Virus record (IMG/VR): IMGVR_UViG_3300030099_002957
Source: an uncultured virus (IMG/VR IMGVR_UViG_3300030099_002957)
Lineage: Duplodnaviria; Heunggongvirae; Uroviricota; Caudoviricetes
DNA: 24,088 bases
Direction: 5' to 3' (one strand)
Shown: positions 1 to 24,088 of the stretch, piece after piece
How positions within the stretch are numbered: position 1 is the first letter of the stretch
Layout: each line of letters begins with the position of its first letter
Notes under the pieces: model-generated
Database searches by the model: none
Told to the model about the DNA's origin: nothing
The model's input: the letters and a program-made list of their open reading frames with translations, nothing else
Position numbers and translations under genes: made by a program

Positions 1-2967
1 ATAGTTAAGTCTTTAAAAAATGACATAGAAACTATAAACCAAAGATTGGGGGAGAACATAGATGTATTAAAAGATGGTAGTCCTAACCCAAACTACTTAT
101 CAGACATAGATCTAAATGAGTTGTTAAAAGATTTGACTTTCTATCAATCAATTGTAGAGCTACATGATTATGTAGATTACATGAAAAATACCAATAAAGA
201 GAAGTATGAAGAGTATAGAGTGTTAAGAGATAGATTAGCAGGGTTTTTAGCACAAACAATAACACAGGTAGAAGGTAAGATATTAGAAAGAATAAACGAC
301 AAGGCAATGGAGAGGGGTGTACAGGGTATAAAAAGCTTTAACGTTGATGTAAATTGGATGACCTCTAACTTTGTAAACCTATCTAAACAAAATAATCCCT
401 ACCTAAGAAATCTATGGGAGATAATGGATGAGCTTAATTTTACTAAACGTAAACTAGTAAAAAATAAAGCTGAAGAAATACAAAGAGTGCAAGATGCGTT
501 TGTAGGTAACCGTGGTATAAAAGCTTTTGATGATATACTAAACGAAGACGGAACATTTAAATCTAAATTCTCTAAAGAGTTTTATGCGGCAAGATCTAAA
601 GCACTACAAAGCGGAGACTATACTTGGTTTAATTTGGAAAATGGTAATGTAGTTATAGACGAAAATTATTATAAAAAGAAATACAAAGAGTTTAGAGCAG
701 GCAAACTAAAAGCTTTACAGGCAAAGTTTAAAGACAATCAAGCAGCAATAAATAGAGAAATAAAAAAATGGGAACTAGCACATGATGTAAAGAACCACAT
801 GAATACAGCTGCAATAAACAAAGGAGGTCAGTACTTTTTGAGGCCAGCAGAAAAATGGATAAGTGAGGATTATAAGAAAATACAAAACACACCAGAAATA
901 AAAGAATTTTATGATTTGTATATGAAAACCGTACAAGAGGTAGAAGAAATGTATGGTGAAAGATTGGGACCTAACTTTACAGCTGAGGTTCATAAAGGAT
1001 TTGTTGAGTCTGCATATGTTAATGGAACTATAAGTGAAGGTATTGATAGCGGTATAGAACATTTACAAATTAGAGAACATGATTTAACATATGGTATAAG
1101 AGACGAAAATACAGGGAGACTAGTAAAACAAATACCTAAACTATATATAAGACCTATAAGAGATAAAAATGGTAATATAGACCCATCATTAAAAACTAGA
1201 GATTTAGGTAAAGGGCTTTTGTTATTATATAATGCAGCTGTAGATTACCAACTTAAATCACAGGTTCTACCAGAAATACAAGGTATGGAAGCTATACTTA
1301 GCAGTAAAAAAGCAATTGAGGTAGAGTCTACAGATAGTTTTGGTAACATTTTAACTAACGCTAAAAACATATATAAAAAATATTCAGAGCAACCAGAAAA
1401 CTTATATAAAACGTATCAAAGATTTGTAGATGCATACATATATGGTACAGAATTAGACTCTAAAGATCTTAAGATAGGAAGTAAAAGTATTAGCCTAAGT
1501 AGTCAAAAGTCTATATTAGGATTAAAAAACTTACACTCGATCACACAATTAGGTCTTAAAGCTCCCGTAGCATTTGGAGCGTTTATAGCTGGTATGGTTG
1601 GTTTACAGTACGAAGCATCTAAAGGATCTTTTATAACTAAAAAGAATTTAAACAAAGCTAGAGCAGCACTTATAAAAGCAGACCCTAAAATGAGAGCTTT
1701 AGTAGAACATTTAGAATACTACCAAAAAGATGATGCAGAGTCTAGAGCACAGAGGTTGTCAGCTCAGTATGCAACAAGACATTTAACAAATGACAAGTGG
1801 TTTGCATTTTTATCTACAGCTGATAGAGGTATAGATGCTATAGCAATATACGCAACAGCTTTAAATATGGGTGTTGATGAAAATGGAAATGTAAAAAGAT
1901 TAGAGTTTTTACCTGAAGGATCTAAAAACATTGTAGAATTAATGGAACTTACAGAAAATCCATTATGGAGAGGAACCACAACTAATGTAGCAGATGCGGC
2001 AGTAGATAGATATAAAGTTAACATTGAAGGGTTATCGGACCAGGGTCAAAGAAAATTAAGGAATGTAGGAAGAGAAATATCGAATAAAGTGAAGGGTACA
2101 ATGAGTTCAGAAGATAAAGTATTGTACAATAGTAATTTCTTTTTAAGATTAATGATGCACTACAAGTCTTGGTTGCCTGGTGTAGCGCTAGCTAGATTTG
2201 GAAAAACAAAGTATAATAATATACTAGAAACATTTGATGAAGGTACATGGACAAGTGTATTTAGTAATATGGGAATCTCTAAAGATTTAACCGCACCTGA
2301 AGCACTAGATACAGAAATACACCTATTAGAATATGTTAAGTCGATTGGTTTAGACCTAGCTAAAATAGGAGTTGATGTAGTTACCTTTGGCTATTTTAAT
2401 TTATCACAACCAAAAGAAGATTTTGCAAGAGCTAAGTTTGATTTATGGGCAGCTAACAACGCTACTAATCCTCAATTTGAAGAGAAATTAAAAGATAAAG
2501 ATGCTAGAGAAGAGCTATTCCAAGAGTTTATAAAAATGAAACAAGGAAATATTAAAGCTGTTCTTACAGAACTAAGAGCTAGTTTAGCATTTTTCTTGAT
2601 GTTAGCGGCACTGGGTGGTGATGAAGATAAAGATGGGAAAACAGATATTAGACAAACATATCTTGGTAGAAAATTCCATAATATAATGGAAAGAGCATCT
2701 AGAGAAACTAGAGTATTTACAAATCCAAGAGGATTCTTTGAGGGAGGGAGAGCTACAGGTATACCATTGTTAAGTTTAGGTAAACAAATAGCTGACTTAG
2801 CAGGTAACACTATAGATGAAACTGCAGATATTATAACAGGAGAAGAACCTTACACTGAAAGAGATAGAGCAGAAAGATTTTACTACACATTTAAACTTAC
2901 TCCGGGGTTAAACGCAATTACAAAAGCAGTCGAGTTCTTCCCACAACAAAAATATGAAAGATACTAA
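1..2967 (+). CDS. C-terminal part of a giant phage protein, probably a virion cargo/ejection protein (5' truncated by window edge)
   Basis: Frame +1 is open from base 1 (IVKSLKNDIETINQRL...), so the TTG at 46 is unlikely to be the true start. Helical-looking, charged protein with hydrophobic segments (APVAFGAFIAGMVGL; ASLAFFLMLAALGG). Lies opposite the replication module, as the giant cargo/vRNAP genes of crAss-like phages do. Function inferred. Confidence 0.6.
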   Translation: MVKSLKNDIETINQRLGENIDVLKDGSPNPNYLSDIDLNELLKDLTFYQSIVELHDYVDYMKNTNKEKYEEYRVLRDRLAGFLAQTITQVEGKILERINDKAMERGVQGIKSFNVDVNWMTSNFVNLSKQNNPYLRNLWEIMDELNFTKRKLVKNKAEEIQRVQDAFVGNRGIKAFDDILNEDGTFKSKFSKEFYAARSKALQSGDYTWFNLENGNVVIDENYYKKKYKEFRAGKLKALQAKFKDNQAAINREIKKWELAHDVKNHMNTAAINKGGQYFLRPAEKWISEDYKKIQNTPEIKEFYDLYMKTVQEVEEMYGERLGPNFTAEVHKGFVESAYVNGTISEGIDSGIEHLQIREHDLTYGIRDENTGRLVKQIPKLYIRPIRDKNGNIDPSLKTRDLGKGLLLLYNAAVDYQLKSQVLPEIQGMEAILSSKKAIEVESTDSFGNILTNAKNIYKKYSEQPENLYKTYQRFVDAYIYGTELDSKDLKIGSKSISLSSQKSILGLKNLHSITQLGLKAPVAFGAFIAGMVGLQYEASKGSFITKKNLNKARAALIKADPKMRALVEHLEYYQKDDAESRAQRLSAQYATRHLTNDKWFAFLSTADRGIDAIAIYATALNMGVDENGNVKRLEFLPEGSKNIVELMELTENPLWRGTTTNVADAAVDRYKVNIEGLSDQGQRKLRNVGREISNKVKGTMSSEDKVLYNSNFFLRLMMHYKSWLPGVALARFGKTKYNNILETFDEGTWTSVFSNMGISKDLTAPEALDTEIHLLEYVKSIGLDLAKIGVDVVTFGYFNLSQPKEDFARAKFDLWAANNATNPQFEEKLKDKDAREELFQEFIKMKQGNIKAVLTELRASLAFFLMLAALGGDEDKDGKTDIRQTYLGRKFHNIMERASRETRVFTNPRGFFEGGRATGIPLLSLGKQIADLAGNTIDETADIITGEEPYTERDRAERFYYTFKLTPGLNAITKAVEFFPQQKYERY

Positions 2968-2971
2968 AATG

Positions 2972-3006
2972 AAAAAGGGGAACCATAAGGCTCCCCTTTA
3001 ATTTTT
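2972..3006. terminator. Bidirectional intrinsic terminator
   Basis: AAAGGGGA-ACCATAAGGC-TCCCCTTT hairpin flanked by A-tract and T-rich tract, between convergent genes. Confidence 0.8.
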
Positions 3007-3030
3007 ATGATGGCCATATAACTACCAACA

Positions 3031-3408
3031 TCACATTGACATTTTAAGCAATAATAAATAACCAATTAAATCATCGACAGTATCTTCTGTCTTATCATTA
3101 ATTCCTTTGTTACTTATTCTAGCTAACTTGTCATCTATTCTAGCACATATAGCTTCAGTAGCATTTAACTTACTAAATATATTAGTAGGATTAAGCGCTG
3201 TGTTACCATAAGCTTTATTTTTAGTTTTTAACAGATCAGTTATAGCTTTAACTTCTATATCTAATTTCTCATCAAAAGAGAGACGTGCTCCTTTATTTCT
3301 GTCAAAATCATAATAATAATGGCTGTGTGTGCTGTTCAAAGAATATGGAGTATTAAACTCCATACCCTCTGGGACTGACATTTTTATATCTTTCTTTTCT
3401 TTTTTCAT
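3031..3408 (-). CDS. DUF1599 / nucleotide-modification-associated domain 1-like protein (all-alpha NTP pyrophosphatase-like)
   Basis: Motifs KNKAYGN, ARIDDKLARI and EDTVDDLIGY are typical of this family. Confidence 0.7.
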   Translation of the reverse strand: MKKEKKDIKMSVPEGMEFNTPYSLNSTHSHYYYDFDRNKGARLSFDEKLDIEVKAITDLLKTKNKAYGNTALNPTNIFSKLNATEAICARIDDKLARISNKGINDKTEDTVDDLIGYLLLLKMSM

Positions 3409-4148
3409 AAATAATAATTTAAGTCTAAGGTTTCTTTATCTATATCCATAATACTGAGTAACTCAGAATCTTCAGGAAGTTCTGCATCTAATTTTCGTTC
3501 CAACTCTACTTTTCTTTCATTAGATTTAAATAAAATTTTAGCTAGAGCTGATTCTACACCCATATTGTGAAAGTCTAAAATCTTAAGTTTATACTCATCA
3601 CTTAGTTTAGAATACTTGCCGTCTTTAAAAAGTTTAAAGTTTTTTCTATGTTTTTTAGGAACAGAAAATATATAAACTACATGGTTAGGATCTGCATCAT
3701 AAGAAGTAACAAAATTTCTAAACTTCTTTAGAGCTAGATCAAACTTTGCAAACAACGGATCTTGCGACCAGCTGTACAATAAAATTATATGATCTTCTAT
3801 AGTATCTGTTTTTATAAAAGCATTTATTAAATGACTGTCATATAAAAACAAATTTCTGTTACCAGAAAGCATAGGTAAAACAAAAATAGAAGACTTGGTT
3901 CTTTCTGCAGTTTTAAGATGATAGGTAAGCACACCATTATGCATTACTTTATTAATAATATTTACTTTATACGGCTCATTTTTAATTTTAATTGTGTCCC
4001 CTACAGTAATAAAGTAATTGTCAGGCATTGCTAAAGAAACTATTTTTCCATCTTTATATTGTGGAGTGATACTCAAAGTCCCACCAGATATAATAAAATA
4101 TAAAGGGGCCTTTGGTTTAAATATCACTTCCTTGCAATTTATACCCAT
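3405..4148 (-). CDS. Hypothetical phage protein (247 aa)
   Basis: Long ORF overlapping both neighbours (ATGA coupling with the downstream gene). No motif recognised; start uncertain. Confidence 0.7.
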   Translation of the reverse strand: MGINCKEVIFKPKAPLYFIISGGTLSITPQYKDGKIVSLAMPDNYFITVGDTIKIKNEPYKVNIINKVMHNGVLTYHLKTAERTKSSIFVLPMLSGNRNLFLYDSHLINAFIKTDTIEDHIILLYSWSQDPLFAKFDLALKKFRNFVTSYDADPNHVVYIFSVPKKHRKNFKLFKDGKYSKLSDEYKLKILDFHNMGVESALAKILFKSNERKVELERKLDAELPEDSELLSIMDIDKETLDLNYYL

Positions 4149-4918
4149 TCGTCTTCTTCTTTGGTTTTGTTAATTTCAAATAAATGTACATTAAGGTCTG
4201 ATTCTTGGCAATCTGTTTCACGCCACACATCTTCTTTGTTTTTTAGTATGTATACCAACTTAAAGGTCTCAGCAAAGTTACTAATTCCTTTGGCATATCC
4301 AAACTTTTCTATATATTTTTGTAGTACAAATGTAGGCATTTCGTCTGTATTTACATCTTCTAGCCACTTGTCCGCAGTCTTTGGGCCCACTTTTGGTATA
4401 CCTGTAATACCATCAGTACTGTCACCCATAAGCATTTGTTTCCACAAAAATCTTGTAGCTTCGACCTCATCAACTACAACAGTTTCTGCTTTACCATAGT
4501 TATAATGTGTACCAATGTTTTGATATAAAACATCCTTGTCAGGACTACATATAACTGTACCACCAAAAGGATTAATATCTTCGTTAAATTCCATGTGAAA
4601 TATAGAAACAAGATCATCAGCCTCAAGCTGACTAACAGATCTAAATCCCCAGTGCTGATAAAGATATTCTTTTATAGCAGGAAATATAATAGGCTTGGCT
4701 CCATATTTTCTATTACCTTTATAAGCTTTAGTTTTAGCTGCAGCATATCTAAAACATTTACCTGTTGTTAGAAAACCCATATAGTGTGTTGCTTTAGTTT
4801 CTTCAAAGATCTGTTGCAATCTACCGTCTAGACTTTCTAGCGCCTCTTCTAGGGTGGGCTTACCCATTTCATAATAGATTAAACTATCGCCATCTATTAA
4901 TGCTATTTTCTTCTTCAT
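4139..4918 (-). CDS. Stand-alone 5'-3' exonuclease / flap endonuclease (PolI N-terminal or T7 gp6-like)
   Basis: LIDGDS, YKGNR, LEADD, SPDKD and GDSTDGITGIPKVGPKTA (H3TH) motifs. Confidence 0.92.
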   Translation of the reverse strand: MKKKIALIDGDSLIYYEMGKPTLEEALESLDGRLQQIFEETKATHYMGFLTTGKCFRYAAAKTKAYKGNRKYGAKPIIFPAIKEYLYQHWGFRSVSQLEADDLVSIFHMEFNEDINPFGGTVICSPDKDVLYQNIGTHYNYGKAETVVVDEVEATRFLWKQMLMGDSTDGITGIPKVGPKTADKWLEDVNTDEMPTFVLQKYIEKFGYAKGISNFAETFKLVYILKNKEDVWRETDCQESDLNVHLFEINKTKEEDEWV

Positions 4919-5015
4919 GTTTTTAATTTTTAATGGTTAAACATATCAGGGGAGCATTACACTCCCCCTCTATGCAATCAATTAAACACGAGCTGTACAG
5001 GACAACTCTTCTCAG

Positions 5016-6050
5016 TTACTTCATGTACTTTCTATACTCGGGTTTAACTTGAACTTTAAATGTATATAATTCTCTGTTACTAATTACTATCTCCTTGCGG
5101 CATTCTACCTCTAGCGCTCTAAAACATCTAGAGTCTAATATACCTTCTTGCTCAAAATGTTTAATAGCATCTTCAGCATTCATACGAGACAAATAACCAC
5201 ACTGGTGTTTCTGTAGCCAATATATAACATCCTTGTTTCTACTATACTTGTAATCTATATTGCCTAAGAATTCTTTAGAATACTTATACAAAAGATATGG
5301 TTCTCCTGTAGGATCAATAGTGGGTATAATTTTACCTGCCATTTGTACTTCCTCCTCACTAGCAGAATAACCACTAATCATCTTATTAAGATCCTCCATG
5401 AGTTCTTCTGTCATAGGGACCCTGTTAGCAGACTGATTAAGTATAGTATCTGTCTCTACAACCTGTAGCTCACCGGCTTCTACTAGATTAGCAATACGAA
5501 TAGCCATATTACTAAATACAAAAGAGTCATAAGGTAAACTATCATAATTTATATTATGCTGATACCGGTCACCAAGACTTCTTTTATCTAGTATAACGCT
5601 ATTTCCTGTATCATCATAATAATCTTCTACACATGTTCTATGATCATTACAATAATAACCATTCTTTAAATGAAACATCATTTTAGTTTGCGGTATAGTT
5701 TCTATTGATCCATAGCTGTCATAAAAATTAATATGCGGTATAATAAAATCAGCTTTCTCATAATCATTAGTAACAGTAATTTTATGTTCCTTAAGCGCTG
5801 ACTTTAGTCTATCTGTAGACACATCAGCCATAGGTAATATAAAAGCTTTTTTAACTGTAGTTAAATCATTAGTTGTTTCAGTTTCTAAAAGTCCTTTTAC
5901 TTTGTCATATTGAGCTTGAGATTCTGATAATATTACATCTATTACAGTTAAATTGTTTTGGACCATACCTATAACCTCTGCATCTTCAAATCCAAGATCA
6001 ACCAATGCTTGGTCTGGGTATCCTCCGTCGTGTATATTTTTACTTGCCAT
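5016..6050 (-). CDS. Hypothetical protein (344 aa) following the MoxR ATPase, possible BRCT-like segment
   Basis: Long ORF 2 nt after the MoxR stop. Segment LKSALKEHKITVTNDYEKADFII loosely resembles a BRCT repeat. Confidence 0.65.
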   Translation of the reverse strand: MASKNIHDGGYPDQALVDLGFEDAEVIGMVQNNLTVIDVILSESQAQYDKVKGLLETETTNDLTTVKKAFILPMADVSTDRLKSALKEHKITVTNDYEKADFIIPHINFYDSYGSIETIPQTKMMFHLKNGYYCNDHRTCVEDYYDDTGNSVILDKRSLGDRYQHNINYDSLPYDSFVFSNMAIRIANLVEAGELQVVETDTILNQSANRVPMTEELMEDLNKMISGYSASEEEVQMAGKIIPTIDPTGEPYLLYKYSKEFLGNIDYKYSRNKDVIYWLQKHQCGYLSRMNAEDAIKHFEQEGILDSRCFRALEVECRKEIVISNRELYTFKVQVKPEYRKYMK

Positions 6051-6052
6051 AA

Positions 6053-7231
6053 TTATTTAATTGTCATTTTGATAATGTGTGGATTCATCATCATTTGGTT
6101 AAACTTCGCTTTATTTCCATTAAATATTGTCCTAACAACAAGATACTTTAAATCGTTAGTAAAATAGCTTCCCGTGCACAGCGTAACGAGACGCTCTTGC
6201 ATTTTTGGCGTTACAGTGTCAGTTTTTGAGTATGCAACAGAGAAATTAGCTATACGAGTAGCTAACAGACTAGCTATATCAGCTCTGTAGTTATCACCCT
6301 TACCTATACACTCAGTTAACTTAGGTAATACCTCCTCTTCTTTGCCAAGAACTATATCCTTTGGTGTAACTAGTTTGTCTAGTTTGTTATTAATAAACGT
6401 CGTAAACATAGAAGCAAACTCATTGCCAACAGAACCCTCACCAATCATTTGAATTAGCGGTAGCTGGTCTTCAAACACTTTTATACTTGATATAGCGTTA
6501 AAGAACGTTGATATAGAACGTGCGTTAGTCTCTTGTGTAACTAGCTCAGGATGCATTAACAAGAAGTTAATACAACGAGTGTCAATGCCATTTTCCTCAG
6601 CCCATCTAGCCCATACATTTATATCAAACTTAAGGTTTGCTGTAATGTAACGAGTCTTCTGAGCAGCATCAACAGAGTTTACCATATAGTCACCATTATC
6701 AGGATTTGCAGTCAAGATAATGTGCCAGTCTTTAGGAAGAGTCCATGATATATATTGCTGTCTATCCACCAACTCCATACATGCTTGGATAAACCTAACA
6801 TCAGCACGGTTCCAGTCATCAAGAAGCAAAACACCACCGGCTTTTTTGTCCGCAATCCACTCCGGTGCACTGTATGACATCTTGCTTTTACCTGTAGTTT
6901 TCCAACCATCACTAGAATAATCTTTTACTGCTACCTCATCAACCCACTTACCTATTTTCTTACCATTTTTTGTAGTCCACATTTGGAACTGTTTTATAGG
7001 GAAGCCTACAAGGTCACCTAACTCCTCAATCTGTGCTAGGTTTAGTTTTACAAAGTCTAGATTGTGGGCCCTAGACATGTCCATAATAGATGTAGTCTTT
7101 CCAATACCAGACTCACCTACAACCTCCACTGCTACAGGCTTTTTGCCTTGTGATTGCAATACACGGTTGTTTGTAATAATATGATCTACAAAGTCCTGCA
7201 GCTCATCAATGTTTAAATTTACTTGGTTCAT
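6053..7231 (-). CDS. MoxR-like AAA+ ATPase
   Basis: Walker A GESGIGKT, Walker B LLLDDWNRA, sensor ILTAN; adjacent vWA gene. Confidence 0.88.
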   Translation of the reverse strand: MNQVNLNIDELQDFVDHIITNNRVLQSQGKKPVAVEVVGESGIGKTTSIMDMSRAHNLDFVKLNLAQIEELGDLVGFPIKQFQMWTTKNGKKIGKWVDEVAVKDYSSDGWKTTGKSKMSYSAPEWIADKKAGGVLLLDDWNRADVRFIQACMELVDRQQYISWTLPKDWHIILTANPDNGDYMVNSVDAAQKTRYITANLKFDINVWARWAEENGIDTRCINFLLMHPELVTQETNARSISTFFNAISSIKVFEDQLPLIQMIGEGSVGNEFASMFTTFINNKLDKLVTPKDIVLGKEEEVLPKLTECIGKGDNYRADIASLLATRIANFSVAYSKTDTVTPKMQERLVTLCTGSYFTNDLKYLVVRTIFNGNKAKFNQMMMNPHIIKMTIK

Positions 7232-7250
7232 AATTATATTGTTTAATTGA

Positions 7251-8423
7251 TTAATTTAATTGAATTTTAATTCCAGTCAACTCTTCGTTGATGCTAGAAC
7301 GTGAGCTATGCACCCACAATGCGTTCTTTGGACAATTGTCCGGGTTAGGAGCCTCACCATCAGTAAGACATATAAAAGCAGAGTATCTATTCTTAGGGTC
7401 ATTGTAGTGATCTGTAACAGCCTGAAAGCATGTACCACCTCTACCTTTTATTTCCCAATGTTTTTTAGGATTAAACTCCTCTACACTAGTCAGCTCTGTG
7501 TCAAACTGTGCAACTGTAATTTTATTGCCAGTTCTATGCATATGTACTAGCTCATTCATAAACTCTACCAGCTCTTTGCTGCTAACGGACCCTGAAGTAT
7601 CAACACCTACAAGCACATGATTTCTATGTTTTATCTTGAGGCCTGGATTACCTGAGTATCTTTTGTTATACTTTCTACGCAGTTTTTTAGTATAGATTTT
7701 AGATGCGTTGTTAATAAACCTTTTAAGATACTGTTTCCAATTGAACTTAGGAGGTTCTATCTTAAATAATTTCTCGATAATTTCTGCAAGTTCCCCCGGT
7801 AGTGTGCCATGTTTCTTTTGTATCTCTTCTGCAGTCTGCTTCATCTGATGCTCATATTGCTTTTGCACTAGCTTCTTTGCTGCCTCAGGTAATTCTGTAA
7901 CCTCTTTCCAATGCTTATGACAATACTGACTATTGCCATCCATCTGGTCTAGTATACCTTGCAATGCATCACAGCTACTGTTTCCATTTTTATCCATAGT
8001 TTGCTGCAGCAGTTTATAATACTCACTCGTACCAGCTTTTCTTGGCAGTCTAAGCTCTTTAAACGTATCCAAAGTTAGCCCGCCAGCTGGCAGCATGTTA
8101 CGATCTATATATTGATTAATTTCTATATCTGCAGCTATGTTAAATAACTTTTTATCAGGATATTTATCTGCCAAGATAAGATGCCCAAAAGCTATATGTA
8201 ATAGCTCATGTTTTAGCAGACCTTGTTGATGTAGCTCACTAAGCTCTGCAAAGAAATCCGGATTTATAACAAGCCGCATTCCTATGCCGTGTTTTCCTAC
8301 ACCTGCAGTATCACAATCTTTAGTGAATTCTTTTTGTAATCCAATAAGGAAGATACCGTAGAAAGGCTCTGAGAATATTAATGTCTTTGATATTCTCGAG
8401 AGTTGATCTTGTACTGTTCTCAT
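7251..8423 (-). CDS. Metallopeptidase-like (HExxH) plus vWA domain protein (DUF2201-like)
   Basis: HELLH motif, NIAADIEINQ, MIDAS DTSGS, GRGGT and LTDG. Confidence 0.88.
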   Translation of the reverse strand: MRTVQDQLSRISKTLIFSEPFYGIFLIGLQKEFTKDCDTAGVGKHGIGMRLVINPDFFAELSELHQQGLLKHELLHIAFGHLILADKYPDKKLFNIAADIEINQYIDRNMLPAGGLTLDTFKELRLPRKAGTSEYYKLLQQTMDKNGNSSCDALQGILDQMDGNSQYCHKHWKEVTELPEAAKKLVQKQYEHQMKQTAEEIQKKHGTLPGELAEIIEKLFKIEPPKFNWKQYLKRFINNASKIYTKKLRRKYNKRYSGNPGLKIKHRNHVLVGVDTSGSVSSKELVEFMNELVHMHRTGNKITVAQFDTELTSVEEFNPKKHWEIKGRGGTCFQAVTDHYNDPKNRYSAFICLTDGEAPNPDNCPKNALWVHSSRSSINEELTGIKIQLN

Positions 8424-8430
8424 GTTTAAT

Positions 8431-9285
8431 TTAAAATATATACCTAATTGTATTCCAAGGTATAATTTGGTTATGTAATTGTTTGAATTGTCTTATATAC
8501 TCAGATTTTAGACTGAGTTTGTATCTAGTATTTTCTCCACCATACTGTGAAACTTTTGTTTCTTGTCTCTCAGCAACCCACAGATCTATCTCTGTCTCAG
8601 GGTGCCTTGCTAGGTTAACAACATGTTTCTTAAAGTTGTGTGTAAGAAATATAACCTCTGACAACACTTGGTCTTTGTATTGCACATAGTCGTTTACCAT
8701 GTTAAACAGATCTGCATAGTCTTCTAGCCATCCGTCGTATACTATAACAGGACTAAAATTTATATGCACATCATAACCAGCATCTATAAATGCATCGATA
8801 GCTTTTATTCTATTTATAATCTTAGAAGTGCTTGGTTCATGTAGGTCTGACTTGTGCTGTGGCATAAGACTATATCTTATACGCACTTTACCTTGCGGAT
8901 CAAATGAGGTTAGTTTAGGATTTACATATTTTGTAGCAAAACTACCCATAGCAATAGGATGATCTCTAAAGAATTCAAATATCTTTTCCCACTGATGGTG
9001 TTTTGCATGCAGAGCAAAATCCTCATTGCAGCTTATATCGTATGTTGTGTACTCTGCGTGTGTCTGATTAGGTTTATCTACAGGTGTAAAGTATGCATGG
9101 TTATTTATAGCTGTAAGTATATCTCCTGTGTTAGTTGCTATAGTAAGACCTTTATCTTTATGTCTTTTCATATAGCAATAAGAACAGTTATACAAACAGC
9201 CATAACCAAAGCTTGGACTAATAAAATCTGTAGATCTACCTGAAGGTCTAATAAGCATAGACTTTCTGGTGACCTTATCTATCAT
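8431..9285 (-). CDS. splB: Spore photoproduct lyase-like radical SAM enzyme
   Basis: CLYNCSYCY (CxxxCxxC). YDISCNED aligns by eye to SplB FEAACTSD carrying the catalytic Cys; FATK, RIRYSL and SPVI match SplB-family motifs. Confidence 0.82.
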   Translation of the reverse strand: MIDKVTRKSMLIRPSGRSTDFISPSFGYGCLYNCSYCYMKRHKDKGLTIATNTGDILTAINNHAYFTPVDKPNQTHAEYTTYDISCNEDFALHAKHHQWEKIFEFFRDHPIAMGSFATKYVNPKLTSFDPQGKVRIRYSLMPQHKSDLHEPSTSKIINRIKAIDAFIDAGYDVHINFSPVIVYDGWLEDYADLFNMVNDYVQYKDQVLSEVIFLTHNFKKHVVNLARHPETEIDLWVAERQETKVSQYGGENTRYKLSLKSEYIRQFKQLHNQIIPWNTIRYIF

Positions 9286-9512
9286 CTCTCGTCTCTTTCT
9301 CCGTCTGCCATCATCTCAGCATAAGCTTCTTTTCTAGCAGCTTCGTATTCATATTCTTCTATAGGTACACATTGTTCTTTACATTGTGAACAAATATCAC
9401 ACTCATCTGTCAAGTCATGACAATATAAGTTTGCACCACAACAGTTGCTTACCATAGAGTATCCGTAACCATCATCTATAGGGTTACTTAATTTCCATTG
9501 ATCGTAATTCAT
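9282..9512 (-). CDS. Small Cys-rich (zinc-ribbon-like) protein
   Basis: SNCCGA...CSQCKEQC; ATGA overlap with the splB-like gene. Confidence 0.7.
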   Translation of the reverse strand: MNYDQWKLSNPIDDGYGYSMVSNCCGANLYCHDLTDECDICSQCKEQCVPIEEYEYEAARKEAYAEMMADGERDER

Positions 9513-9530
9513 AATTTTATATTTAATTGA

Positions 9531-9746
9531 TTATTGATTTCTTACTTTTTTCGCATGTTCAAATCTGCGATTTAATTCTTTAGCTAATATTTTACGTATT
9601 GAAGATTTGTCTACATCAAACTTTTTACTTATTTCTTCATGACTATTAGCGTGTGGGTTGCTAAAAAAATACTCAATAATTTTTTTACCCACTATTTTCC
9701 AAGACCTTGGACTTCTATTTTTTCTTCTTGGTTTAGGTTTTTCCAT
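9531..9746 (-). CDS. Small basic helix-turn-helix protein
   Basis: SHEEISKKFDVDKSSIRKIL HTH pattern. Confidence 0.65.
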   Translation of the reverse strand: MEKPKPRRKNRSPRSWKIVGKKIIEYFFSNPHANSHEEISKKFDVDKSSIRKILAKELNRRFEHAKKVRNQ

Positions 9747-9756
9747 AATAAATTTT

Positions 9757-9840
9757 TAAAAAAGAAAGAAGGGGGGAACTGTAATTGCACCCAAAGTATA
9801 ACCGCCATTATTAAATTAAATTTAATTACTAACCCCCTTC
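9757..9840 (-). terminator. Long-loop hairpin followed by a U-rich tract (terminator/attenuator-like)
   Basis: - strand GAAGGGGG-UUAGUAAUU...AAUUACAGUU-CCCCCCUUC then UUUCUUUUUU. Confidence 0.55.
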
Positions 9841-9843
9841 AAT

Positions 9844-10290
9844 CTATAGTTGTTTTATAATATCTACTACTTCGTCTACTTGTTTTTTATTTCTAGGCAT
9901 AAACAAGACATAACGATGTTCTTCATCCTTAAGATGTTTCTTAAATAGTTTCCACCTCAATGGAAAAGACTCATTTGCGTATCCTTTTGTTTCTATGATA
10001 AATTTACCGCTAGGATCTACAAAATCAGGTGTATATGTAATAGGTCTAATTTTAGATCCTTTGTTATATAGCTTTTTAGCTGTACCCTCATAACAAGCTT
10101 GTGGGTATACAGTAGCAGGAAATATAGTAAATGTATGTTTCTCATAATCTACTGGTATTTTTGCTTCTTCTAGTTGTTTATAACAATACAATTCTAAATT
10201 AGACTGGAATTGTTTACCATCATATACTGACTTTTTAGCATTTTTTACTTTAGTCCTACCTGGTTTCTTAGCTTTTCTCTTCCACGCCAT
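9844..10290 (-). CDS. PD-(D/E)XK endonuclease (T7 endonuclease I / DUF1064-like, possible resolvase)
   Basis: FQSNLE, YTPDF and IIETKG motifs. Confidence 0.85.
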   Translation of the reverse strand: MAWKRKAKKPGRTKVKNAKKSVYDGKQFQSNLELYCYKQLEEAKIPVDYEKHTFTIFPATVYPQACYEGTAKKLYNKGSKIRPITYTPDFVDPSGKFIIETKGYANESFPLRWKLFKKHLKDEEHRYVLFMPRNKKQVDEVVDIIKQL

Positions 10291-11437
10291 AATTCATAAC
10301 ATTAGTTTGTAAATATCCTTCTAATCCTCTATTTTTATTCCATATATATGCCTGTCCACATCGCAGTGTACCTACATATCCTTGTGTTTTATGCCAAGTG
10401 TCATTAGCACATATACTAGGAATAAACCTAACCTTAGTACCCATGTATTCATTAAGCATTTCTTTATGTTTATGTCCACAATGCACTTCTCTAACCTTAC
10501 ATCGGCTCCACATCTCTGGTTGCTCAGTGGCAATCAACAGTGGAAGCTCTTGAGGTTTTTCTTTGTCACCGTGTGTAAACATAATCATGTTTATACCATA
10601 TTCATAATACTTACGTGACTCTAAACTATTGTCTACAGTCACATTTTTATTATTATGATATAAAGCATCTAATACTTCACCAACATAAAACATACGCTCA
10701 AAGTCATGGTTACCCTGTACTACTATTACGTCTACAGGGGCAAACTGTGATAGATAGTCAATTGCTTTTGTAACTAAATGCCAGTATCCTCTAAAAGACT
10801 GACGCCAACGCATGCTATCTTGTTGAGGTGTACCTTTAGTTGTAGCTCGGCTCATACCTTCTGAGTTAAGTCCGTCGTTACCTACAGGTAAAACAAACCT
10901 CTCAATATCTAAACCGTCTGCTTTTCTGTGTAGATCTTGTATTGCTTGTAAATAGTGTTTTTCTAAGGCTTCTGGGCCCTCATCTGTTATTTTTCCATAG
11001 TGTATATCTGGTAGTGATATTTCGTACGCTATAGGATCTTTTGATTTTTTATATTTAAGTTTTGGAACTTTGGTTGATCGTTTTTTTATGTATGCTAGTA
11101 ACTCCTCTTTTACCTGTGGTTGTTCATGCCACTGATTGTGTGTTACTATACTATACCTTTGTTCTCCATTAAAGTTCTGCCAAAACTTAACAGACTTTAC
11201 GTCTGCCATTGTTAATCCATTGTCTAATAAATGTTTTTGGAAAGCTTGACTTGTAGTAAGTTCATGACCATTATCATTATTCATTCTTTCTTGTATCCAC
11301 TCTTCTGATGTTACAAGTTTTTTACAATCTCTAATAATAGCTATATCTACCTCCCACTTATCTGCTAACCACTGTGCTCCTTTTTTTAAAAATCCTTTAC
11401 GTGTTCTAAATTTCTCAATAATTTCATCTCGTGTCAT
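10268..11437 (-). CDS. Calcineurin-like metallophosphoesterase with N-terminal extension
   Basis: DIHYG, GND, GNHD, THGD and GHKH metal-binding motifs. Confidence 0.88.
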   Translation of the reverse strand: MTRDEIIEKFRTRKGFLKKGAQWLADKWEVDIAIIRDCKKLVTSEEWIQERMNNDNGHELTTSQAFQKHLLDNGLTMADVKSVKFWQNFNGEQRYSIVTHNQWHEQPQVKEELLAYIKKRSTKVPKLKYKKSKDPIAYEISLPDIHYGKITDEGPEALEKHYLQAIQDLHRKADGLDIERFVLPVGNDGLNSEGMSRATTKGTPQQDSMRWRQSFRGYWHLVTKAIDYLSQFAPVDVIVVQGNHDFERMFYVGEVLDALYHNNKNVTVDNSLESRKYYEYGINMIMFTHGDKEKPQELPLLIATEQPEMWSRCKVREVHCGHKHKEMLNEYMGTKVRFIPSICANDTWHKTQGYVGTLRCGQAYIWNKNRGLEGYLQTNVMNYGVEEKS

Positions 11438-12425
11438 TTAATATAAGTTTAAGTTCATTAAAACTACATTCCTTAGACACCAAGTCAGATGGATCCTTAG
11501 ACTCAAATGTTTTTGGTATGCAGATGTTTTTTAAACCATATAAGTTACAAATTTTCTTTGCCATTCTCTGGCCCGGATTATCTGCTTTATTAAAATCATT
11601 ATCATATAAAATTTCTACTGTATTGAATCTTTGTTTTAGCTCACTTATTAATTTCTCATCAGGTATTTGCATCTCACTTTGCATAGCAATCGAATGATAG
11701 CCTGCAGAATGTAAACACATAACGTCTTTGAGGGAAGAAGTAATGATAAGTCTCTCACCTTTGTTCGGGAGTTGGTTATAACCTTGTATATCACTTTTAT
11801 TAGTATTACTTAACCACTTATTCTTTTCTTCATAAGGAGAATAGATTTTATATCGATTTTTGAATTTAAAAGCATAAGTAATTGATTTACAAGTAAATCT
11901 GTTACCATTAACCCAAAAATGACTTACTGGTTCAACCGCAAACTTAGTTAATATTTTTTTACTAACCAAATATTTAGACCAAAATTTAGCATCTACTGTT
12001 GTCCACGGTCGCCTTTTCTTTTGAATTATAACTTGTTTTTTTGTGTAGTCAATAGTTTTATTTTGTCTATAAGCCATATAACCCATAGTAAATTGCACTT
12101 CTGACTTTTTAGGACTAAGCCCAAGATTAAAGTCACAATCAATAATTCGCAGAGCATCAATAAAATCACAATTAAATCTATGTTTAACATAATTAAAACA
12201 ATCAAACGTATGATCAGGGTTACCAAAGTCTTTGTACAGTAATTTACCATTATACATGGTTATATATACTGTAGGAGAATTATCATCACGCAAACTACTG
12301 CGGAACTTCTTGCCTAACTTTTTAAACTCAGGTATATAATACACAAAAATGTCATACTCAGTAATTTTACTAAGTATGACATCAGTGTGTAAATGATCAT
12401 TACTGTCTCTGCTATTTATTGGCAT
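11424..12425 (-). CDS. dnaG: DNA primase (crAss-type, TOPRIM)
   Basis: Degenerate zinc-binding domain (FRSSLRDDNSPT...YKDFG...FDCF), KIYSP, TOPRIM ITSSLKD and LYDND, KDPSD. Confidence 0.82.
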   Translation of the reverse strand: MPINSRDSNDHLHTDVILSKITEYDIFVYYIPEFKKLGKKFRSSLRDDNSPTVYITMYNGKLLYKDFGNPDHTFDCFNYVKHRFNCDFIDALRIIDCDFNLGLSPKKSEVQFTMGYMAYRQNKTIDYTKKQVIIQKKRRPWTTVDAKFWSKYLVSKKILTKFAVEPVSHFWVNGNRFTCKSITYAFKFKNRYKIYSPYEEKNKWLSNTNKSDIQGYNQLPNKGERLIITSSLKDVMCLHSAGYHSIAMQSEMQIPDEKLISELKQRFNTVEILYDNDFNKADNPGQRMAKKICNLYGLKNICIPKTFESKDPSDLVSKECSFNELKLILNDTR

Positions 12426-13219
12426 TAGAACGGTAAATCCTCTGCTTCGCTGTTACTACCAACAGCTGCAGGTTGTGACGTCCAGTCTTCATCTTCACCG
12501 ATAGTATCAGGAGAGTCAGGCTTAACTAGTTCTGCAGAAGATACGTGTGGACCCCACTTAAGGTCTGCGTTAAAGTCTGCGTTAAACTGACCATAGTCAT
12601 CATTTAAAGCTTTGATAAATAAATCATCACGCTGTGGCTTTATTCTGCCAAAGTATTTAGTATACACTTGCTGATATTTATCATCTTTTACACCAATAAG
12701 AACTCTAACCTCATTATTAGTAAGACTTTTTAGAAGAGCTTTTATCTCTGTAACGTTACCAGCAGCTATAGCAGGCATAGTGTCAAAATATACATTGTCA
12801 CCAGACGCTACGTTAGCCCATGCTTTTACAAAATTTATAAGAGTCTCCTCACCTGTATAAGCTTTCCTTTCACCTTCTTTCTTCCACCAGTCATACGATG
12901 GTGCGTCTTCAGACCATGTAGACTGACCAACGTTATTCATCCACTGGTGTTTGCCAGTTTGTGATACTCTAGGTGTGTTCTGCATTAGAATCTCTAGTTT
13001 AAAGTTACCATCTGCGTTAGCTAGCCAGAATACAATTTTATTATATTCACCATTTGGCATAGTCACTGAATAGTTTGGTTCTGATTTTACATTTATGTCC
13101 ATCGCATGTAACTCAGCCATAGTAGGATTTACTGCTACAACTCTTACATTTGTTAGACCTGAGTAGGTTCTAATTCCACCTACAACTTCTTGATTACTTG
13201 CATTACTTTGTATTGCCAT
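12425..13219 (-). CDS. ssb: Single-stranded DNA-binding protein
   Basis: Beta-rich N-terminus, acidic tail ending EDLPF, located between the AAA_24 ATPase and primase. Confidence 0.7.
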   Translation of the reverse strand: MAIQSNASNQEVVGGIRTYSGLTNVRVVAVNPTMAELHAMDINVKSEPNYSVTMPNGEYNKIVFWLANADGNFKLEILMQNTPRVSQTGKHQWMNNVGQSTWSEDAPSYDWWKKEGERKAYTGEETLINFVKAWANVASGDNVYFDTMPAIAAGNVTEIKALLKSLTNNEVRVLIGVKDDKYQQVYTKYFGRIKPQRDDLFIKALNDDYGQFNADFNADLKWGPHVSSAELVKPDSPDTIGEDEDWTSQPAAVGSNSEAEDLPF

Positions 13220-13245
13220 GTTTTTAAAATTTTATTGGTTATTAA

Positions 13246-13785
13246 TTATAATTCGAACGTATCATCGTCCATTTCTATTTCATCTTCATCATCTGTAGAT
13301 ATTACTTCGCCTCCAGATTTTTCTACTGCTTGATGTAAATCATCTATTGTATTAGATGCAGCTTTCAATAAAGTTTCTTCTGGAGTTTCATATTCAGTAG
13401 GACTCATCATGTCAACAATAGCTTTCTCTGCTTCTTGCAGTTCTTGTTTAGCATCTTCTACTGTATCTATAACTTCGTCAATAGCTTGCTCTAGAGTTAC
13501 TTGATTAGGATCTACCTCTTGTAGTGCCTCCACTGCTTCTATCATACCAGTTTCTTTTGTAGATACATCATCAACAAAGTCAAAAGATAGTGCTTTCTTT
13601 CTACTAGGCCTTCTACCTTTTAAGAATGGATGCTTGAACATCTCATCTACCTCCCATGGTTTAATGTTGTACTTTACAGCCATTTCTGCTTTGCTGATAC
13701 CATTCTTTAGATCATTATCAATCATAGATACAGTAATTTTAGCAGGCGTTTTACCCGGCTCAGGTGTTTTTCTTACGTCAATCAT
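13246..13785 (-). CDS. Hypothetical protein: N-terminal HTH-like region and very acidic C-terminus
   Basis: GISKAEMAVKYNI HTH-like segment; ends DDEDEIEMDDDTFEL. Confidence 0.7.
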   Translation of the reverse strand: MIDVRKTPEPGKTPAKITVSMIDNDLKNGISKAEMAVKYNIKPWEVDEMFKHPFLKGRRPSRKKALSFDFVDDVSTKETGMIEAVEALQEVDPNQVTLEQAIDEVIDTVEDAKQELQEAEKAIVDMMSPTEYETPEETLLKAASNTIDDLHQAVEKSGGEVISTDDEDEIEMDDDTFEL

Positions 13786-13806
13786 TTTTTTACGTTTAAT
13801 TAATTA

Positions 13807-14505
13807 TTAGTCTATATATATATCTGACCAGTTCATAGGCATGGTCTTGCCCTTTAGATGTGCACAGCGTGAGCCAGCAGTTATATCATCAAGAGAGTTA
13901 AAGCTAACCATAGTCTGGTCATCTTCTCTGTAAATATAACCAACAGCATCAGCGTTAGCACAAGTGATTTGCTTGATTTTGCCAGTTAAGTCAAGATCCT
14001 TTACAGCAACCTCTTTACCTTTCTTCTCAAGCATTTTGTCTTTTAGGTGGCCAACTAAGATAACATGATCCGCCAACAGGTTTAGTCTATCTATCCACTT
14101 TTTGTAGGCCATCCGCAAATATAGATAACCAGCGCCATTTGGCAATGATAATATTGACATTCCTGGGTTTTTAGTCTCAAAGTTTTTACCCATAGGTGTT
14201 TTCATATAAATTTTCTTGCCTTCTGCTTCACACCACTCCTCAAGTTTAGATATAGTGTCGATAGCAACATATTTATATGGTTTTCCAGCTGTTATAATAG
14301 CTCTACCAACATCACCTAGTTCTTTTAAATTATTTGCTTTAATCTTTAAAGCATCAACCATGTCTGAACCATCTTCTAGGTCGATGATTAGACAGTTGTC
14401 AAGTTGTGATAATACTGTAGTCTTGCCAATCTTTGGCGGACCATAGATTATCATGTTTTTAGGCGATTTACGGCTAGCCTTTACCTTCTCTTTTGGTAAT
14501 TCCAT
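13807..14505 (-). CDS. AAA_24 / Sak4-like P-loop ATPase (ssDNA annealing/recombination)
   Basis: IYGPPKIGKTT, IIDLEDG, AIDTIS, LVGH and ADAVGY motifs. Confidence 0.85.
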   Translation of the reverse strand: MELPKEKVKASRKSPKNMIIYGPPKIGKTTVLSQLDNCLIIDLEDGSDMVDALKIKANNLKELGDVGRAIITAGKPYKYVAIDTISKLEEWCEAEGKKIYMKTPMGKNFETKNPGMSILSLPNGAGYLYLRMAYKKWIDRLNLLADHVILVGHLKDKMLEKKGKEVAVKDLDLTGKIKQITCANADAVGYIYREDDQTMVSFNSLDDITAGSRCAHLKGKTMPMNWSDIYID

Positions 14506-14506
14506 A

Positions 14507-14665
14507 TTAATTAGTTTTTAATTTACTTCTAACTGCGTCTCTTCTAGACATTAACTGTGTTGTTTTTTCTTCGTCATTCTTAAACCTCTTTAGTCTTTTG
14601 TCTATAGCGTTTATTTCATTTAGAAGCGCCAGCTTGGCTTTGTTTTTTGCGTTCCTTTTGCTCAT
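14507..14665 (-). CDS. Small basic protein (52 aa), absent from the ORF track
   Basis: Hand translation MSKRNAKNKAKLALLNEINAIDKRLKRFKNDEEKTTQLMSRRDAVRSKLKTN*. It fills the gap and stops 1 nt before the next ATG. Confidence 0.7.
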   Translation of the reverse strand: MSKRNAKNKAKLALLNEINAIDKRLKRFKNDEEKTTQLMSRRDAVRSKLKTN

Positions 14666-14798
14666 ATTCTTTTAAATTTTTTTCTAGATTATTCTTTTTA
14701 CTGTCTATATAATTTTCTAGCTGTGTAAGAGTATATGCTATACCTACAGCTATACCTAAAACAGCTAACATTATTGGTACTACTGGTATTTCTTCCAT
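14616..14798 (-). CDS. Small single-pass membrane protein
   Basis: Hydrophobic IPVVPIMLAVLGIAVGIAY followed by a charged coil. Confidence 0.6.
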   Translation of the reverse strand: MEEIPVVPIMLAVLGIAVGIAYTLTQLENYIDSKKNNLEKNLKEYEQKERKKQSQAGASK

Positions 14799-14801
14799 AA
14801 T

Positions 14802-15746
14802 TTATTTTCTTTCGTTAATAGTAAATGTTGACATCTCTGCCTCATAAGGTATCATACCTAGCAGGCCATCACGATTTTTCTCAACGTGACATGCTAGTAG
14901 CTTAAGAGGATCTTCACCACAATATAGATCTGTAATGCCATACAAATCATGTGGTCTTTGTAGCATCATAACAACATGTGCGTCCTGACCAATACTGTCA
15001 CCGCCAAACAAATCTGTCAGCAGTGGTTGATACTGTGCCTTTGCACGATGTTCTTGCTCAATGTTACGATTTAGCTGAGACAATAAAATATTTATAGTGC
15101 CCATTTTAGCTTGTAGCCACATACAACCTTTTGACACCTCATTTAGTTTCTGCAACTCATTGTCTTTATCACTAAGGATAAGTCTAGAGTGGTCAAATAC
15201 ATTTATGATTGTGTGATCCGGCCTTTTATTTGTTATCTCAACGTTAGCATTTTTAACAAACTCCATATCTCTAGGAATATTGTTAAAATAAATAGGGTAG
15301 TGTGCATACTTAAATACCTCTTTCTTAAACTTCTCGTATGCATCCATCTCTAGCTTTTGTTCTACAGATAGAAGCTCACTAACCTGTTTGTTTACACCTT
15401 TAGCACCAGCACGCATAATTTGCTGATGACCAGGCATCTCAAAACTCCAGTATAATACTAGTAGTTTCTTGTTTTTGTTATTATCTAGTAAATCAAATAT
15501 CAATTGGTTACTGAATGCAGATTTACCTACACCTGGACGGCCAGCTATAACATACATTTTACCAGGCTGTAAACCACCTAGTAAGTTTCTGTTTAACCTT
15601 GTCCATTTTGTAGGATAAACCTGTCTTCTACCATTAATACCATTCTCTACCTGATGTAACGAAGCACCAATAGCTGTCTTGATGCTCTTAAATCCGCTAT
15701 CTTTAAAGGGATCTTGTAATTCTTTGGGCAACTGTTCTTTTGTCAT
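14802..15746 (-). CDS. dnaB: DnaB-like replicative helicase (RecA-like domain only)
   Basis: AGRPGVGKS, SFEM, LSQLNR, SIGQDAH and KNRDG motifs. Confidence 0.92.
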   Translation of the reverse strand: MTKEQLPKELQDPFKDSGFKSIKTAIGASLHQVENGINGRRQVYPTKWTRLNRNLLGGLQPGKMYVIAGRPGVGKSAFSNQLIFDLLDNNKNKKLLVLYWSFEMPGHQQIMRAGAKGVNKQVSELLSVEQKLEMDAYEKFKKEVFKYAHYPIYFNNIPRDMEFVKNANVEITNKRPDHTIINVFDHSRLILSDKDNELQKLNEVSKGCMWLQAKMGTINILLSQLNRNIEQEHRAKAQYQPLLTDLFGGDSIGQDAHVVMMLQRPHDLYGITDLYCGEDPLKLLACHVEKNRDGLLGMIPYEAEMSTFTINERK

Positions 15747-16233
15747 TCTCGTTTATGTTTTCATACTTTTCCCAAGTATGGTTATTAATCCATGTTTCTA
15801 AATTCTGTAAGTACGCCAAGTTATCTTGTTGTACATTTAATTGTACCTTCAATAGCTTAATTATTCTATTGTGTACATGCAATTTATTGCCAACAACTTT
15901 CTTGTATCTGTTTTTGGCTTTTAAATTGGATTTAGCTTTAGGATCAACAGCATGCAGAACTCTGACACCGTTAGAACTATCAACTTTGCTAGGATATACA
16001 GATATTAACTCTTCAAACATAGCGTCAAAATTATTAGAAAACAAACTTCTAAATTTACTTGTTACCGCCTTGTCTTTTATATATCCTTGAGTCTCTAGTT
16101 TATTCCAATCGATGTTTAAGTTCAGCTCGTCTAGGTAAGTATAACCTTTTCTCAGTTCCAAATAAAGTCCAATGTATTCGTCAGCAGATAAATTTGTTGT
16201 TTTTAATAATTCTAAGTCTATTTCTATTGTCAT
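15703..16233 (-). CDS. Putative replication initiator / helicase loader
   Basis: FEELISVYPSKV...LQNLETWINNHTWEKY resembles the F..FW..YP.K...TWLN...W C-terminal motif of phage replisome organisers; overlaps dnaB. Confidence 0.55.
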   Translation of the reverse strand: MTIEIDLELLKTTNLSADEYIGLYLELRKGYTYLDELNLNIDWNKLETQGYIKDKAVTSKFRSLFSNNFDAMFEELISVYPSKVDSSNGVRVLHAVDPKAKSNLKAKNRYKKVVGNKLHVHNRIIKLLKVQLNVQQDNLAYLQNLETWINNHTWEKYENINENDKRTVAQRITRSL

Positions 16234-16245
16234 ATCTATATATTT

Positions 16246-17424
16246 TTAGGGTAGCCAATTTACGTTATTTAATGATTTTACAGCATTTTTTAACCACTTT
16301 TCTTCCTGCGAGTTTTCAACATAAAGTATATAAATTTCACCTACTTTACCCTCTTGGAATCTAATCAATCTACCTACACGCTGTATCATAGGCAGTGACT
16401 TGCTAGTAATACCACACATAACACCCATGTTAGCGTCAGGTATATCTAGACCCTGATTCAAAGCTTTAGTAGAACACAGTACATTTATCTTACCTGATCT
16501 AAAATCTTCTATAGCTTGCTCTCTCTTTTTCTTAGTTACTTTAGAGTGATAAGAAGCAGACAAAGGGCTAACAGATGCACACATCTGATCTGTAAAATCA
16601 TTTGCACCACTGAATGCGAGTATCTTGCTATCCATGTTATTAAGAACTAGTTTCTGAAACTGTGTAATTTTATTGCTAGCAAAATCTACAATCTTTTTAC
16701 GTTCCCTTATAGCTCTGTAAAACATGACTGCACATTTCTTGTCTGCAGGATGCGCATTCTTGTCCCCCATAATTCTTTTTGCCTCGTCAAATGCATTGAA
16801 CTGTCCAAGCTGGTATTTATAGTAAACAAATGAGTTGTTTATCTTTTTATATTCATCTTTCTCGGTCGATGTCAATTGCACAGGCATGCAATAAATGTTA
16901 TAGGGAGAAACTATGCCCTTAGCTACACACTGATCTAAAGTAATTTTATAGACAGTAGGTGAAAGTGTAGCTAAAAGCTGTTTATACTCTATTTCTTCTG
17001 GTAGTGTAGCAGTCATACACAATAGTCTATCATAAGTATTGTTCTCAAAAAACTTACGATACTCCGGCGACAAGCCTAGATGTATCTCATCACACAACAC
17101 AAGGCTGTAGTGATTACCTACAAGTTTATACGCACTTTGATAACAAAGAATATCAACGTTATCTAGGCAGTCTTCTAGTCCCCACTTCGTGAACTCTTCT
17201 GCAAACTGAGTTTGTAGTTGTACTGTAGGTACTAGGATTAAGATTTTACTATCGCTATCAATATTATAAACATGACTAACTGCAAGAACACCACATCTAG
17301 ATTTCCCAAAACCAGTACCAGCAATAATAGAACCGGTATACCCAGCTTGTGCCCAGCTGTTAAGCGCTTTCTTTTGTTCTTCATCTCTTGTTTTATTTAT
17401 ATTCATAGTTATACTGCTTCCCAT
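16246..17424 (-). CDS. Superfamily 2 DExH helicase (UvsW/XPB-like)
   Basis: GTGFGKS, LVPT, DEIH, TAT, GLDIP and QRVGR motifs. Confidence 0.92.
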   Translation of the reverse strand: MGSSITMNINKTRDEEQKKALNSWAQAGYTGSIIAGTGFGKSRCGVLAVSHVYNIDSDSKILILVPTVQLQTQFAEEFTKWGLEDCLDNVDILCYQSAYKLVGNHYSLVLCDEIHLGLSPEYRKFFENNTYDRLLCMTATLPEEIEYKQLLATLSPTVYKITLDQCVAKGIVSPYNIYCMPVQLTSTEKDEYKKINNSFVYYKYQLGQFNAFDEAKRIMGDKNAHPADKKCAVMFYRAIRERKKIVDFASNKITQFQKLVLNNMDSKILAFSGANDFTDQMCASVSPLSASYHSKVTKKKREQAIEDFRSGKINVLCSTKALNQGLDIPDANMGVMCGITSKSLPMIQRVGRLIRFQEGKVGEIYILYVENSQEEKWLKNAVKSLNNVNWLP

Positions 17425-17669
17425 AATGTCACTGTTCTGTTTGTTTGTGTATCTTTGTGTGTACCATTTGCTTTTACCATACCCTTGTTAACTAGCTCTG
17501 TCACTCTACCTGTAACTCTGTTTATCTCCCAACCTAAAGCTTTAGCTATATTCCTATTTGTAGGTTTAGATATAGCTTTAATCACTCCATACACCGTCAT
17601 CTGTTTCTTCCCAATAGTTGGCTTCAGTGTTTTTAAAGAAGCTACCTGTGTTTTTCGTATTTTTTTCAT
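17409..17669 (-). CDS. Winged-helix DNA-binding protein
   Basis: TNRNIAKALGWEINRVTGRVTELVNKGMV plus wing. Confidence 0.8.
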   Translation of the reverse strand: MKKIRKTQVASLKTLKPTIGKKQMTVYGVIKAISKPTNRNIAKALGWEINRVTGRVTELVNKGMVKANGTHKDTQTNRTVTLWEAV

Positions 17670-17880
17670 AATCCTCTGTTTTTATAAATTTTTCTTTTAT
17701 CTCATTACATCTACTATCAAAATTGTAACTGTAATGACTAATTAATACTTTAGTAGGCTCAATCTCACCACTGTATTTAAAATAATCATTAAAATCAATG
17801 TGATTGTCTTCCCACCTTTGTCTCCATTCTTGCTCTTGTTTGCACTCTGCAATAAAAGCTTTTACGAGTGTTTTATCCAT
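17578..17880 (-). CDS. Hypothetical protein (100 aa)
   Basis: Co-directional ORF overlapping both neighbours. Confidence 0.6.
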   Translation of the reverse strand: MDKTLVKAFIAECKQEQEWRQRWEDNHIDFNDYFKYSGEIEPTKVLISHYSYNFDSRCNEIKEKFIKTEDYEKNTKNTGSFFKNTEANYWEETDDGVWSD

Positions 17881-18074
17881 ATTTTATTTTTATCTATAAT
17901 TTGTTCTAACTCATGTATCCTGTCTAAATGCTCTGTAGTTTTCTTGTATGTAAATAAAAATGTACATGCAGCACCAAAAACAATACCAATACCTGCTGTA
18001 AGACCTATCTCTGTTAATGCTAATATACTATCTATACTCATAGCTCTACTCTCATTTGTTGTGGAACTCCCCAT
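17862..18074 (-). CDS. Small membrane protein
   Basis: Hydrophobic IGLTAGIGIVFGAACTFLF. The true start may be the internal Met (MSIDS) that overlaps the ung stop. Confidence 0.6.
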   Translation of the reverse strand: MGSSTTNESRAMSIDSILALTEIGLTAGIGIVFGAACTFLFTYKKTTEHLDRIHELEQIIDKNKIWIKHS

Positions 18075-18721
18075 TGTATAGGTTGTTCTAACTTAGTATT
18101 GATTTTCTTAAAATGTCCACATGTAAAGAAACCAGCTCTACCACCAGAGTATGACTCTGCAGCAGGATGAGGCGCCTTAAGTATAGTATGTCCAGATGGA
18201 TACATAATATGCCTCTCATACTCCTGTGCCTTCTTACCCCATAACACCCAAATAAGATCTGACTTTTCTACAGACAGTCTAGTTATAATATCTCTTGTAA
18301 ATGGCATCCACATATTTACATGTGACCCAGCTCTACCTTTCTGAACAGTCAAGGCAGTATTTAACAACAACACACCTTGTTTAGCCCAGCTTTCTAGACT
18401 TTTATCTACATTTACAGGTCCAAAATCATTCCTTACTGCCTGTATTATATTATTTAAACTAGGACTAGCTCTACCACCATCATTTGCAAACGCTAATCCT
18501 GTTGCACTACCATCATGATATGGATCTTGTCCTAGTATAACAACTCTTACAGACTCTAGAGGACACATTTGAAAAGCTCTAAATGTTTTACCTCTTTCTG
18601 GATACACCTTACTCGTAGTCACATTATTTCTGTGCTGCTTAATTAGCTCTTGGAAGTAATCCATTTTAAATATAGGCTCTAGTATCTTATACCACTCTCC
18701 TACTTGTTCTTGTACATTCAT
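18038..18721 (-). CDS. ung: Uracil-DNA glycosylase, family 1
   Basis: GQDPYH, GLAF, PSL, GVLLLN, LWG and HPAAES (HPSPLS equivalent). Confidence 0.95.
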   Translation of the reverse strand: MNVQEQVGEWYKILEPIFKMDYFQELIKQHRNNVTTSKVYPERGKTFRAFQMCPLESVRVVILGQDPYHDGSATGLAFANDGGRASPSLNNIIQAVRNDFGPVNVDKSLESWAKQGVLLLNTALTVQKGRAGSHVNMWMPFTRDIITRLSVEKSDLIWVLWGKKAQEYERHIMYPSGHTILKAPHPAAESYSGGRAGFFTCGHFKKINTKLEQPIQWGVPQQMRVEL

Positions 18722-18891
18722 AAATTATATTTTTTAATTATACTATCTCTTTTCTTTACTAAATCAGACTTCTTAGGTCTTGGTAATTTAAATATTTCAT
18801 GGTCAGTCTTTGGCTGTATCCCATCTTTACCCATATACTTTATTGTCCTATTTAGATTTTTAACAACTTCTATTGCTTTCTTTCTTGTCAT
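18718..18891 (-). CDS. Small basic protein (57 aa), absent from the ORF track
   Basis: Hand translation MTRKKAIEVVKNLNRTIKYMGKDGIQPKTDHEIFKLPRPKKSDLVKKRDSIIKKYNL*; ATGA overlap with the ung start. Confidence 0.72.
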   Translation of the reverse strand: MTRKKAIEVVKNLNRTIKYMGKDGIQPKTDHEIFKLPRPKKSDLVKKRDSIIKKYNL

Positions 18892-18900
18892 AATAATTAT

Positions 18901-20790
18901 TTATTTTTCCCAGCAGTTACTAACTGATACCTCAGCTTTTAACAAACCGTTCGTTACTATCTCTAGTGCAGCCTCCTCCATCATTCTTTGCATGTTGTGT
19001 GTCCAATCAGATAAATAATCGTTTCTACATATTGTATCTATCTGATCATGCACAGTCATGACTAGCTTGACAGGCAGGTCAAATTGATTGATATGATTAC
19101 GCATCAATATCAACGCTTTCTTAGTCATATCTGCGCTAGCTCCCTGTATAGGTGTGTTTTTAGATGCACGTTCAATACTACCTAGCTCCATAGATGATGA
19201 CTTGTTATCCCATATTCTAGGATACCAGTTAGTAAACCATCTACGTCTGTTATAAGGAGGAAATGTTTTTATATACCCATATTTCTTACCAAAATTACCT
19301 AGCTTCTCCAAAAATCCTTTAATTGATGGAAAAGCTGTAAAATACTTTTCAATAAGTAATTTAGCATCGTCAACAGAAATGTTGAGAGTGTCTGCAAGTT
19401 TATGAGGACCCATGCCATAAGCCAGGCCAAAATTAATAGTTTTAACATTATTTCTTAGTTTTTTGTGGGAAGGACAATTGCACTTTTGCTTACGACTAAA
19501 ATAAGCACAATCGTCTTCACCACTATTTAACCACTGATCACCATAGACTAACTCAGCACACGTGGAGTGTAGGTCTTCACCATTCTTTAACGCCTCAATC
19601 CATACAGGATCTTTAGAACCAAATGCAATAACATTTAACTCTTGACTAGAATAGTCAGCCGAAACAAAACTCCAACCATCGGGTGCAGTGAAGCAATTCC
19701 TAAAACTATTATCAGCAGGTATTTGCTGCATGTTAGGCTTGCTACTACTTACACGGCCGGTGTCTAATATTTGATGAAAACTAGTATGTATTCTTTTATC
19801 AGAAGCTAGATTCTTAAAAAATGCATCACCATAAGATGTACACAGTTTCATAGCCTCCTTGTATTTTACATACTTGTCTATTAGTGGATATTTAAATCTG
19901 TGTTTGTACATCTGTTTACCATTTACATTATCTAAATCAGGTACAATACACTGAAACACCTCTAGCACTTGCTTTGGTGATGTCCATTTTACATCTACAT
20001 CTCTAAGCTCTTCTACAGGTGTAAACATGTCTGCTTGTATGTATTTAGCCACAAACTTTTGTAATCTGTGATCCATCTTAACCATGTTATCTAATGTAGA
20101 CATCAAAGCATCAGCTTTACTTGTATTTAAACTTTCAAGCTCTCTCCATGCTTCTGTATCTAAATCTAAGCCATTGTACTCCATGTCAGCAAAAGCCTTT
20201 ACTACCTCGTTTTCTAGTTTAACAACATTGTGCAGTTTATATTTATCTATATCTGCTTGTTGTAGCTCTTTTATTTTACATAGGTATTCTACATCCTTTG
20301 CACCATAGATTATCTGATCATCTGTAAAAGGATGTCCATGTAAATCTATAAACAAGTTTCTAACCTCCTTGTTTAGCTCTACATTTAAATATCTTTTACA
20401 TAAATCTTTTAATCCATAACCTAGAGATTTACCACAGCTTATAATTAACTCTACAAGAAATGTATCATAAATACCTTCACAGGTTATATTAGCCCATTTT
20501 TTAATAAACTTGTAATCAAACTTAGCATTGTGAAATATCTTTACAATATCATTTGATTCTAATATCTCTCGTAAAGGCTCTATACTTACAAATCTTGTAT
20601 CTATAATATATTGATTATTAGTATCACCTATCTGAAACATTATCATCTTTTTACATGTAAAGTCAAATCCTTCTGTCTCCGTGTCTACACCCAAAACTTT
20701 CTTAGTTTTACAATATTCTACTACATCATCTATAGTAGCATCTGTAAAGTTTGCGTTTAAACTCTTAGTGTTACTAATAAAGTATATCAT
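18901..20790 (-). CDS. polA: Family A DNA polymerase with 3'-5' exonuclease (no 5'-3' exonuclease domain)
   Basis: Exo motifs DTET, HNAKFD, YGAKD; TGRVSS..PNMQQIP; motif A DYSSQEL; motif B KTINFGLAYG; NTPIQG; motif C VHDQI. Confidence 0.96.
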   Translation of the reverse strand: MIYFISNTKSLNANFTDATIDDVVEYCKTKKVLGVDTETEGFDFTCKKMIMFQIGDTNNQYIIDTRFVSIEPLREILESNDIVKIFHNAKFDYKFIKKWANITCEGIYDTFLVELIISCGKSLGYGLKDLCKRYLNVELNKEVRNLFIDLHGHPFTDDQIIYGAKDVEYLCKIKELQQADIDKYKLHNVVKLENEVVKAFADMEYNGLDLDTEAWRELESLNTSKADALMSTLDNMVKMDHRLQKFVAKYIQADMFTPVEELRDVDVKWTSPKQVLEVFQCIVPDLDNVNGKQMYKHRFKYPLIDKYVKYKEAMKLCTSYGDAFFKNLASDKRIHTSFHQILDTGRVSSSKPNMQQIPADNSFRNCFTAPDGWSFVSADYSSQELNVIAFGSKDPVWIEALKNGEDLHSTCAELVYGDQWLNSGEDDCAYFSRKQKCNCPSHKKLRNNVKTINFGLAYGMGPHKLADTLNISVDDAKLLIEKYFTAFPSIKGFLEKLGNFGKKYGYIKTFPPYNRRRWFTNWYPRIWDNKSSSMELGSIERASKNTPIQGASADMTKKALILMRNHINQFDLPVKLVMTVHDQIDTICRNDYLSDWTHNMQRMMEEAALEIVTNGLLKAEVSVSNCWEK

Positions 20791-20792
20791 AA

Positions 20793-21041
20793 TTAATAAA
20801 TTTTGTTATCAGCATAATGCTCTTCTTCTTCTAACTGCTGTTGTATATGCTGATCATACTTAGCAACCAGTTTGTTGTCATCAACATACTTAACTACACT
20901 TTTAGCGAAAGACTTAACAAAAGTTTGTCCTCCAAAATTAAAGCTAGTTGAGTCTGTTAAGACGCATTTAATGTATAACTGTTTGAATCTCTCATAAGAT
21001 CCATCCATAATCATACTATAAATCCATTTCATTTGTCCCAT
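20793..21041 (-). CDS. Hypothetical protein (82 aa)
   Basis: ORF ending 2 nt before the polA start, with an A-rich leader. Confidence 0.65.
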   Translation of the reverse strand: MGQMKWIYSMIMDGSYERFKQLYIKCVLTDSTSFNFGGQTFVKSFAKSVVKYVDDNKLVAKYDQHIQQQLEEEEHYADNKIY

Positions 21042-21079
21042 TGTTTTGTGTTTAATTAATACTTGTTTAATTAGTTTAG

Positions 21080-21115
21080 AAAAATAAAGGACTATAAATT
21101 AATATAGCCCTTTAT
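21080..21115 (-). terminator. Hairpin with U-rich tail (terminator/attenuator candidate)
   Basis: - strand AUAAAGGGCUAUA-UUAAUU-UAUAGUCCUUUAU followed by UUUU. Confidence 0.5.
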
Positions 21116-21238
21116 GATTCTTACTAAAATACTGATTTTAAAGTCTTATCTGACTGGTTTTTGATTAAAGTCGTGAGTATCAGATACTTACAACATTATA
21201 TAAACAATTCTTTTATAACTTTGTACTCAATTAGTTTA

Positions 21239-21270
21239 CAAATATAACAAAAAGAACTACACTACACAAG
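21239..21270 (-). promoter_or_regulatory. Bacteroidota sigma70-type promoter facing the replication operon
   Basis: - strand -7 box TATATTTG (21239..21246) with a -33-like CTTG (21267..21270) and a 20-nt spacer; consensus is TTTG-N19-21-TAnnTTTG. Confidence 0.6.
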
Positions 21271-21302
21271 CAATGTAGAACTTTTTATTATATATTAACT
21301 AA

Positions 21303-21938
21303 TTACATGCCTACTCCCAATACCTCAACCTCATCTGCTGTTACACCTGTATTAGGTTTTACAGTAGTTTGAAGGCTAGTATCAGAAGCTAGAAATACAT
21401 GTGCAGGATTACTACCTTTTGGTAATAAATCTACATATGAGTTTCTAAATATATGCTGACCTTTGTGTAAGATCGCATCTCCTCCTTTACCTGCTCTTTT
21501 ACAAAAATGCTCAACTACATCCAATCCGTTATCCTCTGCATAGTCTTTCTGTGATTTTGTAGGCTCTAGTGTCTCCTCAAGTCTAACTCTAAAGAATACG
21601 TTGTTAAATGTAGGATTTAATATATTCAAATCCATCATCTCAACTTTTTTTCCGTTAGCTTTCTCTCCCAAATACCAGTCACCATCATCTCCAAAGTTTG
21701 TTTTAAATATTTTAGATGCATCTGCTATCTCAGCAACAGCCCAACCTCTAGCTGCTCCAGAGCTAAATCTATTATCACTAGCATTTAATGCTGTTAGTGC
21801 AGACATTGGTCTATCTTTTGATGTAACTTTCTCAGCAAACTCAAGCTGTATTTTGTCTGTTGATGTTTTGTATGCTTTTGTTATCATACATTCTCCTACT
21901 TTTAATGTGTTTAAGTCACCACTGTTTAATTCATTCAT
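21303..21938 (-). CDS. Hypothetical protein (211 aa)
   Basis: Long ORF preceded by the AATCAATTAAAC leader motif. Confidence 0.75.
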   Translation of the reverse strand: MNELNSGDLNTLKVGECMITKAYKTSTDKIQLEFAEKVTSKDRPMSALTALNASDNRFSSGAARGWAVAEIADASKIFKTNFGDDGDWYLGEKANGKKVEMMDLNILNPTFNNVFFRVRLEETLEPTKSQKDYAEDNGLDVVEHFCKRAGKGGDAILHKGQHIFRNSYVDLLPKGSNPAHVFLASDTSLQTTVKPNTGVTADEVEVLGVGM

Positions 21939-21956
21939 GTTTAATTGATTTAATTA

Positions 21957-22217
21957 TTAATAATTGTTATTGATTCTATATTCTTCAAGCTCCTTATTAG
22001 TATGTTCTGTAGTATCTACAGGATTCTCCCAATAAAATAGCTCTGGATGTACATCTTTTACATTATGTGTACAACTAGTACACTCAGCAATAAAATGTAT
22101 TGCATCCATCTTGTCTGTAAAGGTTTTGATACGTGACGATGTAATCTCATCACGATGACAGTCATGATTACCTTTGGAATCACAACCGTAGATAATTTTA
22201 ATCTCTTTCATAGGCAT
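21957..22217 (-). CDS. Hypothetical Cys/His-containing protein (86 aa)
   Basis: ORF preceded by the AATCAATTAAAC leader motif. Confidence 0.65.
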   Translation of the reverse strand: MPMKEIKIIYGCDSKGNHDCHRDEITSSRIKTFTDKMDAIHFIAECTSCTHNVKDVHPELFYWENPVDTTEHTNKELEEYRINNNY

Positions 22218-22228
22218 GTTTAATTGAT

Positions 22229-22339
22229 TTAGTTAATAATATGGTTTTCTATAAGTAATGCAACAATGATAAGTAATATCCCACAATAACTGTAGGATAA
22301 TACTCTCATTGAATATTTGTAACTATCATTTTTATACAT
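22229..22339 (-). CDS. Small hydrophobic peptide (36 aa), absent from the ORF track
   Basis: MYKNDSYKYSMRVLSYSYCGILLIIVALLIENHIIN*; TGATG coupling to the upstream gene; fills the gap. Confidence 0.55.
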   Translation of the reverse strand: MYKNDSYKYSMRVLSYSYCGILLIIVALLIENHIIN

Positions 22340-22566
22340 CATTTTACTTCATTGTCTTTCATCATCTTCTCCATTTCAACGTATAGTTTTTCATAGTCTT
22401 GCTCAAGAGCTTTGTTCTTTTCTTTTAACTCAATAATCTCAAGTTTATATTGAACAGCTTCTGTTGTTAGTCTGTCAACATCTTGCAATGCTCTTGTTAA
22501 TTCTAGATTCTTAGTTCTAATTTTTTGTTCTTCATCATAATTGATGTTGTTAATTGGTAGTGCCAT
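22339..22566 (-). CDS. Coiled-coil protein (75 aa)
   Basis: Heptad-like Leu/Glu/Lys pattern; first gene downstream of the twister ribozyme. Confidence 0.7.
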   Translation of the reverse strand: MALPINNINYDEEQKIRTKNLELTRALQDVDRLTTEAVQYKLEIIELKEKNKALEQDYEKLYVEMEKMMKDNEVK

Positions 22567-23562
22567 GTTTAATTAATTTTAGTTAATATTTTAGCTAATT
22601 GTGCTCACTCTGTATTTTCACGGGCTTGTGACCGTCCTTGGCTACATTAAGCACGAATTAGGGGATTACAAGTCCCAAAGTAATACCATCAGGTTTTTAC
22701 ACCTGTAAATCTCGATACATATTATACATCTCCCAATGTATTCTTATAATTACTAATCCACTTGGACGTCATAATTACATCAAATAATCTACTACAGATT
22801 AAAATATACTATCATCAGTCAAAGGCGTGACATCATAGATAGTTTAGTATCATACTAACAATCAGTTTGTTTTTACTTAATTATTAGTTATTACTTTAGA
22901 TGTATCCAACTGTTAAGTTAGTGAAGCTATAACATTTGTTATAACCTATTCGTCTGGATGACTATACATCTCTGTCCACTCTTGCTAGTACAAGTGTTAA
23001 CGACAGTTCTAATTCTAAGGAGTCTTGCAATACTCCCTACGCTATTCTGTTCTGGTCTCTATTACCGAGTGTGGTAGCCAGTTCCCCTATTTATCCACTT
23101 TTTACTATTAGTCTCCTGTAAGGACACACTAATAGTCATATTTAAAATAAAGAATAGTCCACATGCCTTACGGTTTACCACTGCAGGTTGTTATCCAAGA
23201 CGTTCTACTATTCTTTATTTGTGTTTAGTTAATGTTTAGGTTAAAAACTATCATGAGTGTCTTAGGTAATTATTTAGACTATTAGATACACACGACCTAA
23301 CCAAGACCATTACCCTTGGATCTCTCATGATAGTTATTATAAAACAACAACAGTAAGTTTACTACATGTTCTAGGTGAATATTAGAATATTCGATAAGTT
23401 TTAAATGTGGTTTCATCATCAGAACACTCCACTTTACCTTACCTGTTGTTGTTATAATGCAACCGTTGCCTCTATCTCTGGTCGGTTAACTACTAAGCAC
23501 CAACTAGTATTTATGCTTTTCGTGATTATTATAAGTTGCATTTGATTAGAAATGAACAGTTT
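22567..23562 (-). ncRNA. Array of tandem structured RNA domains (about 12 stem-loop units)
   Basis: No ORF of 60 aa or more. Consecutive inverted repeats with closing stems of up to 14 bp and short A/U linkers; most wobble pairs are G-U on the - strand; contains a twister ribozyme. Confidence 0.7.
22595..22661 (-). ncRNA. Twister self-cleaving ribozyme, type P1 (core 22601..22654)
   Basis: - strand GUGCU UAA UGUA GCC AAGG ACGGUCACAAGCCCGU GAAAA UACA GAG UGAGCAC aligns element by element with the rice twister as recalled (CCGCC UAA CACU GCC AAUG CCGGUCCCAAGCCCGG AUAAA AGUG GAG GGGGCGG), with compensatory changes. Confidence 0.95.
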
Positions 23563-23787
23563 CTACACTTGTTCAGGTGTTATTATTTTGTAACTATGGT
23601 TGTCCCAGAGTTTACGACTACATCTTCTTACAAGTGCAGTTGTTCTTCCTTCTAATGGAGTTTCATGTACATATTCTACAAACTTGTCATGTTTTTTAAC
23701 AAGTATACAATTAGATCTTCCAGACTCCATGTTAATTATTATACATCCTTCATTTCCTAAAGAGTATTCATTCATATTTATTCTCAT
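23563..23787 (-). CDS. Hypothetical protein (74 aa)
   Basis: ORF with A-rich leader immediately upstream of the RNA array. Confidence 0.6.
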   Translation of the reverse strand: MRINMNEYSLGNEGCIIINMESGRSNCILVKKHDKFVEYVHETPLEGRTTALVRRCSRKLWDNHSYKIITPEQV

Positions 23788-23938
23788 AGTGTTATATTGT
23801 ATTATATTAGTATTCTAGTTAATTGTCAAATTGTGTAGAAAAGTGGTGAATGTGATGTGGTACACACACTAACGAACAGTGTAATATACCACCCCACCCA
23901 TAGATTAGTAACAACATTGTTACAATCCCCACCTATAT

Positions 23939-23965
23939 AAAAAAAAGAAGAAGTCCTTAGACTTC
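23939..23965 (-). terminator. Intrinsic terminator overlapping a stop codon
   Basis: - strand GAAGUC-UAAG-GACUUC followed by UUCUUUUUUUU. Confidence 0.7.
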
Positions 23966-24088
23966 AACTTTTAGTGGTTTACCAGAATTGATTTCGTCCC
24001 AACGGGCGAAAGCAGATTCAAGACTGGTGTACACAACTTTTTCTTTGGTGTGAGTATCAGTTTTGGAATCAAAGGATTCTTCCGTGAT
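23957..24088 (-). CDS. 3' end of a gene truncated by the window edge
   Basis: Open frame ITEESFDSKTDTHTKEKVVYTSLESAFARWDEINSGKPLKVEV* ending in a terminator. Confidence 0.6.
   Translation of the reverse strand: MTEESFDSKTDTHTKEKVVYTSLESAFARWDEINSGKPLKVEV

Follow-up and report, generated by a model that had tools for sequence, protein, structure and literature searches.

Twister and pistol ribozymes are widespread, and little is known of what they do naturally in bacteria and phages. Self-cleaving ribozymes are also built into engineered transcripts such as RiboJ and Tornado, where they act as insulators or as makers of RNA ends, and the polycistronic early transcript of coliphage T7 carries irregular hairpins between its blocks and is processed by RNase III. 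The structures of the large phage RNAs GOLLD and ROOL have been solved, and we know of no established function for either. In published accounts, both are large, phage-encoded RNAs with an internal linker that lacks conserved sequence (PMC12286853), and ROOL, found in phages and prophages, is large and ornate and has a variable linker (PMC5737381, PMC12286853).

We analysed 24,088 nucleotides of DNA (hereafter the window) from an uncultured marine phage (IMG/VR record IMGVR_UViG_3300030099_002957) whose DNA polymerase is closest to those of crAss-like phages (~30% identity). A preliminary description, made from the sequence alone, had read positions 22567-23562 as a precursor of about 12 different tandem structured RNAs that ends in a twister ribozyme. 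Primase, helicase and polymerase genes lie downstream, and the kilobase is probably the transcribed leader of this replication operon on the minus strand (Table 1).

Table 1. Features of the locus in the window, listed in the direction of minus-strand transcription.
Feature	Position	Strand	Basis or remark
Terminator-like hairpin and T-run, end of the upstream 66-aa gene	23950..23965	-	predicted
Promoter-like site heading the operon	23801..23829	-	consensus scan: TTGACA, 17 nt, TATAAT; 12/12
Whole cassette (ORF74, modules, large RNA, twister)	22592..23785	-	blastn, junction alignment
74-aa ORF (ORF74), first cassette element; coding status uncertain	23563..23787	-	homologues
U1, weak hairpin-closed unit	23456..23542	-	z = -1.0
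U2, motif closed by 12-bp stem	23343..23453	-	five contigs; z = -2.75
U3, branched hairpin closed by 12 bp	23246..23335	-	z = -3.35
Copy of a recurrent intergenic/5'-UTR motif (ATTAACTAAACACAAATAAAG)	23212..23245	-	comparison with relatives
U4, hairpin closed by 14 bp	23145..23220	-	z = -3.83
U5, 9-bp hairpin	23104..23136	-	z = -2.99
U6 (extended), directly 5' of the large RNA	23052..23101	-	second copy of the AAAGUGGA...ACCACA motif
Conserved multi-helix RNA, ~389 nt, first hairpin to predicted twister cut	22649..23037	-	covariation
Hairpin 1 of the large RNA	23019..23036	-	loop with self-complementary UUGCAA, invariant in 13/13
A-rich internal linker of the large RNA, variable in sequence and length	22853..22889	-	variable columns, 13-sequence alignment
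Type-P1 twister ribozyme	22601..22654	-	RF03160, model match 22602-22653
Short AU-rich leader between twister and first replication-module gene	22567..22600	-	ATG at 22566

The conserved block upstream of the cassette stops at AATATAACAC, at about 23788, and relatives diverge from there. In an alignment of the promoter region from eight loci, TTGACA was kept in six and AATATAAC was invariant, while TATAAT at the window's spacing was not conserved. We infer that the site acts as a promoter; its consensus is of the sigma-70 type, a call that may not apply in the phage's host. The junction word WTATAACA, considered as a general promoter word, occurred 11 times in the window against 6.8 expected and was therefore rejected as not enriched. 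The close relative L004 lacks the whole cassette, and its promoter abuts the first gene of the replication module. ORF74 had three homologues (72-96% identity) with the frame open in each, and differed from that of L009 by 5 synonymous and 10 non-synonymous codons; it had no Pfam or PHROG match and no relative in the genome_contigs collection. ARAGORN found no tRNA or tmRNA genes in the window, and no terminator-like site was predicted in the leader that follows the twister.

The kilobase had been described as free of ORFs of at least 60 aa, and this held under four genetic codes. The longest table-11 ORFs within it were 40 aa (23297-23419, minus) and 46 aa (23405-23545, plus), and none of the alternative codes (TAG=Q, TGA=W as in table 4, TAA=Q) gave a frame spanning it. 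A pseudogene origin of 23050-23560 was rejected, as the small upstream ORFs of relatives had no sense-strand tblastn match there at E <1e-3. Folding against dinucleotide shuffles had been named in advance as a check, and the 996 nt folded better than these controls on both strands (minus, z = -3.57 and -249 kcal/mol; plus, z = -2.95; 0 of 20 shuffles as good on either strand). Taken one by one, the 12 proposed units behaved unequally: eight folded on their own with z <= -2.7 (U2 to U5, 23016-23039, 22898-22971, 22808-22843 and the twister), and the remaining four (23456-23542, 23052-23081, 22972-23006 and 22662-22800) showed no advantage over shuffles (z between -0.7 and -1.1).

Covariation in homologues, likewise named beforehand, was present for the ~389 nt ending at the predicted twister cut (n = 13 phage sequences). 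When eight sequences were aligned, 37 of 120 predicted pairs had changed on both sides and 98.8% of cells were paired, against 34-45% with the partners slid; the observed covariation was reached by 0 of 500 shuffles. In the 13-sequence alignment, compensatory changes were seen at 55 of 116 pairs. Three covarying long-range helices (23015-23009 with 22661-22655, 22897-22890 with 22684-22677, and 22851-22846 with 22719-22714) nest the units between 23039 and 22662, which had been thought self-contained and tandem, and about half of the supposed dozen different small RNAs are domains of this single conserved RNA. G-U pairs accounted for 169 of 1491 paired cells, and pairing was 98.9% on the minus strand versus 87.5% on the opposite strand. 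The view of the kilobase as non-coding structured RNA of the minus strand was borne out, its reading as about 12 different small RNAs was not supported, and the description as a whole was partly confirmed: judged by comparison with relatives, the 3' half is one large RNA and the 5' half (23050-23560) a variable mosaic of hairpin modules.

Within the linker of the large RNA the 3' part (UUGUUAGUA) is conserved; a 10-bp candidate pairing, with two covarying positions, could join it to the loop at 22990-22981. The large RNA keeps 74-81% identity in loci where the 211-aa protein next to it has only 39-42%, and by this measure it exceeds its neighbours in conservation. An ORF extends right to the 5' edge of the RNA in several relatives, with the stop codon directly before it. 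No Rfam family matched the large RNA, an 18-mer scan of species-representative bacterial genomes hit six places, none homologous past 20 nt, and we found no published description of it in the literature; one candidate preprint (10.64898/2026.03.07.710320) was not relevant. The invariant self-complementary loop of hairpin 1 is the only lead toward a homo-oligomeric assembly of the GOLLD/ROOL type.

The twister proposed at the 3' end proved to be of type P1, on the minus strand. It scored 54.8 bits against RF03160 (E 4e-11 over 1.7 kb) and fell below the Rfam gathering score of 67.2 because the P3 stem of the model is absent; the alignment was otherwise full-length (model positions 1-68). Among relatives carrying the large RNA, all seven that were scanned matched the model at 40-57 bits. 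Across 13 sequences, one P1 pair, three of the four P2 pairs and two P4 pairs had changed on both sides, with no broken cells in these three stems, and the core elements UAA (cleavage loop), GCC, AAGCCCG and GAG fitted the consensus and were invariant. The model's CCC and GGG are CAC and GUG in the window, a change on both sides that would keep a tertiary pair. The ribozyme starts at the column directly after the closing helix of the large RNA, with no spacer, and from the position of the scissile bond in the motif we presume that the cut falls between U22649 and A22648. A twister had been suggested to separate the RNA from the downstream mRNA, and it is real and suitably placed to do so. An extended P1 (CUAAUU with AAUUAG 3' of the ribozyme) was found in the window only and discarded as not conserved. 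Among INPHARED phage GenBank records only the twister core matched, in two gut phages (~90% over 42-44 nt) where its context differs from that in the window.

New ribozymes had been expected among the other units. At E up to 10 the twister was the only unit to match an Rfam ribozyme, and at the gathering score the whole window had no Rfam match. Hammerhead, pistol, hatchet, twister-sister and HDV-like models gave no match in U1-U6 of the window region (E up to 10) or in relatives carrying U2 or U4 (E up to 0.5).

The slot between the conserved upstream block and the replication genes was surveyed in 56 related loci for which 1500 nt or more of upstream sequence was available. Ten carried the ~390-nt RNA, eight carried GOLLD, none carried both and 38 carried neither (15 of these also scanned against Rfam, the others searched by nhmmer with our own profile and one GOLLD query). 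All eight GOLLDs exceeded the Rfam gathering score (193-226 bits, RF02032). In whole records, GOLLD was found in none of five carrying the ~390-nt RNA, one of them 100% complete, and the ~390-nt RNA in none of five GOLLD records, from all of which GOLLD was recovered as a positive control. The two states interleave in a tree of the 211-aa protein; L074, which has GOLLD, and L089, which has the ~390-nt RNA, are sisters there, to give one instance (SH-aLRT 80). The GOLLD model did not match the window at 22400-24088 (E up to 10) or seven loci carrying the ~390-nt RNA (E up to 0.5), and the GOLLD consensus has none of the conserved motifs of that RNA. Since no sequence or covariance-model similarity was detectable, genomic position is the one line of evidence for equivalence with GOLLD. 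Because 38 of the loci have neither RNA and L004 has no cassette, the ~390-nt RNA is dispensable. At the GOLLD-bearing locus L057, a pistol ribozyme (74.7 bits) ends one base before the GOLLD region on its 5' side; the other GOLLD-bearing loci had no ribozyme at E up to 0.1. Ribozymes flank large RNAs more generally at this locus, and we found no description of a GOLLD/ribozyme pairing in such phages in the literature.

Upstream of the large RNA, relatives have the modules in shuffled order or small ORFs in their place, and at least three modules (U1, U2 and U4) were found singly in other phages and in other orders. A 93% identical copy of U1 lies at a different position in L018/L056, and no compensatory change was seen in this comparison. 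In U2, GGUAAAGUGGAG, ACCACAUUUAAAA and UGUAGUAAACUU are invariant and a 5-bp stem covaries; 21 pairs were 100% paired, six having changed on both sides compared with 0-1 when the partners were slid, and the sequence would permit a possible GUGG/CCAC pseudoknot. For U4, a copy with 100% identity directly adjoins the large RNA in L015 and one with 93.8% lies upstream of GOLLD in L033/L046. U3 had no homologue in 109 loci and is unique to the window's phage, and U5 had none among the loci compared. The AAAGUGGA...ACCACA pattern occurs twice in the window against 0.00 expected by chance; U2 and U6 are copies of one small conserved pseudoknot-like motif, which is also found 5' of the large RNA in L060 and L061. 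Compared by eye, the U6 stem reads CUGG/CCAG in the window, CCAG/CUGG in L060 and CCCAGG/CUGGG in L061. Modules with this pattern lie just upstream of the 5' end of the large RNA. The ATTAACTAAACACAAATAAAG motif occurs in relatives directly before start codons and also just 3' of their twisters.

Parts of the kilobase were present in marine RNA-library contigs. Contigs from four marine metatranscriptome runs in three studies hold parts of the large RNA and cover 22732-23037 and 22652-22848. In two runs of one study the contigs stop at 23037, where hairpin 1 begins, and in a run of another study one stops at 22652, 3 nt away from the predicted cut; as contigs cannot show true RNA ends or strand, the latter is only a weak hint of self-cleavage. 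U1-U2 were covered by contigs apart from the large RNA. A metatranscriptome contig of one relative bridges the twister into downstream sequence and therefore represents either uncut transcript or carried-over DNA. No contig covered ORF74, U3-U6 or the downstream genes, and as missing contig cover is no proof of absence we give it no weight.

These data make it probable that the ~390-nt RNA is an accessory large phage RNA with a role equivalent to that of GOLLD, freed from the operon transcript by the twister. Minus-strand transcription from the promoter-like site would enter the variable zone with its 74-aa ORF and six modules, next cross the large RNA, closed by its long-range helices, and then reach the twister. 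The twister would cut itself near its 5' side and release the large RNA, which would then end in a 2',3'-cyclic phosphate. The downstream mRNA would carry a 5'-hydroxyl at its start, followed by what is left of the folded ribozyme, and this start would lie ~80 nt from the first start codon. Such a cut needs no terminator, and the replication genes would therefore still be transcribed. The released RNA would have to be stable, and it would most likely act in trans, in the same role as GOLLD. Weighing against this reading are the twister score below the Rfam threshold, the lack of similarity to GOLLD, the loci with neither RNA, the ORFs that reach the 5' edge of the RNA in several relatives, where no processing element is known, and the contig that bridges the twister. 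A further-reaching proposal, which we offer tentatively, is that it belongs to a new class of large ornate phage RNA functionally interchangeable with GOLLD, for which small self-cleaving ribozymes, the twister in the window and the pistol beside GOLLD in L057, would be the maturation enzymes. It may self-assemble through the invariant palindromic loop, as GOLLD and ROOL do, and the AAAGUGGA...ACCACA modules may define or protect its 5' end.

That about 12 independent small RNAs tile a precursor, each being excised and acting alone as a ribozyme, decoy or antitoxin mimic, is very unlikely. Such a precursor would account for U1, U2 and U4 occurring singly and in other orders, for the invariant unpaired stretches and covarying stem of U2, for the separate contig coverage of U1-U2 and for the eight units that outfold shuffles. 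However, the three long-range helices tie the units between 23039 and 22662 into one RNA, the twister alone matches an Rfam ribozyme, U3 and U5 lack homologues, U1 lacks compensatory change, and ORFs occupy the zone in relatives. The modules U1-U6 could instead be processing or stabiliser hairpins for a host RNase III-type enzyme, as in T7, with no functions of their own. Their perfect closing stems of 9-14 bp, irregular interiors and placement between cistron-like blocks of a polycistronic early transcript fit such sites, as does the presence of a module within 20 nt of the 5' edge of the large RNA in four loci (the window, L015, L017 and L060/L061). Yet a plain double-stranded site has no need for the invariant unpaired sequence and pseudoknot-like topology of U2 and U6, and relatives in which an ORF abuts the RNA do without such a hairpin, so that we consider this reading quite improbable.

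It is also unlikely that the large RNA is a purely cis-acting leader that insulates or stabilises the mRNA, caps the 3' end of the upstream mRNA or modifies the polymerase, as does the put RNA of phage HK022. The extent of its covarying multi-domain structure (~390 nt) far exceeds the needs of a stabiliser, GOLLD replaces it in sister phages, twister cutting would sever any tether to the polymerase, and L004 and 38 of the 56 loci manage without it. Such a leader would nevertheless suit an RNA that in every case sits on the coding strand, after the promoter and ahead of the first replication-module gene, with no terminator before the genes and, in several relatives, directly 3' of an ORF's stop codon. 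Lying immediately before the primase, helicase and polymerase genes and after a strong promoter-like site, the RNA would also suit the part of a transcript-dependent origin or primer RNA, for which RNA II of ColE1 and the origin transcripts of T7 and T4 are analogies. We regard this as highly improbable: L004 and most relatives that have these replication genes lack the RNA, an end with a 2',3'-cyclic phosphate would be unable to prime DNA synthesis, and no iterons or tandem repeats were noticed on reading the sequence.

What is new at this locus is that one conserved slot is filled by GOLLD in some phages of the group and by an unrelated ~390-nt RNA in others, and that ribozymes lie at its edges. 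The arrangement offers a concrete and testable role for the ribozymes, as makers of large-RNA ends inside operon transcripts, and the alternation of the two RNAs amounts to a natural swap experiment on GOLLD function. The ~390-nt RNA is a new large RNA for structural study, and the case illustrates that comparing relatives can turn what appear to be many small RNAs into one large RNA.

Compared with the early transcript of T7, processing at this locus would be at least partly autocatalytic, through the twister, and the main block is a non-coding RNA. A ribozyme splits an upstream RNA from a message in RiboJ and Tornado as it would in the window, where the arrangement is natural and conserved; Tornado-like circularisation is not indicated because only a 3' ribozyme is present. 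The twister shares P1, P2, P4 and the conserved loop nucleotides with the RF03160 model, lacks its P3 hairpin, and serves a defined purpose in the genome, placed where a large RNA ends. ROOL had no Rfam match in the window or in the relatives scanned, and it differs from the ~390-nt RNA in size and in context, with no tRNA genes nearby here. Like GOLLD (RF02032), the ~390-nt RNA is large, multi-helix and phage-encoded and has extensive covarying structure, and the two share a linker without sequence conservation, as described for GOLLD (PMC12286853). They differ in size, GOLLD often exceeding 800 nt, and the 3' twister is a feature of the ~390-nt RNA, although GOLLD in L057 is also flanked by a self-cleaving ribozyme.

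The region 22567-23562 had been described as a cassette of about 12 self-contained tandem structured RNAs in a stretch free of ORFs of 60 aa or more. No ORF of ≥60 aa was found between ORF74, a 74-aa ORF at 23563-23787 (−), and the first replication-module gene, and the region remained without an open frame when TAG, TGA or TAA was read as sense. Shuffled sequences folded less well than the 996 nt, whichever strand was taken (z −3.57 and −2.95). Taken singly, eight of the 12 units gave z ≤ −2.7 and four folded no better than shuffles. The units between 23039 and 22662 are not self-contained, as three long-range helices nest them. The twister ribozyme placed at the end of the array was recovered as a type-P1 match by a permissive Rfam scan, below the gathering score; at the gathering score the window gave no matches. 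No tRNA or tmRNA is present in the window. The observation in the preliminary description is confirmed in part and its interpretation partly supported.

Comparison with relatives shows that a single conserved RNA of about 389 nt (23037-22649, −), hereafter the large RNA, makes up the 3′ half. A search with an 18-base word from the region returned nine IMG/VR contigs, one being the window's own record, and all nine have in common a block of about 450 nt (window 23048-22578; 74-97% identity). Six matches of the word in bacterial genomes were rejected as chance. From eight sequences RNAalifold predicted 120 pairs, 37 of them changed on both sides (0-7 in slid controls), with 98.8% of cells paired versus 34-45% with slid partners; none of 500 shuffles reached the observed covariation. 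When five sequences found via the neighbouring protein were added (two of them much more divergent), 55 of 116 pairs were changed on both sides. G-U makes up 169 of the 1491 paired cells, and pairing reaches 98.9% on the minus strand versus 87.5% if the opposite strand is taken. Within the same loci the large RNA is 74-81% identical, versus 39-42% for the adjacent 211-aa protein.

The loop of its first hairpin contains a self-complementary UUGCAA invariant in all 13 sequences, whereas neither the sequence nor the length of an internal A-rich linker is constant. Two positions covary in a candidate loop-to-linker pairing of 10 bp. No Rfam family matched the large RNA in the window or the seven relatives scanned. 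Copies in three related phage loci (L018:2112-2602, minus; L054:367-858; L009:1539-1809) carry an extra 39-nt GC-richer hairpin inside one helix. At this point the large RNA accommodates an inserted domain.

The twister falls short of the gathering score for lack of the P3 hairpin of the model; it fits the family in structure and core, but not on the Rfam threshold. Its P1, P2 and P4 covary across 13 sequences, RF03160 was matched in 7/7 relatives scanned (40-57 bits), and P1 starts at 22654, the next base after the long-range closing helix. The predicted cut lies, presumably, at U22649/A22648, within the motif. About 90% identity, to the twister core only, was seen in two gut phage records (LR596903.1, 24288-24329; MT835475.1, 72147-72190). 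In Roseburia phage Shimadzu a twister core follows a broken integrase gene, a different context.

Features of the window and of related loci (L handles); all the GOLLD RNAs are located 5′ to the same replication-module genes
Feature	Position	Strand	Remark
Promoter-like site	23829-23801	−	perfect TTGACA-17-TATAAT consensus
Terminator-like hairpin	end of upstream 66-aa gene		sequence prediction
Intergenic motif copy	23245-23212	−	in relatives precedes start codons
Long-range helix 1	23015-23009 with 22661-22655	−	nests proposed units
Long-range helix 2	22897-22890 with 22684-22677	−	nests proposed units
Long-range helix 3	22851-22846 with 22719-22714	−	nests proposed units
Type-P1 twister	22602-22653	−	54.8 bits, E 4e-11; gathering score 67.2
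First replication-module gene	22339-22566	−	first gene after twister
GOLLD	L046:1835-2220		RF02032
GOLLD	L033:675-1060		RF02032
GOLLD	L074:1981-2348		RF02032
GOLLD	L090:1843-2212		RF02032
GOLLD	L058:1762-2144		RF02032
GOLLD	L062:1980-2349		RF02032
GOLLD	L057:2507-2889		RF02032
GOLLD	L071:2989-3380		RF02032
Pistol ribozyme	L057:2140-2206		RF02679, 74.7 bits; ends one base before GOLLD-homologous region

The 5′ half is a variable mosaic. Relatives have small sense-strand ORFs (51-144 aa) between the promoter block and the large RNA, several of which have as their stop codon the TAA or TAG at the conserved 5′ edge of the large RNA; no likeness of these ORFs to window 23050-23560 was found. Among the upstream hairpin modules, U1 (23456-23542) has a copy in L018/L056 (93% identity), and U4 (23145-23220) adjoins the large RNA in L015 (100%) and lies upstream of GOLLD, a large phage RNA, in L033/L046 (93.8%). 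U2 (23343-23453) adjoins the large RNA in L017 and occurs in three contigs without it. A search of related loci found no homologues of U3 (23246-23335) or U5 (23104-23136). U2 is a small conserved motif: across five sequences all 21 of its pairs are kept, six of them changed on both sides versus 0-1 in slid controls. Three of its unpaired stretches do not vary among the five, and neither does a possible pseudoknot between GUGG and CCAC. Two copies of the word pair AAAGUGGA...ACCACA are present in the window, versus 0.00 expected by chance. The second of them (23052-23101) immediately precedes the large RNA, and L060 and L061 have the pair at the same place with the stem changed on both sides, as judged by eye.

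A recurrent intergenic word, ATTAACTAAAC(A)CAAATAAAG, is found at window 23212-23245, after the twisters of L016, L018 and L054, and twice in L036, L065 and L106, mostly just 5′ of start codons. Genes here are without Shine-Dalgarno sequences, which would fit a Bacteroidota-type host. A non-coding module of about 190 nt upstream of GOLLD in L046 (1338-1536, matching L029:142-334 and L080:1615-1769) is common to a locus with GOLLD (L046), one with the new RNA (L080) and one with neither (L029).

ORF74, the first cassette element, has three homologues with an open frame in each. Because it differs from L009 by 5 synonymous and 10 non-synonymous codons, we regard it as a putative coding sequence only. 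A 72-aa ORF antisense to it (23600-23818, +) is 88% conserved in L009, equal to ORF74, and what is conserved in this stretch may be the nucleotide sequence.

The minus-strand replication module encodes an exonuclease, primase, helicases and a DNA polymerase (PHROGs), the polymerase being closest to those of crAss-like phages (26-30% identity). A marine metagenome scaffold and an IMG/VR record hold identical copies of the window sequence. The promoter-like block is kept in eight relatives up to an invariant AATATAACAC, beyond which the loci differ; since the −10 hexamer at the TATAAT spacing varies among them, promoter use is putative. L004 lacks window 22592-23785 entirely, and its promoter block adjoins the first gene. 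The cassette (ORF74, the non-coding kilobase and the twister) is therefore accessory, and this comparison sets its 3′ edge at the twister end. The first gene after the twister encodes 75 aa in the window versus 116 aa in L004, with only the first 50 residues alike (84%). A 988-aa ORF running off the window start (1-2967, +), on the strand opposite to all other genes, had no PHROG match.

Contigs from four marine metatranscriptome runs of three studies contain parts of the stretch. Two runs of one study gave exact contigs over 22732-23037 and 23313/23325-23559/23571 (U1-U2), and a further run an exact contig over 22652-22848, one end of which is 3 nt away from the predicted cut. In one run a contig from a relative spans the twister. 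Because ends and strand are unreadable and the libraries may contain DNA, these contigs indicate presence in RNA libraries and a weak hint on ends.

We propose that the operon transcript would carry the accessory elements first and the large RNA next. Twister cleavage would free the large RNA with a cyclic-phosphate end, and the downstream mRNA would begin some 80 nt upstream of the first AUG, with a 5′-OH and a ribozyme remnant. No terminator-like site was predicted between the large RNA and the replication genes, so these genes would stay expressed. As AATATAAC recurs at the 5′ edge of the large RNA, its 5′ end could be a transcription start in the ancestral arrangement; it could also be made by a host nuclease at the upstream modules, or the large RNA may undergo no 5′ processing at all.

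With a profile built on the conserved neighbour protein of 211 aa we collected 80 related loci, and nhmmer with the large-RNA profile matched 15 of them (one a contig-edge twister only, one partial and one the window's own record). An Rfam scan identified GOLLD in L046, on the same strand and upstream of the same genes. Searching with this GOLLD by nhmmer retrieved eight loci, 8/8 above the Rfam gathering score (193-226 bits) and all on contigs of marine phages that are relatives of the window. Upstream sequence of at least 1500 nt is available for 56 loci, some of them near-duplicates; of these, 10 carry the new RNA, 8 GOLLD and 38 neither. GOLLD was found in 0/5 whole records carrying the new RNA, one rated 100% complete, by a search that matched 5/5 GOLLD records as a positive control; conversely, the new RNA was found in 0/5 GOLLD whole records. 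The two states interleave when the 211-aa protein is placed on a quick maximum-likelihood tree, which needs at least seven changes for the new RNA and at least six for GOLLD; L089 (new RNA) and L074 (GOLLD) form a sister pair (SH-aLRT 80). Because sister phages have the unrelated GOLLD in this slot, and no co-occurrence of the two was seen, we infer that the large RNA may have an accessory role in trans equivalent to that of GOLLD. The pistol ribozyme of L057 is placed so that its predicted cut would make the GOLLD 5′ end; no ribozyme was detected in the other GOLLD loci at E up to 0.1.

The slot common to the large RNA and GOLLD is new here, and we found no description of this large RNA in the literature searched. 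GOLLD and ROOL assemble into cages made of RNA alone, in which a linker is disordered (PMC12286853), which offers a cage-like lead for the large RNA with its palindromic loop and variable linker; PMC5737381 covers the context of both. The printed GOLLD consensus and the new RNA have no conserved motif in common. The large RNA belongs to neither GOLLD nor ROOL and appears to be a new class among large phage RNAs, its 3′ end predicted to be ribozyme-made.

Follow-up and report, generated by a model that had tools for sequence, protein, structure and literature searches.

The stretch of DNA that we analysed (24,088 nucleotides from an uncultured Caudoviricetes virus, hereafter the window) carries on its minus strand a 54-nt element, 22654-22601, that by its sequence is almost certainly a functional twister, a self-cleaving ribozyme of type P1 in its minimal form without P3. 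A preliminary description of this DNA treated the ribozyme as a stand-alone leader element; we find instead that a conserved structured RNA of about 390 nt carries it as its 3' terminal module. In the explanation we favour, which we regard as rather likely, self-cleavage would set where this RNA ends on its 3' side and uncouple it from the replication operon.

According to the available text of a review (PMC6765202), what twisters do for bacteria and phages has yet to be established. The present locus gives a phage twister a concrete context, in that the ribozyme is joined to the closing helix of a conserved, covarying and uncatalogued RNA. This context makes the purpose of phage twisters a testable question, and it adds a family of large structured RNAs carried by marine phages that are probably crAss-like.

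The twister element and its predicted cut

The features of the ribozyme are as follows.

22601..22654, minus strand: type-P1 twister without P3 (Rfam RF03160, full model)
22648..22649, minus strand: predicted scissile bond U22649/A22648 (UAA position in the Rfam alignment)
22611..22646, minus strand: P2 and what lies inwards of it, T2, P4 and L4 (compensatory changes in relatives)
22606..22630, minus strand: T1 pseudoknot, C22630-G22606 and A22629-U22607 (covariation in 106 phage twisters)

The preliminary description proposed an intact type-P1 twister and named the Rfam twister-P1 model as the check, and the proposal is borne out by the family match, the conserved bases and the covarying stems. 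RF03160 aligned end to end (model positions 1-68) at 22653..22602 of the minus strand with a score of 54.8 bits and an E-value of 5.9e-10 for both strands of the 24-kb window, or 8.6e-12 when the search space was 351 nt. The score lies under the curated gathering threshold of 67.2 bits, and an Rfam scan of the window at that threshold reported no twister. The miss is due to the absence of the optional P3 stem, which is deleted in the alignment; the accessible portion of PMC6154101 puts the frequency of P3 among annotated twisters at just 78%. Among phage twisters lacking P3, 10 of 10 fell below the threshold (53.5-59.5 bits), and of 10 having P3 only two reached 67.2 bits, the other eight falling below it. 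The Rfam twister-P1 threshold thus misses most phage twisters (18 of the 20 tested).

Both the Rfam alignment and the minimum-free-energy fold gave the type-P1 order P1, P2, P4 with the two ends of the element in P1. The conserved twister nucleotides are all kept (UAA at the cut, GCC after P2, CGGUC.CAAGCCCG in P4/L4, AAA and GAG), and the element departs from the model only in its T1 pair, which covaries, and in a variable base preceding AAA. The 67-nt twister stretch folds into P1, P2 and P4 at -18.7 kcal/mol (z -3.25), a value equalled by 2 of 200 shuffles. Upon blastn comparison of 21900-23900 with 50,697 named-phage records the twister core alone was matched, in two records.

The component helices given in the preliminary description are present on the minus strand: P1 is GUGCU (22654-22650) with AGCAC (22605-22601), followed by UAA (22649-22647), P2 is UGUA (22646-22643) with UACA (22614-22611) and P4 is ACGG (22635-22632) with CCGU (22623-22620), closed by the loop UCACAAGC. 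All three stems show compensatory changes among syntenic relatives. P1 occurs as UGCU/AGCA or UGUU/GACA, P2 has compensatory changes at three of its four pairs (alignment A6) and 14 pair types among 106 phage twisters, and ACGG/CCGU of P4 becomes CUGG/CCAG in 10 of 21 sequences. Within L4 (22631-22624), the bases CAC (22630-22628) stand opposite GUG (22608-22606), as described earlier. In T1, pairing of the loop base with the base that follows GAG obeys Watson-Crick rules in 104 of the 106 phage twisters that were parsed (A:U 83, C:G 10, U:A 6, G:C 5, with one G-U and one mismatch). In T2 the GC after P2 is complementary to the GC of L4 (G22642-C22624 and C22641-G22625). Covariation support for T2 is thin because these bases are invariant in 21 of 21 sequences and the lone compensatory change is a single A-U pair in locus L123, where GC..GC becomes AC..GU.

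The cut site suggested earlier, 22649/22648, matches the position of UAA in the Rfam alignment. Twisters cleave at U-A according to the part of PMC6154101 available, and 105 of the 106 phage twisters that were parsed have a U ahead of AA. The predicted 5' product would end in ...GUGCUU with a 2',3'-cyclic phosphate, and the predicted 3' product would have A22648 as its first base, carrying a 5'-OH and lying 82 nt from the ATG at 22566 by our count (about 80 nt in the preliminary description).

The structured domain joined to P1

Directly 5' of the ribozyme lies the domain, with the following parts.

22655..23044, minus strand: conserved structured non-coding RNA domain of about 390 nt (identity, RNAalifold, covariation)
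23009..23036, minus strand: 5' hairpin and 5' strand of the closing helix, GAAUUAG (covariation)
22662..22676, minus strand: small hairpin GGGA-loop-UCCC by the closing helix, in the P0 position (covariation)
22655..22661, minus strand: CUAAUUC, 3' strand of the closing helix, pairing with 23015-23009

The domain is 79-81% identical in nucleotide sequence to its counterparts in L125, L140 and L155, and the adjacent 211-aa proteins of the same phages are 32-72% identical. The RNAalifold consensus contains 119 pairs. In a pairing test of 121 pairs, 99.1% of the cells were paired (91.5 +/- 0.3 in shuffles, none of 500 being as high; 31-43% in slid controls), and 40 of the 121 pairs had compensatory changes on both sides (22 +/- 2 in shuffles, none of 500 having as many). 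The consensus fold is about twice as stable in the sense as in the antisense direction (-87.0 versus -43.9 kcal/mol), and G-U pairs are frequent and kept on the gene-sense strand. The first helix of the 5' hairpin (23036-23032 with 23023-23019) has compensatory changes at four of its five pairs, and the loop TTGCAAG, which holds the palindrome UUGCAA (23030-23025), is invariant in 21 of 21 sequences.

The extension of P1 by CUAAUU/AAUUAG put forward in the preliminary description found no support in the comparison with relatives: the two strands are complementary in the window, but six consecutive pairs are found in only two of 21 relatives, five in three and at most three in 16. CUAAUUC (22661-22655) is instead the partner of GAAUUAG (23015-23009), all seven pairs forming in 20 of 21 sequences and six of them in the remaining one, and the relatives contain four complementary sequence versions of this closing helix. 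The helix adjoins twister P1 with no spacer. The small hairpin next to it changes from GGGA/UCCC to GGAA/UUCC in 10 of 21 sequences, and a different 6-bp hairpin stands at its place in L123.

Searches of the domain against Rfam 15 (including ROOL, GOLLD, HEARO, OLE and raiA) gave no family match up to E 1 in the window, and permissive Rfam filters on 22640-23110 gave only a chance snoRNA match (E 1.1). For eight other module members the twister was the sole Rfam match, and our literature search found no published account of this RNA with a twister. Judged on sequence, the domain plus twister would be a large structured RNA of marine phages outside the catalogued families. We found no dedicated promoter or 5' end for this RNA, the alignment showing only an A/T-rich ..ATA(A/G)C motif before the domain. 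The TATAAT at 22726-22721 was rejected as a promoter; it belongs to a covarying hairpin, whose 3' arm it makes, and most relatives have TATAGT there.

Metatranscriptome contigs from three studies cover parts of 22601-23045, such assembled contigs showing neither RNA ends nor strand. One contig (X17, a 90-95% relative) spans the cleavage site, from 22752 to 22601 and beyond, and another from a relative crosses the 5' border of the domain; hence either uncut precursor or DNA carry-over exists. Contig ends at 23037 (X12 and X13) and at 22652 (X18, 3 nt from the cut) were considered as RNA ends and rejected. Contigs may stop where strains branch, and therefore we draw no RNA ends from contig ends or uncovered parts.

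The locus and the proposed role of cleavage

The surroundings of the module, read towards the replication genes on the minus strand, comprise the following.

23950..23965, minus strand: terminator-like hairpin and T run at the end of the upstream gene (consensus scan)
23801..23829, minus strand: promoter-like site TTGACA-17-TATAAT, 12 of 12 matches (consensus scan)
22601..23788, minus strand: 1188-nt segment of 74-aa ORF, spacer, domain and twister, absent in relative L122 (blastn, alignments)
23563..23787, minus strand: 74-aa ORF, first item of the segment missing in L122 (ORF list)
23045..23562, minus strand: variable, hairpin-rich, ORF-free spacer from the 74-aa ORF to the domain (ORF scans, inverted repeats)
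22567..22600, minus strand: A/U-rich leader without a Shine-Dalgarno sequence, from P1 to the ATG at 22566 (sequence)
22339..22566, minus strand: 75-aa coiled-coil-like ORF, first gene after the ribozyme (ORF list)

The ribozyme does lie ahead of a phage gene cluster, as first described: a one-strand replication cluster of about 19.5 kb begins with the 75-aa ORF and runs down to 3031. Pfam and PHROG searches of the 74-, 75-, 86-, 211- and 82-aa proteins gave no family and the window has no tRNAs; the source phage is probably crAss-like. The A/T-rich spacer region contains one ORF of at least 40 aa (40 aa long) and three long inverted repeats, and a search for direct repeats gave nothing meaningful. 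The homology of the spacer with L121 is confined to patches, and the small ORF in the corresponding position of L121 is not related to the 74-aa ORF. Other genetic codes were tried for the ORF-free kilobase and discarded, as table 4 and TAG=Q give no convincing frame.

L122 lacks exactly 23788..22601, and its promoter region, a region conserved in both L121 and L122, joins the homologous leader and first gene directly, giving an intergenic region of 193 nt versus about 1390 nt here. The segment ends on its 3' side with the final base of twister P1 (CAC stands at either side, which leaves the junction ambiguous by 3 nt), and so the twister marks the exact 3' border of a segment missing in a close relative. 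Among 28 distinct marine sequences, 24 have the twister core 222-227 nt after a domain motif; two of the four exceptions are cut by a contig end, which leaves 24 of 26 informative sequences. Two matches to the domain pattern, L171 and L194, have no twister, and their downstream sequence, judged by eye, is unlike the module. Within 40 related phage records a twister is found in eight, always 50-920 nt upstream of the 211-aa gene and on the same strand; hammerhead II and pistol ribozymes were found at that place in 0 of 40 records each, but control genomes likewise gave none, so that these zeros carry no weight. The module occurs in only seven of 33 relatives having at least 1 kb of upstream flank and in neither of two near-complete relatives. 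Given these absences and that in L122, the module is dispensable. A search of genome contigs for a prophage that would reveal the host gave a single match, in L197, a Bacteroidetes MAG, which was dismissed as due to chance; it lies in an apparent coding region without the module. The high conservation and sharp borders of the module could also reflect recent horizontal spread rather than function.

The co-occurrence in 24 of 28 sequences, the conservation, covariation and sense-biased fold of the domain and the abutting closing helix argue that twister and domain are coupled. We propose that the closing helix would stack on twister P1 in the optional P0 position, and that transcription would enter from upstream, probably at the promoter-like site 23829-23801, and proceed through the 74-aa ORF. 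Once transcribed, the twister, going by its family membership, would cut between U22649 and A22648. The cut would free the folded RNA, leaving on it a 6-nt tail and a 2',3'-cyclic phosphate past the closing helix, would let the replication-operon mRNA begin with a 5'-OH at a defined point 82 nt ahead of its first ATG and would rid that mRNA of about 1.2 kb of structured upstream RNA, which is absent in the segment-less relative. An uncoupling role is argued by the direct joining of promoter region and leader in L122 and by the variety of first downstream genes, which fall into seven protein clusters among 21 loci (homologues of the 75-aa ORF follow at 11) while the module stays constant.

The ribozyme might instead serve the downstream mRNA, its 5'-OH and compact pseudoknotted 5' fold blocking 5'-end-dependent decay and the upstream RNA being a by-product. 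The distance of 82 nt from cut to ATG would suit such a role, as would the ATG lying 28-41 nt past P1 in 18 of the 21 module-bearing loci and an ORF start within 60 nt in 32 of 60 other phage twister clusters. It also fits the available text of PMC8782182, in which the 3' fragment can keep both pseudoknots with its 5' end buried. However, presence of the twister tracks the upstream domain (24 of 26) and no single downstream gene, L122 has a homologous operon and the same promoter region without a ribozyme, and the glmS precedent, in the accessible part of PMC6765202, ties cleavage to degradation. We therefore consider protection of the mRNA unlikely to be the function.

A bolder proposal, for which we also see only a small chance, is that domain and twister constitute one new class of large self-processing phage RNA. 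In one version the released RNA may dimerize or oligomerize via the invariant UUGCAA (23030-23025) and act on host or phage machinery early in infection; in the other the domain may act as a sensor controlling twister cleavage and, through it, the timing of replication-gene expression. Were either version true, 'orphan' twisters would have a defined job in abundant marine crAss-like phages.

Regulation of this second kind could take the form of an allosteric ribozyme, the domain sensing a ligand, protein or RNA and switching cleavage through the closing helix to time the replication genes. Consistent with a switch, the closing helix adjoins P1 directly, the domain is large with invariant loops, and CUAAUU in the window can pair with either 23015-23009 or the leader (22600-22595). 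However, the alternative pairing reaches 5-6 bp in only five of 21 relatives, we saw nothing conserved that would compete with P1, P2 or the pseudoknots, and the twister core is complete by itself. The domain also far exceeds known riboswitch aptamers in size. An allosteric ribozyme thus seems quite improbable.

That the ORF-free stretch works as DNA (a replication origin or protein-binding region) with the twister incidental would accord with its position at the head of the replication genes, its A/T-richness and many inverted repeats, and the good folding of the 901-nt spacer on both strands, but is made very unlikely by the sense preference of the consensus fold, the G-U pairs kept on that strand, the long-range helix over 350 nt that joins the ribozyme stem and the finding of the domain in RNA libraries. 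Equally hard to credit is an inactive relic that merely resembles the twister family, for although the score is under the Rfam gathering score, this is usual for phage twisters, every conserved model position is kept, and the stems in relatives covary rather than decay.

Comparison with known systems

The element most closely resembles the minimal type-P1 twister represented by RF03160 and by the solved Oryza sativa Osa-1-4 ribozyme, which lacks P0, P3 and P5 (PMC6154101, in the part available). Shared are the order P1-P2-P4, UAA at the cut, an L4 that forms T1 and T2, and the lack of P3. The middle T1 pair is A-U here and C-G in the RF03160 model, A-U being the commonest in phages (83 of 106). 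Whereas the minimal twister stands alone, P1 here would be stacked on the closing helix of a 390-nt domain. An optional P0 stem is found in 21% of annotated twisters (same source and portion), and like these the present ribozyme has a helix directly 5' of P1. In 48 of 83 phage twister clusters the 40 nt preceding P1 reach a folding energy of -10 kcal/mol or below, as do 155 of 830 random windows from the same loci. Unlike a P0 hairpin, the helix in the P0 position here is long-range and encloses about 350 nt of conserved covarying structure.

ROOL and GOLLD are large 'ornate' RNAs of phages and prophages (PMC5737381, as far as its available text goes), and the domain resembles them in being a phage-borne, large, structured non-coding RNA of unknown function. 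At another locus (L011) a ROOL RNA has a twister 14 nt away on its 5' side, and thus ribozymes can flank large phage RNAs. In contrast to ROOL and GOLLD, the domain has no sequence or structure match to them, is smaller (about 390 nt), has its ribozyme 3' and structurally joined, and has no tRNA nearby.

The glmS ribozyme, in the available text of PMC6765202 the one understood bacterial case, requires a metabolite cofactor and its cleavage leads to decay; like the twister as proposed here, it cleaves itself within the 5' region of a bacterial-type mRNA, and the cut decides what becomes of the downstream message. The twister fold is unrelated to that of glmS, nothing at the phage locus points to a cofactor, and the fragment upstream of the cut is a conserved RNA in its own right. 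In designs that use RiboJ-type 5' insulators or place HDV ribozymes behind transcripts, self-cleavage sets an exact RNA end and insulates the downstream message. Those designs are synthetic, whereas the phage module would be a natural case that does both jobs.

A twister ribozyme at 22653..22602

The preliminary description had taken 22661-22595 (minus strand) for an intact type-P1 twister, and a search with the corresponding Rfam model bears this out. With matches reported by E-value, positions 1-68 of RF03160 (twister-P1) aligned whole to 22653..22602 at 54.8 bits, with E = 8.6e-12 in 351 nt and 5.9e-10 over the whole window, both strands. This is below the curated threshold, and at curated thresholds Rfam gave no match anywhere in the window. 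The only major difference from the model is that the optional P3 stem has been deleted. The parts named earlier were recovered on the minus strand: P1 GUGCU/AGCAC at 22654-22650 and 22605-22601, the UAA at 22649-22647 and, within 22661-22595, both strands of P2 (UGUA/UACA), P4 (ACGG/CCGU) with its loop UCACAAGC, and the pseudoknot loop CAC opposite the GUG that follows GAG. The 67-nt stretch 22661-22595 folds as P1/P2/P4 (-18.7 kcal/mol, z -3.25). As twisters cleave between U and A according to PMC6154101, the predicted cut lies between 22649 and 22648, the position first proposed and that of the UAA in the Rfam alignment; the ATG at 22566, put at about 80 nt from the cut, is 82 nt downstream of it.

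A strict twister-core pattern matched at least 117 stretches of viral contigs, and P3 was absent in 53 of the 106 non-identical cores parsed from these matches. Twenty chosen loci were fetched and scanned with Rfam: all ten without P3 scored 53.5-59.5 bits, and the ten with P3 scored 54.6-68.1 bits, only two of them reaching the curated 67.2. According to PMC6154101, 78% of annotated twisters have P3, and the solved minimal rice twister lacks P0, P3 and P5. Judged by these scores, the sub-threshold value of the window twister does not count against it. In pseudoknot T1, the variable base of the P4 loop was complementary to the first base after GAG in 104 of the 106 cores listed (A:U 83, C:G 10, U:A 6, G:C 5), the exceptions being one G-U and one mismatch; given the 83 A:U cores, the CA/UG of the window is the commonest phage form of T1 among those listed. 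In syntenic relatives UGUU/GACA replaces UGCU/AGCA in P1, and five complementary forms occur for P2 and four for P4. The divergent syntenic twister of one phage locus (L123:696-750, 34.2 bits) differs in P2 and P4 and replaces the G-C pair of T2 by a compensatory A-U. Model match and covariation together show 22653..22602 to be of the twister family, of which the window ribozyme is an ordinary new member.

Several phage loci carried more than one such element: a pistol and a twister 420 nt apart (L024), three twisters inside 1.1 kb (L033), two twisters and one tRNA (L021), and two twisters each (L006, L016). In L123, a segment resembling window 23459-23331 is placed downstream, not upstream, of the twister.

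A structured RNA upstream of the ribozyme

The ~390 nt immediately preceding the twister (23044-22655, minus strand; hereafter the domain, and with the twister the module) matched no Rfam family and were found in no named phage record (blastn, 50,697 records). The RNAalifold consensus of 21 full-length module members has 119 pairs. Covariation was counted on a curated structure of 121 pairs that includes two pseudoknots.

Table. Pairing and covariation in the 21-member alignment
Cells paired: observed 99.1%; shuffles 91.5 +/- 0.3, 0/500 as high
Pairs changed on both sides: observed 40; shuffles 22 +/- 2, 0/500 as high
Cells paired, 3' partners slid 1-3 columns (control): 31-43%
Pairs changed on both sides, slid versions (control): <=7

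The consensus contains a long-range helix of GAAUUAG (23015-23009) with CUAAUUC (22661-22655). Four complementary versions of this helix exist, and all of its pairs form in 20 of the 21 sequences. The preliminary description had instead read CUAAUU as an extension of P1 pairing with AAUUAG (22600-22595). That pairing reaches 6 bp in two members, 5 bp in three and at most 3 bp in the other 16, and hence CUAAUUC is the 3' strand of the helix that closes the domain. It adjoins P1 with zero spacer, where an optional P0 stem would lie, so that the upstream cleavage product would end six nucleotides past its own closing helix. Hairpins in the P0 position are common in other phage twisters: the 40 nt that precede P1 reach a folding energy of -10 kcal/mol or below in 48 of the 83 phage twister clusters listed versus 155 of 830 random windows. 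The loop of the domain's 5' hairpin, TTGCAAG, is invariant in all 21 members and holds the self-complementary hexamer UUGCAA (23025-23030, minus strand); the loop is thus a candidate for kissing-loop contacts or protein binding.

Assembled metatranscriptome contigs place the region in RNA libraries of three studies, although these contigs carry no strand, end or level information. Two sources from one study (X12, X13) cover 22731-23037 and 23313-23571, another (X18) covers 22652-22848, and a 90-95% identical relative (X17) covers 22601-22752 and 22803-23045. The X17 contigs run through the cut site and also through the 5' boundary of the domain, and thus precursor RNA or carried-over DNA was present.

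Genomic setting and distribution of the module

Between 22566 and 3031 every gene is on the minus strand; the products are DNA polymerase A, helicases, primase, exonucleases, a Sak4-like annealing protein and a UDG-family protein. The polymerase (18901-20790) finds its best named relatives among crAss-like phages (~30% identity), and the lack of Shine-Dalgarno sequences before the genes fits a Bacteroidota host. Public runs containing the sequence are marine metagenomes, and the closest virus record found (G001; 55.6 kb, 64% complete) bears an identical ribozyme. The replication cluster ends in a terminator hairpin plus U run facing the 3' end of a 988-aa plus-strand ORF (1-2967) that matched no PHROG or Pfam family; weak model matches to MicX and DapZ at 2946-3044 (minus strand) are no more than this hairpin and its U run. 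The ~910 nt upstream of the twister hold no real ORF, and neither code 4 nor reading TAG as Q opens one. Ahead of them are:

23965-23950, minus strand: terminator-like hairpin
23829-23801, minus strand: promoter-like, perfect TTGACA-17-TATAAT site
23787-23563, minus strand: 74-aa ORF

An intergenic block ahead of the promoter-like site (~23840-23945, minus strand), near-identical in the related loci L121 and L122, has two GGTGGGG repeats and a palindrome, GTAACAA..TTGTTAC; it is possibly an operator or phage-polymerase promoter region. A long hairpin at 23138-23225 (minus strand; 14-bp A/U stem around 48 nt) is shared with L121 at 100% identity (88 nt), while its flanks there are missing or diverged.

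Relatives were sought with aligned sequences of the conserved 211-aa protein (21938-21303), and 41 loci were obtained. RF03160 found twisters in 8 of 40 of their records; in each case the twister precedes the 211-aa homologue by 50-920 nt on the same strand. Where the upstream flank is at least 1 kb long, the count was 7 of 33 loci, and neither of the two near-complete records had a twister. Every twister-bearing relative has an ORF-free stretch of 380-920 nt ahead of the ribozyme, and these stretches are homologous. The domain is 79-81% identical to those of L125, L140 and L155, whose 211-aa proteins are just 72, 44 and 32% identical to that of the window. A mid-domain motif search returned 8 viral and 27 metagenome stretches, which with the window and earlier loci gave 41 loci and 28 distinct sequences. 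The twister core followed 222-227 nt downstream in 24 of the 28; two end at a contig edge before that position, and two (L171, L194) lack the core and look unrelated. The twister is physically and evolutionarily coupled to the structured RNA. Downstream, the first gene falls into seven protein clusters among 21 module loci, with an ATG 28-41 nt after P1 in 18.

L122, with a 211-aa protein 70% identical to that of the window, shares the regions upstream of 23789 and from 22600 on but lacks 23788..22601; its promoter region joins the homologous leader and first gene directly, the intergenic region being 193 nt versus ~1390 nt in the window. The 3' border of this indel is the last base of twister P1, and its junction is ambiguous by 3 nt (CAC at both sides). 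L121 has the segment, with a shorter spacer and a different, unrelated small ORF.

A near-identical twister (L067:1482-1600, minus strand of the locus; 56.2 bits) occurs in an otherwise unrelated phage, with only a short helix and hairpin where the domain would be, an ATG 12 nt after P1, and a tRNA-like element (partial tmRNA-model match) upstream.

Possible function and known systems

Co-transcriptional cleavage at 22649/22648 would trim and release the structured RNA and leave the operon mRNA with a clean 5'-OH end. Stabilisation of the downstream mRNA, as proposed earlier, is possible as a side benefit: the twister 3' fragment is described as retaining its pseudoknots with its 5' end buried (PMC8782182), although glmS is reported to have the opposite outcome (PMC6765202) and L122 does without any ribozyme. 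It is also possible that the domain exerts allosteric control of the twister, but no conserved alternative pairing was seen. A DNA-level role of the domain is unlikely because its consensus fold in the gene sense has twice the stability of the antisense one (-87.0 versus -43.9 kcal/mol), a modelled asymmetry that argues for an RNA function.

In a full-text literature search we found no published account of a large marine-phage RNA with a twister attached. What is new is the fusion of a twister with an uncatalogued structured RNA. Bacterial twisters near phage genes are noted in reviews, where polycistronic processing is suggested and the purpose left undefined (PMC6765202). Another phage locus (L011:873-1546, minus strand) has a full-length ROOL RNA (RF03087, 337 bits, 1480-873) with a twister (1546-1495) 14 nt to its 5' side, an arrangement in which the ribozyme stands at the 5' rather than the 3' end of a large phage RNA, here a known one.

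What the first reader, a model, noticed from the sequence alone, without database searches (positions are those of the whole stretch)
23343..23453. Multi-stem pseudoknotted RNA domain, candidate new ribozyme or aptamer
Seen (- strand): 11-bp outer stem AACAACAACAG/CUGUUGUUGUU plus UAAG/CUUA; inner stem UGUUCU/AGAACA closing a junction with hairpins GAUGA/UUAUC and GAAUAU/AUAUUC. The loop CCAC can pair with GUGG in the 5' internal-loop strand, forming a pseudoknot. It also contains CUGAUGAUGAAAC, i.e. hammerhead core words without a stem II. Inference: size and topology are like small self-cleaving ribozymes, but I cannot match a known class.
Basis: partly seen in the sequence, partly recalled or inferred. 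Interest (0 to 1): 0.7.

Follow-up and report, generated by a model that had tools for sequence, protein, structure and literature searches.

The report
New pseudoknotted RNA family in marine phages
The flagged stretch is one copy of a previously undescribed, strongly conserved small folded RNA carried by uncultivated marine phages; its fold is well supported but its job (binding something, or cutting itself) still has to be tested at the bench.

Summary

It belongs to a family. I collected 33 distinct members, mostly from marine phage and metagenome contigs. The plan is a closing helix P1/P1a, an inner helix P2, and three nearly invariant words: AAGGUAAAGUGGAG, ACCACAUYUAAAA and UGUAGUAAACUU.

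- **Helices:** P1 and P2 covary.
- **Pseudoknot:** GUGG and CCAC are invariant in 33 of 33, so covariation cannot test the pairing. In one rearranged relative (L083) they form a plain hairpin.
- **Not conserved:** the two inner hairpins and the hammerhead-like words lie in variable loops.
- **Known families:** no Rfam 15 family matches.
- **Copy number:** one copy in each of three phage records.
- **Context:** it is intergenic, tied to no gene family, and absent or relocated in close relatives.
- **Neighbours:** a twister ribozyme candidate lies 690 nt downstream.

Function is unproven. My best guess is an autonomous binding RNA of aptamer type (0.38). A new self-cleaving ribozyme class is the main rival (0.22).

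The parts
23343..23453 (-). Whole element, the only copy of the family in the window
   Evidence: Covariance model R1 scores it 93.1 bits (E 9e-20). The next best place in the window, with filters off, scores 15 bits. Fold.
23443..23453 (-). P1 5' strand (AACAACAACAG); G23442 is a bulge
   Evidence: Pairs with 23343-23353. In the P1/P1a helix, 10 of 15 pairs (A2) and 11 of 15 (A3) change on both sides.
23343..23353 (-). P1 3' strand (CUGUUGUUGUU), followed by a U-rich run
23438..23441 (-). P1a 5' strand (UAAG), the start of the invariant 5' word
   Evidence: Pairs with CUUA 23354-23357. U-A changes to C-G in 3 members (L062, L068, L077) and A-U to G-U in 3.
23354..23357 (-). P1a 3' strand (CUUA)
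23427..23437 (-). Invariant junction strand GUAAA-GUGG-AG; GUGG is 23429-23432
   Evidence: Invariant in 33 of 33 members. This held in the scans whose pattern did not demand it: 30 of 30 hits, and the 12 true hits.
23422..23426 (-). P2 5' strand (UGUUC)
   Evidence: Pairs with GAACA 23367-23371. All 5 pairs change on both sides.
23367..23371 (-). P2 3' strand (GAACA)
23411..23421 (-). Variable loop L2; here it holds the hammerhead-like words
   Evidence: Length and sequence differ in every lineage, and several members carry an extra hairpin here. The loop is not conserved.
23399..23411 (-). Invariant middle word ACCAC-AUUUAAAA; CCAC is 23407-23410
   Evidence: ACCAC is invariant in 33 of 33 even where no pattern demanded it. 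It is complementary to GUGG. In L083 the two words form a simple hairpin.
23372..23398 (-). Variable loop L3 with an optional hairpin (GAAUAU/AUAUUC, 23377-23392)
   Evidence: An insert at this site occurs only in the window, L023, L040 and L049. In L083 the RNA ends lie at this site.
23358..23366 (-). Invariant junction strand UGUAGUAAA
   Evidence: The core GUAGUAAA is invariant except G to C at one position in L062 and L068; the leading U and G each vary in a few members. This word was left free in the scan.
23313..23571 (-). Stretch covered without a break by contigs of two RNA libraries
   Evidence: X12 record 2 covers 23325-23559 and X13 record 4 covers 23313-23571. Both runs come from one study. 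Contigs show presence only; they cannot show RNA ends.
23801..23829 (-). Upstream sigma-70-type promoter match (TTGACA, 17 nt, TATAAT)
   Evidence: 12 of 12 consensus matches. It is the nearest promoter-like site that could drive transcription through the element.
22602..22653 (-). Twister-P1 ribozyme candidate in the same ORF-free island
   Evidence: Rfam RF03160 scores 54.8 bits, E 3e-12 to 4e-11, below the gathering score of 67.2. The match spans the full model but lacks the optional stem.

Best explanation
Shown: the element is the window's single copy of a previously undescribed family of small structured RNAs. The family occurs in uncultivated, mostly marine phages. Several hosts of the element are relatives of this window's phage, whose DNA polymerase is distantly crAss-like.

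The fold has four parts.
- A closing helix, P1/P1a.
- An inner helix, P2.
- Three nearly invariant single-stranded words.
- Two sites that accept optional hairpins.

Inferred fold: GUGG pairs with CCAC. P2 then pairs that hairpin's loop with the strand after the A-rich tract AUYUAAAA. This gives an H-type pseudoknot clamped by P1. The invariant strands GUAAA and UGUAGUAAA pack against it to make a pocket.

Inferred function: the RNA works on its own, through this tertiary fold. It is made as a small early transcript or transcript domain. It binds a partner, either a small molecule or a protein, and so acts as a sensor or decoy. It does not regulate one particular neighbouring gene. The partner is unknown.
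For: Family and fold:
- There are 33 distinct members, scoring 62.8-97.9 bits with R1.
- P1 and P2 covary.
- The three words stay invariant in scans that left each one free in turn.
- L083 keeps all three words in a rearranged order. P1 is capped by a loop, the ends are closed by a new helix, and GUGG/CCAC forms a plain hairpin. The fold therefore matters more than the order of the parts.

Autonomy:
- One copy each in records of 55.6, 93.1 (complete by CheckV) and 73.3 kb.
- No shared neighbour gene family. The largest downstream cluster is 4 of 27 downstream ORFs.
- Close relatives lack the element (L002, L003) or carry it in a different intergenic gap (L004).
- In two unrelated phages it lies about 100 nt downstream of a canonical intrinsic terminator on the same strand: L057:7017-7037 and L086:3612-3628. 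That placement fits a separate small transcription unit.
- Contigs of two RNA libraries span the whole element unbroken.

Orientation: it mostly follows the flanking small ORFs. G-U pairs in P1a and P2 fit folding of this strand.
Against: - No ligand, protein partner or binding data exist.
- The pseudoknot has no covariation: all 4 pairs are invariant in 33 of 33.
- The family was collected with exact-word patterns, so the apparent invariance is inflated and divergent members are missing.
- No promoter was found between the terminators and the element by the sigma-70 scan in L057.
- RNA-library contigs may contain DNA and cannot show RNA ends.
- According to passages of PMC10085705, rearranged natural forms of small RNAs are known mainly for ribozymes. 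That favours the main rival.
Confidence: 0.38

Rival explanations
1. It is a new class of small self-cleaving ribozyme. The invariant junction and pseudoknot would form the active site. Cleavage would process phage early transcripts, as is proposed for the twister 690 nt downstream.
For: - Its size and build (variable stems, conserved junctions, possible pseudoknot, optional peripheral hairpins) resemble known small ribozymes.
- In the window it shares an ORF-free island with a twister candidate.
- In L050 a weak Hammerhead_1 match lies about 125 nt downstream on the same strand (29 bits, gathering score 34, E 0.003).
- Passages of PMC6765202 say the newer ribozyme classes were found because ribozymes cluster in the same phage-associated neighbourhoods.
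- L083 looks like a natural circular permutation. Passages of PMC10085705 list such permutations only for hammerhead and twister ribozymes, 5S rRNA and group II introns.
Against: - The association with known ribozymes is weak: the window's own twister, one weak hammerhead among 35 further loci scanned, and none.
- Contigs of two RNA libraries bridge the whole element. This is weak evidence, because one RNA contig also bridges the twister.
- The permuted form is a single sequence with almost no P2.
- No cleavage site can be named.
- From recall, most conserved motifs found beside ribozymes did not cleave when tested.
Confidence: 0.22
2. It is an RNA processing or stability element. The folded knot would sit at the end of an upstream message and block exonucleases, or be recognised by a host or phage RNase. 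This would be comparable to the RNase III hairpins between early genes of T7 (recalled).
For: - It often begins within a few to about 20 nt of the upstream stop codon: gaps of -3 to 18 nt in L040, L035, L047 and L052.
- It has a long closing helix followed by a U-rich run.
- It lies among other long-stem hairpin modules in the same island.
Against: - About 35 invariant unpaired nucleotides are far more than a stability hairpin needs.
- In G002 and G004 it follows a terminator rather than a gene end.
- It occurs once per genome, although these phages have many operons.
Confidence: 0.12
3. It is a cis-acting riboswitch or attenuator. Ligand binding would stabilise P1, which together with the following U-run would act as a terminator controlling the downstream gene.
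For: - The H-type pseudoknot with an A-rich third strand has the same topology as small aptamers such as preQ1-I and SAM-II (recalled).
- P1 is followed by a U-rich run in many members.
- A downstream ORF on the same strand often starts 30-110 nt away.
Against: - Downstream genes are unrelated to each other; the largest cluster is 4 of 27 downstream ORFs.
- L014, L024 and L044 have no U-run.
- In the window the next gene is 776 nt away.
- The permuted L083 form breaks the logic of P1 acting as the switch.
- No riboswitch model hits.
Confidence: 0.08
4. It acts as DNA: a single-strand replication or recombination signal, or a miniature mobile element whose P1 strands are terminal inverted repeats.
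For: - It is present, absent or relocated among close relatives.
- The same interior occurs with different P1 stems: L011, L035 and L043.
- It lies 2.5 kb from the DNA polymerase gene.
Against: - There is one copy per genome.
- P1 changes sequence while keeping pairing, which transposase-bound ends would not do.
- G-U pairs would be C-A mismatches on the other strand.
- It is present in contigs of RNA libraries.
Confidence: 0.03

Closest known systems
Small self-cleaving ribozymes of phage-associated intergenic regions (twister, hammerhead, pistol, hatchet, twister-sister)
   Same: - Size of 60-110 nt.
- Variable stems around conserved junction nucleotides, and a possible pseudoknot.
- Optional peripheral hairpins.
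- Sporadic intergenic occurrence in phages.
- A twister candidate in the same island.
- One apparently permuted form.
   Different: No Rfam model of any of these classes matches. The hammerhead-like words are private to this copy. No cleavage site or activity is known. Co-occurrence with known ribozymes is rare.
H-type pseudoknot aptamers (preQ1-I, SAM-II/SAM-V riboswitches; topology recalled, not computed)
   Same: A hairpin (GUGG/CCAC) is followed by an A-rich strand. The following strand pairs back into the hairpin loop (P2). The nucleotides around the knot are highly conserved.
   Different: The core is enclosed by an extra long helix, P1/P1a, with two more invariant strands. The loop between P2 and CCAC is long and variable. 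It is not tied to any gene family. The Rfam models do not hit.
Orphan structured RNAs of phages and marine metagenomes (for example GOLLD and ROOL, which passages of PMC5737381 place near tRNAs and in prophages)
   Same: It is phage-borne, of unknown function, sits in ORF-free islands, and in G003 lies 230 nt upstream of a tRNA-Leu gene.
   Different: It is about ten times smaller. There is no sequence or model match. It has its own distinct conserved words.
The 10,006 candidate structured RNAs predicted from IMG/VR (Fremin et al. 2023, PMC10690425; abstract and outline seen)
   Same: The source collection is the same, so the motif could be among their unnamed candidates.
   Different: I could not check this. 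Motif words and six contig ids were not found in the readable supplement files. The alignment archives could not be read.

Membership tests
Hammerhead ribozyme | Conserved catalytic core words flanking a stem II, within a three-stem junction | tested here: not met
   The core-like words abut with no stem II between them. They lie in variable loop L2 and are absent from the other 32 members.
Hammerhead ribozyme | Match to the Rfam hammerhead covariance models | tested here: not met
   No hammerhead hit at E<=10, either on 22300-24088 or on the element alone.
Any Rfam 15 family (4227 models, including twister, pistol, hatchet, twister-sister, HDV-like and riboswitch classes) | Covariance-model match | tested here: not met
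   No hit at gathering score in the window. On the element alone, only C/D-box snoRNA and CRISPR-repeat noise appears, at E 1.5-9.
Self-cleaving ribozyme (as a functional kind) | Site-specific self-scission giving 2',3'-cyclic phosphate and 5'-OH ends | not testable with these tools
   Only assembled contigs of RNA libraries were available, and they cannot show ends.
Self-cleaving ribozyme (as a functional kind) | Recurrent neighbourhood with other ribozyme classes | tested here: inconclusive
   Twister in the window and in L002. One weak hammerhead in L050. Nothing in the other scanned loci.
Riboswitch (cis-regulatory aptamer) | Consistent position in the 5' leader of a gene family related to the ligand | tested here: not met
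   Downstream ORFs fall into many unrelated groups; the largest holds 4 of 27 downstream ORFs. In G002 and G004 the element follows a terminator.
Riboswitch (cis-regulatory aptamer) | Ligand-dependent structural change | not testable with these tools
   This needs in-line probing or a similar assay.
The new family itself (model R1) | P1/P1a and P2 helices supported by compensatory change | tested here: met
   A2: 15 of 24 pairs change on both sides, 93.2% of cells paired, 0 of 500 shuffles reach it. A3: 16 of 24 and 95.2%. RNAalifold agrees.
The new family itself (model R1) | GUGG/CCAC pseudoknot | tested here: inconclusive
   Both words are invariant in 33 of 33, so covariation is impossible. 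Indirect support: in L083 they form a simple hairpin.
Miniature inverted-repeat mobile element | Many copies per genome with conserved terminal repeats | tested here: not met
   One copy in each of three records and one in the window. P1 varies in sequence.

The most novel reading that the evidence does not exclude
The motif is a new class of self-cleaving ribozyme of marine phages. It would occur in at least two natural topologies: open at P1, or open at the optional L3 stem as in L083. Together with the downstream twister it would cut a cassette of non-coding RNAs out of early phage transcripts.
Probability: 0.2. Interest if true: 0.9.

Novelty: new variant of a known kind. Interest (0 to 1): 0.68.

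Why it matters
- **Rare kind of RNA.** Small RNAs with dozens of invariant unpaired nucleotides, covarying helices and tolerance for inserted hairpins have, in past cases, nearly always turned out to be catalysts, ligand sensors or specific protein partners. This one matches no described family. It is confined, as far as these searches reach, to uncultivated marine phages, whose non-coding repertoire is almost unexplored.
- **Easy to test.** The element is compact: the shortest members are about 60 nt of core. A cleavage assay and ligand probing could be set up directly.
- **Possible new ribozyme class.** If it cleaves, it adds a ribozyme class that would already have a natural permutation.
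- **Possible new phage strategy.** If it binds a metabolite or a host protein, it points to an RNA-based sensing or decoy strategy in phage early infection.
- **A wider pattern.** The surrounding island is a swap-in, swap-out cassette array of hairpin-closed RNAs ending in a twister. This suggests a broader, undescribed organisation of phage non-coding RNA.

Tried and rejected
- **Hammerhead reading:** rejected. The words are not conserved and no model hits.
- **Rfam:** nothing for the element at gathering score, at E<=10 on 1.8 kb or on 146 nt.
- **GenBank phages (blastn):** with the 1.6-kb region and with the element at E<=10, only short chance matches.
- **Species genomes:** the scan of 185,579 genomes gave 2 hits (a Bacteroidetes and an Oscillospiraceae assembly). 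Neither matches R1, so both are chance.
- **Other chance pattern hits, dropped:** L018 and L070/L075, which are identical and coding.
- **A wasted scan:** a pattern with a fixed N run plus two variable gaps returned 0 hits although matches exist.
- **Earlier findings of this scan:** none by sequence, place or words.
- **Literature, motif words:** 18 papers, all unrelated primer-type matches.
- **Literature, other searches:** ribozyme and phage-RNA searches gave no description of this motif. The 2026 preprint on about 150 new ribozyme classes has none of the words in its main text. The Fremin et al. supplements could be checked only in part.
- **RNA libraries, uncovered parts:** the contigs of X12 and X13 do not cover the ORFs flanking the element, and stop at 23559/23571 and 23325/23313. 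I first read this as a discrete stable RNA. Uncovered parts and contig ends are not evidence, so I do not use it.
- **RNA libraries, twister:** one X20 contig ends at 22651, close to the expected twister cleavage site (site recalled). This is a single observation, so I do not use it.
- **29-codon ORF:** the ORF 23541-23452 that ends at P1 is not kept in G002, where its counterpart, read by eye, has an early stop. I treat it as non-coding.
- **G002 promoter:** a downstream promoter seen by eye in G002 did not pass the scan's criteria and is dropped.
- **Shared partner gene:** none found between the window phage, G002 and G003.

Full report
**1. The observation**

- P1: AACAACAACAG/CUGUUGUUGUU.
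- P1a: UAAG/CUUA.
- Inner stem: UGUUC(U)/(A)GAACA.
- The two small hairpins.
- GUGG and CCAC.
- The run CUGAUGAUGAAAC.

The minimum-free-energy fold has exactly these nested helices: -26.7 kcal/mol against -17.99 +/- 3.17 for 200 shuffles, z -2.75, with 1 shuffle as good. A single fold at that level is only suggestive. The case rests on comparison with relatives.

**2. Setting**

The window is a phage replication module.
- It holds a family A DNA polymerase at 18901-20790, a UDG-like protein, helicases and a primase, all on the minus strand.
- The polymerase's best matches among GenBank phages are crAss-like phages, at no more than 30% identity.
- The sequencing runs that hold the stretch are labelled as marine metagenomes.
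- The element lies in a 996-nt ORF-free island, 23562-22567. The island folds into a row of long-stem hairpin domains (z -3.57).
- Upstream are a terminator-like hairpin (23965-23950) and a perfect sigma-70-type promoter match (23829-23801).
- At the far end of the island, Rfam finds a full-length twister-P1 match at 22653-22602. It scores 54.8 bits (E 4e-11), below the gathering score of 67.2, and lacks the optional stem.

**3. The island is modular**

I reached relatives through the 211-aa ORF and compared them with blastn.
- L003 joins 23786 directly to 22591, so it lacks the whole island.
- L002 (95% protein identity) lacks 23544-23226, element included, and carries a different hairpin-closed module there. 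It keeps 23225-23138 and 23045-22576.
- L004 carries a 70%-identical copy of the element in a different intergenic gap. It has compensatory changes in P1 and P2.

**4. The family**

I scanned with patterns built from the conserved words.
- **IMG/VR, first pattern:** 7 loci, all real.
- **IMG/VR, pattern free at GUGG and CCAC:** 8 loci, of which 7 are real and 1 (L018) is a coding chance hit.
- **Metagenome collection, similar pattern:** 30 loci, and all 30 carry GUGGAG and ACCAC although neither was demanded.
- **Pattern free at the 3' word:** found L062 and L068. They have one change in that word (G to C) and P1a changed from UAAG/CUUA to CAAG/CUUG.
- **Pattern free at the 5' word:** 14 loci. 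Twelve are real, with the 5' word intact. These include L073, L076 and L077, which have long L2 inserts. Two identical loci are coding chance hits.
- **Total:** 33 distinct sequences match model R1 at 62.8-97.9 bits.
- **Species genomes:** the 185,579 genomes gave only 2 chance hits.
- **GenBank phages:** none.

**5. Structure**

The consensus is: P1 (8-11 bp), one bulged nucleotide, P1a, GUAAA, GUGG, AG, P2 (5 bp), variable L2, A-CCAC-AUYUAAAA, variable L3, P2', UGUAGUAAA, P1a', P1'.

- **MAFFT alignment A2 (28 sequences):** 93.2% of cells pair, against 81.6 +/- 0.8% in shuffles (0 of 500) and 31-52% with slid partners. Fifteen of 24 pairs change on both sides, including all 5 pairs of P2.
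- **RNAalifold:** predicts P1, P1a and P2 independently, and adds a G-U/G-C pair to P2.
- **Model-fitted alignment A3 (33 sequences):** 95.2% of cells pair and 16 of 24 pairs change on both sides. This alignment leans towards the model.
- **Pseudoknot:** the four GUGG/CCAC pairs never vary (33 of 33), so covariation says nothing about them.
- **Variable loops:** L2 and L3 differ completely between lineages and hold optional hairpins.
- **Caveat:** every member was found with exact words, so conservation is overstated and divergent members are unseen.

**6. A rearranged relative**

A search for the 3' word placed upstream of the 5' word gave one locus, L083, in a 70.6-kb record. Its order is:
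- an outer helix strand;
- 13 nt;
- UAGUAAACUU;
- a capped P1 hairpin (6 bp, 6-nt loop);
- C-AAGGUAAAGUGGAG;
- UAA;
- ACCACAUCUAAAA;
- 8 nt;
- the other outer helix strand.

This is what a circular permutation would look like if it were opened at the optional L3 stem and closed at P1. P2 is reduced to at most 2-3 possible pairs. Here GUGG and CCAC form an ordinary hairpin in the predicted fold. That is the only independent hint that they pair. It is one sequence with no covariation, and R1 scores it only 23.8 bits.

**7. Copy number and context**

- One copy each in G001 (55.6 kb), G002 (93.1 kb, complete by CheckV) and G003 (73.3 kb). There is one copy in the window with filters off.
- G002, G005 and G006 are relatives of the window phage: polymerase identity is 70%, 77% and 57%. 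G003 shares no detectable protein within 14 kb. G004 has no polymerase match.
- The element is always intergenic and mostly co-oriented with the flanking small ORFs.
- Neighbouring genes form no common family.
- In G003 it lies in a 940-nt ORF-free island, 230 nt upstream of tRNA-Leu.
- In G002 and G004 it lies about 100 nt downstream of a canonical intrinsic terminator on the same strand.
- Known ribozymes within the fetched flanks are few: twister in the window and L002, and one weak hammerhead in L050. Nothing else appeared in the 35 loci scanned or in L056, L057 and L086.

**8. RNA data**

Only assembled contigs were available. In two RNA libraries from one study, single contigs cover 23325-23559 and 23313-23571, so they run across the whole element without a break. 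This shows presence in RNA libraries, and that at least some molecules are uncut. It does not show ends, strand or abundance. One RNA contig also bridges the twister.

**9. Explanation**

Shown:
- It is a conserved, autonomously placed, single-copy RNA fold.
- Two of its helices are proven by covariation.
- About 35 nearly invariant unpaired nucleotides sit around a possible H-type pseudoknot.

Inferred:
- The fold makes a pocket.
- The RNA acts through that pocket, not through any specific neighbouring gene.

I put 0.38 on a non-catalytic binding RNA, meaning a sensor or decoy for a small molecule or protein. The reasons are its separate-unit placement after terminators, its independence from neighbouring genes, and the uncut molecules.

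I put 0.22 on a new self-cleaving ribozyme. The reasons are its architecture, the twister next door and the apparently permuted form. Passages of PMC10085705 say natural circular permutations of RNAs are known only for hammerhead and twister ribozymes, 5S rRNA and group II introns. Passages of PMC6765202 describe how ribozyme classes cluster in phage-associated neighbourhoods.

Lower weights go to:
- a processing or stability element (0.12);
- a classical riboswitch (0.08);
- a DNA-level element (0.03).

**10. Novelty**

No Rfam 15 family matches, and none of my five literature searches found a description of this motif. It may sit unnamed among the 10,006 candidates of Fremin et al. 2023. Their alignments could not be read here. 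I rate it as a new class within the known kind of small pseudoknotted functional RNAs.

Noticed in passing
window 22602-22653 (-): Full-length twister-P1 ribozyme match (54.8 bits, E 4e-11, below the gathering score of 67.2, optional stem missing). It sits at the 3' edge of the 1.2-kb insertion that L003 lacks, just upstream of the 75-aa ORF. L002 has the same match (56.2 bits).
   Followed up: partly
window 22576-23045 (-): An ORF-free block of about 470 nt ending in the twister. It is conserved in L002 (97%) and L042 (76% over 413 nt). Contigs of RNA libraries from three studies cover it. It is a candidate larger non-coding RNA.
   Followed up: partly
window 23334-23247, 23219-23146, 23136-23104 (-); L002:2508-2592: Further hairpin-closed modules, with closing stems of 9-13 bp, follow the element. 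They are present or absent independently in close relatives. L002 carries a different module at the element's site. The arrangement looks like a cassette array of small structured RNAs.
   Followed up: partly
window 23545-23587 (-): A block of about 40 nt is repeated in many related loci. By eye it comprises a conserved gene end, a small hairpin (GAACA/UGUUC) and a U-rich run. Its role is unknown.
   Followed up: no
window 23801-23829 and 23950-23965 (-): A perfect sigma-70-type promoter match (12 of 12) lies 120 nt downstream of an intrinsic-terminator-like hairpin. Similar promoter regions recur in related loci.
   Followed up: no
L050:809-861 (-): Weak Hammerhead_1 match (29 bits, gathering score 34, E 0.003) about 125 nt downstream of that locus's copy of the element, on the same strand.
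   Followed up: no
L056:6530-7470 (G003): A 940-nt ORF-free island holds the element (6857-6943) and tRNA-Leu(UAA) (7170-7255). Two more tRNAs lie 5 kb further on.
   Followed up: partly
The DNA search: A pattern with a fixed run of N plus two variable gaps returns no hits even where matches exist. This cost one capped scan.
   Followed up: yes
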